DNA of 62,214 nucleotides, counting the filler. It is 5 parts of 5 records of this genome, joined end to end, with 100 filler letters (N's around TTAATTAATTAA, not from the genome) between each part and the next. Parts side by side here need not be neighbours in the genome. Positions count along the whole stretch, not along the records: positions 53,954 to 58,527 come from SRR20825010_4315; 4 more parts are not named here. One strand, given 5' to 3'. This document shows, piece by piece, positions 1 through 62,214 of the stretch (positions are counted from its first letter, which is position 1; every line of letters starts with the position of its first letter). Under the pieces are notes generated by a model. The model was not told the origin of the DNA, did no database searches, and worked only from the letters and a program-made list of their open reading frames with translations. The position numbers were made by a program, and so were the translations under genes.

Positions 1-220
1 TTTGTGGCAACAAAAACACATCTTGAAATTCTTACTCAGCCGGATAAAATGTGGTTAGCTACTTCCAAGTAGTTCAAGTCTCCAATTACTTCGTACAATG
101 AATTTATACTTACTCCATACATCAACTAAAAACATTACTGTGATGCTTCTTTCTAAAATAGATATAGCTTACAAATTGTTAAAGTGGTAAATAGTTGGAA
201 ATAGCAAAGACACTTCGAAA

Positions 221-264
221 GGGGCTTGGTTTCTGACCGAAAGGAACTTAGAAACCAAGCTTCC
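221..264. other. Strong hairpin downstream of the xis-like gene (possible terminator or RNA element)
   Basis: GCTTGGTTTCT (224-234) pairs with AGAAACCAAGC (250-260). The loop contains CC-GAAA-GG. Confidence 0.5.
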
Positions 265-412
265 TTCTCCGCTTACTAAACCGGAAAGTGCCCTGGATTT
301 TGACAAAGGAAAAATTTCAGGGGGTCTTTTCCTGTTCGCCTTCCCGTCCTTTAGAAAATTTGTTTTCTTTTGATAAATTCTCGTGCTCCTCCATAGAAAA
401 GTCTCTATTTTA

Positions 413-721
413 CTACCACCTACTCGGTTTTACCAGTTTGGGGTTCTTACGAGCCAGCTCCAACAATTCCTTTTTGGAAAAGAAAACCGACCGTCCTATC
501 TGGAAATATGGCACCATACCCTTTTTCTTCCAGCTGATCAGACTGGTGACCGATATACCCAGAAATTTTGCCGCTTCTTTTTGGGTTAGCCTGTCCTCTT
601 CCGGGTTGGTACTGCCGATAGGTATCGTTTCTGTTTTTCGGATTTCTTCGACCACCATTCGGACTACTCTTTTCAAATCTTCCTTGTTGTGCGTGTAGAA
701 TAATACGTTTCCCATCTTCAA
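413..721 (-). CDS. HTH_17/MerR-like DNA-binding protein, probable excisionase
   Basis: LTQKEAAKFLGISVTSLISWKKKGMVPYFQIGRSVFF is a typical excisionase-type HTH. It lies downstream of the integrase. Confidence 0.85.
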   Translation of the reverse strand: MKMGNVLFYTHNKEDLKRVVRMVVEEIRKTETIPIGSTNPEEDRLTQKEAAKFLGISVTSLISWKKKGMVPYFQIGRSVFFSKKELLELARKNPKLVKPSRW

Positions 722-861
722 ACTTTTTTAAATTAAACTCTTGTTTCAACAGTTCAAAGTTGGAATAAAACTGCGCTGTATAATTGAGTGTTCGTTTAAT
801 CCATGCAGTAAAACCTTTGATATCGTAGCTTTAACGCACTTTAGGGTATTTCATTTTACTT

Positions 862-1671
862 TTAAGTGTTTCGTTTAAGTTTGCTTAAAAAGGTACGGAT
901 ATTAGGAGAATTTTTATAGTGAGTGGCAAACTTCATCTCGCTCGGAAGTTTTTCTACGGACTGTCCAAGCCCTGGATAAATGGCTTTTAATAACATGGCT
1001 ACATCGGAAAAGGGATTGGTAATAATCTCTTCCTTGCACAATACCCAAAAGAGTTCTATAAAGCTGGCCTTATCAAGTATCGGTGGCGGGGAAAAAGAAC
1101 CATTTATCCCCCGAAGCTTTTGTTGTCCCCGCTCCGGTTCAAAATTAGTGAATACAAAATGACGGATTTCATCCTGGTAATTATGGTTATAATATTCGCT
1201 TAGATAATTAAAAATATCCTTTTGTCCTATGGTTTCCTTGTTGTGGTAGCCTTGGGGTCTTAACTTAAGTTTGATCGAGGGATATACAGGTACCACCGGG
1301 TATACCATTTCAATGGAGCCTGTCTTGGTTGACAAATTTACTGCCGGATTATTCTCTTCCTTATAATCCACTACTTTCCAAGAGTCTTTTACCCGCTTAA
1401 CCTGTCTCTTTTTAATGTAAAAATACATAGCTGTGGCACTGACCAAAAGAATTAGTATGTAGGCTATGGTAAAAAAAGTACGGAAACTCCAATCATAGGA
1501 ATCATTCAGAAAAAAGCTAACTTCTAAAAAAGTAAACAATAAAAAAAGTATTGTAAAGAAGATAATGTACAGATTCCCAGAAAAGAAAGCCCTTATCTTA
1601 TTATAAAGCCTTCTTGCTGCATCATCCATTTTTATCATCAAAACACCGATATGTTCAAAAAAATTATTCAT
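862..1671 (-). CDS. Hypothetical protein with two N-terminal transmembrane helices (integrase-coupled orf2)
   Basis: 269-aa ORF whose start overlaps the integrase stop by 4 nt. Hydrophobic runs LYIIFFTILFLLFTFLEVSFFL and FFTIAYILILLVSATAMYFYI precede a soluble domain. Confidence 0.7.
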   Translation of the reverse strand: MNNFFEHIGVLMIKMDDAARRLYNKIRAFFSGNLYIIFFTILFLLFTFLEVSFFLNDSYDWSFRTFFTIAYILILLVSATAMYFYIKKRQVKRVKDSWKVVDYKEENNPAVNLSTKTGSIEMVYPVVPVYPSIKLKLRPQGYHNKETIGQKDIFNYLSEYYNHNYQDEIRHFVFTNFEPERGQQKLRGINGSFSPPPILDKASFIELFWVLCKEEIITNPFSDVAMLLKAIYPGLGQSVEKLPSEMKFATHYKNSPNIRTFLSKLKRNT

Positions 1672-2906
1672 ATCTTATTCCAAGTGCTGTCCATTTCCTG
1701 CCTTTTAAAATCTTCAGCGATTTTTACATAACGCCTAAAGGAGCTTTCCTTTTTATGTCCAGTAATATTCCTGATCACTATTTCTTTCATCCCTAAAATT
1801 AAACTATTTGTTACAAATGTTTTACGAGCGGTATGACTCGTTATAAATTCATACTTGGGTGCGGTCTTATCTACCCGCCTTTGTCCGATATAGCGGGTAA
1901 TGGTTACCAGAATATTGATTTCGGCCTCTTTACAGCACTTTTTAATGTATTCATTAAATTTCTGTGAAGAAATTACCGGTAGTGGTTCATAAATGGTATC
2001 CTTGTATTTATCCAACAAAGCTTTTGAATAATTGTTCAGGGGTATAACCTGATCTATTGTCTTTGTTTTTTGGACATTAAGCCGGATATGGTCTTCTTGT
2101 ATGTTCGATGAACGTAATTGCTTGACATCGGAGAAGCGAAGTCCCGTAAAACAGCTAAAACAGTAAGTGTCGCGTACATGTTCTAATTTCTTTGAAGTAA
2201 ACTCATGCTGATATAAGGTCATGAGCTCTTCTATGGTAAGGAAGATCACTTCGATGGGATCTTCTTTCGCTTTGAATTTCTTGTATGCATGGTTATCATG
2301 ATATCCCCTATCCGATGCCCATGTCATGAACGTCTTTAAAATTTTAATGATACAGGCAAAATAACTATTGGTGTACTTTTTCTTTAGAAAAGTATATTCC
2401 TGTAGGTTTTCAAAAAAGGTTTGATTGATAGTATCAAAATACAAAGCATAACCGGTATTTTTCTCAAAAGTTTTAAAAAAATTAGAGATGGTTACGTAAG
2501 ATTTAATAGTCCTTTCTACTTTGGTAGCTTTACTTTTTTCAATAAACTCGACAAAAGAAGGCCAAAACTCATGGCTTAAACGGGTAGCACTTAGATTGGT
2601 ATCGAGCTTTTCCAATATAAATTCTTTAGAGGAAGTAATTTCATTTAAAAGGATGTACCTGAATAATTTTTTGAGATCTGTTTCAAGTTCGTCTATCTTC
2701 TTATTATACTCTATATGGTAATTATAGGCTTCCCCTTTTCTTGGTGGCCGGATACGTTGGTTATCCTCCATCCATTGGGAAAGCGAACATTTTACCCCTT
2801 TAACTTGTTTACGGATACGCTGCCCATCTACAGTAATACTATAATAAACTGGTGAAAGACCACTTTTATCAATCTTGTTCTTAACAACATAAAAAGAAAC
2901 TTGCAT
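1668..2906 (-). CDS. Site-specific tyrosine integrase (Bacteroidota type with N-terminal arm-binding domain)
   Basis: Catalytic motifs TGLRFSD, QKTK, HTARKTF, TGH and RRY. The N-terminus PVYYSITVDGQRIRK is arm-binding-like. Confidence 0.95.
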   Translation of the reverse strand: MQVSFYVVKNKIDKSGLSPVYYSITVDGQRIRKQVKGVKCSLSQWMEDNQRIRPPRKGEAYNYHIEYNKKIDELETDLKKLFRYILLNEITSSKEFILEKLDTNLSATRLSHEFWPSFVEFIEKSKATKVERTIKSYVTISNFFKTFEKNTGYALYFDTINQTFFENLQEYTFLKKKYTNSYFACIIKILKTFMTWASDRGYHDNHAYKKFKAKEDPIEVIFLTIEELMTLYQHEFTSKKLEHVRDTYCFSCFTGLRFSDVKQLRSSNIQEDHIRLNVQKTKTIDQVIPLNNYSKALLDKYKDTIYEPLPVISSQKFNEYIKKCCKEAEINILVTITRYIGQRRVDKTAPKYEFITSHTARKTFVTNSLILGMKEIVIRNITGHKKESSFRRYVKIAEDFKRQEMDSTWNKI

Positions 2907-2926
2907 AATATTACTAATGGATTTAA

Positions 2927-2960
2927 TTGGACAAAAGAGGTGACAAAAAAGGTGACAAAA
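2927..2960. repeat. Three direct repeats at 12-bp period, candidate integrase arm-type sites
   Basis: TTGGACAAAA (2927), GGTGACAAAA (2939) and GGTGACAAAA (2951) lie between the int start and the att core. Confidence 0.65.
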
Positions 2961-3064
2961 TTTTTAAAAAACTTAAAAAAAATAGGTTTAAGTAAATTTC
3001 ACATACACCAAATATAGTGATTTATAAGGGGTTACAGGAGGTATAAAATAAGAAAAGTTCTATA

Positions 3065-3084
3065 GTACTCCCGCCTCGAGTACA
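3065..3084 (+). other. att site: displaced tRNA 3' fragment (probably tRNA-Leu) with recombinase core symmetry
   Basis: ACT-CCCGC-CTCGAGT-A-CA parses as T-loop end, T-stem 3' strand, acceptor 3' strand and discriminator. GTACTC/GAGTAC inverted repeats flank a 7-bp spacer. Confidence 0.75.
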
Positions 3085-3128
3085 AAAACCCTTGTTAATC
3101 ATTTGATTTTCAAGGGTTTTTTATTTTT
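3085..3128. terminator. Bidirectional intrinsic terminator (tRNA side and rodA side)
   Basis: AAAACCCTTG...CAAGGGTTTT hairpin with A and T tracts. Confidence 0.75.
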
Positions 3129-3191
3129 ATAGACTTTTATTGTACGCTTATTTTGGATCATTCCCAATTGTTGTGTTCATGCAAAATTAAC

Positions 3192-4472
3192 CTACATCCA
3201 CTCGTTAATTCTATTAGCGTCTAGTTTCAAAAAGATAAATAAAAGCACGGTAAATCCTAGCAGACCTGACCCTCCATAGCTAAAAAACGGCAATGGAATT
3301 CCTACAGTAGGCAACAAACCAATTACCATTCCTACATTAATTGCAAAGTGAAAAAAGATGATAGATGCTACAGAATAACCATATATTCTGCTGAAAGCAG
3401 ATTTTTGGCGTTCTGCCAAAAACAACAACCTTAAAATAAGCATCGAAAACAATAGAATAACTGCAGATGTTCCTACAAAACCCCACTCTTCTCCAACTGT
3501 ACTAAAAATATAATCGGTATGTTGTTCTGGGACAAAGTTTCCTTTGGTTCTTGTTCCTTCTAAAAATCCTTTCCCCATAAAACCTCCAGAACCAATAGCA
3601 GATTCTGATTGATAGGTATTATACCCAATAGTTTTTCTAATCTGATTAAGTTTCAGAGGATCGTCTTCTAGTCGTAACCACAAACTAAAACGGTCTCTGT
3701 GTCGTTGCTCAAAAACACTATTGTATATAAAATTAACAGAATACGAAAAAGCAGTAGCTATAATTAAAATAATTGTTAGCTGAGGAATAGATACTTTTTT
3801 CTTTTTCTTTTTAGAGAAATAATAAACCAACCCTAACAACAATGCACAACCCAAAAACACCCAGATAGTACCATAAAGTAGCGTGGACACAAATAAAACA
3901 ACAACAAACAATCCCACTAAAAGATACATTGGATGTAACCCTTCTCGATACAATACAAAAAAGAAAGCAGCATAGACTAATGCACTTCCAGGATCTGGCT
4001 GCGGAATGATAAGTAATGCTGGTAAACTTATAATAATAAAAGCTCTAAATAAGTCTTTAGGATTCTGAATATCGGTTTGTATATCACTTAAAAATTTAGC
4101 CAATGCCAAAGCTGTTGCAGCTTTAGCAAACTCAGACGGCTGAAGCGTCATCCCTCCAATTGCATACCAAGAAGTTGCTCCATTTACATTTTTCCCAAAA
4201 ACATAGAGCCCTAATAAAGATAGCAACGAAACCAAATAAATAATACTAGAAAACCGTTCGTAAAATTTAGCTTCTACAGATAAAATAAGGACAATGAGGA
4301 CGCAGCTTACAATTATAAACACTAATTGCTTCCCATAATAAGTTTCAGCATTTAAAACACTCCCTAACTCCCCAGTAAAAGAAGCGGAATAAATATTTAA
4401 CCAACCAATAAAAACCAATAATGCATACAGCAGAATACTAAACCAGTCTACTTTTTTTAAAAAATCACTCAT
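3192..4472 (-). CDS. rodA: Rod shape-determining protein RodA (SEDS family)
   Basis: QPSEFAK, QPDPGS, PEQHTDYIF and PFFSYGGS motifs; follows PBP2. Confidence 0.97.
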   Translation of the reverse strand: MSDFLKKVDWFSILLYALLVFIGWLNIYSASFTGELGSVLNAETYYGKQLVFIIVSCVLIVLILSVEAKFYERFSSIIYLVSLLSLLGLYVFGKNVNGATSWYAIGGMTLQPSEFAKAATALALAKFLSDIQTDIQNPKDLFRAFIIISLPALLIIPQPDPGSALVYAAFFFVLYREGLHPMYLLVGLFVVVLFVSTLLYGTIWVFLGCALLLGLVYYFSKKKKKKVSIPQLTIILIIATAFSYSVNFIYNSVFEQRHRDRFSLWLRLEDDPLKLNQIRKTIGYNTYQSESAIGSGGFMGKGFLEGTRTKGNFVPEQHTDYIFSTVGEEWGFVGTSAVILLFSMLILRLLFLAERQKSAFSRIYGYSVASIIFFHFAINVGMVIGLLPTVGIPLPFFSYGGSGLLGFTVLLFIFLKLDANRINEWM

Positions 4473-6401
4473 TTAAGGCAAAGGTTTTTTAGTAGGTTGC
4501 TTTATAACTTCTTTTTCTGGCCATTTAACAAATGTTTTTCCATCGTTTATCCTAAACGATTCTCCACTTAGTGGCTTAGCATATTCTTCTTCCAAACTAC
4601 CTTTTAAAAGATAATTCTCCATATCTGTTCTGGTAATTTCGCCTTTTACATATTTTTCTATCATTAAACTAGCAATTCTACCAGCCCATCTACTCCCCCA
4701 ATATCCATTTTCAACAAAAACAGCTATAGCTATTTTAGGATCTTCTACTGGTGCAAAAGCTACAAATATAGAATGGTCTGTGAGCTGTACTCTTTCTCCT
4801 TCTATTTTTGTAAAATTCTCCGCAGTCCCTGTTTTTCCAGCAATATTAATCCCTGGAATTCTAAGCAAGCTTGCTGTTCCCTTATTATAAACATCATACA
4901 TCCCCTGCACTACAGGCTCAAAATTTTTAGTATCAATTGTGGTTTGATGTTTTTCTAAAAATTTATTTGGTATGGTATCATTTTCTATTTCTTTGATAAT
5001 ATGTGGCGTATAATAATACCCTCTATTTGCAATAGTAGCCGTTAAATTTGCTAACTGAATTGGGGTAGACAAAACCTCCCCTTGTCCAATAGCGTTAGAC
5101 AATGTATTTGTTGCAAACCATCGTCTTTCTCCATATACGCTGTTATAATAATCTGCATCTGGAATTTTACCAGATTGACCCGTTGGAAGATCATATCCTA
5201 GATAATTTCCTAATCCAAAACTTTCTACATGCTTCTCCCAAGCATTCATCCCTTCTGCAGAAGTAGGATACTTCTCAATAATTCGCCTGTATGTATTTGC
5301 AAAATAAGCATTACAAGATGCTTCAATTCCTCTTCTTAAGTTGTTTCGTGTTCCAGATGGGCAGTGGCAGCCCATAAACGAATTTCTTCCATAGCGATAC
5401 CCATGGTAACAGGTAAAAGTTGTACTCTCATCTATAACTCCTTCTTGCAAGCCAATTAAAGCATTCACTGTTTTAAATGGAGAACCGGGCGGATACATAG
5501 CATTCAAACCTCGGTCGTACAAGGGTTTCGCAATGGAGTCGTAATACAGCTCTGTATAATTTTTTGACCTCTTCCTCCCTACTAACAAGTCTGGATCATA
5601 ACTAGGCGCAGAAACCAAAGCCAATATTTCTCCCGTTTTAGGATCCAAAGCCACTATCCCTCCACGCTTATGAATCATTAATTTTTCTCCATATTTCTGA
5701 AGCTCATTATCCAACGTCAAAACGATATCCTTTCCAGGAACAGGGAGCGTATCAAAAACACCATCTTTATAAGGACCAATAACTCTATTAAAACGATCTT
5801 TCTGAATAAACTTCACCCCTTTTCTTCCTCGCAAAACATTTTCATACTCTTCTTCCACACCTTGCCTACCTATTAACTCCCCAGATTGGTAATAAGAATA
5901 TTTTTTTAAATCACGGTTATTCACTTCGCTTATATACCCTAAAACATTAGCCCCTACATGTGTCATATAGTGTCTTAAAGATCGTTTCTGAATATAAAAA
6001 CCTTCATATTTACGCATTTTTTCTTGCAAAATAGCATACTCCTTTTTAGAAAGCTGCGGTACAAATACTGAAGGAAGTCTAGGAGAATAAATTCTTGCTT
6101 TCTTATATTTTTTTTCAAACTCTTCTTTGGTAATATTAAGCAAAGCGCAAAACTCTAGAGTATCAAGCGGCTTCACTTCTCTTGGAATAACCATTACATC
6201 ATAAGAAGGTTGATTAGCCACCAATAACTCCCCATTTCTATCATAAATATGCCCTCTTTCTGGGTAATCATAAACTGCATTAATTGCAGTATCATTTAAT
6301 GGATTTTTATTGGTATTATCTAACAATTGCAAATAAGAAAGCCTCCCTATATAAACAATAGCGATGATAATAATAATAGATGCTAAAAGAAGTTTTCTCA
6401 T
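4473..6401 (-). CDS. mrdA: Penicillin-binding protein 2
   Basis: SPFK, SCN and KTGT transpeptidase motifs; RGHIYDRNG; mre operon context. Confidence 0.97.
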   Translation of the reverse strand: MRKLLLASIIIIIAIVYIGRLSYLQLLDNTNKNPLNDTAINAVYDYPERGHIYDRNGELLVANQPSYDVMVIPREVKPLDTLEFCALLNITKEEFEKKYKKARIYSPRLPSVFVPQLSKKEYAILQEKMRKYEGFYIQKRSLRHYMTHVGANVLGYISEVNNRDLKKYSYYQSGELIGRQGVEEEYENVLRGRKGVKFIQKDRFNRVIGPYKDGVFDTLPVPGKDIVLTLDNELQKYGEKLMIHKRGGIVALDPKTGEILALVSAPSYDPDLLVGRKRSKNYTELYYDSIAKPLYDRGLNAMYPPGSPFKTVNALIGLQEGVIDESTTFTCYHGYRYGRNSFMGCHCPSGTRNNLRRGIEASCNAYFANTYRRIIEKYPTSAEGMNAWEKHVESFGLGNYLGYDLPTGQSGKIPDADYYNSVYGERRWFATNTLSNAIGQGEVLSTPIQLANLTATIANRGYYYTPHIIKEIENDTIPNKFLEKHQTTIDTKNFEPVVQGMYDVYNKGTASLLRIPGINIAGKTGTAENFTKIEGERVQLTDHSIFVAFAPVEDPKIAIAVFVENGYWGSRWAGRIASLMIEKYVKGEITRTDMENYLLKGSLEEEYAKPLSGESFRINDGKTFVKWPEKEVIKQPTKKPLP

Positions 6402-6922
6402 GTACTTTTTCTACTAAAGAGTGAGATAAAGATTAAACACATAATTAAGGTGAATATTGCAGAAAATAAGGTTTTTTTTAGAATCAGCAATATATGTGCA
6501 AAACTAAATATCTCTAAACTGAAAAGTACAAAATGGTGTGTTAAAATTAAGATAATGAGATAATTAATACGCTGACCAAAATATGTTTTTTCAATCTTTA
6601 TATTATGATAATCATAACTTACCCCAAAAACAGACCGCATCATTAACGGTCTAAAATAGGCTACAAAAACACATGCAGCTGCATGCACGCCACCACTATC
6701 ACTAAACATATCTATTGCTAACCCTAAAAGAAAAGCTGAAAAAATAAATAAAATCCTATTGTCTTTATCAAAAGGAAATAGAATGATAAAAAGTAGATAG
6801 ATATACGGATTTAAATAACCTAAAAAGTTAATATTACTAAAAATAACCACCTGTAAAATTACAAGCGCCACAAATCGAAGTATGGTTACAAAAGCTGTAT
6901 TATTCATCGATAGAAGCTTCAA
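6398..6922 (-). CDS. mreD: Rod shape-determining protein MreD (start probably ATG 6907)
   Basis: Very hydrophobic with GLAIDMFSDSGGVHAAA; lies between mreC and mrdA. Confidence 0.93.
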   Translation of the reverse strand: MKLLSMNNTAFVTILRFVALVILQVVIFSNINFLGYLNPYIYLLFIILFPFDKDNRILFIFSAFLLGLAIDMFSDSGGVHAAACVFVAYFRPLMMRSVFGVSYDYHNIKIEKTYFGQRINYLIILILTHHFVLFSLEIFSFAHILLILKKTLFSAIFTLIMCLIFISLFSRKST

Positions 6923-7721
6923 GGGTTAAAATCTCATCCCTGTTCAGGTTTTCAATAACATAAACATGGTCTAACGTGGTCATATCGTTAAACAATTTTA
7001 CATCTATTAAATAATAATTTTGAGAAACATCCAAATCAAAATTTTCTATGGTTCCAATAGGTATTCCTTTGGGGAAAATACTTGACATTCCGCCAGTTAT
7101 TACGGTATCTCCTTTCTTAATGGCAGCAGACCGCAAAATATCGACTAACTGAACAGTTTTAAAGTCTTCTCCATTCCATTTTAAGGATCCAAAATTATTA
7201 GTATTCTTTATAGATGCATTTATTTCTGAAAGCGAATTTAATACCGATTGTACATTTGCATAATTGCTAGAATTGTTCTCTATAATCCCAACAATTCCTT
7301 TGGAAGTAATTACCCCCATATCTTGCTTTACACTATCATTTCTCCCTTTATTTATAAGCAAATAATTACGCCTTTTATTAAAGCTATTTTTTATAATTGA
7401 AGCATTGTACAAATTATAATTTGTAAATAAAGAATCAGAAGAAAATGTAGAATCTATTGCATTATCTTCAATATTTAAAAGCTGCTTACGCAAGCGCAAG
7501 TTTTCTTCTACTAATTGCTTGTTGTACTCTTTTAAATGAAAGTAATCTGAGATATTATTAGAATTACTATATACTTTTCCAGATACCCAATTTGCCGAGT
7601 TTACAAACTTAGTTTTTTGATATGAATGTGACTGAAAAGTAAAAAATAGCGACAAGCCAAAAAGCAATAGAAAGGTAATAAAGGTCTTATTCCTTATTAA
7701 AAAATTGACAATTTGTTGCAT
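6900..7721 (-). CDS. mreC: Rod shape-determining protein MreC
   Basis: N-terminal TM, coiled coil ENLRLR, and GDTVITGG..FPKGIPIG. Confidence 0.96.
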   Translation of the reverse strand: MQQIVNFLIRNKTFITFLLLFGLSLFFTFQSHSYQKTKFVNSANWVSGKVYSNSNNISDYFHLKEYNKQLVEENLRLRKQLLNIEDNAIDSTFSSDSLFTNYNLYNASIIKNSFNKRRNYLLINKGRNDSVKQDMGVITSKGIVGIIENNSSNYANVQSVLNSLSEINASIKNTNNFGSLKWNGEDFKTVQLVDILRSAAIKKGDTVITGGMSSIFPKGIPIGTIENFDLDVSQNYYLIDVKLFNDMTTLDHVYVIENLNRDEILTLEASIDE

Positions 7722-7730
7722 TCACTAATT

Positions 7731-8759
7731 CTATTTTATTAAGATTGGTTTATACTTCTCTAGATTTTTTAAAGCTATCCCCGTACCTCTTACTACCGCT
7801 CTTAATGGATCTTCGGCAATATAAACAGGAAGATCTGTTTTTTGCGAAATACGCTTATCAAGACCTCTAAGCATAGAACCTCCTCCTGCAAGATAAATTC
7901 CTGTATTGTAAATATCGGCAGCTAATTCTGGTGGCGTTTGAGATAGGGTTTCCATTACCGCATCTTCAATTCTTAAAATCGATTTATCCAGAGCTTTAGC
8001 AATCTCTCTATATGAAATTTGCACTTGTTTAGGTTTCCCTGTTAAAAGGTCACGCCCTTGAACACTCATTTCTTCTGGCGGAATTTCAAGATCTTCGGTA
8101 GCAGCTCCAATAGCTATTTTTATATTTTCTGCAGTAGTTTCTCCAACATATAAGTTATGCTGAGTCCGCATATAATAAATAATATCGTTTGTAAATACAT
8201 CTCCAGCAATTTTTACAGATTTATCACAAACAATCCCTCCTAAAGCAATTACTGCAATTTCGGTAGTTCCTCCACCTATATCAACAATCATATTTCCTTT
8301 AGGCTGCATAATATCCAATCCAATTCCAATAGCAGCAGCCATTGGCTCATGAATTAAATATACCTCTTTTCCATTAACACGCTCAGCAGATTCTTTTACC
8401 GCACGCATTTCTACTTCTGTTATTCCTGATGGAATACAAATAACCATTTTCAATGTAGGCTGAAAAAAACGTTTTTTTAATGCTGGAATTCCTTTAATGA
8501 ACATATTGATCATTTTTTCGGAAGCATCAAAATCGGCAATTACACCATCTTTTAAAGGCCTTATTGTTTTTATATTTTCATGGGTTTTTCCTTGCATCAT
8601 GCTGGCTTCCTTACCAACTGCAATAATTTTTCCAGTCATTCTGTCTCTGGCCACAATAGAAGGACTATCCACAACCACTTTGTCGTTATGAATAATTAGC
8701 GTATTTGCTGTTCCTAAATCTATAGCAATTTCTTCGGTCAAGAAGTCAAAAAATCCCAT
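7731..8759 (-). CDS. mreB: Actin-like rod shape-determining protein MreB
   Basis: IDLGTANT, EPMAAAIG and DIGGGTTE motifs. Confidence 0.98.
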   Translation of the reverse strand: MGFFDFLTEEIAIDLGTANTLIIHNDKVVVDSPSIVARDRMTGKIIAVGKEASMMQGKTHENIKTIRPLKDGVIADFDASEKMINMFIKGIPALKKRFFQPTLKMVICIPSGITEVEMRAVKESAERVNGKEVYLIHEPMAAAIGIGLDIMQPKGNMIVDIGGGTTEIAVIALGGIVCDKSVKIAGDVFTNDIIYYMRTQHNLYVGETTAENIKIAIGAATEDLEIPPEEMSVQGRDLLTGKPKQVQISYREIAKALDKSILRIEDAVMETLSQTPPELAADIYNTGIYLAGGGSMLRGLDKRISQKTDLPVYIAEDPLRAVVRGTGIALKNLEKYKPILIK

Positions 8760-8850
8760 GAATTCTTCTGATATTAATCTGGTTATTTCCGCAAAGTGCG
8801 ACTAAAATATACCGAATATTTATTTCGGTATTTATTTGTTTATTTTATTC

Positions 8851-8880
8851 ATAACCTCGCAAATTACTTTGCGAGGTTAT
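8851..8880 (-). terminator. Hairpin after purH
   Basis: ATAACCTCGCAAA-TTAC-TTTGCGAGGTTAT, a perfect 13-bp stem. Confidence 0.65.
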
Positions 8881-8910
8881 TTCTGTTTTAATTCTTTCAA
8901 ATGTAATGAA

Positions 8911-10443
8911 TTAATGTTTAAAATGACGTGTTCCTGTAAACACCATTGCAACATTATTTTCATTACAATAATCAATACTTAATTGATCTTTTATGGAACC
9001 TCCTGGCTGAATTACACTTGTAATTCCTGCCTTATCTGCAATTTCTACACAATCTGGAAATGGGAAGAAAGCATCACTAGCCATTGCAGCTCCATTAAGG
9101 TCGAAACTAAAAGATTTTGCTTTCTCAATAGCCTGCCTTAAAGCATCCACTCTACTTGTTTGCCCTGTACCACTTGCACAAAGTTGTAAGTTCTTAGCAA
9201 AAACAATTGTATTAGATTTTGTATGCTTACAAATTTTAGAAGCAAACAATAAATCCTTTAACTCACTTTCGGTAGGTTTATTGTTAGTCTCATAAGTAAT
9301 ATCTTCTAAAACATCTGTTTTAAGGTCTTTTTCCTGAACCAAAACTCCATTCAGACAAGAACGAACAGTTGTTTTAGGAAGTTCTATATCTTTTTGAACT
9401 AAAAGGATTCTATTCTTTTTCCCCTTTAAAACCTCTAAAGCCTGCGCAGAATATGAAGGCGCAATTACTACTTCACAAAATAAAGAATGAATCTCCTCAG
9501 CAGTTTCTGCATCAATTTCTGTATTTGAAATTAAAATACCTCCAAAAGCAGAAACAGGATCTCCAGCCAACGCATCTACATATGCCTCCTTTATAGTTGC
9601 TCTAGTTGCAACCCCACACGCATTATTGTGTTTTAAAATAGCAAATGTCGGATCATCATTTTTAAACTCTCCCATTAAGTTTACGGCAGCATCCACATCT
9701 AGTAAATTATTATAGGAAAGCTCTTTTCCATGAAGTTTATCAAACATCTCGTCCATATTTCCGTAAAAATATCCTTTTTGATGTGGATTCTCTCCATAAC
9801 GTAATGTTTGGCCATTAGATTCGCTTACTTTATAAGCCTCTAATTCTTCTGTCTGATTGAAGTAATTAAAGATTGCGCTATCATAATGCGAAGAAACATT
9901 GAAAGCTTTAGCTGCAAAACGTTTTCTATTCTCAATAGAAGTTTGTCCATTTTGCGTTGTTATAATATCCAAAAATTCTGCATAATCTTCCATAGAAGAA
10001 ACGCAAATAACATCTTTGAAATTTTTAGCAGCAGCTCTAATTAAAGAAATTCCTCCTATATCAATTTTTTCAATAATATCTTGCTCGCTTGCTCCACTAG
10101 CTACCGTTTTTTCAAACGGATATAAATCTACAATAACAATGTCAAGCTGTGGAATTTCATATTGCGCTAATTCTGCAACATCTCCATCATGATCTTGTCT
10201 GTTTAAAATTCCACCAAAAACTTTTGGATGCAATGTTTTAACACGCCCTCCTAAAATTGAAGGATAGCTAGTAACATCTTCCACAGGGATCACGTTTATA
10301 CCCAGATCTTTTATAAATTTCTCGGTTCCTCCAGTAGAGTAAATTGTTACTCCTTGCTCATCTAATTTCTTTACAATTGGTTCTAATCCGTCTTTACTGA
10401 AAACAGAAATTAAAGCCGATTTGGCTTGCTTCAAATTATTCAT
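8911..10443 (-). CDS. purH: Bifunctional AICAR transformylase / IMP cyclohydrolase
   Basis: GRVKTLHP, LRYGENPHQ, SDAFFPF and TGTRHFKH motifs. Confidence 0.98.
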   Translation of the reverse strand: MNNLKQAKSALISVFSKDGLEPIVKKLDEQGVTIYSTGGTEKFIKDLGINVIPVEDVTSYPSILGGRVKTLHPKVFGGILNRQDHDGDVAELAQYEIPQLDIVIVDLYPFEKTVASGASEQDIIEKIDIGGISLIRAAAKNFKDVICVSSMEDYAEFLDIITTQNGQTSIENRKRFAAKAFNVSSHYDSAIFNYFNQTEELEAYKVSESNGQTLRYGENPHQKGYFYGNMDEMFDKLHGKELSYNNLLDVDAAVNLMGEFKNDDPTFAILKHNNACGVATRATIKEAYVDALAGDPVSAFGGILISNTEIDAETAEEIHSLFCEVVIAPSYSAQALEVLKGKKNRILLVQKDIELPKTTVRSCLNGVLVQEKDLKTDVLEDITYETNNKPTESELKDLLFASKICKHTKSNTIVFAKNLQLCASGTGQTSRVDALRQAIEKAKSFSFDLNGAAMASDAFFPFPDCVEIADKAGITSVIQPGGSIKDQLSIDYCNENNVAMVFTGTRHFKH

Positions 10444-10469
10444 TGTTATTGTGTTGTTTTTGGATTGTG

Positions 10470-10477
10470 CAAAAGTA
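10470..10477 (-). promoter_or_regulatory. Bacteroidota housekeeping -7 promoter element for purH
   Basis: TACTTTTG on the minus strand matches TAnnTTTG, 26 nt upstream of the ATG. Confidence 0.6.
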
Positions 10478-10512
10478 ATTTATTTGCATTAAATAGTTGT
10501 GCTGTATAAAAG

Positions 10513-10538
10513 AAAAAAACAGCATTAAAGCTGTTTTT
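10513..10538 (-). terminator. Intrinsic terminator after the GAF gene
   Basis: AAAAACAGC...GCTGTTTTT hairpin. Confidence 0.65.
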
Positions 10539-10553
10539 AGATTATTATATGCT

Positions 10554-11012
10554 TTATTTTAGAATTGAAGCTACTTGGCTATTTACAAATTCCAAAAATT
10601 CTTCATCGTCTTTAGAAAATGGATCTGCAGTATGCGAATCAATATCTATTTGTCCAATATTTTCCCCGTTTACAAAAAGTGGAATTACAATTTCAGCTTT
10701 TACAAAAATGCTACATGCAATATAATTGTTTTGCGCTTTTACATCGGGTACTACAAAATTGCTATTGGAAACAGCCACTTGGCCGCAAATTCCTTTTCCA
10801 AAAGGGATAATAGTATGATCTGATGGCTCTCCAGCAAACGAACGTAACTTTAATTCTTCTTTATTTCCATTTCTGAAATAAAAACCAACCCAATCATAAT
10901 ATGGAACATTCTCTTGCAGAAGCTCGCAAATACCTGTTAATCTATCATCAACTGAGGCATCTTCCCTCTTGATTATATTGTTTACTTCAGATTTTAAATC
11001 TTCAAATGTCAT
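10554..11012 (-). CDS. Stand-alone GAF domain protein (free Met-R-sulfoxide reductase-like)
   Basis: DWVGFY, IPFGKGICG, YIACS and IDIDS motifs. A TACCTTTG -7 element at 11028-11035 overlaps the ORF-track TTG start, so ATG 11012 is preferred. Confidence 0.85.
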   Translation of the reverse strand: MTFEDLKSEVNNIIKREDASVDDRLTGICELLQENVPYYDWVGFYFRNGNKEELKLRSFAGEPSDHTIIPFGKGICGQVAVSNSNFVVPDVKAQNNYIACSIFVKAEIVIPLFVNGENIGQIDIDSHTADPFSKDDEEFLEFVNSQVASILK

Positions 11013-11186
11013 CTTAAAAAATTTTGACAAAGGTATAATAAAGTTTAATGTTTATAAAGTTTGTATTCTGAAAAGAAGAATATCATTTCACTGTAAAAAC
11101 GAAGACTCCTCCCCCCCATTTAACAAGAAAATTTTTACTTTAGAAATTATTTCTTACCTTAGGAATAAACTTAAAAATAAAAGAAA

Positions 11187-11396
11187 ATGAAAAAAATAAT
11201 ATTAAGTGCATCTATGTTATTGATAGCAGGAGGTGCTTTTGTATCGTGTAAAGAAACAACAAAGGAAAAAGAAGTTATTATAAAAGAAGAACCTGCCGCA
11301 GAAGAAGACCAAGGTGTTCTTGAGCGCGTTGGCGAAAAGGTAGACGATAAAGTTGACGAAGAAGTAGATGAAACTATTGATAAGATAGGAGACTAA
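11187..11396 (+). CDS. Small acidic lipoprotein, unknown function
   Basis: MKK plus a hydrophobic stretch and FVSC lipobox, followed by a Glu/Asp/Lys-rich tail. Confidence 0.75.
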   Translation: MKKIILSASMLLIAGGAFVSCKETTKEKEVIIKEEPAAEEDQGVLERVGEKVDDKVDEEVDETIDKIGD

Positions 11397-11470
11397 TTTC
11401 AATCAAAATAGCACCTTAGTAAAAAACAATTAGCTTACATATTAGTAGTTTTTTTGCTAAGCCAAAAGGG

Positions 11471-11653
11471 GCTGTTTAAGCAGTAATTGTCGTTGTCGAA
11501 CTGAGCTTGTCGTTGTCAACTGAGCTTGTCGAAGTTTCGAACATCTCAACTCAAAATGTCATCCTTCGACAAGCTCAGGAGGACATCTCGACCAAGAAGA
11601 CATTTCGACAAGCTCAGGAGGACATTTTGAGTTTTGGGCACTTTTTAAACAGC
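11471..11653. repeat. Composite MITE-like / REP cluster
   Basis: 9-bp terminal IR GCTGTTTAA...TTAAACAGC. Internal CTGAGCTTGTCG / TTCGACAAGCTCAG units, a duplicated TTCGACAAGCTCAGGAGGACAT and a nested IR AACTCAAAATGTC/GACATTTTGAGTT. Confidence 0.8.
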
Positions 11654-11664
11654 TTCTTTTTAAC

Positions 11665-12540
11665 TTACCCTCTAGGCATTTCAATATAAGAATCGTCATT
11701 ACTCACCTCTGGAAACTCTCTATTAATCCATCGCTCCTTAGCCTTTTCTATGGTCTCTTTTTCTGAAGCTACAAAATTCCAAAAAATATGTTTCTCTTCA
11801 GGAAAAGCTTCTCCTCCAAATAAGAGCAAATGTGTATGCTCGGCAACTTCTACTTTACAAACATCTTCCGTTTTAGAAACAATCATATTTCCTTCATCAA
11901 TTTTTTCATCACAAGCCTGAATACTTCCCTTTACAATACAAATTCCAATCTCTCCTTTTACTTGATCTACAACCTCTAAATTAGTTTTACCTGTGGTCTT
12001 TATTTCAACCATAAACAAAGGAGAATGAACTGGAACAGGCGATTTCTTTCCAAAAGCCTCCCCAGCAATTAATGTATAATTAGCTCCTTCTTTTTCCCAT
12101 TTCGGCAATTGCTTCTTTTCAATATGATGAAATTCGGGTTCCATTGCTTCTAATTCTTCAGGTAATGCTACCCATATTTGAAAACCATGAGTTGTAAACG
12201 CTTCGCCATTTCTTAAAAGCTCTGGCGTACGTTCGGTATGCACAGCGCCCTTTCCAGCTGTCATCCAATTAACAGATCCTGGGGTAATTACTTGATCACT
12301 CCCAACACTATCTCGGTGCCTAATTTCTCCTTCAAATAAATACGTAAGCGTGGAAATTCCAATATGTGGATGCTGACCAATATCCATATAATTACCAGGT
12401 TTTATAGTTGTTGGCCCCATATGGTCTATAAATATAAAAGGACCTACCATTCTTTTTTTTCTGAAGGGAAGTAATCTTCCCACTAAAAAATCTCCAATAT
12501 CTCGAGCACGCTCTTCTATAATTAAACCTTTGTTTGACAT
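11665..12540 (-). CDS. Pirin family protein
   Basis: GPFIFIDH, HPHIG, WMTAGKGAVHTE and QIWVALP motifs. Confidence 0.95.
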   Translation of the reverse strand: MSNKGLIIEERARDIGDFLVGRLLPFRKKRMVGPFIFIDHMGPTTIKPGNYMDIGQHPHIGISTLTYLFEGEIRHRDSVGSDQVITPGSVNWMTAGKGAVHTERTPELLRNGEAFTTHGFQIWVALPEELEAMEPEFHHIEKKQLPKWEKEGANYTLIAGEAFGKKSPVPVHSPLFMVEIKTTGKTNLEVVDQVKGEIGICIVKGSIQACDEKIDEGNMIVSKTEDVCKVEVAEHTHLLLFGGEAFPEEKHIFWNFVASEKETIEKAKERWINREFPEVSNDDSYIEMPRG

Positions 12541-12601
12541 ATTTTTTCTTTTTTATAAAGATAGCTATACAAGAGAAACTATTTTAAAATAATACCCTAA
12601 T

Positions 12602-12637
12602 AAAAAAGTCGCCTAAAAAATTAATTTTTAGACGACT
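12602..12637 (-). terminator. Intrinsic terminator after gldN
   Basis: AGTCGCCTAAAAA...TTTTTAGACGACT hairpin with an A tract on the left (T tract on minus). Confidence 0.65.
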
Positions 12638-12677
12638 CTTAAATGTTATTTTGTATTGAATTGGTAGCTATTTAATT

Positions 12678-13568
12678 TTAATAACTCCACATATCTTGTT
12701 CCTTATCTCTTATTTTCTCTTCTAAACGTTGAGATTCTAACAATTGAAACATGGCATTATCTGGGATATAATCTTTAATAGATCTATCTCCTTGCACATT
12801 TTCTTCTTTGTATATAACAGCGTTAAAACGTCTGGCATTTAACAATTGATCGAAAGAAATTGGTCTTGAAGAATTTTTATTATTAAAGGCTTTTGCTTCG
12901 TGTAAAATATCTCTTGAACTTGGAAACCAAACCCAGAATAACTCTACTAAATCTGATTGCTCACTGTCAATAAAATTCACATCTGGAGCAACAGGCGCTA
13001 GCCCTAGCAAACGATATTTTAATTCTCCTTGACGCTTATCAAAGTACCAAACTCCTTTAATACGCCATTCTTGAATATCGGCAGCTGTAAGCTCTCTTCG
13101 GTTTATATACTCTAAAGAAACTTGCTCTCCAGCATTTAGTTGTTCATATCCAAGATCTGTAGTATCCACTTTTTGCAAAGTAGCTTCTAAATCTCCAAAT
13201 TTTCTTTTTTCGGTAAAATACGAATCAACATAAATATCCTTTAAATTTCCATTTTTGATATTTTTAATGATGACATCGTATAAAGATCTACGCTCGCTTC
13301 CTATATCTACAGTATCTATTGGATAATAATATGGGAAGTTAATACGCTCATCTAAATCGATTCGCTCCCACACAGTTTTAGACCAAAGAATATCTCTATC
13401 GTCTACATAACCGTATGGCAAAGGCTCATCGTTATCGGCCTCTATCTGATCCACCGTTTTTACACCAACTTCTTCTGGAAACTCTGCATTTAATAGGTTT
13501 GCTTGCGCAAAACTACTTGCAGACACAAGAACAGTTGTTATAGTTAATACAATACCTTTCCAATTCAT
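12678..13568 (-). CDS. gldN: Gliding motility / T9SS protein GldN (PorN)
   Basis: LPYGYVDDRDILWSK, WYFDKRQGELKYRLLG and EQDMWSY; follows gldM. Confidence 0.95.
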   Translation of the reverse strand: MNWKGIVLTITTVLVSASSFAQANLLNAEFPEEVGVKTVDQIEADNDEPLPYGYVDDRDILWSKTVWERIDLDERINFPYYYPIDTVDIGSERRSLYDVIIKNIKNGNLKDIYVDSYFTEKRKFGDLEATLQKVDTTDLGYEQLNAGEQVSLEYINRRELTAADIQEWRIKGVWYFDKRQGELKYRLLGLAPVAPDVNFIDSEQSDLVELFWVWFPSSRDILHEAKAFNNKNSSRPISFDQLLNARRFNAVIYKEENVQGDRSIKDYIPDNAMFQLLESQRLEEKIRDKEQDMWSY

Positions 13569-13583
13569 AACATCAATAATTTA

Positions 13584-15153
13584 TTAATTTGTTAGCTCAA
13601 CAACAACAGGCGATACTTTTTTAAGTTTGTAAGATCTGTTATTAGTTATATAAGCCTCAATATCAAAAATCTGAACTGCCTCTCCTCTACCTGCTCTTTT
13701 AAGTGCAGATTTAGCTCGGCTATCTAATTTGTTTCCTCTAACCTCAACAGTTGGCTGACCAGGTACTTTAAATTTAAAGCCACTAATAGCTAAGTTTAAA
13801 TCGAAGTCAAAGTCTTCTAACATCGCTCCTACAGTAGAGATTTCAAGGTTATTTCTTGGCATTTTAATTTCGCCATATTCACCTCTTACCGTTCCTGAAG
13901 GACGTGGAATATCTTTAATTCTGAATTCTGAAGTTGAAGAAACTCCTTGACCGTCTGGAAGTGTTCCACTTGCCTTAATCACAACAGTTCTTCCTGTCCC
14001 AGGATTCATTGCATACTTACTTCCAGAAACTTTTTTAAGTCCGGCCGCAGATGCACTTACTTTATTATCTGGAATACCAGGAATAGAAATTGTAATAGGA
14101 TTAGAAACTCCACGGTACACCACATTCATTTTATCTGCTGAAATTACTGCCGCATTTGGCTTGGTAATAGTTGCAAATTTTTGAGAAACTGGCACTTCTA
14201 TTGGCTCTCCATCTTGTTTAAAGATTAAGTTCCCTTCAAGAGTATGATCTCCTGCTGAACCAGCACTTACTTTAAGTTTTACTCGCCCGTTTTCAATAAC
14301 GAAATCATCTCCTTCTTTAAGATCTCTTCCGTCTAACTTAAGATTTACTTCGTTAGGCTTAGTACTTCCATCTTTTCTCCCTAAAACAATTGCTCCATCA
14401 AAAGTTTCTCCTTGATAGTAAGCAGATTTAGGCTGCTCTAACAACGTAGTATAATTGGTCATTGAAAGATCGGAAGCCATTTGCCCTTGCAACATCGCTT
14501 TTAAAATCTCATCTTGAGTAGTTTTAATATCCGACTGTAATAAAGTAACCTTTGTTAAAGAGGCTACTAAAGGAAATCCTTCGTAATGATAGTTTAACCA
14601 ATCGATCTTTTTACCATCTCTATTTTCCGCTTTTCCATTTTCATCTCCTGTAGTAAAACGAGTTTCGATAGAAGATTTCAAAGCCGATTTCTGAGCAGGT
14701 TTCATTAAAGAATCTGGAATCTCAGTAATCGTTTCTATAGAGCTCTCTCTAAAGTTGTTAATATAATTTACAAATTTTTGTCCTTCCGCAGAATAACGAT
14801 CCCCTTGAAAGAAAGCCTGATCTAGGTAATCCGACTTATCCATTACTTCATAATCTTGAAGATCTTCTTGTGGAATTTTAGAAACCATCTGTCCTTTTAA
14901 GCTATCTAAATAACTATTAAACTTCATTGATGTTTCTTTTATTTCTTCTACATCTCTAAAAAGAGCTTCGTATTTTTCTGGCTGTTCTGTAGATTTTAAT
15001 TTCAAATCGTTAAACGCTGCCAAGTTACGTTCTGTAGCTTTTTCATTAAAGTTTGTAAGCTTTTCGTTTAATAATCCAAAAGCCGACAATACTTCTTTAC
15101 TCATATTCAACGCCAACATTGCAATGAAAACCAAATACATTAGGTTAATCATC
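13584..15153 (-). CDS. gldM: Gliding motility / T9SS motor protein GldM (PorM), 5' end cut by contig end
   Basis: MINLMYLVFIAMLALNMSKEVL, FPLVASLTK and DKMNVVYRGV motifs. Confidence 0.96.
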
Positions 15154-15253
15154 NNNNNNNNNNNNNNNNNNNNNNNNNNNNNNNNNNNNNNNNNNNNTTA
15201 ATTAATTAANNNNNNNNNNNNNNNNNNNNNNNNNNNNNNNNNNNNNNNNNNNN
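15154..15253. other. Artificial contig spacer
   Basis: N run with a central TTAATTAATTAA (stops in all frames). Confidence 0.99.
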
Positions 15254-16368
15254 TGAGCCACGAAATCCGTACGCCAATGAACGGAATATTGGGTATGGCC
15301 GACATTTTACTAAACACCATGCTCACCGAGGAGCAACGCAAGTATCTCTCAGCCATCGACTACTCAGCTAAAAATTTGCTTGTGATCATCAATGACATAC
15401 TGGATTTATCCAAAATAAATGCTGAAAAACTAGAATTTGAAAAGGTCAACTTCCGCATCATGGACGTGGTGTCTTCGGTAGAAAATACACTCAAATTTAA
15501 AGCCCATGACAAGGGTATTAATTTCAATATCATTATCGACAAAAAGATACCCGACACGATGCTGGGTGACCCTGTCAGGTTGAGTCAAATAATCCTAAAC
15601 ATTGCTGGAAATGCAGTGAAATTTACCGAAAAAGGTGGTGTGGAAGTCTTCTGCCAACTGGATGAAACCAACGCAGACGGTTATCGTATTCAGACAATCG
15701 TCAAGGATACGGGAATCGGCATCCCACAAAACAAAATCGCCACTATTTTCGAAAGTTTCGGGCAGGTGAGTGCCAAAATCACAAACAAATTTGGAGGAAC
15801 AGGACTTGGTTTGCCTATTTCCAAAAAACTAATCGAACAGCAAGGTGGTGAAATGATGGTGACCAGCGAAGAGGGTGCCGGAAGTACATTCACCTTTACT
15901 TTACAATATGGTTACCCTATAACGGAAGTGGAAGAAAAAGAAGATACATTTAGCGTAGATTTAGAAAAAGTAGAGAGCTCCGACATTCGCATTTTGGTTG
16001 CGGAGGACAATCAGATCAATCAGATCGTAGCGAAGACCGTATTGAAACGGTTCGGTTTTCAAGTAGAAATCGTGGAAAATGGCTTATTAGCCATTGAGGC
16101 CCTGAAGAAAAATCATTACGACCTGATATTGATGGACGTACATATGCCGGAAATGGATGGCCTGGAAGCCACCCGACACATTCGAGCCGAACTGGAGTCT
16201 CCAAAACGCGATATCAAAATCATGGCTATGACCGCTTCAGTTCTGAAGAAAGAAATTGACAAATGTTTCGATGCGGGTATGGACGACTATATGGCCAAAC
16301 CATTTGTGCCAAAACTGCTCCATGAGAAGATAATGAGCATGTTGTTTAAGGTTCAAAAGGTGGCGTAA
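15254..16368 (+). CDS. Hybrid sensor histidine kinase / response regulator, 5' partial
   Basis: SHEIRTPMNG H-box at the contig start; NAVKFT, DTGIGI and GGTGLGL motifs; receiver LILMDVHMPEMDG. Confidence 0.93.
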
Positions 16369-16386
16369 GATCTAGCAATAAAGCAC

Positions 16387-16415
16387 AAAAAAGCCCTCGA
16401 ATGATTTCCGAGGGC
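16387..16415 (-). terminator. Terminator at the end of the PUL, between convergent genes
   Basis: AAAAAA-GCCCTCG...CGAGGGC. Confidence 0.65.
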
Positions 16416-16439
16416 CCATTCTAACTTACTACATAAAAA

Positions 16440-18185
16440 TCAAAATTTACCTACTCTGTGATGCAGCAGCCCAAAATCGGTGACCAGTCGGATCATGTAG
16501 ATGCCCTTGGGTTCATCGGATAAATCAATCAAAGTTTCAGACTGCATGGCCAAGCCAGACATTGTGTTCACCCGGTTACCTTCTAAATTATATACTTGGA
16601 TTTCATGAATGCTTTCGAAGAAATCTGTCTTGAGAACAAGACTATTTTGGGTTGGATTAGGGTAATAGCTCCACGAAGCACTCGGTAGTGCAGCCAAAAG
16701 CATCTCCTCTTCCTCCTCATTCTCTTCTTCTATTTCTTCAAAAACAGGACTTACATAATTAGCAAAATCCGGCAATTCATCAAAGGTGATTACATAGTCA
16801 TGATTGTAGACCGCATTTAAGTGAGACACCCCATTCTTCACTCCATCGGTGATAAACTCACCCGACCAGGTGCAAAACCAACTCCATGCGGCTTTTTCGC
16901 TTTTTAGCGCATCTGCATTGGGAATGGTTCCAGTTTCGGACATAGTGATTATTTTGGTTCCGCCATGCAAACCAGCCAAATCATCAAACAAACTGAAACT
17001 GGCTGAGTAATTCCCATCATTTAAATAAATATCGGCTCCTACTATATCCACATACTCATCGCCGGGATACCAGTTCAGGGCTGCTTCGCTATTCGTCCCT
17101 GTCCAAATCCAAATGAGGTTATTAAAGCCATGATGATTCGTCAACCGATCATATAAGAGTTTCCACAACCACACGCATGATTCCGGCCCTTTTGATCCCC
17201 ACCAAAACCAGCCCCCCTCCGCCTCATGCAAAGGTCGCCACAGAATTGGCACATCGGCATCTGCAAGCAGTTTTAGCTGTGCAGCGATGGCATCCATGTC
17301 TCGAAGAATCAATTGATACTCTTCCGAATGCTGATCATTCATGGCAATCGAAAGGTCAAACGTAGTAGCGTAGGTGTAAAAGCCGCTCCACCAGCGGGCA
17401 TCCGGCGTATCCAACAGATCCTTTGGGGCATTCCAATGCCACATCATAGAAACGATACCGCCACGCTCCCACCAATCGATCGATTGCATGGTTTGCTGAG
17501 AAGTAGTACCTCGTTCTACTCGTGATGGGGAATAATCAATCAGGTCGAAACCTTTAACGGCGGGTAGTTTACCCGTGTGTTTCTGCAGGTAATCAAATTC
17601 TACATTGCCACCATCACCAGCCTGCTGCCCGGAGAGAATCCGATGACCATAAAGGTCTCTCAAATACCGATAAAGAATGTTGGCATTGGCAGTAGCTTCT
17701 AGATTGATCAATGATTCAGAAAAATTGTTCGTTTCATTTGGGACTGTAGGTGCCACACGTACATAATCCACATCAAAGTATCCCCAGTTTTTTACAATTT
17801 TAATTTCGTTCGATCCTTCCTTCAGATTCACTTTTCCAAATACGCTTTCTTTGAACGTTTCCGTCTGAGCGTAAATCTGGTTGCCCGAAAAGACTCCATT
17901 TACATAAATGTCGTTCGTCTTTTCACCGGATGGTGCAGCATAGCCTACCCAAAGATCATAGAGGCCTTCATCCGCGACCGCAACCGTCATGGTCACAGCA
18001 TCCCTATCGGAATCAAAACCTGTTACATAACCTGTGCCGGAATAACCCTGACGAGAAGTTTGAACGACTGTGCCCGAAAGCACCCCACTTTCGGCCTCAA
18101 CCTTTTGGGAATGTGAAGCAATGGAGAGAAGTAAAGCACTGAGAAAAAGAAGCTGTTTCATTTGAAAACGTGGTTTGACCATCAT
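16440..18185 (-). CDS. Secreted endo-beta-1,4-mannanase: signal peptide, CBM35, GH26, T9SS CTD (start probably ATG 18161)
   Basis: EAESG..GYSGTGYVTGF and WGYFDVDY (CBM35). WRPLHEAEGGWFWWG and SETG carry the GH26 catalytic glutamates. YPNPT...GIYMI is the CTD. Confidence 0.93.
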   Translation of the reverse strand: MMVKPRFQMKQLLFLSALLLSIASHSQKVEAESGVLSGTVVQTSRQGYSGTGYVTGFDSDRDAVTMTVAVADEGLYDLWVGYAAPSGEKTNDIYVNGVFSGNQIYAQTETFKESVFGKVNLKEGSNEIKIVKNWGYFDVDYVRVAPTVPNETNNFSESLINLEATANANILYRYLRDLYGHRILSGQQAGDGGNVEFDYLQKHTGKLPAVKGFDLIDYSPSRVERGTTSQQTMQSIDWWERGGIVSMMWHWNAPKDLLDTPDARWWSGFYTYATTFDLSIAMNDQHSEEYQLILRDMDAIAAQLKLLADADVPILWRPLHEAEGGWFWWGSKGPESCVWLWKLLYDRLTNHHGFNNLIWIWTGTNSEAALNWYPGDEYVDIVGADIYLNDGNYSASFSLFDDLAGLHGGTKIITMSETGTIPNADALKSEKAAWSWFCTWSGEFITDGVKNGVSHLNAVYNHDYVITFDELPDFANYVSPVFEEIEEENEEEEEMLLAALPSASWSYYPNPTQNSLVLKTDFFESIHEIQVYNLEGNRVNTMSGLAMQSETLIDLSDEPKGIYMIRLVTDFGLLHHRVGKF

Positions 18186-18207
18186 CCGTTTCGGTCAGTA
18201 TTGTCAT

Positions 18208-18237
18208 AAAAACAGATGACCCGAGAGCCGGGCCATC
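18208..18237 (-). terminator. Hairpin between the CBM/Ig gene and GH26
   Basis: AAAAACA-GATGACCCG-AGAGC-CGGGCCATC; T tract on the minus strand. Confidence 0.5.
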
Positions 18238-18264
18238 CACAATTAAACCATATGAGCTACTGAG

Positions 18265-21036
18265 TTATTTTTTGATAACCCGATTAATCAAAATGTCATC
18301 GCTGGTATAAATTTTCAGAAAATAAACACCTTTCGAAAGATCCGCAATCGTTACTGTATTTTGATCAAACACAGTCCTCAACACTTTTCCCTCAACAGTA
18401 ATTATTTCCAACTTGTCAATAGTTGATGAAGTACCTTCAATGGTTATTTGGTCAGAGGTCGGGTTTGGATAGATGGAGAAAATCTCCATATCTCCTACAC
18501 CCAAAGGCTGGCCGGACAAAGTCACTCTCATTTCGCTCGGTGCTACCGAAGCACTGTCAGTCGATGTAGCAATCACAGTAACAACACCGTCCGACTCAGC
18601 GGTGAGAAGACCTGTTTCAGAAATGCTTGCCGATCCGGTTCCGTTTACAACCGTCCAAATAACGCCCTGAATGGAAGCCGTGACCGGCAAGATGGTTGCT
18701 TTCATCTGCAAAGTCCCATTCAGTGTTTCAACTGTATTGGCACCTGCATCTGCCCAAACGGCAATGGATGTAACCGGAACATACTGACCACTAATCGTTA
18801 TCGGAACCTTGTTGCTTCTCGTTTCTGATACATCATTGGAAATAGCATATACAGACACTGTACCGTCTTTAACTGCAGTAAGCATACCATCCGAGTCAAT
18901 AGTCGCTTTTCCTGTTTGGTTTTCTACCCTCCAGAAAACGGTCTTGTCTACTGCATTGGTTGGTGTGACGGCAGCCGTCATCTGAATCTTTCCGGCATTT
19001 GTGGTTATGGTTGAAGCATTTCCTGTGGCTGAAACGGTTAACCCGGTCACCAATAATTTCACGGTGATGTCAAGGCTGCTCGTAGCTGACGCATTGTCCT
19101 GAGAAACAGCAGTCACGGTAACTACACCATTATCCACGGCAGTGAGCAGTCCATTTTCATCGATGGTAGCGATACCGGAAGGAGAAACAGACCAGGTAAG
19201 TGAACGATCCATGGCGTTCTTATCAGGCGTGAATGCCGCAAACATTTGTAAAGTGTTTCCGGCCACTGTGATTGCAAGCACATCTCCTGTGCTTTTCACC
19301 ACAATCTCATCAACCGCGATCACTTGATTGCTAATTAAAACATCGTATTTGGTCACCGTTCCAGAACCGTCTGCAGCGGTGGCCACTACTTTGATGGCAC
19401 CATTGTCATAGGCAGTCAGCAGACCTGTAGATGCATCAATAAAGGCTTCACCTTCGGTATTTTCTACGCTCCAAATCACATCTGGGTTTTCTACATCCAG
19501 AGGTTCCACAGCAGCTGACATCTGCAAGGTTCCATCATCTACCGTAATCGTGGTAGCATCGCTGGCGGCAGAAACCACTATATCGGTAACCCCAGCCACA
19601 CCATCTACAGTCACATAATCCACATAAAGCGTAACCATATCTTCAGGCGCCAGTGTAAGAATTTGCAAACCAAATGCCTCCAGAGAGGTAACGTCTGAAC
19701 CGATTTTATAAGTGAATTCATTCCACGTTCCGGCTGTCATATCCCCTCCTCCGTTCCAAAGGGCGTCCCACGACCATCCGTTTCTTTTTACAAAAAACTG
19801 AATTCCGTTGATCTTAGCAAGATTATCTGCATCAATCCACACCCTCATCTTTAACTTATCAGCCGGGTTTACATAAGCGAAATTCTGACTTTGGTTTTGC
19901 ACAAAGGTCTCGCCTGAGCTGGCCAACGTAGTTACTTTAATTGAATTGGATTTGCTGAAAGCCTGATCCTGAGAAAGTTCCCCAGTTCCTGTTTCAACAG
20001 CCCAATCGCCCATCGTTCCTCCTTCAAAATCCCATTCGTATTCAAGGGTTTTATCTGTGATGGAAACATAGTCAACCAATAATTCTACTTCGTCTTCTGC
20101 TGCGAGCGTTAGAATCTGAAGTCCAAAACTCTGCAAGCTCACGGCATCATTACCCATGACATAGGTGAAGGTATTCCATTGATCAGCAGTCATATCACCT
20201 GCTCCGTTCCAAAGTGCATTCCATGACCAACCATTTTGTTTGACGAAAAACTGGATTCCATTAATCTTAGCAAGGTTTTCAGCATCAATCCAGACACGAA
20301 TTTTCAAAATATCCCGACCATTTACATTCGGGAAAGCCTGACTCGCATTTTCCACAAATGTTTCATTGGATGCATTGGCAGATTTCACCTTTAAAGAAAC
20401 TGTACCGTCAAAAGCCGCTGTAGTTGAAAATTCTGAAGTACCACCACTTACACCCCATGGGCCAAGAGCAGAATCCTCAAAACTCCAATACTCTGCCTCA
20501 GTGGAAGAAATTGTAATGTTGTCGGCTAAAACAGTAACCACATCTTCGGTAGCCAATGTCAATATCTGAAGACCGAAGCTCTCAAGCGAAACCACATCGT
20601 CACCAAGGGTGTATTCCAGTGTATTCCACGAATCAGCCACCAGGTCTCCGGCACCATTCCATTTGGCATCCCACGACCAGCCATTTCTTTTCACGAAAAA
20701 CTGGATTCCGTTGATTTTCGCGAGACTAGTAGCATCCACATATACCCGAATCTTGAGCACATCCTTGGCGTTTCGAACACCGAGACCGGTTGTGTTTTCA
20801 AGAAAAGATTCGCCAGAAGTATCCAGAGTAGTTACACTGACTGATTTGGTTCCGGTCTGAGCTTGCGTATCCACAATTTCGGCAGTTCCTCCGGTGGCTC
20901 CCCATCCTTCTAGTTCGGTTTCAAAATCCCAATTTTTCACCACCTGACCCTGTCCAAATGAGGACGGTGATATTCCAAGGATCATGATTAAGAGCAGGGT
21001 CGGCTTCCCTAAATTTCTTGTAAAAAAATTCTTCAT
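18265..21036 (-). CDS. T9SS-secreted non-catalytic protein: three CBM-like modules, four Big_2 Ig-like domains, CTD
   Basis: Three ~145-aa repeats contain KINGIQFFVKxNGWSW.A.WNG and FGLQILTLA. Four repeats match LQM.A...P..A....V.W.V....A.I...GLLTA. The C-terminus reads IYPNPT...GVYFLKI...IKK. Confidence 0.85.
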   Translation of the reverse strand: MKNFFTRNLGKPTLLLIMILGISPSSFGQGQVVKNWDFETELEGWGATGGTAEIVDTQAQTGTKSVSVTTLDTSGESFLENTTGLGVRNAKDVLKIRVYVDATSLAKINGIQFFVKRNGWSWDAKWNGAGDLVADSWNTLEYTLGDDVVSLESFGLQILTLATEDVVTVLADNITISSTEAEYWSFEDSALGPWGVSGGTSEFSTTAAFDGTVSLKVKSANASNETFVENASQAFPNVNGRDILKIRVWIDAENLAKINGIQFFVKQNGWSWNALWNGAGDMTADQWNTFTYVMGNDAVSLQSFGLQILTLAAEDEVELLVDYVSITDKTLEYEWDFEGGTMGDWAVETGTGELSQDQAFSKSNSIKVTTLASSGETFVQNQSQNFAYVNPADKLKMRVWIDADNLAKINGIQFFVKRNGWSWDALWNGGGDMTAGTWNEFTYKIGSDVTSLEAFGLQILTLAPEDMVTLYVDYVTVDGVAGVTDIVVSAASDATTITVDDGTLQMSAAVEPLDVENPDVIWSVENTEGEAFIDASTGLLTAYDNGAIKVVATAADGSGTVTKYDVLISNQVIAVDEIVVKSTGDVLAITVAGNTLQMFAAFTPDKNAMDRSLTWSVSPSGIATIDENGLLTAVDNGVVTVTAVSQDNASATSSLDITVKLLVTGLTVSATGNASTITTNAGKIQMTAAVTPTNAVDKTVFWRVENQTGKATIDSDGMLTAVKDGTVSVYAISNDVSETRSNKVPITISGQYVPVTSIAVWADAGANTVETLNGTLQMKATILPVTASIQGVIWTVVNGTGSASISETGLLTAESDGVVTVIATSTDSASVAPSEMRVTLSGQPLGVGDMEIFSIYPNPTSDQITIEGTSSTIDKLEIITVEGKVLRTVFDQNTVTIADLSKGVYFLKIYTSDDILINRVIKK

Positions 21037-21070
21037 TTCAATTCGTTTTATATTTCCTATTTGAATTAAT

Positions 21071-21112
21071 GGGATTGGAGATTATCAATGCAAATTAAAA
21101 ATCTCCAATCCC
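21071..21112. other. 13-bp perfect intergenic hairpin without a U tract
   Basis: GGGATTGGAGATT / AATCTCCAATCCC. Confidence 0.6.
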
Positions 21113-21130
21113 TGAAATCTGGATCCAATC

Positions 21131-23194
21131 TTATTTGAAACCGACTTTATCTACATACACAACACCTCCAGTGGTATCGTTCATAAATAGATCCAAACGA
21201 CTCATTGTTGAAGCCGGGAACTGCGCAATCGGAATTTCAAACTCTGTCCAGGCTCCCTCAACGACCGTGATCGTTGGTGCGCCGTTGGCGCTATCATTCA
21301 GTCGTAATTCTATTACATTGCCATTGGTACCTGGGCCACCATATACGGCCACCGCCAGCACTTTATAGGCTGAAAGGGTAATCGTATTGCCACCACCAAA
21401 TGCCATAGCACCTGCTCCAGCCGGATCGAAATTCATCTTCCATGAAATACTGCCCTGATATGCTTGTTCTGTATTCGCCGCATCCTTGCTCAACGGCCCC
21501 CAACTCCAGTCTCCATATCCCTCGTTAAATCCTTCATCGAAAATGGTAAGTACCAAAGGTGTAATACCCGATATTTCGAATTCCGGTGACCAGTATACTT
21601 CATTAGCATCGGTGACAAATGCCAAACGGTTCACACCTTGTTCCACATCTGCCGGCACGAACACTTCAATCATTGTGCTCGATTTTTTGCCATACTTGGT
21701 AGCCAGAAATCCTCCAGGAAAGTAGATATCCATGTCAACATCCATATTGGTTCCCTGAATGATCATTTTCAATCCCCAGGAAGAACTTGCCGGCATACTT
21801 GTGATATTAGGCACGTCAGCCACAATTTTCAAATTAGCGAGAGAGGTCACCGAGGATCCATTAGTTGTCATCAATGTAATCGGCCCTGTGATGGCTCCCT
21901 GAGGAATAGCCACCGTCAGTGAAGCGGCAGAGGAAGCGCTCGGCTCTGAGGAATAGGTATCCTCCACATAACCACCTGCTCCCGGAAAAACAACCTCCGT
22001 AACCAAATCCAGATTCGCTCCTGAAATGGTAATGGATGGGCTGTTGGCCGTGAAAACCATCGAAGGACTGAAAGTAGTAATTGATGGCTTCAGTATTTCC
22101 AGGTCATTGTTCGAAACAACCGTTTTAGTTGAGGCCATATTCAATCGAATCGTACCTAAAACGGCATTTGAAGGTACTTCAACGGTAAGCTCGGTAGCGG
22201 AGGTTGCACTTGGTGTGGATGAGCTGCCGCCTCCGAAGGTGACACTAGTAACCAAATCCAAATCCGTTCCAGTGATAACAATATTACCCCCATTTTTTAC
22301 TGGGTTTGGTGCTATGGACGTAATCGTAGGATCAATAGCAGTGAGAGCTATGAAGCTTTCTGAAGTAAGCGACGAAAGAACCTTAAGGGAAAATTTACCA
22401 TCATTGATATTCGATGGTACATTCACCTTTATTTGCGTAGCAGATGCTGAAACGAAGCTACTACTATCGACAATGCTTCCTCCACTAAACAAGGCCTCAA
22501 TAGCCAAATCGAGATTGGTGCCTGTAATGGTCAGTTGTGCTCCAGGTTTGATTGGATTGGGTGTAAAGCCGGTTATTTTAGGTGTGGTTACAATCAACTC
22601 CTTAGTAGACTCAATCAAGATAGGGTCTTCATCATCTCCTGCCTGCAGCATAAGCTTTCCTGTTTGGGTTGCCGGTGGAACATTTAGGGTGATTGTAGAG
22701 GCGGTTTGACTTACAAAATCATCTGCTTCAACTACCTGATTGAAATTCAGCGTAACAGCCGTAACCAAACTCAAGTAGGTACCTGAGATGGTTAATAATC
22801 CACCTGCCCTCACCTCAGGTGTAAAGGAAGTGATACTGATCGGCTCGGAAATGGCCAGTAAGGTCTTCGCTTCTATCAAGTCTCCATTGGCCAGCTTCAA
22901 AGCAACCTTGCCGGCCACAGTGGCCTGTGGCACTTCAATTACGATCAATCCTGATGCACTCGACTTAAACTCGGTAATATCCGGATTGCCCGGAAGGACA
23001 ATCGCAGAAACTTTATCCAAGTTCAATCCAATAAATTTCAATTCCCCACCCCTCAACGCAGGAGATGGCCCATAGCTCAAAAGCTGTGTTGCGCTGCTCG
23101 CATCATCGTCATCATTACATGCTACGAAAGTCACCGTAAGGGACATTAAGATGAGTGCAACCAGTGTATTTATATGTTTATGTAATTTCCACAT
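21131..23194 (-). CDS. Surface glycan-binding lipoprotein with tandem IPT/TIG domains and a C-terminal CBM-like domain
   Basis: FVAC-NDDDD lipobox; repeated P.IT.F.P...G....I.GTNLD; terminal GYGDWSWG...VYVDKVGF. Confidence 0.85.
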   Translation of the reverse strand: MWKLHKHINTLVALILMSLTVTFVACNDDDDASSATQLLSYGPSPALRGGELKFIGLNLDKVSAIVLPGNPDITEFKSSASGLIVIEVPQATVAGKVALKLANGDLIEAKTLLAISEPISITSFTPEVRAGGLLTISGTYLSLVTAVTLNFNQVVEADDFVSQTASTITLNVPPATQTGKLMLQAGDDEDPILIESTKELIVTTPKITGFTPNPIKPGAQLTITGTNLDLAIEALFSGGSIVDSSSFVSASATQIKVNVPSNINDGKFSLKVLSSLTSESFIALTAIDPTITSIAPNPVKNGGNIVITGTDLDLVTSVTFGGGSSSTPSATSATELTVEVPSNAVLGTIRLNMASTKTVVSNNDLEILKPSITTFSPSMVFTANSPSITISGANLDLVTEVVFPGAGGYVEDTYSSEPSASSAASLTVAIPQGAITGPITLMTTNGSSVTSLANLKIVADVPNITSMPASSSWGLKMIIQGTNMDVDMDIYFPGGFLATKYGKKSSTMIEVFVPADVEQGVNRLAFVTDANEVYWSPEFEISGITPLVLTIFDEGFNEGYGDWSWGPLSKDAANTEQAYQGSISWKMNFDPAGAGAMAFGGGNTITLSAYKVLAVAVYGGPGTNGNVIELRLNDSANGAPTITVVEGAWTEFEIPIAQFPASTMSRLDLFMNDTTGGVVYVDKVGFK

Positions 23195-23211
23195 AGTTTT
23201 CTACTTTAAAA

Positions 23212-24354
23212 TTATTTAGGTGAAACCCTTAGATTGTCTATGGCAAAATTTGCGTGCATCGGCACCCCTTCCCAAAACCAGAAGGAGAGTTGATAGCCGG
23301 CCGGATTAACCGCAATCTTCGTATTGGCCTTGATGATCCAATCAAACTCGGTAGTGACAGTTTGCCATTGACCATTTGTATCAATTTCATCCTCAAGCGT
23401 CCACGCTCCTCCGAAACCTATCCGGTCATCTCCCATGAAATCGCCGATGTATGCGTGCAACACAGCACCTACAGGCCATGGACTGAGCGTGGCTACTTCA
23501 AATTTGAAATTGTATGCCGAAGGATTTTTGATCGCATCATCCGGTATGTTTTTAGTGGCTTCCAGAATCCCTGATCCGTTACCAACGTACCATTCGAACC
23601 ATTGACCTTGATCCAGGTTTTGATCAACATATACGTATTTATTGTCTATCAAAGGAATTGCAGCTGAGACGTTCAGGTATTGTTGTCCGTGCCACCAGCC
23701 GTCGGTAGGTGTATCCATGGTTCCGAACACAAACCGGTTGTCTTTGTACCAAAAGTTTGAAACCACCTCTCCAAAATTGGTAGATACAGTAACAGGACCT
23801 GGCTCTGCACCAGCAGGAACTGTCACCTCTAAGGTGTTTTCATTCACAATGGTGACTTCCGCTCCGGCTCCTCCCGTAAATGCGACCGAAACAGGATCGA
23901 AGAAATATTCGCCAGTAATTTGGGTTTTTGACCCAACGGCAGCATATTCATTGAGCATAGTTGACACGGCCGGGCCGGGAATTTCAATTTCAAACGGATA
24001 AATCAAAAGAGATCCGTTTTTAAAAGTCAACCGCATGGTATTTGTAACTTCTGTAGGTGCTGATCCCGGAATGTTGACGATAATGGAAGTATTGGTTACA
24101 AAGGTTGGCACCACAGTAGCCTTCTTATCATTGAACCAAACCTCCTTAACCGTGCTCAGGTTTTCACCCACAATCACGATCAAGTTGCCAAGAAAACCTC
24201 CGGCAAGCAATGAATCCGATTGAGCAGGGGTTGTTACGCGAACATAATGGATAGCCGGAGCTCCCACACTCTCCGAGTCTTCACAGGAAACGATCGCACC
24301 TAAGGTGATCATTACCAGAAATAGAATCAGTATATTTTTATCTAGAAATTTCAT
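23212..24354 (-). CDS. SGBP-B-like surface glycan-binding lipoprotein
   Basis: IVSC-ED lipobox, two IPT domains and a Trp-rich C-terminal domain ending AIDNLRVSPK; directly after susD. Confidence 0.85.
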   Translation of the reverse strand: MKFLDKNILILFLVMITLGAIVSCEDSESVGAPAIHYVRVTTPAQSDSLLAGGFLGNLIVIVGENLSTVKEVWFNDKKATVVPTFVTNTSIIVNIPGSAPTEVTNTMRLTFKNGSLLIYPFEIEIPGPAVSTMLNEYAAVGSKTQITGEYFFDPVSVAFTGGAGAEVTIVNENTLEVTVPAGAEPGPVTVSTNFGEVVSNFWYKDNRFVFGTMDTPTDGWWHGQQYLNVSAAIPLIDNKYVYVDQNLDQGQWFEWYVGNGSGILEATKNIPDDAIKNPSAYNFKFEVATLSPWPVGAVLHAYIGDFMGDDRIGFGGAWTLEDEIDTNGQWQTVTTEFDWIIKANTKIAVNPAGYQLSFWFWEGVPMHANFAIDNLRVSPK

Positions 24355-24390
24355 ATTTCCAATTTTTTAGTTGTCATCAATTGATTAAGA

Positions 24391-25995
24391 TCACTCTCCA
24401 TAGTATGAAACCGGTTCTTCCAATAGAAGCGGATTAGATACCGTTTCATTTTGTGGAATAGGCAGATAGAGATTAAAACTTGCCGGAAACGAAGCAAAGA
24501 AGCTGTTGAGTGTCCCCCCCGAATTGTAGGTTCCACGCTCCTGGAGCCCCACCATTTCAGCCGCCTTGGTTTTTCCTTGTCGTTGGATATCGAACCAGTA
24601 GTCCCCTTCGAAGGCAAACTCTACTTTTCGCTCGTGAAGAACGTCATCCAGAGTAATGGTGGAAACCGCTGGAAGTTGCGCCCGCATATGCACGGCATTG
24701 TATGCTGCCAATGCCTGTGCATCTGCCGTAGATCCTGCTCCACCCATGATGGCTTCCGCATAAATCAACAACACATCCGCATATCTCAAAATGAAAGTAG
24801 GCATGCTACTATGCGCGCTAGAGTTCACGGGTTCTCCTGCCCTGTTTGGACCAACCATGTATTTCTGAATATTGGATCTGGTGCCAGTGAAGGTGTATTG
24901 CAGGTTGGTTGTTTGACCGATGGTGTCGTAAGTAAAGCCACCCGGGTAGCTTGCATTTACCCAATCTGCCCGGTGAAAACCGTGCTCCATGACCGACCAG
25001 CCTCTTCGTTTGTCTCCAGCCGAATATCCCGTTGCAGGATTCAACATATCCAGAGAAGGAACAATCGCTGAGTAACCTGCGGTAGAACTGGTTGGGGCGG
25101 GACCTACAAGAGCAGAAGGTGCGGCATAAGTCATAAAACGATTGGCTCCATCCCAACTAGCGTCTGTGGTCCACTTAAGTGCAAACAAAGATTCAATGGT
25201 ATTATTTGCAGCAGTGGAGTTGGTGAACATCTCGTTGTAGTTGGGATGTAGACCTACCTTTCCGGTTGAATTCGCATAATCGATCACTTCTTTCGCTTTT
25301 AATCTGGCGTTTTCGTAATCTTTCATGTATAAATAAATCTTCGCCATCATTCCTTTCGCTGAGGCAGGGGTTACTCTCCCCTGTTGGTAAGGAGTTTCTG
25401 GTAAATTCGCTTCAGCAAAAATCAAATCTTCCAAAGCAAAACGTAACACATCGGCTTGAAAATAACGAGGAACGAGGTTTTGTCCCGGTTTTGTGAGTTC
25501 TACCGGACTTTCTACTATCGGCACATCACCGAAGGCTCTGGCTATATAGAAGTATGCAAATGCTCGAATAAACCGCGCCTCGGCTATACCTATTGTTAGA
25601 AAATCCTGTTCGCCTATTTGGCTTTTCTTTCCTTCAAAAGTTTGAATCAGTACAGATGCATGGCCTGCAGCCTTGTAACAAGACCTCCAGGTATCATTGA
25701 TCAAACCATCAGTACTCTGAATGTTAAAGTTGAAGAAGGAATTGTATTGGCTATTTCCCGCCACACCGGTGACAGTACCTCCCAGCACATCCCCCACGGA
25801 GGTGAATGCTTTATCTGACCAGGTGTTCCAGGCACGATTGTATAAAAATCCGGTTGCTCCAAACACCTCCACCTCATTGTTATAATAATTATCAATTGTT
25901 GGTTGTGTGGTCGAAGGATATTCCAGGAAATCCTTTTTGCACGATAGCACGAAAATGGCCATCAAACTTATTGTGAATATGATTCTGATTTTCAT
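24391..25995 (-). CDS. SusD/RagB family glycan-binding lipoprotein
   Basis: LSC lipobox, AEARFIRAFAYF, RYADVLLIYAEA, ERKVEFAFEG and PIPQ motifs. Confidence 0.95.
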   Translation of the reverse strand: MKIRIIFTISLMAIFVLSCKKDFLEYPSTTQPTIDNYYNNEVEVFGATGFLYNRAWNTWSDKAFTSVGDVLGGTVTGVAGNSQYNSFFNFNIQSTDGLINDTWRSCYKAAGHASVLIQTFEGKKSQIGEQDFLTIGIAEARFIRAFAYFYIARAFGDVPIVESPVELTKPGQNLVPRYFQADVLRFALEDLIFAEANLPETPYQQGRVTPASAKGMMAKIYLYMKDYENARLKAKEVIDYANSTGKVGLHPNYNEMFTNSTAANNTIESLFALKWTTDASWDGANRFMTYAAPSALVGPAPTSSTAGYSAIVPSLDMLNPATGYSAGDKRRGWSVMEHGFHRADWVNASYPGGFTYDTIGQTTNLQYTFTGTRSNIQKYMVGPNRAGEPVNSSAHSSMPTFILRYADVLLIYAEAIMGGAGSTADAQALAAYNAVHMRAQLPAVSTITLDDVLHERKVEFAFEGDYWFDIQRQGKTKAAEMVGLQERGTYNSGGTLNSFFASFPASFNLYLPIPQNETVSNPLLLEEPVSYYGE

Positions 25996-26006
25996 TGCTC
26001 TTTTAA

Positions 26007-29000
26007 TTAAAATTCAACATTAACACCGAACGTATAGGCTCTTGGAACCGGGTAGCGACCATTATCCACATTTATTAAAATCCCACTATCGCTTCCAGAA
26101 TTGCTATTTCCCCTTGTTGTTCCCAGCTCTGGATCATATCCACTGTAGTTGGAGAAGGTGTGTAAGTTTTGTCCTGATATGTATACTTTCATCGAAGCAA
26201 TCTTCGCTCTGTTTACCAATGCCCGAGGTAGCGTATAGGCGATCTGCACATTCTGAAGCCTCACATATGTACCATCTTCGATGTAGCGATCTGAAATTCG
26301 TCGGTTGCCATCGTGCCACTGATTGTATCTAGGAATGGTTGCATCCGTATTGGTTTCCGTATATCGGTTGATTACATCGGTGGTTTGATTGTTGTAAAGT
26401 GTGTTGAGCCCTTCGGTTTGTCTACGGGTATAGTTGAATATATCCGCACCGAAACTGCCGTAGAAAAACACTGACAGGTCAAATGCCTTGTAGCTCACTG
26501 TATTGGTCATACCCAGTGTGAAATCTGGATTTGGGTTACCTATTACAGTCACATCCTCATCGTCAATGTCTCCATCTTCATCCAAATCTTTGTATCTGAT
26601 ATCACCGTACCACAATCCTTTTGCTTCCACATCCAGGCCAGTAGATAACGCGTTCAGTTCCTCTTCCGTGGTATAAAGCCCATCGGTTTTATAACCAAAA
26701 AATGATCCAACAGGATAACCTGCCTGAGATAGTGAAACCAAGGTTCGAGTTCCATATTCGTTGAAATCCCCTCTAATGGAAGCGTCATCTGTGTTCAGAA
26801 AATCCAGTGTGTTTTTGAATTTGCTGAAAATGACCGTAGTACTCCAATTGAAATCTGCCGAATTTATATTGCTAGTGGTGATGGCAATATCGATACCCGT
26901 ATTGGTCATTTGGCCTGCATTCGCTGTTGGTGTGAGGATATCATCATACGCAGTACCCAAACCAGAGAAGGCACCCAGCTGAGTAGGAAGCAACATGTCC
27001 GAAGTGGTCTTCTTGTATACATCAAGCGACACGTCCACAATTTTCTTTGGAAACAATGTCATGTCTACACCAACATTGATCGTTTCGACAGACTCCCATC
27101 CCAATTCAGGATTTGGCACATTGGCAGGCAAGCTGGCATTTCCAAATGGAGAGATCGTGATCAGGTTGATATTGGCCGTATATTGATTGGCAGAGATATT
27201 CTGATTCCCCACTTTTCCGTAACCAGCCCTTACCTTTAATACATTCAACACCGAAATATTTTCAGCAAAGGATTCATTTGTCACTGTCCATGCCACGGAT
27301 GCGGCAGGGAAGTACCCCCATCGATTGTCGGAACCAAAACTGGAAGAACCATCCGCCCGCAAGGTTGCGCTGATGGCATACCGGTTATCGTAAGAATAGT
27401 TTGCTCGTCCGAAATAAGACTCCATAGCATACTCCCCTGCTCCGGCCCCAATTGTTTCGTTCGAATCATTTCCACCCTGACCTGCGGCCAACGATGGGAG
27501 GTTTAGGGTGAGGTTTTCGCGGCTGGCTTGTATATAATCGTATTTACCATGCTGCACTTCATGCCCCAAAGTCACATATATGTTATGCTTGCTAAAAGAC
27601 TTTCTATAGCTCAGATAATTCTTTAAGGAATAAAACGTGCTCTGGTTTCGCTCCTCTCTTAGTCTGCTTGGAGTAATGATGTTTACATTTTGCTCCTCAT
27701 TTTTCACAAACGGTTGGTAAGCCTTACTATCTGCCAAACTAAAATCATAATTCAATTCATTGCGAAGAGAAAGGCCTTCAAAGAATTTAATCTCAGCATA
27801 TACAGCACCTAAGCCACGCGTAGTTATGGATCGAACGTCTCTATATTTAGCAATAGCTACCGGATTGGAAGCATTACCTATATTTTCACCACCAACCCGA
27901 ACCTGTCCCAGGTAATCTCCATTCAAATCCCTCACAGGTGCCGCTGGGCTATTGTAAAGCACCACGCTGGTAACTGCATCGAATGCATCGGCCAAACCAA
28001 TATTTTGCTCTCCTCTGGAAGCGTTGACACTGAATCCCGTAGTGAGCCAATCTCTGATATCCGCCTCAATGTTTCCACGGAAAGAATATCGTTTGAAACC
28101 CGTTCCTATCAGCGTTCCTTTCTGGTCGAACGCACCTAAGGAAAAATAGTAGTTGGAACTTTTCTGGCTACCTGAAAATGCAAGCGCGTGGCTTTCTACC
28201 GTACCAATCTGATAAATTTCGTCCTGCCAGTCTGTCCCAGCTCCCAACAAAGAAGGATCCGCAAATCGAGAGTTGATCACACGATCCGTTCCTTCAACGG
28301 CACCAATCTCCTTCACCACCTCATTCAGAAACTGTGCATTCTCCTGAAGGTTCATCACCGAAAGCTTTTTAGGTATTTTCTGAATTCCATAATATGCATC
28401 GTAGGTAATTTTTCCCTGACCCGAACCCTTTTTAGTAGTAACAAGAACAACACCGTTTGCGGCTCGCGACCCGTAGATCGCTTGGGCAGACGCATCTTTC
28501 AGTACTTCTATTGATTTGATGTCTGATGGATTAATCGTTGATAGCACACTTTGATTGGTTTGACCACTACCTCCACCAAGGAAGTTTTGTTCCAAACTCG
28601 TGCGAGAAGCAGCGATCGGCACACCATCGATTACATAGAGTGGCTCATTGCCATTCACGGAAGTGATACCACGTACACGAACAGAAACTCCTCCACCGGG
28701 CTGACCACCGTTGTTACTCACCGTAACACCTGCAAGACGACCTTGAATAGCTTGATCGATACCAGCCACCGGAAGGTTTTTGATTTTCTCCTGATCTATG
28801 GAAGCTACAGAAGTGGTCAGGTCAGCCTTATCGATTGAACCATATCCAATGACAACAACCTCCTGAAGACTTTGCACATCCACCTCCATTCGTACGTTGA
28901 TCTGGGACTTTCCTCCTATAGGCATTTCAATGGTTTGAAAACCAACGAAAGAAAAAGTAAGAACCGCATCTGACGGAATACTTATAGTATAGTTACCATC

Positions 29001-29198
29001 TATATCTGTGATGGTCCCGTTTGATGTCCCTTTTTCCAGGATGGTTACCCCTGGTAAGGTTTCCCCTTCGCCGGAGCTCACAGTACCGGTGACTTTAGAC
29101 TCCTGAGCCGCTGCGGCCAGCACCGAGAAGAAAGTAACCATTAATAGTAAAATGCGAAGCTTGGCTAACCAAAATGCATTTGTAAAATTACATTTCAT
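26007..29198 (-). CDS. SusC/RagA TonB-dependent transporter
   Basis: EVVVIGYG, RVRGITS, PLYVIDG and LKDASAQAIYGSRAANGV motifs; C-terminal Phe. Confidence 0.97.
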   Translation of the reverse strand: MKCNFTNAFWLAKLRILLLMVTFFSVLAAAAQESKVTGTVSSGEGETLPGVTILEKGTSNGTITDIDGNYTISIPSDAVLTFSFVGFQTIEMPIGGKSQINVRMEVDVQSLQEVVVIGYGSIDKADLTTSVASIDQEKIKNLPVAGIDQAIQGRLAGVTVSNNGGQPGGGVSVRVRGITSVNGNEPLYVIDGVPIAASRTSLEQNFLGGGSGQTNQSVLSTINPSDIKSIEVLKDASAQAIYGSRAANGVVLVTTKKGSGQGKITYDAYYGIQKIPKKLSVMNLQENAQFLNEVVKEIGAVEGTDRVINSRFADPSLLGAGTDWQDEIYQIGTVESHALAFSGSQKSSNYYFSLGAFDQKGTLIGTGFKRYSFRGNIEADIRDWLTTGFSVNASRGEQNIGLADAFDAVTSVVLYNSPAAPVRDLNGDYLGQVRVGGENIGNASNPVAIAKYRDVRSITTRGLGAVYAEIKFFEGLSLRNELNYDFSLADSKAYQPFVKNEEQNVNIITPSRLREERNQSTFYSLKNYLSYRKSFSKHNIYVTLGHEVQHGKYDYIQASRENLTLNLPSLAAGQGGNDSNETIGAGAGEYAMESYFGRANYSYDNRYAISATLRADGSSSFGSDNRWGYFPAASVAWTVTNESFAENISVLNVLKVRAGYGKVGNQNISANQYTANINLITISPFGNASLPANVPNPELGWESVETINVGVDMTLFPKKIVDVSLDVYKKTTSDMLLPTQLGAFSGLGTAYDDILTPTANAGQMTNTGIDIAITTSNINSADFNWSTTVIFSKFKNTLDFLNTDDASIRGDFNEYGTRTLVSLSQAGYPVGSFFGYKTDGLYTTEEELNALSTGLDVEAKGLWYGDIRYKDLDEDGDIDDEDVTVIGNPNPDFTLGMTNTVSYKAFDLSVFFYGSFGADIFNYTRRQTEGLNTLYNNQTTDVINRYTETNTDATIPRYNQWHDGNRRISDRYIEDGTYVRLQNVQIAYTLPRALVNRAKIASMKVYISGQNLHTFSNYSGYDPELGTTRGNSNSGSDSGILINVDNGRYPVPRAYTFGVNVEF

Positions 29199-29350
29199 AA
29201 AAATTCGATTAAATTATTTAACAGAATGACAAATCATCCAACTTCTTAAGGATGAATATTATCATAATGTTAGCGAGGGCAAACTACAACGATGTGCATC
29301 ATTTGGGTACATTATGGTATCAAAATGTTGAAAGCGTTTGTATTGGCTCA

Positions 29351-29386
29351 AAAAGCACATTTATATTCAGTAAAAGCACGATTATC
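29351..29386. promoter_or_regulatory. Candidate HTCS operator upstream of susC
   Basis: AAAAGCAC direct repeat at 29351 and 29372 (21-bp period), each followed by nnTTAT. Confidence 0.5.
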
Positions 29387-29551
29387 TCGTGGTTTTCCCT
29401 CAGAAAGAATGTGTGGTTTCGGATAAATACCTAATTCCAACCGACCTTTTCCCTACGCTCATTTGACTTATTAAACCTTGTTGGAGATTTTTAAAAGAAT
29501 TCTTCGAACCACATAGAAAAATGTGGTACTGGAATGCAACGAATTGAACGG

Positions 29552-32500
29552 TCAGGGCTGCCCGACTGCCTCATCGGAAAATGAATCGTTTTGCGGCCGA
29601 ACCGAGTACTTGGAAGGAAGTATATCAAACTCCGACCGGAAGTATTTTGTGAAATATTTCGGATTATTGAAGCCTACTTTGTAAGCTACTTCAGCCACAG
29701 TTAGCTGACTTTTGTCGAGCAGTGCCGCAGCGCGTTTCAAACGAATAGCCCGGATAAATTCGATTGGTGTTTTACCTGTGATTTCAAGAGTCTTCTTGTA
29801 CAACTGGCCTCTGCTCACACCCAAATGACGGCTCAGTTCCTGCACAGAAAAATCGGCGTTGGACATATTATCCTCCACAGCCATCAGGGCTTTTTGAATG
29901 AGTTTCTGATCAAGGGAAACAATCTCAATTTCTGTTGGATTTACTTCTTTGCGATTCTCGGCCACATGAATCATCTTCTGCAGCTGAATAGATGCCTTGA
30001 TACTGCGCAACAAAATCTCAAAGTTGAATGGCTTGGTGATGTATTCGGACGCGCCCGCCTCATATCCTTCCATTTTCTGATCATCGGAATATCTGGCCGA
30101 AAGAAGAATAACCGGAACGTGTGCAGACCGTGGATCTGCCTTTATTTTTTTGCATAGCTCCACCCCGTTCATTTCCGGCATCATAATGTCGGTCACTACC
30201 AAATCAGGCATACGATCCATGAGTTTTTTCCAGGCATCTTTACCGTTTTGCGCTTCCACCACATTGAAAAACTCCTTTAAATTATCCACCAGATAGTACC
30301 GGAAGTCGGCATTGTCTTCCACAATCAAAATCGTGGCTTTATTCGGAGAAAACTGACTCAATTCCTCAGCCTCCTTGTTCCAGCCGTTAATCGAGTTTAT
30401 CCTTTCTAAAGGTTCAAGGCGTTTCATAGGCAAATCCAGCATGAAGGTGCTTCCCTTGCCCGGCTCACTTTCCACAGAAATCTTACCACCATGCATCTCG
30501 GTGAATTCTTTGGTGATCGAAAGCCCGATTCCACTCCCGTGGTTCAGATTCAAGGTTTTACTGTCATCAACCTGAAAAAAACGCTTGAATATATCTTCTT
30601 GTTTGTCTTTTGGAATTCCAATACCTGTATCGGTAACGGTAATTCTCAATTCAACGCTATTGTTGTCACTCGTCACCTCCCAGAGTTTCACCACGATCGT
30701 CCCGTTTTCCGGAGTGAATTTGAAGGCGTTGGATAGTAGGTTGAACAGGATTTTCTCCATCTTATCACTATCAAAAAAGGTGAGAAAGGCGGGAATGGAA
30801 GATTCAAAATTGAGTTGAACGCGACGATCCTCCGACATGTCGGAAAAGTGAGAAACTATGTCGCCAATGAAGGTGACCAAATCGCCACTGGAAAGGGAAA
30901 GCTTGTGCTGATCCGCTTCCATTTTCCGGAAATCCAGCAACTGATTTACTAATGTGAGGAGACGTTTGGCGTTGCGATAAATCAATCTAAAATCACCTTC
31001 TTCCGGACTGCCAGCCATTTTGCGCATCAAACGTTCGATCGGGGTAATGATCAGAGTCAAAGGTGTTCGGAATTCGTGGCTGATGTTGGTGAAAAATTTA
31101 ATTTTCATCAGATCCAGCTCATGCATCTGCTTCGACTCTACCCGTTCCTGATAAACTTTGGCACGGAATCGCTCTTTTTGAATGATCATGTTTCGGGTAA
31201 TGTACAAACCGATCAAAACGAGTAGCGCATAGATGCCATAAGCCAGTGGTGTTTTCCAGAAAGGGTATAGAATCTGAATGTCCATCCCTATGAACGACGC
31301 ATTGTCAGGGTCGCTTTGGTCAGCGGCCATCACCTCAAAACGGTAGTTTCCCGGATCGAGATTCGTATAGTTTGCCCTGCGAATATTTGGATGCACCACC
31401 CACGTGGTATCAAAACCTTTCAAGCGGTATTTGAACAAGGTGTTTTCCTGTTGGTAGAAACTCAATGTGGTAAAACCGAACGAAAACGAATTTTCATTGT
31501 GTTTCAAAACCAATTTTTCGGTGTTGTTGATGCCTTCTTCAAACCATTTTCGGTCGTTATAGATTTCGTCCGGTCGGATTTGTTTGTTGGAAACGAAGAA
31601 ATCGAGAAACACCAACTTGCTCACCTGATCCTCCACGGTGATTTGTTTGGGGTCAAAAATATTGATCCCGTTTTTTCCACCAAAAACCAGCTCGCCAGAT
31701 TCCAATTTCGCAACAGAACGTTCATTGAACATGTCGCCCTGAAGTCCATCGGAAATATCGAAGTTTTCAAAATGTGGTTCGCTCTTTTCATAGACCATCT
31801 GCGCCAGACCTTTGTAGGTTCCAAACCACATACTTCCGTTTGCATCCTGCGTGATCGAGGTGATTATGTTGTGAGGCAGTCCGTCATTTTTGGTGTAATT
31901 TTTTATTTCACCCGTGACCAAAGAAATTTTGTTTAGTCCATACATGGTTCCAACCCAGATATTCAGTGAATTGTCCATGAACATATCCACCACATTGTTG
32001 TTGGAAAGCGAATTGGGGTTGTTTTCCTCCTTGAGATAATGACGAAAGGACTCTGTAACCGGATCGAAAACCTCTACACCATAGCCACTACCAATCCACA
32101 TCCGTCCCTCTGGATCTTCCTGAAAGGCCGTGATGTAACTGGAATGAATGTCACTATTATTCTGATCGAAATGGTAGACCTTTTTGAAGTTAGCGTCATA
32201 CACATCAACCCCACTTTTCAGCGTTCCTATCCACAAAAAACCCCGGGAGTCCATGTAAAGCTTCCATATACTGTTGTCGCAGGGAGAGTTAGGATCGTTG
32301 ACATCATGCACGTAGCTTTTGAATTTTTTTCCATCGAAATGATTCAAACCGCCCAAATAGGTTCCTATCCAAAGATCACCTTTATTCCCTTTGGCCATAC
32401 TTACAATGATGTCTGAACTCAAACTGTTTGCGCCAGCTTTGCGATTGTATCGTTTAAACTTGTTCGTTTGTAAATCAAAATGGAGCAACCCCCCACCATC

Positions 32501-33679
32501 GGTACCGACCCACAGGTCATTATCGTCTCCCTCCACGATTTGAATCATGTCGTTTTCGATCGCCTCGGTTCCTGTTTGCTTGAAAAATTTAAACTTCACC
32601 GACTTGGGTGAATAGTAATTGATTCCACCTTTGTTAGTTCCGATCCAAATCATGCCCGAACGATCGCCATAAAGGGAAACAATGGTATTGTGATTCAGCG
32701 ATTTTGGATCGGTAGGATTATGGCCGTATTGCTGAATGTCCCAGGTGTGTTTATTTAAAATAGCCAGCCCCACATGATCAATTCCAATAATGATGCTTCC
32801 ATTTTGATCCTGAATAATGGCGGTCACGAGGTTTGATCCTAGTTCCTTTTCTCCAAGTACTTTATAGGATCCATTCTCCGGTTGGTAATAACAAGCCCCC
32901 AGGTGAAAGCTGCTCGAAAAGTACCAATACGCTCCGTCTCTATCAATCAACGCGGATAAACCATCATTGTCTTTCAAATATTCCGGGTATTCAAAACGAC
33001 TTTCTACCTGCATCGTTTCAGGATTGAGTAGCTCCGTTTGTCCGTCTGTATAAATCGTGGCGATCTTGCCTTCGTTATCGAACTGTAATGAAGAAATATA
33101 TCTTGAATCAGAAGGCAATTGCAACAGGGTGTCCTGCTTTGCGTCATACTTGCTTAGGTTGGCATTATTGACCAAAAACCAATACGAATCCGAACGATCC
33201 TTGATAATGTCACGCAGGTTGTAATTGTTGATCCCCAGAGCAGTGAGAAACTTAGAAATATCAACGAATTTTTCCTTGTAAATATCATAAGCAAAAACCC
33301 CATAGCTCGTTTTCACCCAAATACGTCTTTCCGGCCCTTCTTTAATCCAGATAATATTTGAATTATTGAGAGAATAAGGGTCGTTTTCATCGTATTTCAA
33401 CACCTTTATTTCCGTACCATCGTAGCGATTGAGTCCGGAAAGGGTGCCAAACCACATGAAACCAAGTTCGTCCTGAAGAATGGAAGTCACCCGGTTGTGC
33501 GACAGGCCATCACGATCATCGAGGTGCTCGAATCGAATCTGAGAAAGCTGCGCGGAGACATTTAAAACTAAGAGCGTGCACAAAAACACGAATGAACTTA
33601 CTTTCAAAATCCGTCTATCCATTCTCATACGTTTCATATCCTCCTTTTTAAATATACCTAATCGCAAGTCATTGACCAA
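29552..33679 (-). CDS. Hybrid two-component system (beta-propeller sensor, Y_Y_Y, HK, REC, AraC)
   Basis: Repeated W.GT..GL propeller blades; YTNLDPGNY; FFTNISHEFRTPL; DIMMP; AYKVGFNNPKYF. True start probably near 33637. Confidence 0.96.
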   Translation of the reverse strand: MVNDLRLGIFKKEDMKRMRMDRRILKVSSFVFLCTLLVLNVSAQLSQIRFEHLDDRDGLSHNRVTSILQDELGFMWFGTLSGLNRYDGTEIKVLKYDENDPYSLNNSNIIWIKEGPERRIWVKTSYGVFAYDIYKEKFVDISKFLTALGINNYNLRDIIKDRSDSYWFLVNNANLSKYDAKQDTLLQLPSDSRYISSLQFDNEGKIATIYTDGQTELLNPETMQVESRFEYPEYLKDNDGLSALIDRDGAYWYFSSSFHLGACYYQPENGSYKVLGEKELGSNLVTAIIQDQNGSIIIGIDHVGLAILNKHTWDIQQYGHNPTDPKSLNHNTIVSLYGDRSGMIWIGTNKGGINYYSPKSVKFKFFKQTGTEAIENDMIQIVEGDDNDLWVGTDGGGLLHFDLQTNKFKRYNRKAGANSLSSDIIVSMAKGNKGDLWIGTYLGGLNHFDGKKFKSYVHDVNDPNSPCDNSIWKLYMDSRGFLWIGTLKSGVDVYDANFKKVYHFDQNNSDIHSSYITAFQEDPEGRMWIGSGYGVEVFDPVTESFRHYLKEENNPNSLSNNNVVDMFMDNSLNIWVGTMYGLNKISLVTGEIKNYTKNDGLPHNIITSITQDANGSMWFGTYKGLAQMVYEKSEPHFENFDISDGLQGDMFNERSVAKLESGELVFGGKNGINIFDPKQITVEDQVSKLVFLDFFVSNKQIRPDEIYNDRKWFEEGINNTEKLVLKHNENSFSFGFTTLSFYQQENTLFKYRLKGFDTTWVVHPNIRRANYTNLDPGNYRFEVMAADQSDPDNASFIGMDIQILYPFWKTPLAYGIYALLVLIGLYITRNMIIQKERFRAKVYQERVESKQMHELDLMKIKFFTNISHEFRTPLTLIITPIERLMRKMAGSPEEGDFRLIYRNAKRLLTLVNQLLDFRKMEADQHKLSLSSGDLVTFIGDIVSHFSDMSEDRRVQLNFESSIPAFLTFFDSDKMEKILFNLLSNAFKFTPENGTIVVKLWEVTSDNNSVELRITVTDTGIGIPKDKQEDIFKRFFQVDDSKTLNLNHGSGIGLSITKEFTEMHGGKISVESEPGKGSTFMLDLPMKRLEPLERINSINGWNKEAEELSQFSPNKATILIVEDNADFRYYLVDNLKEFFNVVEAQNGKDAWKKLMDRMPDLVVTDIMMPEMNGVELCKKIKADPRSAHVPVILLSARYSDDQKMEGYEAGASEYITKPFNFEILLRSIKASIQLQKMIHVAENRKEVNPTEIEIVSLDQKLIQKALMAVEDNMSNADFSVQELSRHLGVSRGQLYKKTLEITGKTPIEFIRAIRLKRAAALLDKSQLTVAEVAYKVGFNNPKYFTKYFRSEFDILPSKYSVRPQNDSFSDEAVGQP

Positions 33680-34900
33680 TTATTTGATTTTTGACAATCG
33701 AAACATCAGCACGTCGTGACCGGCGATTTCTGCAACCAGTGGTTTTTTCGTAGTGCCTTGTTCCTTGTGGGACCACACGTTTCTAAGCTTGTATTCCACA
33801 TTTTTGAAATCCACTACGGTTTTTGAAATTTGATCGTTGACGTAGTATTTGTCCCAATGAAAATCCAGTTTCTTGCTGTCGGCACTTCGATTCAAAAAAC
33901 AAGCAGCCAATTCGCCATTTTCAAGCGGTTTGATCCAAAGTTCAATTCCGTCGGACGAATAATAGCGAAAGCCCTGAACCCCAAGCTTATCCTGATTCAC
34001 TGCGATTACTTCTTTGTTGGTAAGAATCTCCTTCACTTCCGGGGACATTTTCCGAATATCATTTCCTGCGATTAGCGGGGCAGCTAGCATGCTCCACATG
34101 CTGAAGTGTGAGCGGTCTTCGCTCAACGTCATGCCATTGCCCACTTCCATCATATCCGGGTCGTTCCACTTTCCGGGACCAGATGCTTTTCTTAAGGCAT
34201 TGTTATCTCGCAGATCCAGCACCTGCAAAACGCCCCATTGTTTCCAGGTTCCGTGATCGATCACACAATCGAAGCAATGATAGATGTCGCCAGTGGTTCT
34301 CCAAAGATTTCCTATTTCCCCGGCCCACTCCCATGGGTTAGATTCGCCCCATTCGCAAATACTGAAAACGATTGGCCTGCCTGTTTTGTAAAGTGCATTT
34401 CTCATGGTCAGGTAAGCCCCCTTTTGGTTTAAGCCATCCGTATTGCACCAGTCATATTTCAAATAGTCAATGTCCCAATTGGCGTATTGCTGTGCATCCT
34501 GGAACTCGTAACCGCGACTTCCCGGACGTCCAGCGCATGTTTGCCAGCCCGCATCAGAATAGATTCCTAATTTCAACCCTTTGGAATGAACGTAATCCGC
34601 CAGCGCTTTCATCCCCGAAGGAAAGCGTTCAGTATCAGGCTGAATGTTTCCATCGGCATCACGCTCACCGTGCCAGCAATCATCTATATTGATGTATTCA
34701 TAACCCGCATCTCTCATTCCACTCGCTACCATCGCATCAGCCGTTTCGCGAATGAGTTGCTCACTCACATTACAACTGAAGTAATTCCAGCTGTTCCAGC
34801 CCATAGGCGGTGTGAGTGCCAAACCTTCGATCTTTTGAGCAGAAAGATTCAAAGAAATCAATACAAGCAAACTCAAAAACAATGGTTTCATGGATTTCAT
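33680..34900 (-). CDS. GH27 alpha-galactosidase
   Basis: TPPMGWNSWN, IDDCW, DYLKYDWC, WRTTGD and WNDPDM motifs; signal peptide. Confidence 0.96.
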   Translation of the reverse strand: MKSMKPLFLSLLVLISLNLSAQKIEGLALTPPMGWNSWNYFSCNVSEQLIRETADAMVASGMRDAGYEYINIDDCWHGERDADGNIQPDTERFPSGMKALADYVHSKGLKLGIYSDAGWQTCAGRPGSRGYEFQDAQQYANWDIDYLKYDWCNTDGLNQKGAYLTMRNALYKTGRPIVFSICEWGESNPWEWAGEIGNLWRTTGDIYHCFDCVIDHGTWKQWGVLQVLDLRDNNALRKASGPGKWNDPDMMEVGNGMTLSEDRSHFSMWSMLAAPLIAGNDIRKMSPEVKEILTNKEVIAVNQDKLGVQGFRYYSSDGIELWIKPLENGELAACFLNRSADSKKLDFHWDKYYVNDQISKTVVDFKNVEYKLRNVWSHKEQGTTKKPLVAEIAGHDVLMFRLSKIK

Positions 34901-34907
34901 TGGGCAA

Positions 34908-36107
34908 TTAGTTTAAATCAATTTTTTCCAACCGGTGGATCAATTCGAGCATGGATCGCCCGTTGTGATAGGGGCATTTCCATGGCCCGGCTTTGTCCTC
35001 GGTTGTATTTACTTTTCGTTCCTTGTTCACCATCCAGTACCATTCTCCCTCTGGATCAATCAGATTTTCCAGAATGAATGTCCAGTTCCTTCTAGCCAAA
35101 TCCAGGTATTTCCTGTCTCCCGATATTTCCCAAGCATTGATCAAACCAACCAATGCTTCCGCCTGTGGCCACCAATGTTTGTCAGTGTCCTCCACGCCAT
35201 GAAGGTTTCCTTCGTTCATCAATCCACCGTCGGTATCCATTCCCTCCAGGGCAGCTTCGGTCAATTTTATAGCTGCATTTTTTGTTTCTTGAATCAGAGA
35301 CGGTTCACCCAGTACCTCTGCCGCCTCGTGCAGCAGCCAGCCCCCCTCAATGTCGTGACCATAGGAATAGATATTCGATTTCAAATTCCAGTCTTCATCA
35401 AAAAAAAGATGGAAATGTCCGTGATCATCTATGAATTTTTCTAAAAACAAACGAATCAGGTTTTCCAACTTTTGCTTCAATCCATCATCTTTCCAAACAC
35501 GATAGAGATTGGTGTACGCCTCCAAAACATGAAGGTGCGTATTCATCGTCTTCGCTTCGTTGGCATCTTTGTCGCTCAGCCGCAAATCGTCTATAACTCC
35601 CCATTCCTGATCAAAGGCTTCTAAATAACCATTATTAGCCGTATCAAAACTGTATTTTTCAGTTATTAAATACAGGTCTTTCGCCAAAGTGAGTGCAGCT
35701 TCATCGTGAAAGGCTGCATAGTATTCCGACAAAGCATAAATGGTAAACGCCTGCGCGTAAACCTGTTTTTTTCCTCCCAACACTTCCCCGTCCGCATCGA
35801 GCATCCAAAAGACACCTCCATTTTTTCTGTCAAGAAAACGAGTGATTATATACTCATAATCCCTGTTTGCTATCTCTTTATAAATCGAGTCGGGATACTT
35901 TCTGGCAACAGCAGAAAATGTCCAAAGAATTCTGGCGTTCAGAATGATGCCTTTTGGCGCATCGGCATGAAGTTTATTTTCACCATCGATGCGACCGTAA
36001 AACCCACCCTGCTCTTTGTCCACCATTCGGTTGATCCAAAAGGGCAGGATGTTTTCCAACAAAAGTGCCTCGCATGAGGATGAAGAAAGCTCCTTGATCG
36101 TATCCAT
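34908..36107 (-). CDS. AGE-family cellobiose/mannobiose 2-epimerase
   Basis: MNTHLHVLEAY, SYGHDIE, WWPQAEA and WKCPYHNGR motifs. Confidence 0.93.
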   Translation of the reverse strand: MDTIKELSSSSCEALLLENILPFWINRMVDKEQGGFYGRIDGENKLHADAPKGIILNARILWTFSAVARKYPDSIYKEIANRDYEYIITRFLDRKNGGVFWMLDADGEVLGGKKQVYAQAFTIYALSEYYAAFHDEAALTLAKDLYLITEKYSFDTANNGYLEAFDQEWGVIDDLRLSDKDANEAKTMNTHLHVLEAYTNLYRVWKDDGLKQKLENLIRLFLEKFIDDHGHFHLFFDEDWNLKSNIYSYGHDIEGGWLLHEAAEVLGEPSLIQETKNAAIKLTEAALEGMDTDGGLMNEGNLHGVEDTDKHWWPQAEALVGLINAWEISGDRKYLDLARRNWTFILENLIDPEGEWYWMVNKERKVNTTEDKAGPWKCPYHNGRSMLELIHRLEKIDLN

Positions 36108-37999
36108 TAAAAATCGTCTGTTCGAAAAGGCACAGCGGGTAGCCCTTCTTTGTTGAAAAGGTTGCAGGCAGGATTATCCGCCCAGGCATAACGCACATAC
36201 TTTGGAGCAGTAACCAAATTTGAAGACAAGATCACCTGATCGCCAGCAACCTGTGCGTCCGCCCAACGATATTTTCCGTCCTCCCCGGCCAATGCGAAAC
36301 CAATCAATTGGTCGCCTTTTACTGATAAACCTGAACCAATACTTGAGTAGGTGATAATGACCTTTCCTCCCTCCACTTTATGCGACAGATACATGGGTCC
36401 CGAAAAAACCACAGTGTCAGCAAACACCACCTTTTTAGCTGTCAGCCAAAGTCTGGCCCCTACATCTTGTTTATTTCTTGGGTGAATATCGTCCGCATCG
36501 CCAATATCGATGATGCACGCCATTCCCGTGTTGGGAAGTTCCAGGGTTTGTGTTTGTGCTTCCTGCAACTGCGCCCATTTACTATCTGATGGTTCCGGCA
36601 TTCGTTGTTGATAATTGGCCAATTGAACAAAGAGAAAAGGAAAATCACCTTGCCTCCACTTTGTGCGCCAATCGGAAATCATACTTCCAAACAACTCCCG
36701 ATAATATTCCGCAAGCATCACATTGCTTTCGCCCTGATACCAGATGGCACCCGCAATGGTGTAACCCACAATTGGGTTGATCATGGCGTTGAAAAGTACA
36801 CCCGGTTTGTGGTTGTAAAATTCAACTTTCGGTATGGCCTGCTCGAAGGTGTTTGAATATTTCCAATCCCCTTCCAGGCTTTGGCGCTTTCCTTTTTCCT
36901 CTACCCACATTTCCCCAACTCTGCCGACACGCACCAAATTGTTCCAGGTGTTGATCGCCCGGATAGCGATTGTGTTATTTCCTTTCTTCAGTGCGGCAGG
37001 TGGAATTTGTATCACGGTGGTTTTATCGCTCCATGTCTCCTCAGCAATCAATTGACCATTGATAAATATTTTTCCCACCTGATCCAGATCACCCAAAAAC
37101 AAGCTCACCGATTTCGTAGTATTCAGTTCAAAGGTTTTTCTGAGCCAGACAATGTCCGTAAGTGGTTCTATGATGGGCAGTTGTATGGTTTCCCAGCCCG
37201 AGTCATCATAGCTAGCCAACTGTGTCCCGTTTTTCAGGAATGAATGATTGTCATTTACCAGTTCCCATTTTCGGATGTTTCTTTCGTCGTTAGCGGCTAT
37301 TTCGGCAGCCCAATCTATGGAAGGATCGAGCATTTCAGCAGCTGATTCTTTGTACCCTTCTACGGCCAACAATCGCTCCGTGGATGTCCAGGCTTCTGCT
37401 GGCGTTCCACCCCAGTTGTCATCGATGATGCCTACGGGAACGCCTTTCTCCAAATGATTTTTCTTGGCAAAGAACCAGGCCACTGCTGAAAATTCCTTTG
37501 CAGTTTCTAGATTGGCTACTGCCCATGAACCTGATTTGAGTTGCGCCTGAGGTTCCAGAGCCATTTCATTGGCCACTTTGAAAAACCGGATTTTGGGAAA
37601 ATTGGTATCCTTCAGCTCAGCTTCCATGTTGTCGATATTCATACCGATCTTCCACTCCATGTTCGACTGCCCGCCAGCCACCCAAACATCTCCAAAATAA
37701 ACGTCCGAAAGACTTAGAGATTCCTCAGTGGAAACTACCACTTCGAAAGGTCCGCCAGCCGCATGAGCAGGATAGAGACACTCCCATTCACCATCAGCAT
37801 TTGCCCTTGTTCGAACCTCAAAATTGTCAAGTTGTATTTTCACCGTGGCACCCGCTTCCGCCCATCCCCAAAACCGAACGGAGGCATTTCGCTGCAAAAC
37901 CATGTAATCAGAAAAAAGCCGTGGCAATTCAAGCTTTTGGGAGAGAATGGAATGCATGGATGCTATTAGCATAATGACTAAAAATAAGGTTCTTTTCAT
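36107..37999 (-). CDS. Sialate O-acetylesterase-like SGNH carbohydrate esterase with inserted beta-sandwich (CE20-like)
   Basis: GDVWVAGGQSNM, WGGTPAEAW, WYQGESN and DIHPRNK motifs. The signal peptide starts at MKRTLF (37999). Confidence 0.85.
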   Translation of the reverse strand: MKRTLFLVIMLIASMHSILSQKLELPRLFSDYMVLQRNASVRFWGWAEAGATVKIQLDNFEVRTRANADGEWECLYPAHAAGGPFEVVVSTEESLSLSDVYFGDVWVAGGQSNMEWKIGMNIDNMEAELKDTNFPKIRFFKVANEMALEPQAQLKSGSWAVANLETAKEFSAVAWFFAKKNHLEKGVPVGIIDDNWGGTPAEAWTSTERLLAVEGYKESAAEMLDPSIDWAAEIAANDERNIRKWELVNDNHSFLKNGTQLASYDDSGWETIQLPIIEPLTDIVWLRKTFELNTTKSVSLFLGDLDQVGKIFINGQLIAEETWSDKTTVIQIPPAALKKGNNTIAIRAINTWNNLVRVGRVGEMWVEEKGKRQSLEGDWKYSNTFEQAIPKVEFYNHKPGVLFNAMINPIVGYTIAGAIWYQGESNVMLAEYYRELFGSMISDWRTKWRQGDFPFLFVQLANYQQRMPEPSDSKWAQLQEAQTQTLELPNTGMACIIDIGDADDIHPRNKQDVGARLWLTAKKVVFADTVVFSGPMYLSHKVEGGKVIITYSSIGSGLSVKGDQLIGFALAGEDGKYRWADAQVAGDQVILSSNLVTAPKYVRYAWADNPACNLFNKEGLPAVPFRTDDF

Positions 38000-38056
38000 A
38001 ATCCCTTTTTGTTGTTCCTGTAATAGATCAATTGTTTTCCTATCGGAAAACAAGCT

Positions 38057-38221
38057 TTAAAGCAATCCTTCAGTCTTCAAATACGCCAGATTCCTGCGAA
38101 TCAATTCACTACGAACGGCTACACTTGCCGCCGATCGCAAATCATCCTTGGGCGTATTTTCACAATAATCCATCAGCTTATCTACTGTGCTTGTCGCCAC
38201 ATGCATGCGGGTATCCGAAGA
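38057..38221 (-). CDS. GH130 4-O-beta-D-mannosyl-D-glucose phosphorylase, C-terminal fragment (not in ORF track)
   Basis: Manual translation gives SSDTRMHVATSTVDKLMDYCENTPKDDLRSAASV...RRNL, the characteristic MGP C-terminus. Confidence 0.88.
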   Translation of the reverse strand, partial: SSDTRMHVATSTVDKLMDYCENTPKDDLRSAASVAVRSELIRRNLAYLKTEGLL

Positions 38222-38321
38222 NNNNNNNNNNNNNNNNNNNNNNNNNNNNNNNNNNNNNNNNNNNNTTAATTAATTAANNNNNNNNNNNNNNNNNNNNNNN
38301 NNNNNNNNNNNNNNNNNNNNN
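38222..38321. other. Artificial contig spacer
   Basis: N run plus TTAATTAATTAA. Confidence 0.99.
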
Positions 38322-38350
38322 CTCGTAGGCTTGCCTCGAAGTAGTTGATT
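38322..38350 (-). repeat. Fragment of a palindromic dispersed repeat at the contig edge
   Basis: The minus strand reads AATCAACTACTTCGAGGCAAGCCTACGAG, similar to AATTAATTACCTCGGGGGCAAGTCCACGAAG at 39789. Confidence 0.5.
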
Positions 38351-38485
38351 ATCGATTATCTAGTAAAATAGAGGCGCTCTTTTGAGAATCCTTTAAATAT
38401 TTTGTAATTTGCAGCCACTGCATGGATGATTTCTCTCCGTAAGAAGGAATTGTATAGTTTCACATTTTTAAATTTCGATTTCAGA

Positions 38486-39730
38486 ATGGCAGTTTTGGAA
38501 AAATTAACTTCGCAAGATGCAATTGCATTAGAGAACAAGTATGGCGCACACAATTATCATCCGCTTCCTGTGGTATTAAGCAGAGGAGAAGGGGTATTTA
38601 TGTGGGATGCCGAGGACAAAAAATATTACGACTTTCTATCGGCTTACTCTGCCGTAAATCAAGGTCATTGTCATCCACGAATTATAAATGCTATGATGGA
38701 GCAAGCAAAAACACTTACGCTTACTTCTCGTGCTTTTTATAATGATGTTTTGGGTGTTTTTGAAAAGTATGCAACGTCATATTTTGGTTTTGATAAGCTT
38801 TTACCTATGAATACAGGTGCGGAAGCTGTAGAGACTGCTATAAAAATATGTAGAAAATGGGCATATGAGAAAAAAGGAATAGCGGAAGAGAAGGCTCAGA
38901 TTATTGTTTGTGAAAATAATTTTCATGGGAGAACAACCACAATTATATCTTTTTCAAATGATGAAGATGCACGTAAGAATTTTGGGCCTTATACTCCAGG
39001 ATTTATTAAAATTCCTTATGATAATACAGAGGCGTTAGAAAAAGCTTTAAAAGAAAATACTAACATCGCAGGTTTTTTAGTAGAACCAATTCAAGGAGAA
39101 GCTGGAGTTTACGTTCCTTCTGAAGGGTATCTAACAAAAGCAAAAGCACTTTGTAAAGAGCATGGGGTTTTATTTATTGCTGATGAAATTCAGACTGGAA
39201 TTGCAAGAACTGGGAAATTGTTGGCGGTAGATCATGAAAATGTAAAACCAGACATGCTTATTCTAGGAAAAGCAATTAGTGGTGGCGTATATCCTGTGAG
39301 TGCTGTATTGGCAAACGATGACGTAATGGGTGTTATAAAACCGGGTCAGCACGGAAGTACATTTGGAGGAAATCCTGTGGCTGCAGTTGTAGCTATGGAA
39401 GCTCTGGAAGTAGTGAAAGATGAAGGACTAGCTAAAAATGCTGAGACATTAGGAACGTTATTCAGAAGTGAACTTCAAAAATATATTGATAATAGCACTA
39501 TTGTTAAGTTAGTTAGAGGAAAAGGATTATTAAACGCTATTGTAATTAACGATAGTGAAGATAGTTCTACCGCATGGGATATTTGTATGTCCTTAAAAGA
39601 AAATGGCCTTTTAGCAAAACCAACGCATGGTAATATTATTCGTTTTGCACCACCTTTGGTAATGACAGAAGAGCAATTACACGATTGTATTTCTATTATT
39701 ACAAAAACTTTGAAAGAGTTCGAAAAATAA
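38486..39730 (+). CDS. rocD: Ornithine aminotransferase
   Basis: [36 protein letters not shown] and HGSTFGGNP motifs; start MAVLEK. Confidence 0.96.
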
Positions 39731-39751
39731 AGTTGTGTGTAAACAAGGTAT

Positions 39752-39782
39752 AAAAAAATCCCCGCGATAGCGGGGATTTTTT
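39752..39782. terminator. Bidirectional intrinsic terminator
   Basis: AAAAAATCCCCGC-GATA-GCGGGGATTTTTT. Confidence 0.85.
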
Positions 39783-39788
39783 AGTTCT

Positions 39789-39900
39789 AATTAATTACCT
39801 CGGGGGCAAGTCCACGAAGCATCTTTAACTTATTTCAACGCAGAGCCTTTGATATACTCAGAACAGGCTCTGGGGAATTAGATACTCTATAAGGAATTAA
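39789..39900. repeat. Degenerate dispersed palindromic repeat (MITE-like remnant)
   Basis: TTAATTACCTCGGGGGCAAGTCCACGAAGCAT ... CAGAGCCT..AGGCTCTG GGGAATTA; related to 38322-38350. Confidence 0.45.
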
Positions 39901-39909
39901 ATAAGGATT

Positions 39910-40233
39910 TTATTGCTCAATTCCCCATTGTTCCAATATTTCTTGTTGTTGTAACTGTATTTCATCCCAACCTATAGTAGCTATTCGATAGATAGTAACA
40001 GCTAAATATAGAAGGTTTATTATAAGAACAACAAGAGCCACAGTTTTTGCTGTTTGCATAGCTTTTACATTGTCGTAATTTTCAGGATTTAATTGTGCTT
40101 GCTTAATTTTACTGTTTGCCATAAAAAAAGCAATACCTGCAGGGATAAACCCTAATCCTGCAAAGCAGCAGCATAAAAAACCTAAAATTGATAAAACATA
40201 ATGTAAGGTTGGATTTAGTCTTTGTTTTTCCAT
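39910..40233 (-). CDS. CCC-motif membrane protein
   Basis: GFLCCCFAGLG and two hydrophobic segments. Confidence 0.85.
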   Translation of the reverse strand: MEKQRLNPTLHYVLSILGFLCCCFAGLGFIPAGIAFFMANSKIKQAQLNPENYDNVKAMQTAKTVALVVLIINLLYLAVTIYRIATIGWDEIQLQQQEILEQWGIEQ

Positions 40234-40248
40234 AAAATTTAATTAATG

Positions 40249-40548
40249 TTAATTGATTATTTTTATAATATAGCTAATTATTATAGTAGAAATAGTAATA
40301 ATTGCAAATCCATATTTTAACCTTTCTATAAGCTTGATATTTGTAAAAGTAGAAGCAATTATAAACCCAATAAACATTATTAAAGGATATATAGCGGGGT
40401 ACATTTTAAAAGCTGCTACAAACTCTCCTTGAAACAATAATGCCACAGAGCGTTGTAAACCGCATCCTAAACATTCCATCCCAAAAAGTTTTTTATTCAG
40501 GCATGGCAGCATAAAGTCTTCTGCTTTGGTAAATAATAAAAAGGTCAT
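40249..40548 (-). CDS. DUF2752-like membrane protein
   Basis: PCLNKKLFGMECLGCGLQRS...AAFKMYP. Confidence 0.85.
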   Translation of the reverse strand: MTFLLFTKAEDFMLPCLNKKLFGMECLGCGLQRSVALLFQGEFVAAFKMYPAIYPLIMFIGFIIASTFTNIKLIERLKYGFAIITISTIIISYIIKIIN

Positions 40549-40651
40549 TGTGTGTTATACTAAAAACTATTGTAAACTTATTAAAAACTTATTAAACCTA
40601 ACTTGTTTCAATATATTATTTTTGTAGCTTAATGTATTAAATGATTATGAA

Positions 40652-40867
40652 ATGAAGTTAGTTTCTCTATTATGTATTGTGGCTGGCGCCATATTAGTTT
40701 TTATGTTTAACGATCAATCGGAATATGATAAATACCTGAAAATACTAGGCTTTATTCTATTAATGTTTGGATTGTATCAATCAACTAAACTATGGGTGAA
40801 AGACAATCCTAAAGAAGATAAAAAGGAAGATGAAAAAAGCTTAGAAGATCATTTAAAAGATAATTAA
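40652..40867 (+). CDS. Small two-TM hypothetical protein
   Basis: Two hydrophobic segments and a charged tail; 1 nt from the next start. Confidence 0.7.
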   Translation: MKLVSLLCIVAGAILVFMFNDQSEYDKYLKILGFILLMFGLYQSTKLWVKDNPKEDKKEDEKSLEDHLKDN

Positions 40868-40868
40868 A

Positions 40869-41411
40869 ATGAAATTTCAAGTAGGAGATACTGTTGAGGT
40901 TTTAGATGATGCTATTAAGGGAAAGGTAACTAAACTAGTAGGAACCTCTGTGTTTATTGATACAGAAGATGGTTTCCCGATGGAATTTCAAGAAAATGAG
41001 TTGGTAAAAATTAGTGCTTCCAACGAATTGAAGGTTAGTAATATTGACGTCTACCGAGCAGTTAAAGAAAAGAAAAAAGGAGAGAAAAAGTTTAAGAAAT
41101 CGGTTAAAGTGGAAAGGGTAATGCCTCCTATGGAAGTTGATTTGCATATTCATAAACTTACCGAGTCCACAAGGGGAATGACTAATTTTGACATGCTAAA
41201 CCTTCAAGTGGATACTGCAAAGCACAAGTTGGAATTTGCTATTCAGAATAGAATTCAGAAAATAGTTTTTATTCACGGTATAGGAGAAGGTGTACTTCGT
41301 ACAGAGTTAGAATATTTATTTGGACGTTATAGCAATATAACCTATTACGATGCCGATTATAGAACCTATGGTTTAGGAGCCACCGAAGTTTATATTTATC
41401 AAAATAAATAA
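40869..41411 (+). CDS. Smr/MutS2 C-terminal domain protein
   Basis: EVDLH, FIHGIGEGVLR and GATEV motifs; N-terminal KOW-like GDTVEVLDD. Confidence 0.92.
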   Translation: MKFQVGDTVEVLDDAIKGKVTKLVGTSVFIDTEDGFPMEFQENELVKISASNELKVSNIDVYRAVKEKKKGEKKFKKSVKVERVMPPMEVDLHIHKLTESTRGMTNFDMLNLQVDTAKHKLEFAIQNRIQKIVFIHGIGEGVLRTELEYLFGRYSNITYYDADYRTYGLGATEVYIYQNK

Positions 41412-41543
41412 ATTTATTAAGCCTAATATTGGTTAAAAAAATATAATTATTTTGTAAGCTAGCTTATAAATTCTAACCACAAATTCGTGGCAAACAGATT
41501 TTTCAGATTGTTACAAACCATAATACTTTATGTGTAGAGTGGT

Positions 41544-42452
41544 TTATTTTTCGGTTTGGGTAACTTTAGTTTCAATGATACCGTATAAATATTCTTCTAC
41601 ATCAAATTTAATTTCTTCATCTCCATTTTGTAATTTGAAACCATCAATAATCATAATTTCACTACTGTAAATAGATTGGTATTCATTTTTCTTTAATCCA
41701 AATACATCTGTAGTAGCAGTAGCTGCAGTTGTGGTAAGATAATTAGGAACTTTCTGACCTTCAATTTCAGTAGTATCGTTTGCTGGATTTCCGTCTCCAT
41801 TTAAATCTTCATCAATTGTAAGAATTCCATCATCATCATCATCGTTATCTAAATAATTAGGAATACCATCTCCATCAGTATCTGTAAATATTACTTGATT
41901 TAAGTCGTCAAAATCTATTTCGTCTTTTGTAAACACGTTATCATTATCATCATCTCGGTCTATATAATCTGGGATACCATCGCCATCACTATCTCTAGAA
42001 GCTTCTTTATTTACAGTGCCATCTTCATTATAAACTACTCCTTCTTGAGCGGTTGGTACACCATCTTGATCATCATCTTCAAGGGTAGTAACAATTCTTA
42101 TAGTTCCGCTAGGCGCATACCATTCTTCTGTAACAAGAGGTGTTGTTGGCGGTACAGTTTGGCAGAAGTATGAACTTTTAACTTCAGCATCAAAAATTCG
42201 GTATAAAACTTGGTTTGACGTATTGTTAATTGGGAATTCTAGAGTGTCTACTTCTTTGAAATTAACAGTACTGGAAGTTATTTTTACGATAAGGGCTTCA
42301 GTTCCGTTTTCAGAGATTTTAAATAATGTAGTATTGCTACAAGGATTATTAATTTCTGTGTCGTCAAATTCGAGACGTTCGATTATAAAATCCCCATCAT
42401 CACAACTACTTAGCATTATTGATATAAAAACAAAAAAGAAGACTCTTTTCAT
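41544..42452 (-). CDS. Lipoprotein with DxDxDG calcium-binding repeats
   Basis: MKRVFF...LSSC-DDGD lipobox; DSDGDGIPDYID, DTDGDGIPNYLD and DLNGDG repeats. Confidence 0.85.
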   Translation of the reverse strand: MKRVFFFVFISIMLSSCDDGDFIIERLEFDDTEINNPCSNTTLFKISENGTEALIVKITSSTVNFKEVDTLEFPINNTSNQVLYRIFDAEVKSSYFCQTVPPTTPLVTEEWYAPSGTIRIVTTLEDDDQDGVPTAQEGVVYNEDGTVNKEASRDSDGDGIPDYIDRDDDNDNVFTKDEIDFDDLNQVIFTDTDGDGIPNYLDNDDDDDGILTIDEDLNGDGNPANDTTEIEGQKVPNYLTTTAATATTDVFGLKKNEYQSIYSSEIMIIDGFKLQNGDEEIKFDVEEYLYGIIETKVTQTEK

Positions 42453-42489
42453 ACTTAAAATTTTAAAACTTAAACAAATGTAAAACATA

Positions 42490-42540
42490 CAAAGTTATAA
42501 CGAAATTTATTGCGAATAATTTTAATTAAAAGTACTTTTG
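42490..42540. promoter_or_regulatory. Back-to-back Bacteroidota promoters
   Basis: Minus TAACTTTG (42490-42497). Plus TTG (42510), N20, then TACTTTTG (42533-42540). Confidence 0.65.
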
Positions 42541-42544
42541 CGGC

Positions 42545-43693
42545 ATGCAAAAAGTGTATTTAGACAGTGCTGCTACAACGCAGGTGAGAGCGGAAGTGAT
42601 TGAGAAAATGCAGGAAGCATTGGCAACATTCTACGGAAATCCGTCTTCTACTCATAGTTTTGGTAGATCCGCTAAAACTCAAATAGAAAAAGCACGTAAA
42701 ACAATAGCAAAACGACTTAATGCGAGTCCGTCTGAAATTATATTCACTTCTGGAGGTACGGAAGCTGATAATATGATTTTACGTTGTGCTGTTCGAGATT
42801 TAGAAATAAAACATATTATAACCTCTAAAATTGAGCATCATGCGGTTTTACATACCGTAGAACAACTTGAAGTGGAATATGGAGTAAAAATTTCGTATGT
42901 AAAATTGAACGAATGTGGAACGCCAAGTTTAGAGGATTTAGAGACTTTACTTAAAGAAAATTCTGAAAAGACATTAGTGAGTTTAATGCATGTAAATAAC
43001 GAAATTGGAAACATGATCGATATTGATGCATTTGCAGATAAGTGTAAAGAGTATAATGCTTTATTTCATTCAGACAGCGTCCAATCTATTGGGCATTGGG
43101 AGTGGGATGTGCAAAAAACTAAAGTCGACTTTTTAACGGCAGCGGCTCATAAATTTCATGGACCCAAAGGAATAGGTTTTGCATTTATCAGAAAAAATAT
43201 ACCCTTAAAGCAATTAATTCACGGAGGATCTCAGGAACGAGGATTTAGAGCAGGAACAGAACCTTTTCATAATATTGTTGGTTTAGAGGAAGCTTTTATA
43301 CAGGCCTATGATCATTTAGATGAAGAACGTACTTATGTTACCGAGCTAAAAGAGTATTTTATGAAAGAACTCTCTAATGCAATGCCTGGTGTTAAGTATA
43401 ATGGAAATTGTGCAGATAATGAAAAAAGTACTTATACTTTAGTAAATGCATGTTTGCCATTAAGTGCCGATAAAGGAGCTTTACTTTTATTTCAACTAGA
43501 TATTAAAGGTATTGCATGCTCTAAAGGAAGTGCTTGTCAAAGTGGAAGCGCTGCAGGTTCTCATGTGCTTACTGAAATTTTAAATGAAGAAGATTCTCAA
43601 AGACCTTCTGTAAGATTTTCATTTTCTAAATACAATACAAAGGAAGAATTAGATTACGTTGTTGCTTGTTTAAAGGAATTTGCCAATAGCTAA
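42545..43693 (+). CDS. Cysteine desulfurase, IscS/NifS class
   Basis: YLDSAATT, GNPSS, SGGTEA, AHKFHGPKG and GSACQSG motifs. Confidence 0.95.
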   Translation: MQKVYLDSAATTQVRAEVIEKMQEALATFYGNPSSTHSFGRSAKTQIEKARKTIAKRLNASPSEIIFTSGGTEADNMILRCAVRDLEIKHIITSKIEHHAVLHTVEQLEVEYGVKISYVKLNECGTPSLEDLETLLKENSEKTLVSLMHVNNEIGNMIDIDAFADKCKEYNALFHSDSVQSIGHWEWDVQKTKVDFLTAAAHKFHGPKGIGFAFIRKNIPLKQLIHGGSQERGFRAGTEPFHNIVGLEEAFIQAYDHLDEERTYVTELKEYFMKELSNAMPGVKYNGNCADNEKSTYTLVNACLPLSADKGALLLFQLDIKGIACSKGSACQSGSAAGSHVLTEILNEEDSQRPSVRFSFSKYNTKEELDYVVACLKEFANS

Positions 43694-43714
43694 TACAAGT
43701 AAAAAGAAGAATAT

Positions 43715-43749
43715 AAAAAAAACGTTCCTCATTGAGGAACGTTTTTTTT
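43715..43749. terminator. Bidirectional intrinsic terminator
   Basis: AAAAAAAACGTTCCTC-ATT-GAGGAACGTTTTTTTT. Confidence 0.88.
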
Positions 43750-43766
43750 AGTAATCTATTGTAATA

Positions 43767-44825
43767 TTAACTTTTCTGTTCTTTATTGAAGTAAACAAGG
43801 TAGTAATACATTTGTTTTTCTTCGTCCCATCCTTTTTCTACAAATTTCTCAGCAGACTCTGGATTGATAAAGTCCATTTTTATTTGAATGTTAGTATCTA
43901 AATTAATTACATTCTTAATTTTTTTACGAGCATCAGAAACGGCTTTGTTTGCAATAGGAAATGAAGATACATCTTCAATACTATATTTTGGGCCTTTTTC
44001 TGTTTTGTAATTTTTAAATTCAGGAATCAAATCTGGATTATCCATTACTTCGTTTAAGAAACTAGTTTCTTCAAAATCATCGTTTTTTGCAAAATGATTC
44101 ACAGCACGATTCATAAACATTACTTCTTCTTTTTTGTCTTCTGCTGGTAAAACAACATCTTTGGCAAAGTCTTGACAAAACTTAAGGTATTTTTTGGTAA
44201 AAAAAGTTTCATCTGTAAGCGCATCAACATTTAAAAAGTTTTCTAGCCAATATTTAGTATCGTAACGGTTACTGTCTACAGATAAAATTTTAAAGCCTTC
44301 TTCTTTATTTTTATTGATAATAAGACACCCTTTGTCAAGTTTGTTAATATTAATACCATGGCGGATTAATATTTCAAGGTTAGTTCCTTTTTCTTCAAAC
44401 TCTAGAAAATCATGTTTTAACTCTGATTTAAAAACACCAATAGCATCAATCTTTTCATTATCAATTACAACATCCGAGAGGTACGTTACATATACTTCTC
44501 CGCTTTTTATATGCGGATGGTTGGATTGATCGTATAAATGTGTTGCTATACTTTTTGATACTTTATGAATACTGGCTGGATCTTCAAAAACCTCGGTAGC
44601 CATAGTGTATAATTCATTGTATTCTAAATCAACCTCATGGTCAAAACGGTAATAATTTTCTTCTTTTTCACGAAAAGGCTTAAAAAAATATTCTTTTAAT
44701 AAACCAGTAATTTCGTCGTTTAAGCGGTAAGGTTCTTCTGAAAAGAAAGTACCTTCATTTTTACTTTTATTTCCAATTCTATGAATGGAAAGACTTTCAA
44801 TTTGTGTAAGATATAAATTGATCAT
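43767..44825 (-). CDS. Nucleoid-associated protein (YejK/NdpA-like)
   Basis: SIHRIGNK, LYDQSNHPHIKSGE, GVFKSE, KLDKGCLI and YWLENFL motifs. Confidence 0.85.
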   Translation of the reverse strand: MINLYLTQIESLSIHRIGNKSKNEGTFFSEEPYRLNDEITGLLKEYFFKPFREKEENYYRFDHEVDLEYNELYTMATEVFEDPASIHKVSKSIATHLYDQSNHPHIKSGEVYVTYLSDVVIDNEKIDAIGVFKSELKHDFLEFEEKGTNLEILIRHGININKLDKGCLIINKNKEEGFKILSVDSNRYDTKYWLENFLNVDALTDETFFTKKYLKFCQDFAKDVVLPAEDKKEEVMFMNRAVNHFAKNDDFEETSFLNEVMDNPDLIPEFKNYKTEKGPKYSIEDVSSFPIANKAVSDARKKIKNVINLDTNIQIKMDFINPESAEKFVEKGWDEEKQMYYYLVYFNKEQKS

Positions 44826-44928
44826 TTAATAAGTTAAAAGTTAAATTGTTAGATTAAAAGTCTGAGAAAAAAGAAAATTTTTAATGTATTCTTTTTGTGT
44901 TTTTTATTTTAAATCCCTTCTAAAAGGA

Positions 44929-45441
44929 CTAATTCCAATGTTCGTCAAAATTGAAATCATCTAAATTATCCAAGTCGTAATCGTCGTCCATATTGTCCTC
45001 ATCTTCTGATAGGTCTTCTGCTTCGAACTTTTTTACTGGAGGCGCATCTGGTAATTGCCCATGTACATATAGGAGATTAGGATAAATTGCTCCATCTTCT
45101 TTTTCGGCTATCTCGGCTAATTCAACAAAAAATGTCCACATACTAAAAAAGTCGTATACATATATTAGATTTCTGTTGTTTTCATTTAAAATATCCTCAA
45201 TAATAGTTTCAGACATCAGTCTTACCTCACTTCCAGAGTCGCTCATATCAAAAAGGGCGATTTCTTCTCCTTGATTCCATTCTTCATCACTTACATAAAA
45301 TGACGCCATTTCAGTTCCATCAAAACCAAAAGCTTGAGAAACTGCATTATGAAAATCTTCAAGTGTGCTATTTCCTTCAACTTCAATATCTCGAAAAACA
45401 TCTTCCTCTAAGTCGAGTATAATTCTAAATTTATAAATCAT
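44929..45441 (-). CDS. pRiA4b ORF-3-like protein
   Basis: VFRDIE..STLEDFHNAVSQAFGF and YVYDFF..WTF motifs; acidic tail. Confidence 0.8.
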   Translation of the reverse strand: MIYKFRIILDLEEDVFRDIEVEGNSTLEDFHNAVSQAFGFDGTEMASFYVSDEEWNQGEEIALFDMSDSGSEVRLMSETIIEDILNENNRNLIYVYDFFSMWTFFVELAEIAEKEDGAIYPNLLYVHGQLPDAPPVKKFEAEDLSEDEDNMDDDYDLDNLDDFNFDEHWN

Positions 45442-45557
45442 TAATTCTAGTTTTTTCAGCGTGGTGCAAGTTACAAAGTTTTGTGTTGAATTCCACTAAG
45501 TCTTCATGATTTCCGTAGACAATTATTGTTGAAAATACATTGTTTTATACCGTTCAA

Positions 45558-46604
45558 TTAGCTTATGTTCTTGCTTTGAGGGACTTGGTTTTTATTTGTT
45601 TTTGCCTCAAGAAGTAAATAAAATTGAATCCCAAATAAAATAGAAGCAATGACTAAATGTAATGCCTGGCTACCAAAAGGAAAATGGAAGTAGAACATCC
45701 CAATTCCTGTTAATATTTCTATAATAATAAATGCTAAAACCCAATTTACTTTTGAAAATCCAAGGTTTAATTTTTTATTTCTGAGGAATAAAAATACGTT
45801 TACTAAAAAGACTAATACGGATAAAGACCGGTGGATGTAAAAATCGATTTCAGGATTTGCTAACCATTGATTCTTTGCCATTGTTCCATAAACATCAGTT
45901 TGTTCATCTATAAATTGTCGAACCTGTGTTCCTAAAACTATTTGTATAAGTGTAAGGATTAAAGCTGCTACTAGGATACTTGAAAACAGACTATTTGATT
46001 TAAGAGTTTTATTTTTTTCTTTAGTCTGATAGATAATAATAAGAATAAAAGCAACAATTACAAGAGCCATAACCATATGTAATGTAATCCTAATTGGCGC
46101 TAAAACTGAATATACAACTGTAGCACCAAGCCAAGCTTGGAAGCCCATTCCAAAAACTGTAAGCCATGCTAGAATAGGAATCCATTTATTTTTTTTCCGA
46201 TATGAAAACGATGCAAATGCTAAAATAAGTGTAGCAAAACCAGCTAAGGCACCAAACAAACGGTTTATATATTCCACCCAAGTATGCGACGGATTGAAAA
46301 CAGCGTAATCATGTTTTGTATAGGTCTCCCAATGAGATTCTGTATAGGTGTTTCCAGTAGTGAAGTCTTCTTTAGCTACTTTTAACGTTTTATCTACAAT
46401 AATAACTTGTCCTTTTTTGAATTCTCTTTTAGGCTGCCATTCAAGTTGAGAAATTTCAGTAGGAGGAATGTAATACCCAAAACACTTTGGCCAATCTGGA
46501 CACCCCATACCACTACCTGTCATACGCACCACAGCTCCAGCTATAATTACTAGATACACTAATACAAGTGTGATTTTTGCTATTTTTCTAAAATTGTTTT
46601 TCAC
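45558..46604 (-). CDS. ctaA: COX15/CtaA heme A synthase family protein
   Basis: VRMTGSGMGCPDWPKC, QAWLG and several TM helices with LHM, IHR and LHL. Confidence 0.88.
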   Translation of the reverse strand: MKNNFRKIAKITLVLVYLVIIAGAVVRMTGSGMGCPDWPKCFGYYIPPTEISQLEWQPKREFKKGQVIIVDKTLKVAKEDFTTGNTYTESHWETYTKHDYAVFNPSHTWVEYINRLFGALAGFATLILAFASFSYRKKNKWIPILAWLTVFGMGFQAWLGATVVYSVLAPIRITLHMVMALVIVAFILIIIYQTKEKNKTLKSNSLFSSILVAALILTLIQIVLGTQVRQFIDEQTDVYGTMAKNQWLANPEIDFYIHRSLSVLVFLVNVFLFLRNKKLNLGFSKVNWVLAFIIIEILTGIGMFYFHFPFGSQALHLVIASILFGIQFYLLLEAKTNKNQVPQSKNIS

Positions 46605-46610
46605 TTTTTA

Positions 46611-46656
46611 AGGTTCAAAGGTTCAAAGGCTCAAAAGATTAAAAATATTCAAAGGT
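46611..46656. repeat. Degenerate 8-bp tandem repeat
   Basis: AGGTTCAA AGGTTCAA AGGCTCAA AAGATTAA ...TTCAAAGGT. Confidence 0.55.
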
Positions 46657-46706
46657 TTTTTGTTTTTATTTCTACACAAACTAAATACATTTATTTTGCC
46701 ACTTTG

Positions 46707-48137
46707 CTATTTCTCAACAGGTGTTAATCCAAGTTTTTTTCCTCTTTTTAACATGAATTCGAAAGCAGCATCATGTTCATTCGGAATTTCACCTTCTAAA
46801 ATAGCTTCTTTAATAGCCTCTTTTATAATTCCAATTTCTTTTGAAGGTTTAATATTAAAAGTTTCCATTATTTCTGCACCATCAACTGGAGGTTGGAAAT
46901 TTCGTACATGATCTCTTTCTTCAACTTCAGCTATTTTCTGACGAACAATTTTAAAGTTGTTGTTGTATTTTTTAAAACGTTTAGGATTTTTAGTAGTAAT
47001 ATCAGCCTCACAAAGAGTCATTAAATCTTCTACGTGGTTTCCAGCATCAAAAATTAATCGTCTTACAGCTGAATCGGTTACTATATCCTGAGCCAATACA
47101 ATTGGTCGAGAACTCATTAAAACGAGCTTTTGTACCAGTTTCATTTTATCATTTAGAGGCATATGCAGGCGTTTAAATAGTTTATAAACCATTTTAGAGC
47201 CTACAAATTCGTGTCCGTGAAAGGTCCAGCCAATTTTTTCATCAAAACGCTTAGTAGGTGCTTTTCCGATATCGTGTAATAAAGCAGCCCATCGCAACCA
47301 AAGGTCATCTGTGTTTTTAGCAATATTATCTACTACCTCAAGCGTATGCCAGAAATTATCTTTATGCTTTTGTCCTTCCTTCTCTTCAATGCCTTGAAGG
47401 TTTGTTAATTCGGGCATAATAATAGGTAGTAATCCTGTTTTGAATAATAGAGAAAAGCCAATAGAAGGTTTTTTACTAAGTAATATTTTATTTAGTTCAT
47501 CTACAATACGCTCGTTTGAGATGATTTTTATTCGTTCTCTATTTTTTTTAATTGCTTGAAGCGATTTATTCTCAATAATGAAATCAAGCTGTGAGGCAAA
47601 TCTTATAGCGCGCATCATTCTTAACGGATCATCAGAATACGTAATATCTGGATCCAATGGGGTTCTAATAATTTTATTTTCAAGATCAGAAATCCCATTA
47701 AAGGGATCTAGAAGTTCTCCATAGCTCTCTTTGTTTAAAGAAATAGCCAGCGCATTAATTGTGAAATCTCTTCTATTTTGGTCGTCTTCTAAAGTACCGT
47801 TTTCAACAACTGGTTTCCTACTATCAAAGTGGTAGCTTTCTTTCCGAGCTCCTACAAATTCTACTTCTAAATCTTCAAAACGAATCATGGCCGTTCCGAA
47901 GTTTTTAAAAACAGAAATCTTAGTCTTCTTTTCTATATTTGAAGCCACTTCTTTTGCTAAATCAATTCCGCTACCAAGCGCTACAACATCAATATCTTTT
48001 GGAATTCCTCTTTCTAGTAGAAAATCGCGTACAAAACCACCAATAACATAGCTTTTTAGGTTTAAAGAAGCAGATGCTTTTTCGATAATTTCAAAAATTG
48101 GATTTTGAATCGCGGTAATGATCTTTTTATTTGACAT
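46707..48137 (-). CDS. cca: CCA tRNA nucleotidyltransferase with HD domain
   Basis: GGFVRD, DID, RRDFTINA, DDPLRMMRAIRF and LLHDIGK motifs. Confidence 0.94.
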   Translation of the reverse strand: MSNKKIITAIQNPIFEIIEKASASLNLKSYVIGGFVRDFLLERGIPKDIDVVALGSGIDLAKEVASNIEKKTKISVFKNFGTAMIRFEDLEVEFVGARKESYHFDSRKPVVENGTLEDDQNRRDFTINALAISLNKESYGELLDPFNGISDLENKIIRTPLDPDITYSDDPLRMMRAIRFASQLDFIIENKSLQAIKKNRERIKIISNERIVDELNKILLSKKPSIGFSLLFKTGLLPIIMPELTNLQGIEEKEGQKHKDNFWHTLEVVDNIAKNTDDLWLRWAALLHDIGKAPTKRFDEKIGWTFHGHEFVGSKMVYKLFKRLHMPLNDKMKLVQKLVLMSSRPIVLAQDIVTDSAVRRLIFDAGNHVEDLMTLCEADITTKNPKRFKKYNNNFKIVRQKIAEVEERDHVRNFQPPVDGAEIMETFNIKPSKEIGIIKEAIKEAILEGEIPNEHDAAFEFMLKRGKKLGLTPVEK

Positions 48138-48177
48138 TCATTTCTTTTTTTGCCACAAATTCACTAATATTTTATAA

Positions 48178-48471
48178 TTAGTAAATAATTCTCCTGTGGT
48201 CTAATAAATCTTTATGGAAATTAGCCAATAATGCTAATTTTAATTTTGAAACTTTTAAGTAATTTATACATTGAGCAAAATGTTTATCATGCAAATTATC
48301 ACATGATTTAACTTCTAAGATAATTTTATCAAAAACAACAAAATCTGCATAGAATTTATGAGGTAAAGTAATATTTTTATATGAAACTTTAAACTCTTTT
48401 TCTCTTTCGAAAGGAATATTTAAAGACTTAAACTCATACTCTAATGCATCTTTATAAATTAATGTGCTCAT
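48178..48471 (-). pseudogene. GxxExxY family (PD-(D/E)XK-like) gene lacking its N-terminus
   Basis: IYKDALEYEF...FYADFVVFDKIILEVKS...QCINYLK...LLANF is present, but the upstream G-x-x-E part of the motif is absent. Confidence 0.75.
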
Positions 48472-48540
48472 TATAAATTTGTGTATTAGTGGCTTTTCAA
48501 TTTATGAATTACCAGATTAGAACTGATACTGCCTACTATA

Positions 48541-49101
48541 TTACTTCCGAATAATCTTAACAGTAGCATCATTTCCTATTTTTATAATAGAAGAAGGGCG
48601 ACTGTTAGTCTTTTCGCGGTGCAAATTTACCACATAGTCAACACCTTTTAAAATTTCCTTAGCTATTTCTGAAAAGCTTTTTGGTGTAGGCATACCACTT
48701 ATGTTGGCAGAAGTAGAAATAATAGGTCGCTTGAATTGCCTAATTAATTTCTGGCAAAACTCATCTGATGCTACACGAATGGCAAGTGTGTTGTCTTTAG
48801 GAATTAGATTTTTAGCAACATTAATTGGTCTATCATATATAATAGTGGTGGGTCTATCTGCTAATTCAACAATATCAAAAGCAGCATCAGGGATTTCATA
48901 AACATATTTTTGAAGCATTCTAATATCAGAAACTAGAGAAATTAACGCCTTACTATCGTCTCTTTTTTTTAATTCATATACTTTTTTGATAGCCTCTTCA
49001 TTGGTAGCATCGCAACCAATCCCCCAAACGGTATCGGTAGGGTAGAGTATAAGCCCACCTTTATTAAGGATTTCAAGGGTGTTTTGGATTTCGTTGTTCA
49101 T
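48541..49101 (-). CDS. tsaC: L-threonylcarbamoyladenylate synthase (Sua5/YrdC)
   Basis: YPTDTVWGIGC, KKR and STSANISG motifs. Confidence 0.93.
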   Translation of the reverse strand: MNNEIQNTLEILNKGGLILYPTDTVWGIGCDATNEEAIKKVYELKKRDDSKALISLVSDIRMLQKYVYEIPDAAFDIVELADRPTTIIYDRPINVAKNLIPKDNTLAIRVASDEFCQKLIRQFKRPIISTSANISGMPTPKSFSEIAKEILKGVDYVVNLHREKTNSRPSSIIKIGNDATVKIIRK

Positions 49102-49940
49102 TATTTGTATAAGCTTAACTTTCGTTTTATATCTTTATATGATGTTCTCCATTGGGAAGAAATTTCATTCTTTTTACTTTGAAATTTCCAGTCTGAAACA
49201 TCAATGATATTTTCTAAAATTTGATTTTGTATGGTTTTGTCTAAATGAAATTCATCGAATAATCTTTGAAGGTTTACTTTTCCATAGCCTACAAATTCAT
49301 TGACTTTATTTTCAAAATGTATTATAGACATCCAAACCCTTTTGTTTGGGACTCTAATTACTTGTTTCTCTTTTTTCCACCCTGAATGCGTTTTATGCCA
49401 AACACTCTTAGGGTTTTCATTTTTTTCGATTAGAGAAATAAAGGGATTAAAAGCTTGTTTTCTTTTCCCTAATTTTATATTCGGGCTTATTTGAAGTGTG
49501 TAACCATCCAGGAAATCAACCCCAGTATAAGTTTGCTTATTAAATGTTTTCTGAACTTCTTCAATATAATTTTTACTTATACTATCATCATTATCAATAC
49601 GAGAAGTAATAATATAATCTGACGTATTTTCATTAAGAATTTTTTGGATGGTAGGTAGAAATTTAGACATTCCATCTACATAAACAGGAGTGAAATTCTC
49701 AAAATCAAATTTATAACTTTCAATTTTTTTCTTGAAATTATTGGGAGTGTTTTTATCAAAAAAAACTAACCATTTAAAATTTTTATTGGTTTGAGATTTT
49801 ACAGAAGGAATGCAGAAGTTTTCAAAAAGGACAAATCTGTTTTCTAACCATTTTTTGGTAAGAACAGGACTGTTATTTTTTGAGATTTTCCAATCATCTT
49901 TTCTAAGATTAAAACGCGTTATTATAAAGTGATTAAACAT
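49101..49940 (-). CDS. Putative glycosyltransferase (rhamnosyltransferase-like)
   Basis: HFIITRFN, RFVLFENFCIPSV..QTNKNFKWLV and TSRIDNDD motifs. Confidence 0.8.
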   Translation of the reverse strand: MFNHFIITRFNLRKDDWKISKNNSPVLTKKWLENRFVLFENFCIPSVKSQTNKNFKWLVFFDKNTPNNFKKKIESYKFDFENFTPVYVDGMSKFLPTIQKILNENTSDYIITSRIDNDDSISKNYIEEVQKTFNKQTYTGVDFLDGYTLQISPNIKLGKRKQAFNPFISLIEKNENPKSVWHKTHSGWKKEKQVIRVPNKRVWMSIIHFENKVNEFVGYGKVNLQRLFDEFHLDKTIQNQILENIIDVSDWKFQSKKNEISSQWRTSYKDIKRKLSLYK

Positions 49941-49984
49941 AAAGTTATTTATATTTTATATATAAAGTAAAATAAAAGATTATG

Positions 49985-49992
49985 TACTTTTG
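49985..49992 (+). promoter_or_regulatory. -7 promoter element upstream of the GT2 gene
   Basis: TACTTTTG matches TAnnTTTG. Confidence 0.5.
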
Positions 49993-50048
49993 CTTTACTA
50001 TAAAGGTCAAATTTAAGTTTTTTTGTCATAGTATTTTAATTAAACAAA

Positions 50049-50870
50049 ATGAATACCAAATCAATCTCCATAATTATTAGTACCTATAATTCTGAGACTT
50101 GGCTCGAGAAAGTATTGTGGGGTTATCAAAATCAAAAGTTTAAAGATTTTGAAATGATTATTGCGGACGATGGCTCGGGGCCGAAAACAGAGGTACTCAT
50201 CCAAAAAATGCAAGTAGAAGTATTTTATCCAATAAACCATATTTGGCAAGAAGATAATGGATTTCAGAAGTCTAAAATACTAAACAAAGCTATTCTAGCT
50301 TGTAATACACCCTATATTGTAATGAGTGATGGTGATTGTATTCCAAGACCAGACTTTTTAGAAGTTCATAATACTTTAAAAGAAGAAGGTTATTTTTTAT
50401 CTGGTGGATATTTTAAACTACCAATGTCAACATCAAAACTTATAACTAAAGAGGATATTATATCGGGAAGATGTTTTGATATGAAGTGGTTAAAAAAAAA
50501 TGGAGTACCCAGTTCTTTTAAATTGAATAAACTTACACAAAGTAATTTTAAAGCCAGCTTTTTAAATTTTATAACTCCTACCAAAGCCACTTGGAATGGA
50601 AATAATTCTTCTGGATGGAAAAAAGACATCACCGCTGTGAATGGAATGGACGAGCGTATGCAATATGGGGGACAAGATTGTGAGCTTGGAGAAAGAATGA
50701 GTAATAATGGTATAAAATCTAAGCAAATACGTTATAGCACTACATGTATTCATTTGGATCATTCTAGAGGTTATAAAAATGAAGAAAGCATAGCTAAAAA
50801 TGACGCTATTAGAAAGAATACTAGGATGCATAATTGTATTTGGACTGATTTTGGGATAGAAAAAAAATAA
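50049..50870 (+). CDS. GT2 glycosyltransferase
   Basis: IIISTYN, ADDGS, DGDC and YGGQD motifs. Confidence 0.92.
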   Translation: MNTKSISIIISTYNSETWLEKVLWGYQNQKFKDFEMIIADDGSGPKTEVLIQKMQVEVFYPINHIWQEDNGFQKSKILNKAILACNTPYIVMSDGDCIPRPDFLEVHNTLKEEGYFLSGGYFKLPMSTSKLITKEDIISGRCFDMKWLKKNGVPSSFKLNKLTQSNFKASFLNFITPTKATWNGNNSSGWKKDITAVNGMDERMQYGGQDCELGERMSNNGIKSKQIRYSTTCIHLDHSRGYKNEESIAKNDAIRKNTRMHNCIWTDFGIEKK

Positions 50871-50910
50871 TTTGGTTGCCATTGAAGAATATAACTTTTT
50901 AATAAAGTTT

Positions 50911-50918
50911 TACCTTTG
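50911..50918 (+). promoter_or_regulatory. -7 promoter element upstream of the epimerase gene
   Basis: TACCTTTG matches TAnnTTTG. Confidence 0.5.
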
Positions 50919-50950
50919 CGATGGTAATTCTAAGAAGATAAAAAGAAAGA

Positions 50951-51892
50951 ATGAAAATATTAGTAACTGGAGCAGCTGGGTTTATTGGTTCTCACACAGC
51001 AGAATTTTTTGCAAATGAAGGACACCAAGTATATGGAATCGATAATTTTTCTTCGTATTACAATCCAGCATTGAAGAAATTAAATTTAGCAGATGTAGAG
51101 AAAGCTGGAGTTACTTTTATTGAAGCTGATATAATCAGCAATTTAAAAGAAAAGCTGCCTACAGACTTCGACTATGTTTTTCATTTTGCTGCACAGCCTG
51201 GTATTTCTGCTACAACAAGTTTGGAGGAGTATGTTCAGAATAATATTTTCGCGACACAAAATTTATTAGATTGGGTGAAAGAAACTTCTCCTAATCTCAA
51301 ACTGTTTGTAAACATAGCAACTTCTTCTATTTACGGAAAAGAGGCAACGCTACCAGAAACAGCCTTACCTAAGCCAGTTTCTTTTTATGGAACTACCAAA
51401 TTAGCAGCAGAACAATTGGCTTTAGGAGAGCAAAGAGCAGGGAAATTAAATGCCTGTTCTTTACGCTTATATTCGGTTTATGGACCTAGAGAACGTCCAG
51501 AGAAGTTGTATACAAAGTTGATAAAATCGATATACGATCAAACCGAATTTCCACTATTTGAGGGGAGCGAAAAGCATTCTCGGAGCTTTACGTATGTAGG
51601 CGATATTGTGAAAGGAATGGCGGCAGTAATAGGTAAGGAGCGTAAAATTAATGGAGAAATAATTAATATAGGCTCGGATGTGGAATATACTACACAACAG
51701 GGAATCGAATTGATAGAAAAAATTATAGGACTTAAAGCAAAAATAAAAATTACTCCGCCACGACCTGGCGACCAATTACGTACGACGGCTCTAATTGATA
51801 AAGCCAGAAAATTATTAAGTTATGAGCCAGAAACTTCTTTTGAAGTTGGACTGGAAAAACAAGTAGATTGGTATAGGGAGAAATTTTTATAA
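50951..51892 (+). CDS. NAD-dependent nucleotide-sugar epimerase/dehydratase
   Basis: TGAAGFIG, TSSIYG, YGTTK, VYGPRERP and RSFTYVGD motifs. Confidence 0.93.
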   Translation: MKILVTGAAGFIGSHTAEFFANEGHQVYGIDNFSSYYNPALKKLNLADVEKAGVTFIEADIISNLKEKLPTDFDYVFHFAAQPGISATTSLEEYVQNNIFATQNLLDWVKETSPNLKLFVNIATSSIYGKEATLPETALPKPVSFYGTTKLAAEQLALGEQRAGKLNACSLRLYSVYGPRERPEKLYTKLIKSIYDQTEFPLFEGSEKHSRSFTYVGDIVKGMAAVIGKERKINGEIINIGSDVEYTTQQGIELIEKIIGLKAKIKITPPRPGDQLRTTALIDKARKLLSYEPETSFEVGLEKQVDWYREKFL

Positions 51893-51896
51893 AATA

Positions 51897-52694
51897 TTAT
51901 TCGCTTTGCAATTTTTTAAGTTCTCTAAAACGTTCATAAACTCCTAATGCATTTAAATAACAAATAGTAACTCCTTTAGCACCATCTAGAATGCCAAGTC
52001 TAATAATATAATGATTAAAAAATTTCCAAGTAGGACGTAAATATTGCTGAAGGACATTCCATTTTTTTCCTTTTAAAAAAGACTCTTTGGCTTTTAATTG
52101 CCCGTATTTGAGCATTTTACCTTTATAGTCTTCATAGTTTTTATAAGAGTAATGAATTAATTTTTCTTTTAGAAACCCTTCAGTTCCATTAACTTTTAAG
52201 GTCTCATGAACAATCCTTTCATTTATAAATTCGCATGAATTCTTTTTAAATAAGCGGTAGACTTTATCGGTTTGCCAACCACTAAAATAGAGTCGCTTAT
52301 TTTTAAACATAAAGGTTCTGTAATTCCAATAAGCATCTTTAGCAGTTGGATTATTTATGGTGAGAATTATTTCCTTTTCGAGTTTTGGAGTTACACGTTC
52401 ATCAGCATCAAAAAAATAGACCCAGTTATATTGAGCACAACTTAAAGCATAGGATTTCTGCTTGGTAAAATTCTCAAAAGGATGTTGTATGGCAGTAATT
52501 TTAGGATGATTTTGAAGATATTCCCAAGTACCATCAGTACTAAAGGAATCGACTACAATAATTTCATCAGCAAAAAGAATACTTTCAATACAATCTTTAA
52601 TATAATCCACCTCATTATATGTAATAATTACTGCGGATAACTTTGCTTTTGTGCTCAAATTTCTATTTTTTGTAAAGGTATTGCCTTCCGTCAA
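51897..52694 (-). CDS. GT2 glycosyltransferase (WaaE/KdtX-like)
   Basis: SAVIITYNE, VDSFSTD, DADE, VHE and LGILDG motifs. Confidence 0.9.
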   Translation of the reverse strand: MTEGNTFTKNRNLSTKAKLSAVIITYNEVDYIKDCIESILFADEIIVVDSFSTDGTWEYLQNHPKITAIQHPFENFTKQKSYALSCAQYNWVYFFDADERVTPKLEKEIILTINNPTAKDAYWNYRTFMFKNKRLYFSGWQTDKVYRLFKKNSCEFINERIVHETLKVNGTEGFLKEKLIHYSYKNYEDYKGKMLKYGQLKAKESFLKGKKWNVLQQYLRPTWKFFNHYIIRLGILDGAKGVTICYLNALGVYERFRELKKLQSE

Positions 52695-52698
52695 AATA

Positions 52699-52749
52699 AA
52701 AAAATCCGAAAGACACTAGTGTCCATCGGATTTTACTCGATAATCGAGT
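52699..52749. terminator. Tandem hairpins downstream of dapD
   Basis: AAAATCCGA..GACACTAGTGTC..TCGGATTTT, followed by ACTCGATAATCGAGT. Confidence 0.55.
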
Positions 52750-52850
52750 TTTGAGTATTTTGGCGCTTGTATAGAAATACTATTTGTTTTTCCTTCTAAT
52801 ACTTTGGTAGGTTATACCAAGAAAACATTAACTATAATTTTTTTTTAGGA

Positions 52851-53666
52851 TTATACAGCAACATCATATTCACGAAGTGCATCGTTTAAAGATGTTTTCT
52901 TATTAGTACTTTCCTTACGTTTCCCTATAATTAAAGCACAAGGAACATTAAATTCTCCTGCAGGAAATTTTTTGGTATAACTTCCAGGAATAACCACCGA
53001 TCTGGCTGGCACATATCCTTTAATTTCTACAGGTTCGTCTCCGGTAACATCAATTATTTTGGTAGAACCTGTTAGTACTACATTAGCACCTAAAACAGCT
53101 TCTTTTTCAACGCGAATTCCTTCAACAACAATACATCTTGAACCAATAAATGCATTGTCTTCTATAATTACGGGAGCAGCTTGTAATGGCTCTAAAACTC
53201 CTCCAATTCCAACACCCCCGCTAAGGTGAACATTCTTACCTATTTGAGCGCAACTTCCTACAGTAGCCCATGTGTCTACCATAGTTCCTTCATCAACATA
53301 CGCACCTATATTTACATAACTAGGCATTAAAATAGTACCTGCCGAAATATAAGCTCCATGTCTGGCAACCGCAGCAGGAACAACGCGGATTCCTTTTTCA
53401 GCATAATTTCTTTTTAATGGAATTTTGTCATGGAATTCAAGTGGTCCAACTTCTAAAGTTTCCATTTTCTGGATTGGGAAGTATAAAACAACTGCTTTTT
53501 TAACCCATTCGTTTACTTGCCAGCCGTTTTCTGTAGGCTCAGCTACCCGAAGTTTACCTTCATCTAATAAAGAAACAACTTCTCTAATAGTATTTACAGT
53601 ATTTTCGTCTTTAAGTAATTCCCTGTTCTCCCAGGCATTCTCTATGATTGTACGTATCTCGTTCAT
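52851..53666 (-). CDS. dapD: Tetrahydrodipicolinate N-succinyltransferase
   Basis: WQVNEWVKKAV, MPSYVNIGAYVDEGTMVDTWATVGSCAQIG and GGVLEPLQA motifs. Confidence 0.97.
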   Translation of the reverse strand: MNEIRTIIENAWENRELLKDENTVNTIREVVSLLDEGKLRVAEPTENGWQVNEWVKKAVVLYFPIQKMETLEVGPLEFHDKIPLKRNYAEKGIRVVPAAVARHGAYISAGTILMPSYVNIGAYVDEGTMVDTWATVGSCAQIGKNVHLSGGVGIGGVLEPLQAAPVIIEDNAFIGSRCIVVEGIRVEKEAVLGANVVLTGSTKIIDVTGDEPVEIKGYVPARSVVIPGSYTKKFPAGEFNVPCALIIGKRKESTNKKTSLNDALREYDVAV

Positions 53667-53683
53667 CTAAATTAAAATTTTTA

Positions 53684-53691
53684 CAAATATA
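53684..53691 (-). promoter_or_regulatory. -7 promoter element for dapD
   Basis: TATATTTG on the minus strand. Confidence 0.5.
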
Positions 53692-53853
53692 AAACTGTTC
53701 AACTTATTTAACCTACTATTTTACAACTATAACATTTTATAACATTTTGTTTAAAATAATACAATAATTTAGAAGTTGGTTAATTTCTTATAAACGTTTT
53801 AAAAAGTTTACTTTTGTAAAAAGTATTATTGTTGTCCGATAAAAGTTAACGGA

Positions 53854-53953
53854 NNNNNNNNNNNNNNNNNNNNNNNNNNNNNNNNNNNNNNNNNNNNTTA
53901 ATTAATTAANNNNNNNNNNNNNNNNNNNNNNNNNNNNNNNNNNNNNNNNNNNN
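53854..53953. other. Artificial contig spacer
   Basis: N run plus TTAATTAATTAA; base composition switches from AT-rich to GC-rich. Confidence 0.99.
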
Positions 53954-54218
53954 CCTCGAAGGTATAGCCGTGATCGAGATGGGCCACGACCGGAACGGAC
54001 GCGTTTTCAGCCAGGTGCCGGAACATCTTGCCAAGGATCGGCAGCGGCGTGTGCGCCCGGCACGACGGGCCGGCCTGCAGGATCACCGGCAGGCCCTCGG
54101 CTTCGGCGGCGGCCACATAGGCGCGCATGTCCTCCCAGCCGAGCGTCACCAGGCCTGCCACCGCATAGCCGCCCCTGAGCGCCGGCTGCAGAACATCGGC
54201 GAGCGTGGCGATGCTCAT
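53954..54218 (-). CDS. Class II aldolase (IolJ-like), 3' truncated
   Basis: MSIATLADVL...PVILQAG...VPVVAHLDHG; ATGA overlap with the iolB stop. Confidence 0.85.
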
Positions 54219-55057
54219 TTGAACTTCGCCACCATGTCCTTGATGCCCGGAATCGTCTCGATCTGGTAGGCATGGGTGGGCTGGAAATACTGGATCAGCG
54301 AGCGCTGGCTCAACCCGCCCAGAATGGTGAAATAATACATCTCGTAGCCCGGCAGCACGCAGCACGGGTGGTAGCCCTTGTCGAGGCAGATCGTCGATCC
54401 GTCGACGATGTGGTAGGCGTCGCCCGGCTTGTTGTCCTCGCGCTGCAGCATCTGCACCCCGGAGCCATGATTGGGCCGGAAGCGGAAATTGTAGGTCTCA
54501 TCATGCCGGGTTTCGATCGGCAGCCGGTCGGTGTCGTGCTTGTGGCTCGGAAAACCCGACCAGCCGCCCTGCCCGACAGTGAACAGTTCGCTGACCAGCA
54601 GCCGGCCCACCTTGCCGTGGTGCTTCTGGCCGAGAATGTGCTTGATCTTGCGGTGCGTCTTAGTGTCGTCGGAACCGTACTGCACCAGGTCGAGCCCGTC
54701 GGCGCGCACGTCGAACGGCTCGAGCACCTTGTCGTACTTGGCGCCGGCGATGAAGGTCTCGGTCTGATCGGACACGCAGACAATCGTCACCTTCGCGCCG
54801 ACCGGCACATAGACGCCCTCGGGCTCTCCGTCCCAGACATCGACGCCGCGATTGCCGAGCCTGGCGAAGGAAACACCTTCGACACTGACATCGACCGTGC
54901 CGGTGGCGGGCACGATGCAGGTCTCGTAACCGGGCACCTGGTACTCGAACGCCTGGCCCTTCCTGAGCTTGACGATGTTGAAATAGTTCAGCGGAACACA
55001 GGCGTTCTCGACATCCACGATCGGCTTGTTCTGGTTGTCATAGGGCGCGATATGCAT
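54215..55057 (-). CDS. iolB: 5-deoxy-glucuronate isomerase
   Basis: GWSGFPSHKHD, HDETYNFR and KGYHP..LPGYEMYY motifs. Confidence 0.92.
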   Translation of the reverse strand: MHIAPYDNQNKPIVDVENACVPLNYFNIVKLRKGQAFEYQVPGYETCIVPATGTVDVSVEGVSFARLGNRGVDVWDGEPEGVYVPVGAKVTIVCVSDQTETFIAGAKYDKVLEPFDVRADGLDLVQYGSDDTKTHRKIKHILGQKHHGKVGRLLVSELFTVGQGGWSGFPSHKHDTDRLPIETRHDETYNFRFRPNHGSGVQMLQREDNKPGDAYHIVDGSTICLDKGYHPCCVLPGYEMYYFTILGGLSQRSLIQYFQPTHAYQIETIPGIKDMVAKFK

Positions 55058-55086
55058 GGTTCTGGTCCTTTCGAAGTCTCCGAGGC

Positions 55087-56067
55087 TCAGACATGGGTCG
55101 GGCCGGGATGGGATGTGAGGAAGGCCTCAAGTTGTTCAGTGTCGGGCATCGCCGGGGCGCAGCCGGGCCGGGAGACGACGATAGAGGCGCAGGCCGATCC
55201 GCGCAGCACGGCGTCACGAATGTCCCGGCCTTCCGACAGCGAGGCCAGCAGGCCCGCCATGAAACTGTCGCCCGCACCGGTCGGCTTGAATGCGGTGACC
55301 GGATAGATCCCGGTGCGGATTTCATCGCCGTCCGAAAACGTCACAGCCCCCTCGGGGCCCATCTTGTAGACCACGATTGCCGCACTGGACCCGGCCAGCT
55401 CGCGCGCCTTGGCGAGCCCCTTGTCGACGCCGCCGGCCATAAAGCCGAATTCCTCGTCATTGCCGACAATGACATCGGCAAGACTGCCCGCGCGCGACAA
55501 CACCTCTTCGGCGACCGCAGGCGAGGCCCACGAATAGGGCCGGTAATCGACGTCGAAGATGATCGGCAGCCCGGCCGCCCGCGCCAGTTCGAAGGCCCGG
55601 AATGCAGCCGAGCGCGACGGCTCGGCGGCAAACACCGTGCCCGCCGTGATCAACGCGCCGTAACGCGCGTAGTCCACCGCCTCGACATCGGCGAGGCTCA
55701 TCTGGAAGTCGGCCGCATTGTTGCGATAGATGACGCTCTGATGTTCCTCGATGCGGGTCTCGTAGACCGCCAGCGACGTCCGGTATTCGCCGGTGATCTT
55801 TTTCACGTGGCTGCTATCGACGCCGTAGTGATCGAGCTGGTTGAGACAATACCAGCCGACGGCATCGTCCGAGACCGAAGTCACCAGCGCCGCCTTGCAG
55901 CCGAACTTGACCAGGCCGGCGGCGATGTTGGCGCTCGATCCGCCCATCGCCACCATCATCGAACTTGCGTCCCGCGTGCGGGTGCCCGCGGGATCGGGCG
56001 ACAGATCCATCCCGACCCGGCCGATGACGAGAAAATTGCGGGCCTTGATGCCGTCGAGAACGCTCAT
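55087..56067 (-). CDS. iolC: 5-dehydro-2-deoxygluconokinase (PfkB family)
   Basis: IGRVGMDL, GGSSANIA, YRNNAAD, DVDYRPYSW and GAGDSF motifs. Confidence 0.9.
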   Translation of the reverse strand: MSVLDGIKARNFLVIGRVGMDLSPDPAGTRTRDASSMMVAMGGSSANIAAGLVKFGCKAALVTSVSDDAVGWYCLNQLDHYGVDSSHVKKITGEYRTSLAVYETRIEEHQSVIYRNNAADFQMSLADVEAVDYARYGALITAGTVFAAEPSRSAAFRAFELARAAGLPIIFDVDYRPYSWASPAVAEEVLSRAGSLADVIVGNDEEFGFMAGGVDKGLAKARELAGSSAAIVVYKMGPEGAVTFSDGDEIRTGIYPVTAFKPTGAGDSFMAGLLASLSEGRDIRDAVLRGSACASIVVSRPGCAPAMPDTEQLEAFLTSHPGPTHV

Positions 56068-56903
56068 GCCCGGCCTTCCGCATTGCCGGCGCGCGCCGCA
56101 TCGAGCACTTCCGGATAGGGATAATTAAGCCCCAGAAGCTGGCGCATGTCGGGGCTCGCCGCATCGAGGAATGACTGCGGCAGCGCCGCGGGCATATCCT
56201 CCATCGGCTTGACCCATTTGGGCAGGTACTGGATCAGGATGGCGCTGCGGTCGTGGTCCGACCGGTTGGGCATGGCGCAATGCCAGGTGACGCCGTAAAA
56301 CAACGCCACGTCGCCGGGTTGGCCCAGCATTCGCTCGCATCGCTCGTAGAAGCGATCCTCGGTCACCGGATAGCGCAGCTGCTTCTGGCTTCCAGGCACG
56401 TAAGCCGTGGCGCCGCTTTCCTCGGTGAACGGATCGAGGATCACCGAGACCTGGGCATTCATCGGAAACGAGCCGTTGAAGCCCACCGGATGGGTCTCGG
56501 GCTCGTGGAAATCCCAGTAGGGATAGTCGACATGCGGCTCCTGCCCCGGCCCGCCCGGCAGGATCCGGTTGGCGGCGATCGAGCCCATGATGAATTCGGT
56601 GCCGAGGAACTTGCGCAGGATGTCCATCAGCACCGGATGCGCCGCCATCCTCGAGAACACCTCACCCTTGGCGAGCAGGTTCCAGACCCGGCGCTGCAGG
56701 CTAATCCTGCCCTCCTGCTCTGCCGCGCCCTGGAAATGCGTGACCTTCTCACCCTCGTTCTCCGAATGCGCCATGACGATGGCGCGGGCTTCGGCAATAT
56801 CCTGAGGCGTGAACAGGCCGGAGATGGCGACGGCGCCGCCGCCATTGAGCAATTCCTCGATGATCGTGTCCGGATCGGCCGTGTGCGCGGTAAAGCGTTT
56901 CAT
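56064..56903 (-). CDS. PhyH-family Fe(II)/2-oxoglutarate dioxygenase
   Basis: RVWNL, PGQEPHVD (HxD), GAT..PGSQ, PGD, WH...NRSDHDR. The start MKRFTA sits 1 nt after the iolD stop and the stop overlaps the iolC ATG. Confidence 0.9.
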   Translation of the reverse strand: MKRFTAHTADPDTIIEELLNGGGAVAISGLFTPQDIAEARAIVMAHSENEGEKVTHFQGAAEQEGRISLQRRVWNLLAKGEVFSRMAAHPVLMDILRKFLGTEFIMGSIAANRILPGGPGQEPHVDYPYWDFHEPETHPVGFNGSFPMNAQVSVILDPFTEESGATAYVPGSQKQLRYPVTEDRFYERCERMLGQPGDVALFYGVTWHCAMPNRSDHDRSAILIQYLPKWVKPMEDMPAALPQSFLDAASPDMRQLLGLNYPYPEVLDAARAGNAEGRA

Positions 56904-56904
56904 C

Positions 56905-58527
56905 TCAGACACCCTTGCGCTGTTTGGCGCGGGAGGATTCCACCTCTTCATGCGCAGCGCGGACCTTGGCGTTGCCGGTGACATGCGGCGTGCCGACTTC
57001 CCACCATGCATGGCCTTCGGTGGTCCAGCCGTCATAGGCATCGACCTTCATGACGATGACATGGGTCTTTGAGCTCGCCTTGGCGCGCTTGAAAGCCTCG
57101 CCCAGTTCCGCCGGGTTGGAGACGGTTTCGGCAATCGCGCCCATCGCCGCCGCATGCGCCTCGAAATCGACCGCGAAGGGCTCGGCGACGGTGGGGCAAT
57201 CGGCGATCAGGTTGTTGAAGCTCTCGTTGCCGGTGTTGTTCTGCAGCTTGTTGATGACGGCAAAGCCGCCATTGTCGAGCACCAGGATGATCAGCTTGCG
57301 GTCGCTCAGCACCGAGGAATAGATGTCGGAATTCATCAGCAGGTAGGAGCCGTCGCCGACGAAGACGATGGTGTCCCTGTCCGGCTCGCGCTCGAACTGC
57401 GCGATGCGCGCGCCCCAGCCGCCGGCGATCTCGTAGCCCATGCAGGAAAAGCCGAATTCGACGTCGACCGTGCCGATATCGAGCGTGCGCCAGTTGGCGG
57501 TGACTTCCGCCGGCAGCCCGCCTGCGGCGGTGACAACCCGGTCGCGGGCATCGCAGAGCGCGTTGACCACGCCGATGGCCTGCGCATAGGAGTTAGGCCG
57601 GTTGCCATGCGCCACATTGCCCGCGACATAGGCGTCCCAGGCCTTGCGCTGGGCTTGCGCGAAGCCGGTCCAGTCCGCCGGTGTCGTGTAGCCGCCCAGC
57701 GCCGCATCGAGCGCTTCGATTCCGAGTTTCGCGTCGCCGACCACCGGCAACGAGAGATGCTTGGATGCATCGTGCCGCGCGGCATTAAGGGAAACCAGTT
57801 TCGCCGCCTTTTCGAAGGCGGTCCAGGAGCCGGTGGTGAAATCCTGCAGCCTTGTGCCGATGGCGATGATCACGTCGGCCTTCTCTGCAACCGCGTTGGC
57901 GCTGTCCGACCCGGTGACGCCGACCGGGCCGATGTTGAGCGGATGATCATTGAGCAAGTTCGCCCGCCCGGCGATGGTCTCGATCACCGGGATCTGACGG
58001 GCTTCGGCGAAGGCGGTCAGCTCATTGACCGCACGCGAATACTGCACGCCGCCGCCGGCGATGATCACCGGCCGTTTGGCCGATGCGATTGCCGCCGCGG
58101 CGTCTGCGATTTCGCTCGCATCCGGAGCCTGGCGGCGGATCCGGTGCAGCTTCCTGGCAAACAGCTCGACCGGGTAGTCATAGGCCCAGCCCTGCACATC
58201 CTGCGGCAGGCCGAGGAACGCCGGGCCGCAATCGGCGGGATCGAGCATGGTGGCGATCGCCGCGGGCAGCGATTGGATGATCTGCGCCGGATGGGTGATC
58301 CGGTCCCAGTAGCGGCTCACCGGTTTGAAAGCGTCGTTCAGCCCCATGACCGGGTTGCCGAAATGCTCGAGCTGCTGCAGCACCGGGTCGGGCAGCCTTG
58401 TGAGGAAGATGTCGCCGCACAGCATCAGCACCGGCAGCCGGTTGGCATGCGCCAGCGCCGCCGACGTCAAGAGGTTGGCCGTCCCCGGCCCCGCCGACGC
58501 CGTGCAGAACATGAAGCGCTGCCTGAG
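56905..58527 (-). CDS. iolD: 3D-(3,5/4)-trihydroxycyclohexane-1,2-dione acylhydrolase, 5' partial
   Basis: PDPVLQQLE, GTRLQDFTTGS, EFGFSCMGYEIAG, GDGSYLLMNS and WWEVG motifs. Confidence 0.95.
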   Translation of the reverse strand, partial: LRQRFMFCTASAGPGTANLLTSAALAHANRLPVLMLCGDIFLTRLPDPVLQQLEHFGNPVMGLNDAFKPVSRYWDRITHPAQIIQSLPAAIATMLDPADCGPAFLGLPQDVQGWAYDYPVELFARKLHRIRRQAPDASEIADAAAAIASAKRPVIIAGGGVQYSRAVNELTAFAEARQIPVIETIAGRANLLNDHPLNIGPVGVTGSDSANAVAEKADVIIAIGTRLQDFTTGSWTAFEKAAKLVSLNAARHDASKHLSLPVVGDAKLGIEALDAALGGYTTPADWTGFAQAQRKAWDAYVAGNVAHGNRPNSYAQAIGVVNALCDARDRVVTAAGGLPAEVTANWRTLDIGTVDVEFGFSCMGYEIAGGWGARIAQFEREPDRDTIVFVGDGSYLLMNSDIYSSVLSDRKLIILVLDNGGFAVINKLQNNTGNESFNNLIADCPTVAEPFAVDFEAHAAAMGAIAETVSNPAELGEAFKRAKASSKTHVIVMKVDAYDGWTTEGHAWWEVGTPHVTGNAKVRAAHEEVESSRAKQRKGV

Positions 58528-58627
58528 NNNNNNNNNNNNNNNNNNNNNNNNNNNNNNNNNNNNNNNNNNNNTTAATTAATTAANNNNNNNNNNNNNNNNN
58601 NNNNNNNNNNNNNNNNNNNNNNNNNNN
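58528..58627. other. Artificial contig spacer
   Basis: N run plus TTAATTAATTAA. Confidence 0.99.
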
Positions 58628-59310
58628 TCATCGGGCCGAACGGCGCGGGCAAATCCATGTTGTTGAAATGCATGATGGGGTTCTATGCCCCCTCCAAGGG
58701 GGAGGTGGTGCGGCGCGCCGGCCTCAAAATCGGCTATGTGCCGCAGCGGCTGGTGGCGGATCATACGGTGCCAATCCGGGTTCGGCGGTTTCTGACCCTG
58801 CGCAAGAAAGCATCGCGGGATGTCCTTCAGAATGTCGCAAAGGAAACCGCGATTGAGGAAATTCTCGATCAGCCGATCCATGTGCTTTCCGGCGGGGAAT
58901 TGCAACGCGTCCTGCTCGCACGGGCTTTGCTGGATGATCCGGACCTCTTGGTGTTGGATGAGCCGGCGCAGAATCTTGATGTGACGGGACAGCTCGCCTT
59001 CTACAAATTGATCGAAAAAATCTATGCGGAGAGGGATGTCAGCATCCTGATGGTCTCCCATGACTTGCATCTGGTCATGTCGAGCACGCGGGAGGTGGTC
59101 TGCCTCTATCATCATATCTGCTGTCATGGGGAGCCAAATATGGTGACACGTGATCCGGAATTTATTTCGCTGTTCGGCAATGACATGGCGCGCCTGATGG
59201 CGGTTTATAACCACAGCCATGATCATGACCACGATCATGATGAAGGGTCTCACCCTCATGATCACGGCCATTCCCACACCCACGAACATCTGGAAAAGCT
59301 CGATGGTTGA
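58628..59310 (+). CDS. znuC: Zinc ABC transporter ATPase, 5' partial
   Basis: GPNGAGKS, LSGGE, LDEP, SHDL and HICCHG motifs; His-rich tail. Confidence 0.93.
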
Positions 59311-60100
59311 TGATTTTATTCTCCGCGCGCTCGCGGCGGGGATCGGCGTCGCGCTGATTGCCGGCCCGCTCGGCTGTTTCGTGGTCTGGCGGCGAATGGC
59401 CTATTTCGGTGATTCGCTGGCCCATAGCGCCCTTCTCGGCATCGCGCTCGGTCTGCTTTACGGTATCAATATCAATCTCGGCACGGTGATTATCTGCACC
59501 CTGTTTGCCTTTCTCCTCGTCTGGTTGCAGCAGCGCCGGGTGCTGGCGACGGATACTTTGCTGGGTATTCTTGCCCATGCGGCGCTCTCTATCGGGATGG
59601 TGGCCTTGAGCTTCCTTAATAATGTGAGCTTTGATCTCTACAGCTATCTGTTCGGCGATATTCTGACCGTCCGGATCAGCGATCTTTACTGGATCTATGG
59701 CGGTGGCCTGGTGGTCATCGGGTTACTGGTTTTCAACTGGTCGTCGCTCACCCTGATGACCCTGAATGAGGATCTCGCTCGCGCCGAAGGGGTGAATACG
59801 GTCTGGGCGAATATCCTTCTCATGCTGCTGATGACCATCGTTGTTGCGGTCTCCATCCGCATCGTCGGCATCCTTTTGATTACCTCAATGCTGATCATTC
59901 CGGCGGCGACGGCACGACAGCTTGTCTCCTCGCCCGAGAATATGGCGATCTGGGCGGCGATCTTCGGACTGATCGCGGTGATTGCCGGGATTTCGGGCTC
60001 CGTCGAGTTCGATACCCCTTCCGGGCCGAGTATCGTTACCGCCGCCGCGATCATCTTTGCCCTCCTCTCCACGGTGGCGGCGATGCGTCGCCGCGCGTGA
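59303..60100 (+). CDS. znuB: Zinc ABC transporter permease
   Basis: WRRMAYFGDSLAH, YLFGDIL and IIPAATAR motifs; start MVDDF overlaps the znuC end. Confidence 0.93.
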   Translation: MVDDFILRALAAGIGVALIAGPLGCFVVWRRMAYFGDSLAHSALLGIALGLLYGININLGTVIICTLFAFLLVWLQQRRVLATDTLLGILAHAALSIGMVALSFLNNVSFDLYSYLFGDILTVRISDLYWIYGGGLVVIGLLVFNWSSLTLMTLNEDLARAEGVNTVWANILLMLLMTIVVAVSIRIVGILLITSMLIIPAATARQLVSSPENMAIWAAIFGLIAVIAGISGSVEFDTPSGPSIVTAAAIIFALLSTVAAMRRRA

Positions 60101-60199
60101 CGGTCGCCTCACGATGAAAAGTTGAATCTTGTCATTGGCTTGCCCCGACAATCTGTTAGGATCACGCATCCGTATAACAGCCATAATCAAGGGGCGGGA

Positions 60200-61891
60200 A
60201 TGACAGGGTCGATGAAAGTCAGGACAGGCGGGCAAATCCTCGCCGATCAACTCGCAATTCAGGGGGCGGACACCGTTTTCTGTGTGCCGGGGGAGAGCTA
60301 TCTCGACGTAATCGACGGGCTTTATAATCACGCCAACAGCATCCGCATGATCAACACCCGCCATGAAGGCGGTGCGTCCAATATGGCGGAGGCCTATGGC
60401 AAGTTGACCGGGCGGCCCGGCATCTGCATGGTGACGCGCGGGCCCGGCGCGACCAATGCCTCGATCGGGCTGCACACCGCCTTTCAGGACAGCACGCCGA
60501 TGATCCTTTTCGTTGGGCAGGTCGGGCGCGATGCCATCGACCGGGAGGCTTTTCAGGAAATGGATTACCGCCGTGTCTTTGGCGAAATGGCGAAATGGGT
60601 GGCTGAAATCGACGATGCCCGCCGCATCCCGGAATATGTGAGCCGTGCCTTTCATACCGCGCTGTCAGGGCGGCCGGGACCGGTTGTGCTGGCGCTGCCT
60701 GAAGATATGCTGACCGATATGGTGGAAGTGGCGGACATTGCCCATCCGGCGAAAACCCCGTCCATCGCGCCGGCCGCTGCCGATATGATGGCGCTGGAGG
60801 CACGGCTTGCTGTGGCGGAGCGGCCCTTCATGATTGTCGGCGGGGCCACCTGGACCAAAGCGGCGGTCAAGGATATCGAGGCCTTCGCGGAAAATCATGG
60901 CATTCCGGTCGGGGCGTCGCTGCGCTCGCAGGATTGTTTCGATAACCGCCATCCCAACTATGCGGGCGACGTTGGCATTGCGATCAACCCCAAGCTTGCG
61001 AAACGGATCAAGGAGAGCGATCTGCTAATGGTCGTCGGGCCGCGCCTTGGCGAGATGACGACGCAGGGCTATACCCTGATCGAGGTGCCGAACCCGGCCA
61101 TGACGCTGGTCCATGTGCATCCCGGCGTATCGGAACTCGGCCGCGTCTATCTTCCCGATATCGCGATCAACGCCCGCATGCCGGAGTTCGCCGCCGCCGC
61201 GCGCGCCATGGCGCCGGGCGGCGTGAAGGCGCGTGAAGGCTGGGTCATGAACGCCCGCGCCGACTATCTCGCGCGGATCAAGCCGACCGAAGTACCGGGA
61301 CCGGTCAATCTTGGCAAGATCGTCGCCTACCTCAATGAAACGCTGCCCGAGGATGCGATTATCACCGCAGGCGCCGGAAATTATGCCGTCTGGGCGCATC
61401 GCTTTTTCCAGCACAAGACATTCCGCACTCAACTGGCCCCGACGAGTGGCGCGATGGGCTATAGCGTGCCCGCCGCGATTAGTGCGAAGATTACCGAGCC
61501 CGAACGCACCGTGGTCAGTTTTAACGGCGATGGCTGTTTCATGATGCTCGGGCAGGAGTTGGCGACGGCGATGCAGTTTAATGCCGCCGTCATCTTTATT
61601 ATCGTCAATAACGGTATGCTCGGTACGATCCGTATGCATCAGGAAAGGACTTATCCTTCCCGTGTGCATGCGACGACGCTTGCCAACCCGGATTTCGCGG
61701 CGCTGGCCCGTGCCTATGGCGCGTTTGGCGAGAAGGTGACCCGGACGGAGGATTTTGCGGATGTTTTCGCGGCGGCGCAGGCCTCTGGTACGGCGGCGGT
61801 CATCGAGGTGATTGTCGATCCGGAGGCGCTGACGCCGGAACAGAGCCTCTCGGCGGCGCGGGAGCAGGGGCAGAAGGCAACAACCTCTTGA
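60200..61891 (+). CDS. ThDP-dependent enzyme (acetolactate synthase-like superfamily)
   Basis: VPGESYL, RHEGGA, TRGPG, AFQE and GDGCF...NNG motifs. Confidence 0.9.
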
Positions 61892-61907
61892 AGAAGGGAC
61901 AACAGAC

Positions 61908-62214
61908 ATGATTGATCTTTACACTTGGGGCACGCCGAACGGGCGGAAAGTCTCTATTTTACTTGAAGAGCTTGAACTCCCTTATCAGGTAAAACCTATC
62001 GATATCACGGCGGGGGACCAGAAAACGCCGGAGTTTCTGGCGATTTCCCCCAATGGGCGTATCCCGGCGATTGTTGATCATGATACGGGCACGCGGATGA
62101 TGGAATCCGGCGCGATCATGCTCTATCTCGCGAAGAAGGCGGGCGGCAAGTTGATCCCCTCGGGCGAGGCGGGCTACTGGCAGATGATGGAATGGCTGAT
62201 GTGGCAGATGGGCG
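61908..62214 (+). CDS. Glutathione S-transferase, Nu class (YfcG-like), 3' partial (not in ORF track)
   Basis: Manual translation gives [22 protein letters not shown]...[11 protein letters not shown]...[10 protein letters not shown]...WLMWQMG. Confidence 0.9.

Follow-up and report, generated by a model that had tools for sequence, protein, structure and literature searches.

A conserved PhyH-family dioxygenase gene in the inositol catabolic operon of some marine bacteria and its predicted role in the use of unusual cyclitols

A gene for a PhyH-family Fe(II)/2-oxoglutarate (2OG) dioxygenase, phyH, is part of the inositol catabolic (iol) operon of some marine bacteria, and its product most likely makes some unusual compound resembling inositol accessible to the standard pathway, a reading that is held here with slightly less than even confidence. 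To our knowledge, inositol catabolism is regarded as working without an oxygenase, and a link between PhyH and iol genes was not found in the literature searched. A strongly conserved 2OG oxygenase built into the iol operon of one marine gene-cluster lineage, with relatives recurring by inositol-type genes in several others, suggests that current pathway maps lack a substrate or reaction related to cyclitols. The case for the gene as a target of enzyme discovery is well supported, its function being predicted from sequence: identification of the substrate would give a function to a subfamily labelled only 'phytanoyl-CoA dioxygenase family' and could extend the list of algal and animal osmolytes eaten by marine bacteria, while the enzyme could supply regio- and stereoselective C-H oxidation for cyclitol chemistry.

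The window, i.e. the whole stretch of DNA that was analysed (62,214 nucleotides), consists of several contigs joined by N44-TTAATTAATTAA-N44 spacers. The contig with phyH (4574 bp, positions 53954-58527) is flanked by the artificial spacers at 53854..53953 and 58528..58627 and is Hoeflea-like with a GC content of 0.64, the three preceding contigs differing in composition (GC 0.28-0.47 in 2-kb windows). Its genes are located on the minus strand in the order iolD-phyH-iolC-iolB-iolJ. The 5′ end of iolD (3D-(3,5/4)-trihydroxycyclohexane-1,2-dione hydrolase; 56905..58527; TIGR04377, 680 bits over model positions 77-616) is cut by the contig end. The iolC gene downstream of phyH (5-dehydro-2-deoxygluconokinase; 55087..56067; TIGR04382, 328 bits with a cut-off of 300) is the stand-alone PfkB form without DUF2090, PfkB being its only Pfam family. 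The iolB product (5-deoxy-glucuronate isomerase; 54215..55057) matched the KduI/IolB family PF04962 with 251 bits and TIGR04378 with 145 bits, the latter under the cut-off of 205. Of an iolJ-like class II aldolase gene (53955..54218; PF01116, 65.8 bits), whose ATG overlaps the iolB stop codon (ATGA), the first 88 codons are present before the contig end cuts the 3′ part; the full-length gene was seen in relatives. Since the operon is represented by one 4574-bp contig and is partial here, the full cluster was read in relatives.

The gene itself is located at 56064..56903 on the same strand as the flanking iol genes, and it is translationally coupled into the iol operon. The tight coupling claimed in the original prediction was confirmed at both junctions: the iolD stop codon (56905-56907) is followed by the single base 56904 and then by the phyH ATG (56903-56901), and the phyH stop codon (56066-56064) shares a 4-nt overlap (ATGA) with the iolC ATG (56067-56065). 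The start at 56903 gives a protein of 279 aa, in line with the 278-280 aa of its 120 top-scoring relatives in the database; with the alternative ATG at 57041 the gene would run into iolD.

By its sequence and its structure model the product belongs to the PhyH family, for which Fe/2OG turnover is predicted. The Pfam PhyH match (PF05721) reached 85.7 bits against a cut-off of 22, covered profile positions 5-213 of 213 and was the only Pfam family found; the product is 97% identical to a protein from Hoeflea sp. The intact iron-binding triad and distal arginine that had been read from the gene at the outset were recovered in an alignment of 41 sequences. The 2-His-1-carboxylate triad HxD...H is present, with H124 and D126 (codons H124-V125-D126 at 56526..56534) invariant and with the third iron ligand H208 (56280..56282) kept in at least 90% of the sequences, as is R219 (56247..56249), which by family analogy is presumed to bind the C5 carboxylate of 2OG. 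The AF2 model (pLDDT 91.8, pTM 0.90) has a double-stranded beta-helix fold like that of solved members (best Z 28.9, rmsd 2.2 Å over 248 aligned residues), and Foldseek matches had TM scores of 0.72-0.78 save three listed rows at 0.68-0.69. The predicted catalytic apparatus is thus intact within a confidently predicted PhyH-type fold. The fold and feature searches returned generic PhyH-type matches and names only, without a clue to the substrate, and the sole NCBIfam match was TIGR04436 with 27.5 bits (cut-off 200). The stretch YPYW after HxD was considered as a sugar- or cation-binding aromatic cage, an idea that was dropped because the aligned PrhA carries a similar YPWW stretch.

The original prediction depended on close homologs of the gene being linked to iol genes, and this linkage was present in each of the 80 orthologous loci that were retrieved (77-99% identical; Hoeflea, Ruegeria, Shimia, Sulfitobacter, Cohaesibacter and others). 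IolD is encoded directly upstream of PhyH in 77 of the 80; two of the remaining three begin at a contig end, and L068, with GFO1 and an IolE-like gene upstream, has an odd gene order yet lies inside an iol cluster. IolC follows directly downstream in 79 of the 80; in the one remaining locus the sequence breaks off 142 nt past PhyH. In 73 of 76 loci no more than 3 nt separate the iolD stop from the phyH start, and in 79 of 79 phyH either ends within 20 nt of the projected iolC start or overlaps it. The position in the operon has been kept despite repeated transfer between families. The median identity to the protein in the window was 82.6% for PhyH, compared to 82.5% for IolB, 79.5% for IolD and 70.0% for IolC; the conservation of PhyH matches that of IolB and IolD, which indicates purifying selection at the level of the core enzymes, and internal stops were not seen in the 12 PhyH orthologs of the sampled genomes.

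Despite this conservation phyH is, as judged from cluster comparisons, an accessory gene that is dispensable to the core iol cluster. The earlier statement that the core pathway needs no oxygenase is supported by seven clusters that have the same 12 other genes and lack PhyH only. In Phaeobacter inhibens, growth on myo-inositol is ascribed to an IolJ-type cluster (PMC9007349). PhyH was found in 12 of 169 sampled IolD-bearing genomes of the family Rhodobacteraceae, and all 12 PhyH-bearing genomes among the 301 sampled also carry IolD. In the IolD tree, which like the PhyH tree was calculated with FastTree using local SH-like supports and midpoint roots, PhyH-less clusters are scattered inside the PhyH-bearing clade, and at least four changes are forced by well-supported branches. 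This repeated loss is what a decaying or functionless operon passenger would produce; the intact frames, the uniform length, the invariant catalytic residues and a conservation equal to that of IolB and IolD speak against such a passenger, which is considered extremely improbable. The natural sister clusters with and without phyH make for unusually easy genetics.

When 60 loci with PhyH and a length of 15 kb or more were compared (10-kb flanks), a partner family specific to PhyH was not found, nor was a transporter or binding protein specific to PhyH-bearing clusters found in the clusters compared. PhyH alone seems to suffice, without a co-varying gene, as would be expected if its product were already a substrate of the pathway. 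Replacement of IolE by PhyH was rejected because an IolE-like gene accompanies PhyH where it was looked for; the IolE-like family was found in 46 of these 60 loci. The binding protein encoded in these clusters is similar to the one for rhizopine (NF052284, 270 bits, under the cut-off of 420).

Relatives with 40-60% identity likewise adjoin genes of inositol type, in five or more further arrangements. The subfamily, which comprises 62 clusters at 50% identity (E ≤ 1e-30), recurs beside genes for IolD, IolE-like proteins, GFO/IDH/MocA dehydrogenases and inositol-type ABC transporters, and cyclitol-linked contexts are present in both major halves of the PhyH tree. In about 40 ocean-metagenome contigs (GC ~0.30) a CUT2 ABC transporter, PhyH and a GFO/IDH/MocA dehydrogenase are encoded consecutively; in L123 the partner of PhyH is a dehydrogenase with 56% identity to GFO2 of the cluster, and L164 holds a GFO2-like gene, an ABC transporter, IolD (774 bits) and PhyH together. 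Among the 44 metagenome loci whose flanks reach at least 1 kb, 38 carry an iol core gene (6), a GFO dehydrogenase (27) or a CUT2 ABC component (22) within 5 kb of PhyH, counts that are not independent because most of these loci come from one low-GC lineage. A literature search on PhyH in SAR11 brought up passing mentions only.

Other relatives are found in non-cyclitol contexts (L119, L120, L121 and L124-L128). L119 and L121 (57-61% identical) have no sugar genes nearby, and the neighbours of L120 (58%) are an enolase-superfamily dehydratase, a DHDPS-like gene, an RraA-like aldolase and a TRAP transporter. The contexts of the subfamily therefore extend beyond cyclitols. It is possible on these grounds that PhyH is co-regulated with the iol genes and acts on a chemically unrelated substrate, for example an amino-acid-like osmolyte, as the tandem PhyH copies with amidase and FAD oxidases in L129 and L202 and the JGI label 'ectoine hydroxylase-related dioxygenase' would also allow. 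This label derives from EctD, a PhyH-family enzyme that acts on a small polar osmolyte; no ectoine-hydroxylase or other specific NCBIfam model matched PhyH at E ≤ 0.001, apart from the hit to TIGR04436 far under its cut-off, and ect genes were absent from the 20-kb PhyH loci. Given also that the operon position is kept in 80 of 80 loci despite transfer between families and that links to cyclitol genes recur independently, an unrelated substrate is regarded as quite unlikely.

The explanation that we favour, with a confidence just short of even, is that phyH encodes a one-step adapter oxygenase, which turns an atypical cyclitol (deoxy-, methyl-, amino- or other) into an ordinary pathway intermediate. 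From the genomic context we infer the position of the step at the entry of the pathway, the direction of the reaction and the class of substrate. PhyH would work in the cytoplasm as an active Fe(II)/2-oxoglutarate oxygenase and serve the upper part of inositol catabolism. A cyclitol refractory to NAD-dependent dehydrogenases, with deoxy-inositols, C- or O-methyl inositols, inosamines and unusual stereoisomers as candidates, would enter via the inositol-type ABC transporter of the cluster, and one of its C-H bonds would be oxidised by PhyH with O2 and 2-oxoglutarate. The product would be an ordinary inositol or inosose, to be degraded by IolG or scyllo-inositol dehydrogenase, IolE, IolD, IolB, IolC and IolJ. 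Counted against the adapter are the missing PhyH-specific transporter, due to which a special substrate would need the ordinary inositol transporter, the non-cyclitol relatives and the missing consistent gene partner.

The position of PhyH varies between arrangements: it comes after iolD here and in L164, closes the iolC-iolB-iolJ operon of group A and is found ahead of iolA in G058. The G058 cluster contains a 59%-identical PhyH together with IolG, a scyllo-inositol-dehydrogenase-like protein, IolE-like, IolD and IolA, and it has an SDR dehydrogenase, a lactonase, an IlvD-type dehydratase and an HpaI-type aldolase in place of IolB, IolC and IolJ; neither IolB nor a true IolC was found in this genome. 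The lower branch in G058 is apparently a different, non-phosphorylative one, and since the lower-branch genes are replaced there, this context was counted as a link of PhyH with the upper pathway. The proposed oxidative branch would lead from 5-deoxy-glucuronate via 5-deoxy-glucarate and 4-hydroxy-2-oxohexanedioate to pyruvate plus malonate semialdehyde. Action on a pathway intermediate has to be weighed at this point, namely on scyllo-inosose, the IolE diketone, 5-deoxy-glucuronate or 2-deoxy-5-keto-gluconate. For example by re-hydroxylation of a deoxy carbon or by conversion of inosose to a diketone openable by IolD, PhyH would then provide an O2-dependent shunt or side-product repair. The placement right after IolD in 77 of 80 loci and in the distant L164, after iolJ in group A and between an aldolase and IolA in G058 would suit such a role, as would the sugar-acid-type dehydratases and aldolases adjoining L120 and L128. 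Nevertheless, both the phosphorylative lower branch found here and the oxidative one of G058 would seem complete on paper without a hydroxylase, a shunt product would require enzymes outside the cluster, PhyH-less clusters are common, and most of the ocean contigs with the ABC-PhyH-GFO module have no lower-pathway genes nearby. Action on an intermediate is accordingly rated unlikely.

The clusters already contain three dehydrogenases, i.e. IolG, the scyllo-inositol dehydrogenase-like GFO1, and GFO2, whose nearest structures (7d5m, 3dty and 3v5n) are all uncharacterised, as PMC5969746 states for 3dty and 3v5n. An IolI-type inosose isomerase is absent from these clusters, their sole AP_endonuc_2 protein being the IolE-like one. 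PhyH could in principle fill this place as an NAD-independent oxidase of an unsubstituted inositol stereoisomer, in which hydroxylation of a carbinol C-H would give a gem-diol and from it an inosose, and would admit isomers that IolG, GFO1 and GFO2 cannot oxidise. The genomic context fits this oxidase as well as it fits the adapter, but with three dehydrogenases at hand such an enzyme would spend 2-oxoglutarate where NAD-dependent enzymes normally suffice, and we consider it very unlikely.

As to the chemistry of the favoured adapter, the proposal of an entry step for modified cyclitols gains from the iol linkage, whereas none of the O-methyl, amino and deoxy substrates put forward with it is favoured. 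IolE-type elimination might by itself remove O-methyl or amino groups in the beta position to a ketone, with no oxygenase involved. O-demethylation, one of the reactions first suggested, is perhaps needless because Erwinia degrades pinitol via iol genes without a demethylase, as described in PMC9788770.

KanJ (kanamycin B dioxygenase), which acts on a heteroatom-bearing carbon of a sugar-like ring and yields a ketone, had been proposed as an analogue and turned out to be a distant relative. It shares the PhyH-type fold (Z 23.4 as compared to 28.9 for the best match, rmsd 2.8 Å, 236 aligned residues, 21% identity), and this Z was the lowest among the 50 structural matches listed, with the 49 others above it. 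In sequence, KanJ and PhyH matched with E 0.004 and 19.6 bits, no stretch passing alone, and close kinship to KanJ-type deaminases seems not to exist. The context of KanJ is aminoglycoside biosynthesis, whereas the neighbours of PhyH are iol catabolic genes. The nearest solved relatives are the fungal enzymes FtmOx1, PrhA, AusE, AsqJ, SptF, TlxJ and OkaE, by structure (Z 28-29, rmsd 2.1-2.6 Å over ~250 residues) and by sequence (TlxJ, E 2.4e-9; PrhA, 1.4e-8). The HxD...H triad is common to both sides, but identity is 18-25%, and the fungal enzymes take large, hydrophobic terpenoids or alkaloids as their substrates in natural-product biosynthesis, whereas PhyH is bacterial and belongs to a sugar-alcohol catabolic operon.

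Closer parallels in function are found among unrelated enzymes. In Sinorhizobium, MocD/MocE/MocF constitute a demethylase of rhizopine (3-O-methyl-scyllo-inosamine) composed of a desaturase-like oxygenase and a Rieske ferredoxin. This system likewise removes a substituent from a cyclitol in an O2-dependent manner and feeds the iol pathway, but it is of a different enzyme class, the gene described here showing only PhyH by Pfam. SqoD, a 2OG-oxygenase of the taurine dioxygenase-type family, cleaves the C-S bond of a sulfosugar. As an Fe/2OG sulfoquinovose dioxygenase within a sugar catabolic route (PMC10507154, PMC12951627) it resembles the proposed adapter in removing a substituent in one step, after which ordinary enzymes take over. 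The only well-known oxygenase of inositol catabolism is myo-inositol oxygenase (MIOX), an enzyme mentioned in PMC9430895; PhyH clusters differ in retaining the complete IolG/E/D route. The di-iron enzyme MIOX has an unrelated fold and cleaves the ring to glucuronate.

On a broader view, we tentatively propose, with somewhat less confidence than would make it an even matter, that the PhyH subfamily is a new cyclitol oxygenase class. Its members would act as hydroxylase, demethylase or deaminase on deoxy-, methyl- or amino-cyclitols made by marine algae, protists or invertebrates, so that roseobacters and marine Rhizobiales could feed these into the iol pathway, and the minimal ABC-PhyH-GFO form would do likewise in an abundant low-GC ocean lineage. 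If true, both the enzyme activity and the route taken by a pool of marine osmolytes would be new.

Scans of the contig for signals yielded one promoter-like site, where 0.7 are expected by chance, and one terminator-like site on the opposite strand, where 2.9 are expected. Contigs from RNA libraries that are 85-95% identical cover parts of the stretch, among them one from a salt-marsh run that covers 56085-56339; such contigs cannot show transcription, and gaps in their coverage carry no meaning. Near-identical DNA was found in metagenome runs from groundwater, soil, spring and sludge.

The PhyH-family gene (56064-56903, minus strand; PF05721, 85.7 bits) is located on the fourth of five stretches that are joined by N44-TTAATTAATTAA-N44 spacers at 15154-15253, 38222-38321, 53854-53953 and 58528-58627, the 62-kb window thus not being a single molecule. 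The GC contents of the stretches, determined in 2-kb windows, are in order about 0.31-0.37, 0.42-0.47, 0.28-0.37, 0.64 and 0.59-0.61, and are very unlike each other. As an assembly this is probably a mixed bin, in which the iol contig and the low-GC contigs need not share an organism. On this contig (53954-58527, 4574 bp) all genes are encoded on the minus strand: iolD, truncated at its 5′ end where the contig stops (TIGR04377, 680 bits), PhyH, iolC (TIGR04382, 328 bits with a cut-off of 300; PfkB only, without DUF2090), iolB (KduI/IolB family, 251 bits) and a class II aldolase gene, of which the contig holds the first 88 codons. Between 28 and 66% of the sampled 31-mers of the contig (53954-58527) were found in metagenome runs labelled as groundwater, soil, hot spring, cold spring and sludge, whereas its named relatives are marine.

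The original prediction, which had described an intact dioxygenase gene tightly coupled to its neighbours, was borne out in every detail. A single base separates the iolD stop from the PhyH start, the PhyH stop and the iolC start share ATGA, and H124, D126, H208 and R219 are conserved in an alignment of 41 sequences covering an identity range of 29-97%. The AlphaFold2 model of the protein is confident (pLDDT 91.8) and superposes on solved PhyH-type oxygenases with Z up to 28.9, and every testable characteristic of the PhyH family was found. The putative oxygenase is shown to be intact and under selection. On inspection by eye the N-terminus has no obvious signal peptide, pointing to a cytoplasmic enzyme. 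Among solved proteins, fungal natural-product oxygenases are the nearest relatives, with 18-25% identity, and say nothing about the substrate. Orthology to KanJ was ruled out by sequence and structure comparison, and orthology to EctD by the NCBIfam profile search.

The best protein matches were Hoeflea 'phytanoyl-CoA dioxygenase family' proteins (97%, 93% and 91% identical), followed by proteins of Ruegeria, Aliiroseovarius, Sulfitobacter, Shimia, Parasedimentitalea and others (81-86%). The search yielded 1158 proteins with E ≤ 0.001 among 5240 candidates; the best 120 are all 278-280 aa long. For the analysis of gene neighbourhoods, contigs from one genome per species were searched, where a relative was encoded in 218 stretches, the 80 best of them (77-99% identical) being retained together with flanks of 10 kb. 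The linkage to the iol genes proved real and conserved, PhyH lying inside an iol cluster in all of these best 80 loci. IolD is directly upstream in 77 of the 80, with two of the remaining three loci starting at a contig end, and 79 have IolC directly downstream, the one other locus stopping 142 nt past PhyH. In 73 of 76 loci no more than 3 nt separate the iolD stop from the phyH start, and in 79 of 79 the phyH stop either overlaps the projected start of iolC or is no further than 20 nt from it. At the third locus without IolD directly upstream (L068) PhyH opens the operon beside divergent genes for an IolE-like protein and for GFO1, a scyllo-inositol-dehydrogenase-like GFO/IDH/MocA-family protein, and a different IolD is found 7 kb off. 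Since the median identity of PhyH to the window protein (82.6%) is on a par with that of IolB (82.5%), IolJ (86.4%), IolD (79.5%) and IolC (70.0%), the constraint on PhyH is, by this measure, as strong as that on the core enzymes, and it is hardly conceivable that the gene is a functionless passenger.

PhyH is nevertheless an accessory gene of these clusters. Of 301 genomes sampled evenly from the Ruegeria family, 169 carried IolD (165 over the curated cut-off) and 12 a PhyH ortholog (70-86% identical), all 12 being IolD-positive, with phyH and iolD adjacent in the six cases for which coordinates of both were listed. Among 401 evenly sampled genomes of the class, an ortholog of more than 61% identity was present in the seed genome only. 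The supposition that the core pathway does without PhyH is supported by the loci themselves: seven of 18 IolD loci taken from the family sample are PhyH-less clusters that are otherwise gene-for-gene the same (59-89% identity to Ruegeria), with iolD running directly into iolC. Moreover, in a contig from an RNA library of a relative (run X17) window position 56069 is joined to 56899; the 829 nt skipped correspond almost exactly to the PhyH gene, the break points lie at gene borders and the iolC start is directly joined to the iolD end, so a close relative, too, has the operon without PhyH. Co-variation was analysed by all-against-all clustering of 1197 ORFs from 60 loci that contain PhyH and measure 15 kb or more, together with the seven that lack it. 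The widespread families were 13, namely 12 core genes and PhyH; PhyH was called in 56/60 and 0/7 loci, respectively, the next family reached only 8/60, and no other gene co-varying with PhyH was found in this set. That PhyH acts on an intermediate of the pathway is considered unlikely. The IolD tree (FastTree, midpoint root), in which sampling is biased towards PhyH-bearing loci, has PhyH-less clusters scattered within a PhyH-bearing clade, where well-supported branches require four or more changes, and its sister branch, the IolD of the alphaproteobacterium G058, is PhyH-linked too. The tree is discordant with taxonomy, Hoeflea, Notoacmeibacter and Polycladidibacter being nested among roseobacters. 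Most simply, the tree would be read as an old link, transfer having spread the cluster as a whole and PhyH having been lost repeatedly; this direction of change is tentative, given the PhyH-biased sampling.

The PhyH subfamily is small; at E ≤ 1e-30 it takes in 62 of 1.84 billion cluster representatives. G058 (2.3 Mb, GC 0.40; L122 7976-17551 and L148 167-7365) encodes a 59%-identical PhyH in a co-directional row of IolD (804 bits), a GFO dehydrogenase, an IlvD-type dehydratase (L-arabinonate dehydratase model, 951 bits), an SMP-30 lactonase, a xylose-1-dehydrogenase-like SDR, an HpaI/GarL-type aldolase, PhyH and the CoA-acylating malonate/methylmalonate semialdehyde dehydrogenase IolA (685 bits); GFO1, an IolE-like gene, LacI, an inositol-type ABC transporter and IolG lie next to this row. 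Since the whole genome contains no IolB-family gene and no kinase over the IolC cut-off, and IolJ is also absent, these three appear to have been replaced by an oxidative non-phosphorylative branch, with PhyH kept. This branch is consistent with an undescribed route from 5-deoxy-glucuronate via 5-deoxy-glucarate and 4-hydroxy-2-oxohexanedioate to pyruvate and malonate semialdehyde. Five metagenome contigs of GC 0.38, the longer ones with the full arrangement, carry an inositol-type ABC transporter and iolC-iolB-class II aldolase-PhyH, adjoined by canonical iolE (381 bits), iolD (913 bits) and iolC-DUF2090. One low-GC marine contig (L152, 3999-14176) holds two kinase/aldolase solutions, a stand-alone PfkB kinase and class II aldolase with IolB and PhyH and, next door, an IolC-DUF2090 fusion with canonical IolD and IolE. 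At locus L164 (GC 0.63) a 50%-identical PhyH is found with an IolE-like gene, a gene like the second GFO/IDH/MocA dehydrogenase of the cluster (GFO2), an ABC transporter, IolD (774 bits) and an IclR regulator.

A further group of about 40 ocean contigs (among L155-L200; GC 0.25-0.35), of a lineage that appears abundant in ocean metagenomes, combines a CUT2 ABC transporter with PhyH, in some cases an SDR or EamA, and after these a GFO/IDH/MocA dehydrogenase (e.g. L169 462-4911 and L178 1634-12999, the latter with a cut IolD and a rhizopine/inositol-type binding protein upstream). Downstream, the longer of these contigs have ribF, after which L169 has a class I tRNA synthetase and lspA. At L123 PhyH adjoins a dehydrogenase that shares 56% identity with GFO2, and a peptide/opine-type ABC transporter lies beside them. 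L129 (8576-15267) and L202 (4686-12734) each hold a tandem array of three to five PhyH copies (40-44% identical) and an IolG-like dehydrogenase, a layout reminiscent of catabolic islands of the opine or rhizopine type; in L129, for which Pfam annotation was made, an AP_endonuc_2 protein, an amidase, a HIBADH-like reductase and two FAD oxidases were found as well. Among the 44 metagenome loci whose flanks reach 1 kb or more, 38 contain, within 5 kb, a GFO dehydrogenase (27), a CUT2 ABC component (22) or an iol core gene (6), and six contain none of these; the loci are non-independent because they mostly belong to the ocean group. Counter-examples are L119 and L121 (57-61% identical), which neighbour MmcB-like and caspase-like genes; L120 (58%), where the neighbours are an enolase-superfamily dehydratase, a DHDPS-like gene, an RraA-like aldolase and a TRAP transporter; and the other contexts of L124-L128. 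In the PhyH tree, cyclitol-linked lineages occur in both major halves with non-cyclitol ones interspersed. An unrelated substrate, with PhyH co-regulated with the iol genes, is regarded as quite improbable.

From the intact and selected oxygenase, its co-translation with iol genes, its dispensability for the core cluster and the recurring inositol-gene neighbours in relatives (transport, first-oxidation and ring-opening genes, whichever lower branch follows), we infer an adapter function as the likeliest of the readings considered, at slightly under even odds. The original prediction of an undescribed oxygenase step attached to inositol catabolism stands in its general part, which is well supported by comparative genomics (conserved linkage, recurring contexts); the specific chemistry is a tentative proposal. 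A cyclitol refractory to NAD-dependent dehydrogenases would undergo one O2/2OG-dependent C-H oxidation to an inositol or inosose, so that a single added gene would be enough, and no other gene would need to co-vary with PhyH since the product would enter the existing pathway. The oxygenase would be chemically hardest to replace at the unactivated C-H of a deoxy-inositol or at a C-methyl group. Candidate marine cyclitols are cyclohexanetetrol (Pavlova-type haptophytes), proto-quercitol (thraustochytrids) and laminitol and mytilitol (algae, mussels). In function, the rhizopine demethylase MocDEF and the 2OG-dependent sulfoquinovose dioxygenase are the closest analogues. Dehydrogenation and IolE-type elimination might likewise remove O-methyl and amino substituents; according to PMC9788770, an Erwinia strain degrades pinitol via iol genes with both candidate demethylase genes deletable. 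PhyH, the function of which is a prediction, is a good target for enzyme discovery. No publication linking PhyH or 2OG oxygenases to iol catabolism was found in full-text searches; in passages from a large genomic survey of iol clusters (PMC9430895) the only oxygenase mentioned is the fungal inositol oxygenase, and those from GapMind (PMC9007349), in which the Phaeobacter inhibens IolJ-type cluster supports growth on myo-inositol, name no oxygenase step.

Ruegeria halocynthiae and Hoeflea sp. Naph1 served to reconstruct the complete cluster. One arm comprises GFO2, the IolE-like dehydratase and GFO1, and in Ruegeria and 39-44 of 60 long loci also an inositol-type ABC transporter and a LacI regulator, neither of which was found within the 20-kb Hoeflea locus; the other arm is iolD-phyH-iolC-iolB-iolJ-iolG, with IolG at 431-432 bits, over the cut-off. 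GFO1 is close to the Paracoccus scyllo-inositol dehydrogenase (312 bits to 5ya8; PMC5969746). That PhyH provides an NAD-independent oxidation of a plain inositol stereoisomer is very unlikely. The sole IolE-like gene of these clusters (L019 5990-7102; L010 5914-6876) covers the whole TIGR04379 model with 177-179 bits at a cut-off of 290, and judging from these scores the IolE lineage is divergent; the IolE-like genes of G058, L068 and L164 likewise cover the model and are well under the cut-off. Ruegeria halocynthiae, alone among the 12 PhyH-bearing genomes of the family sample, has two IolD matches, the second (G002 contig C30 35358-37187, L144) being 54% identical to the first and accompanied by its own IolE-like gene and ABC transporter.
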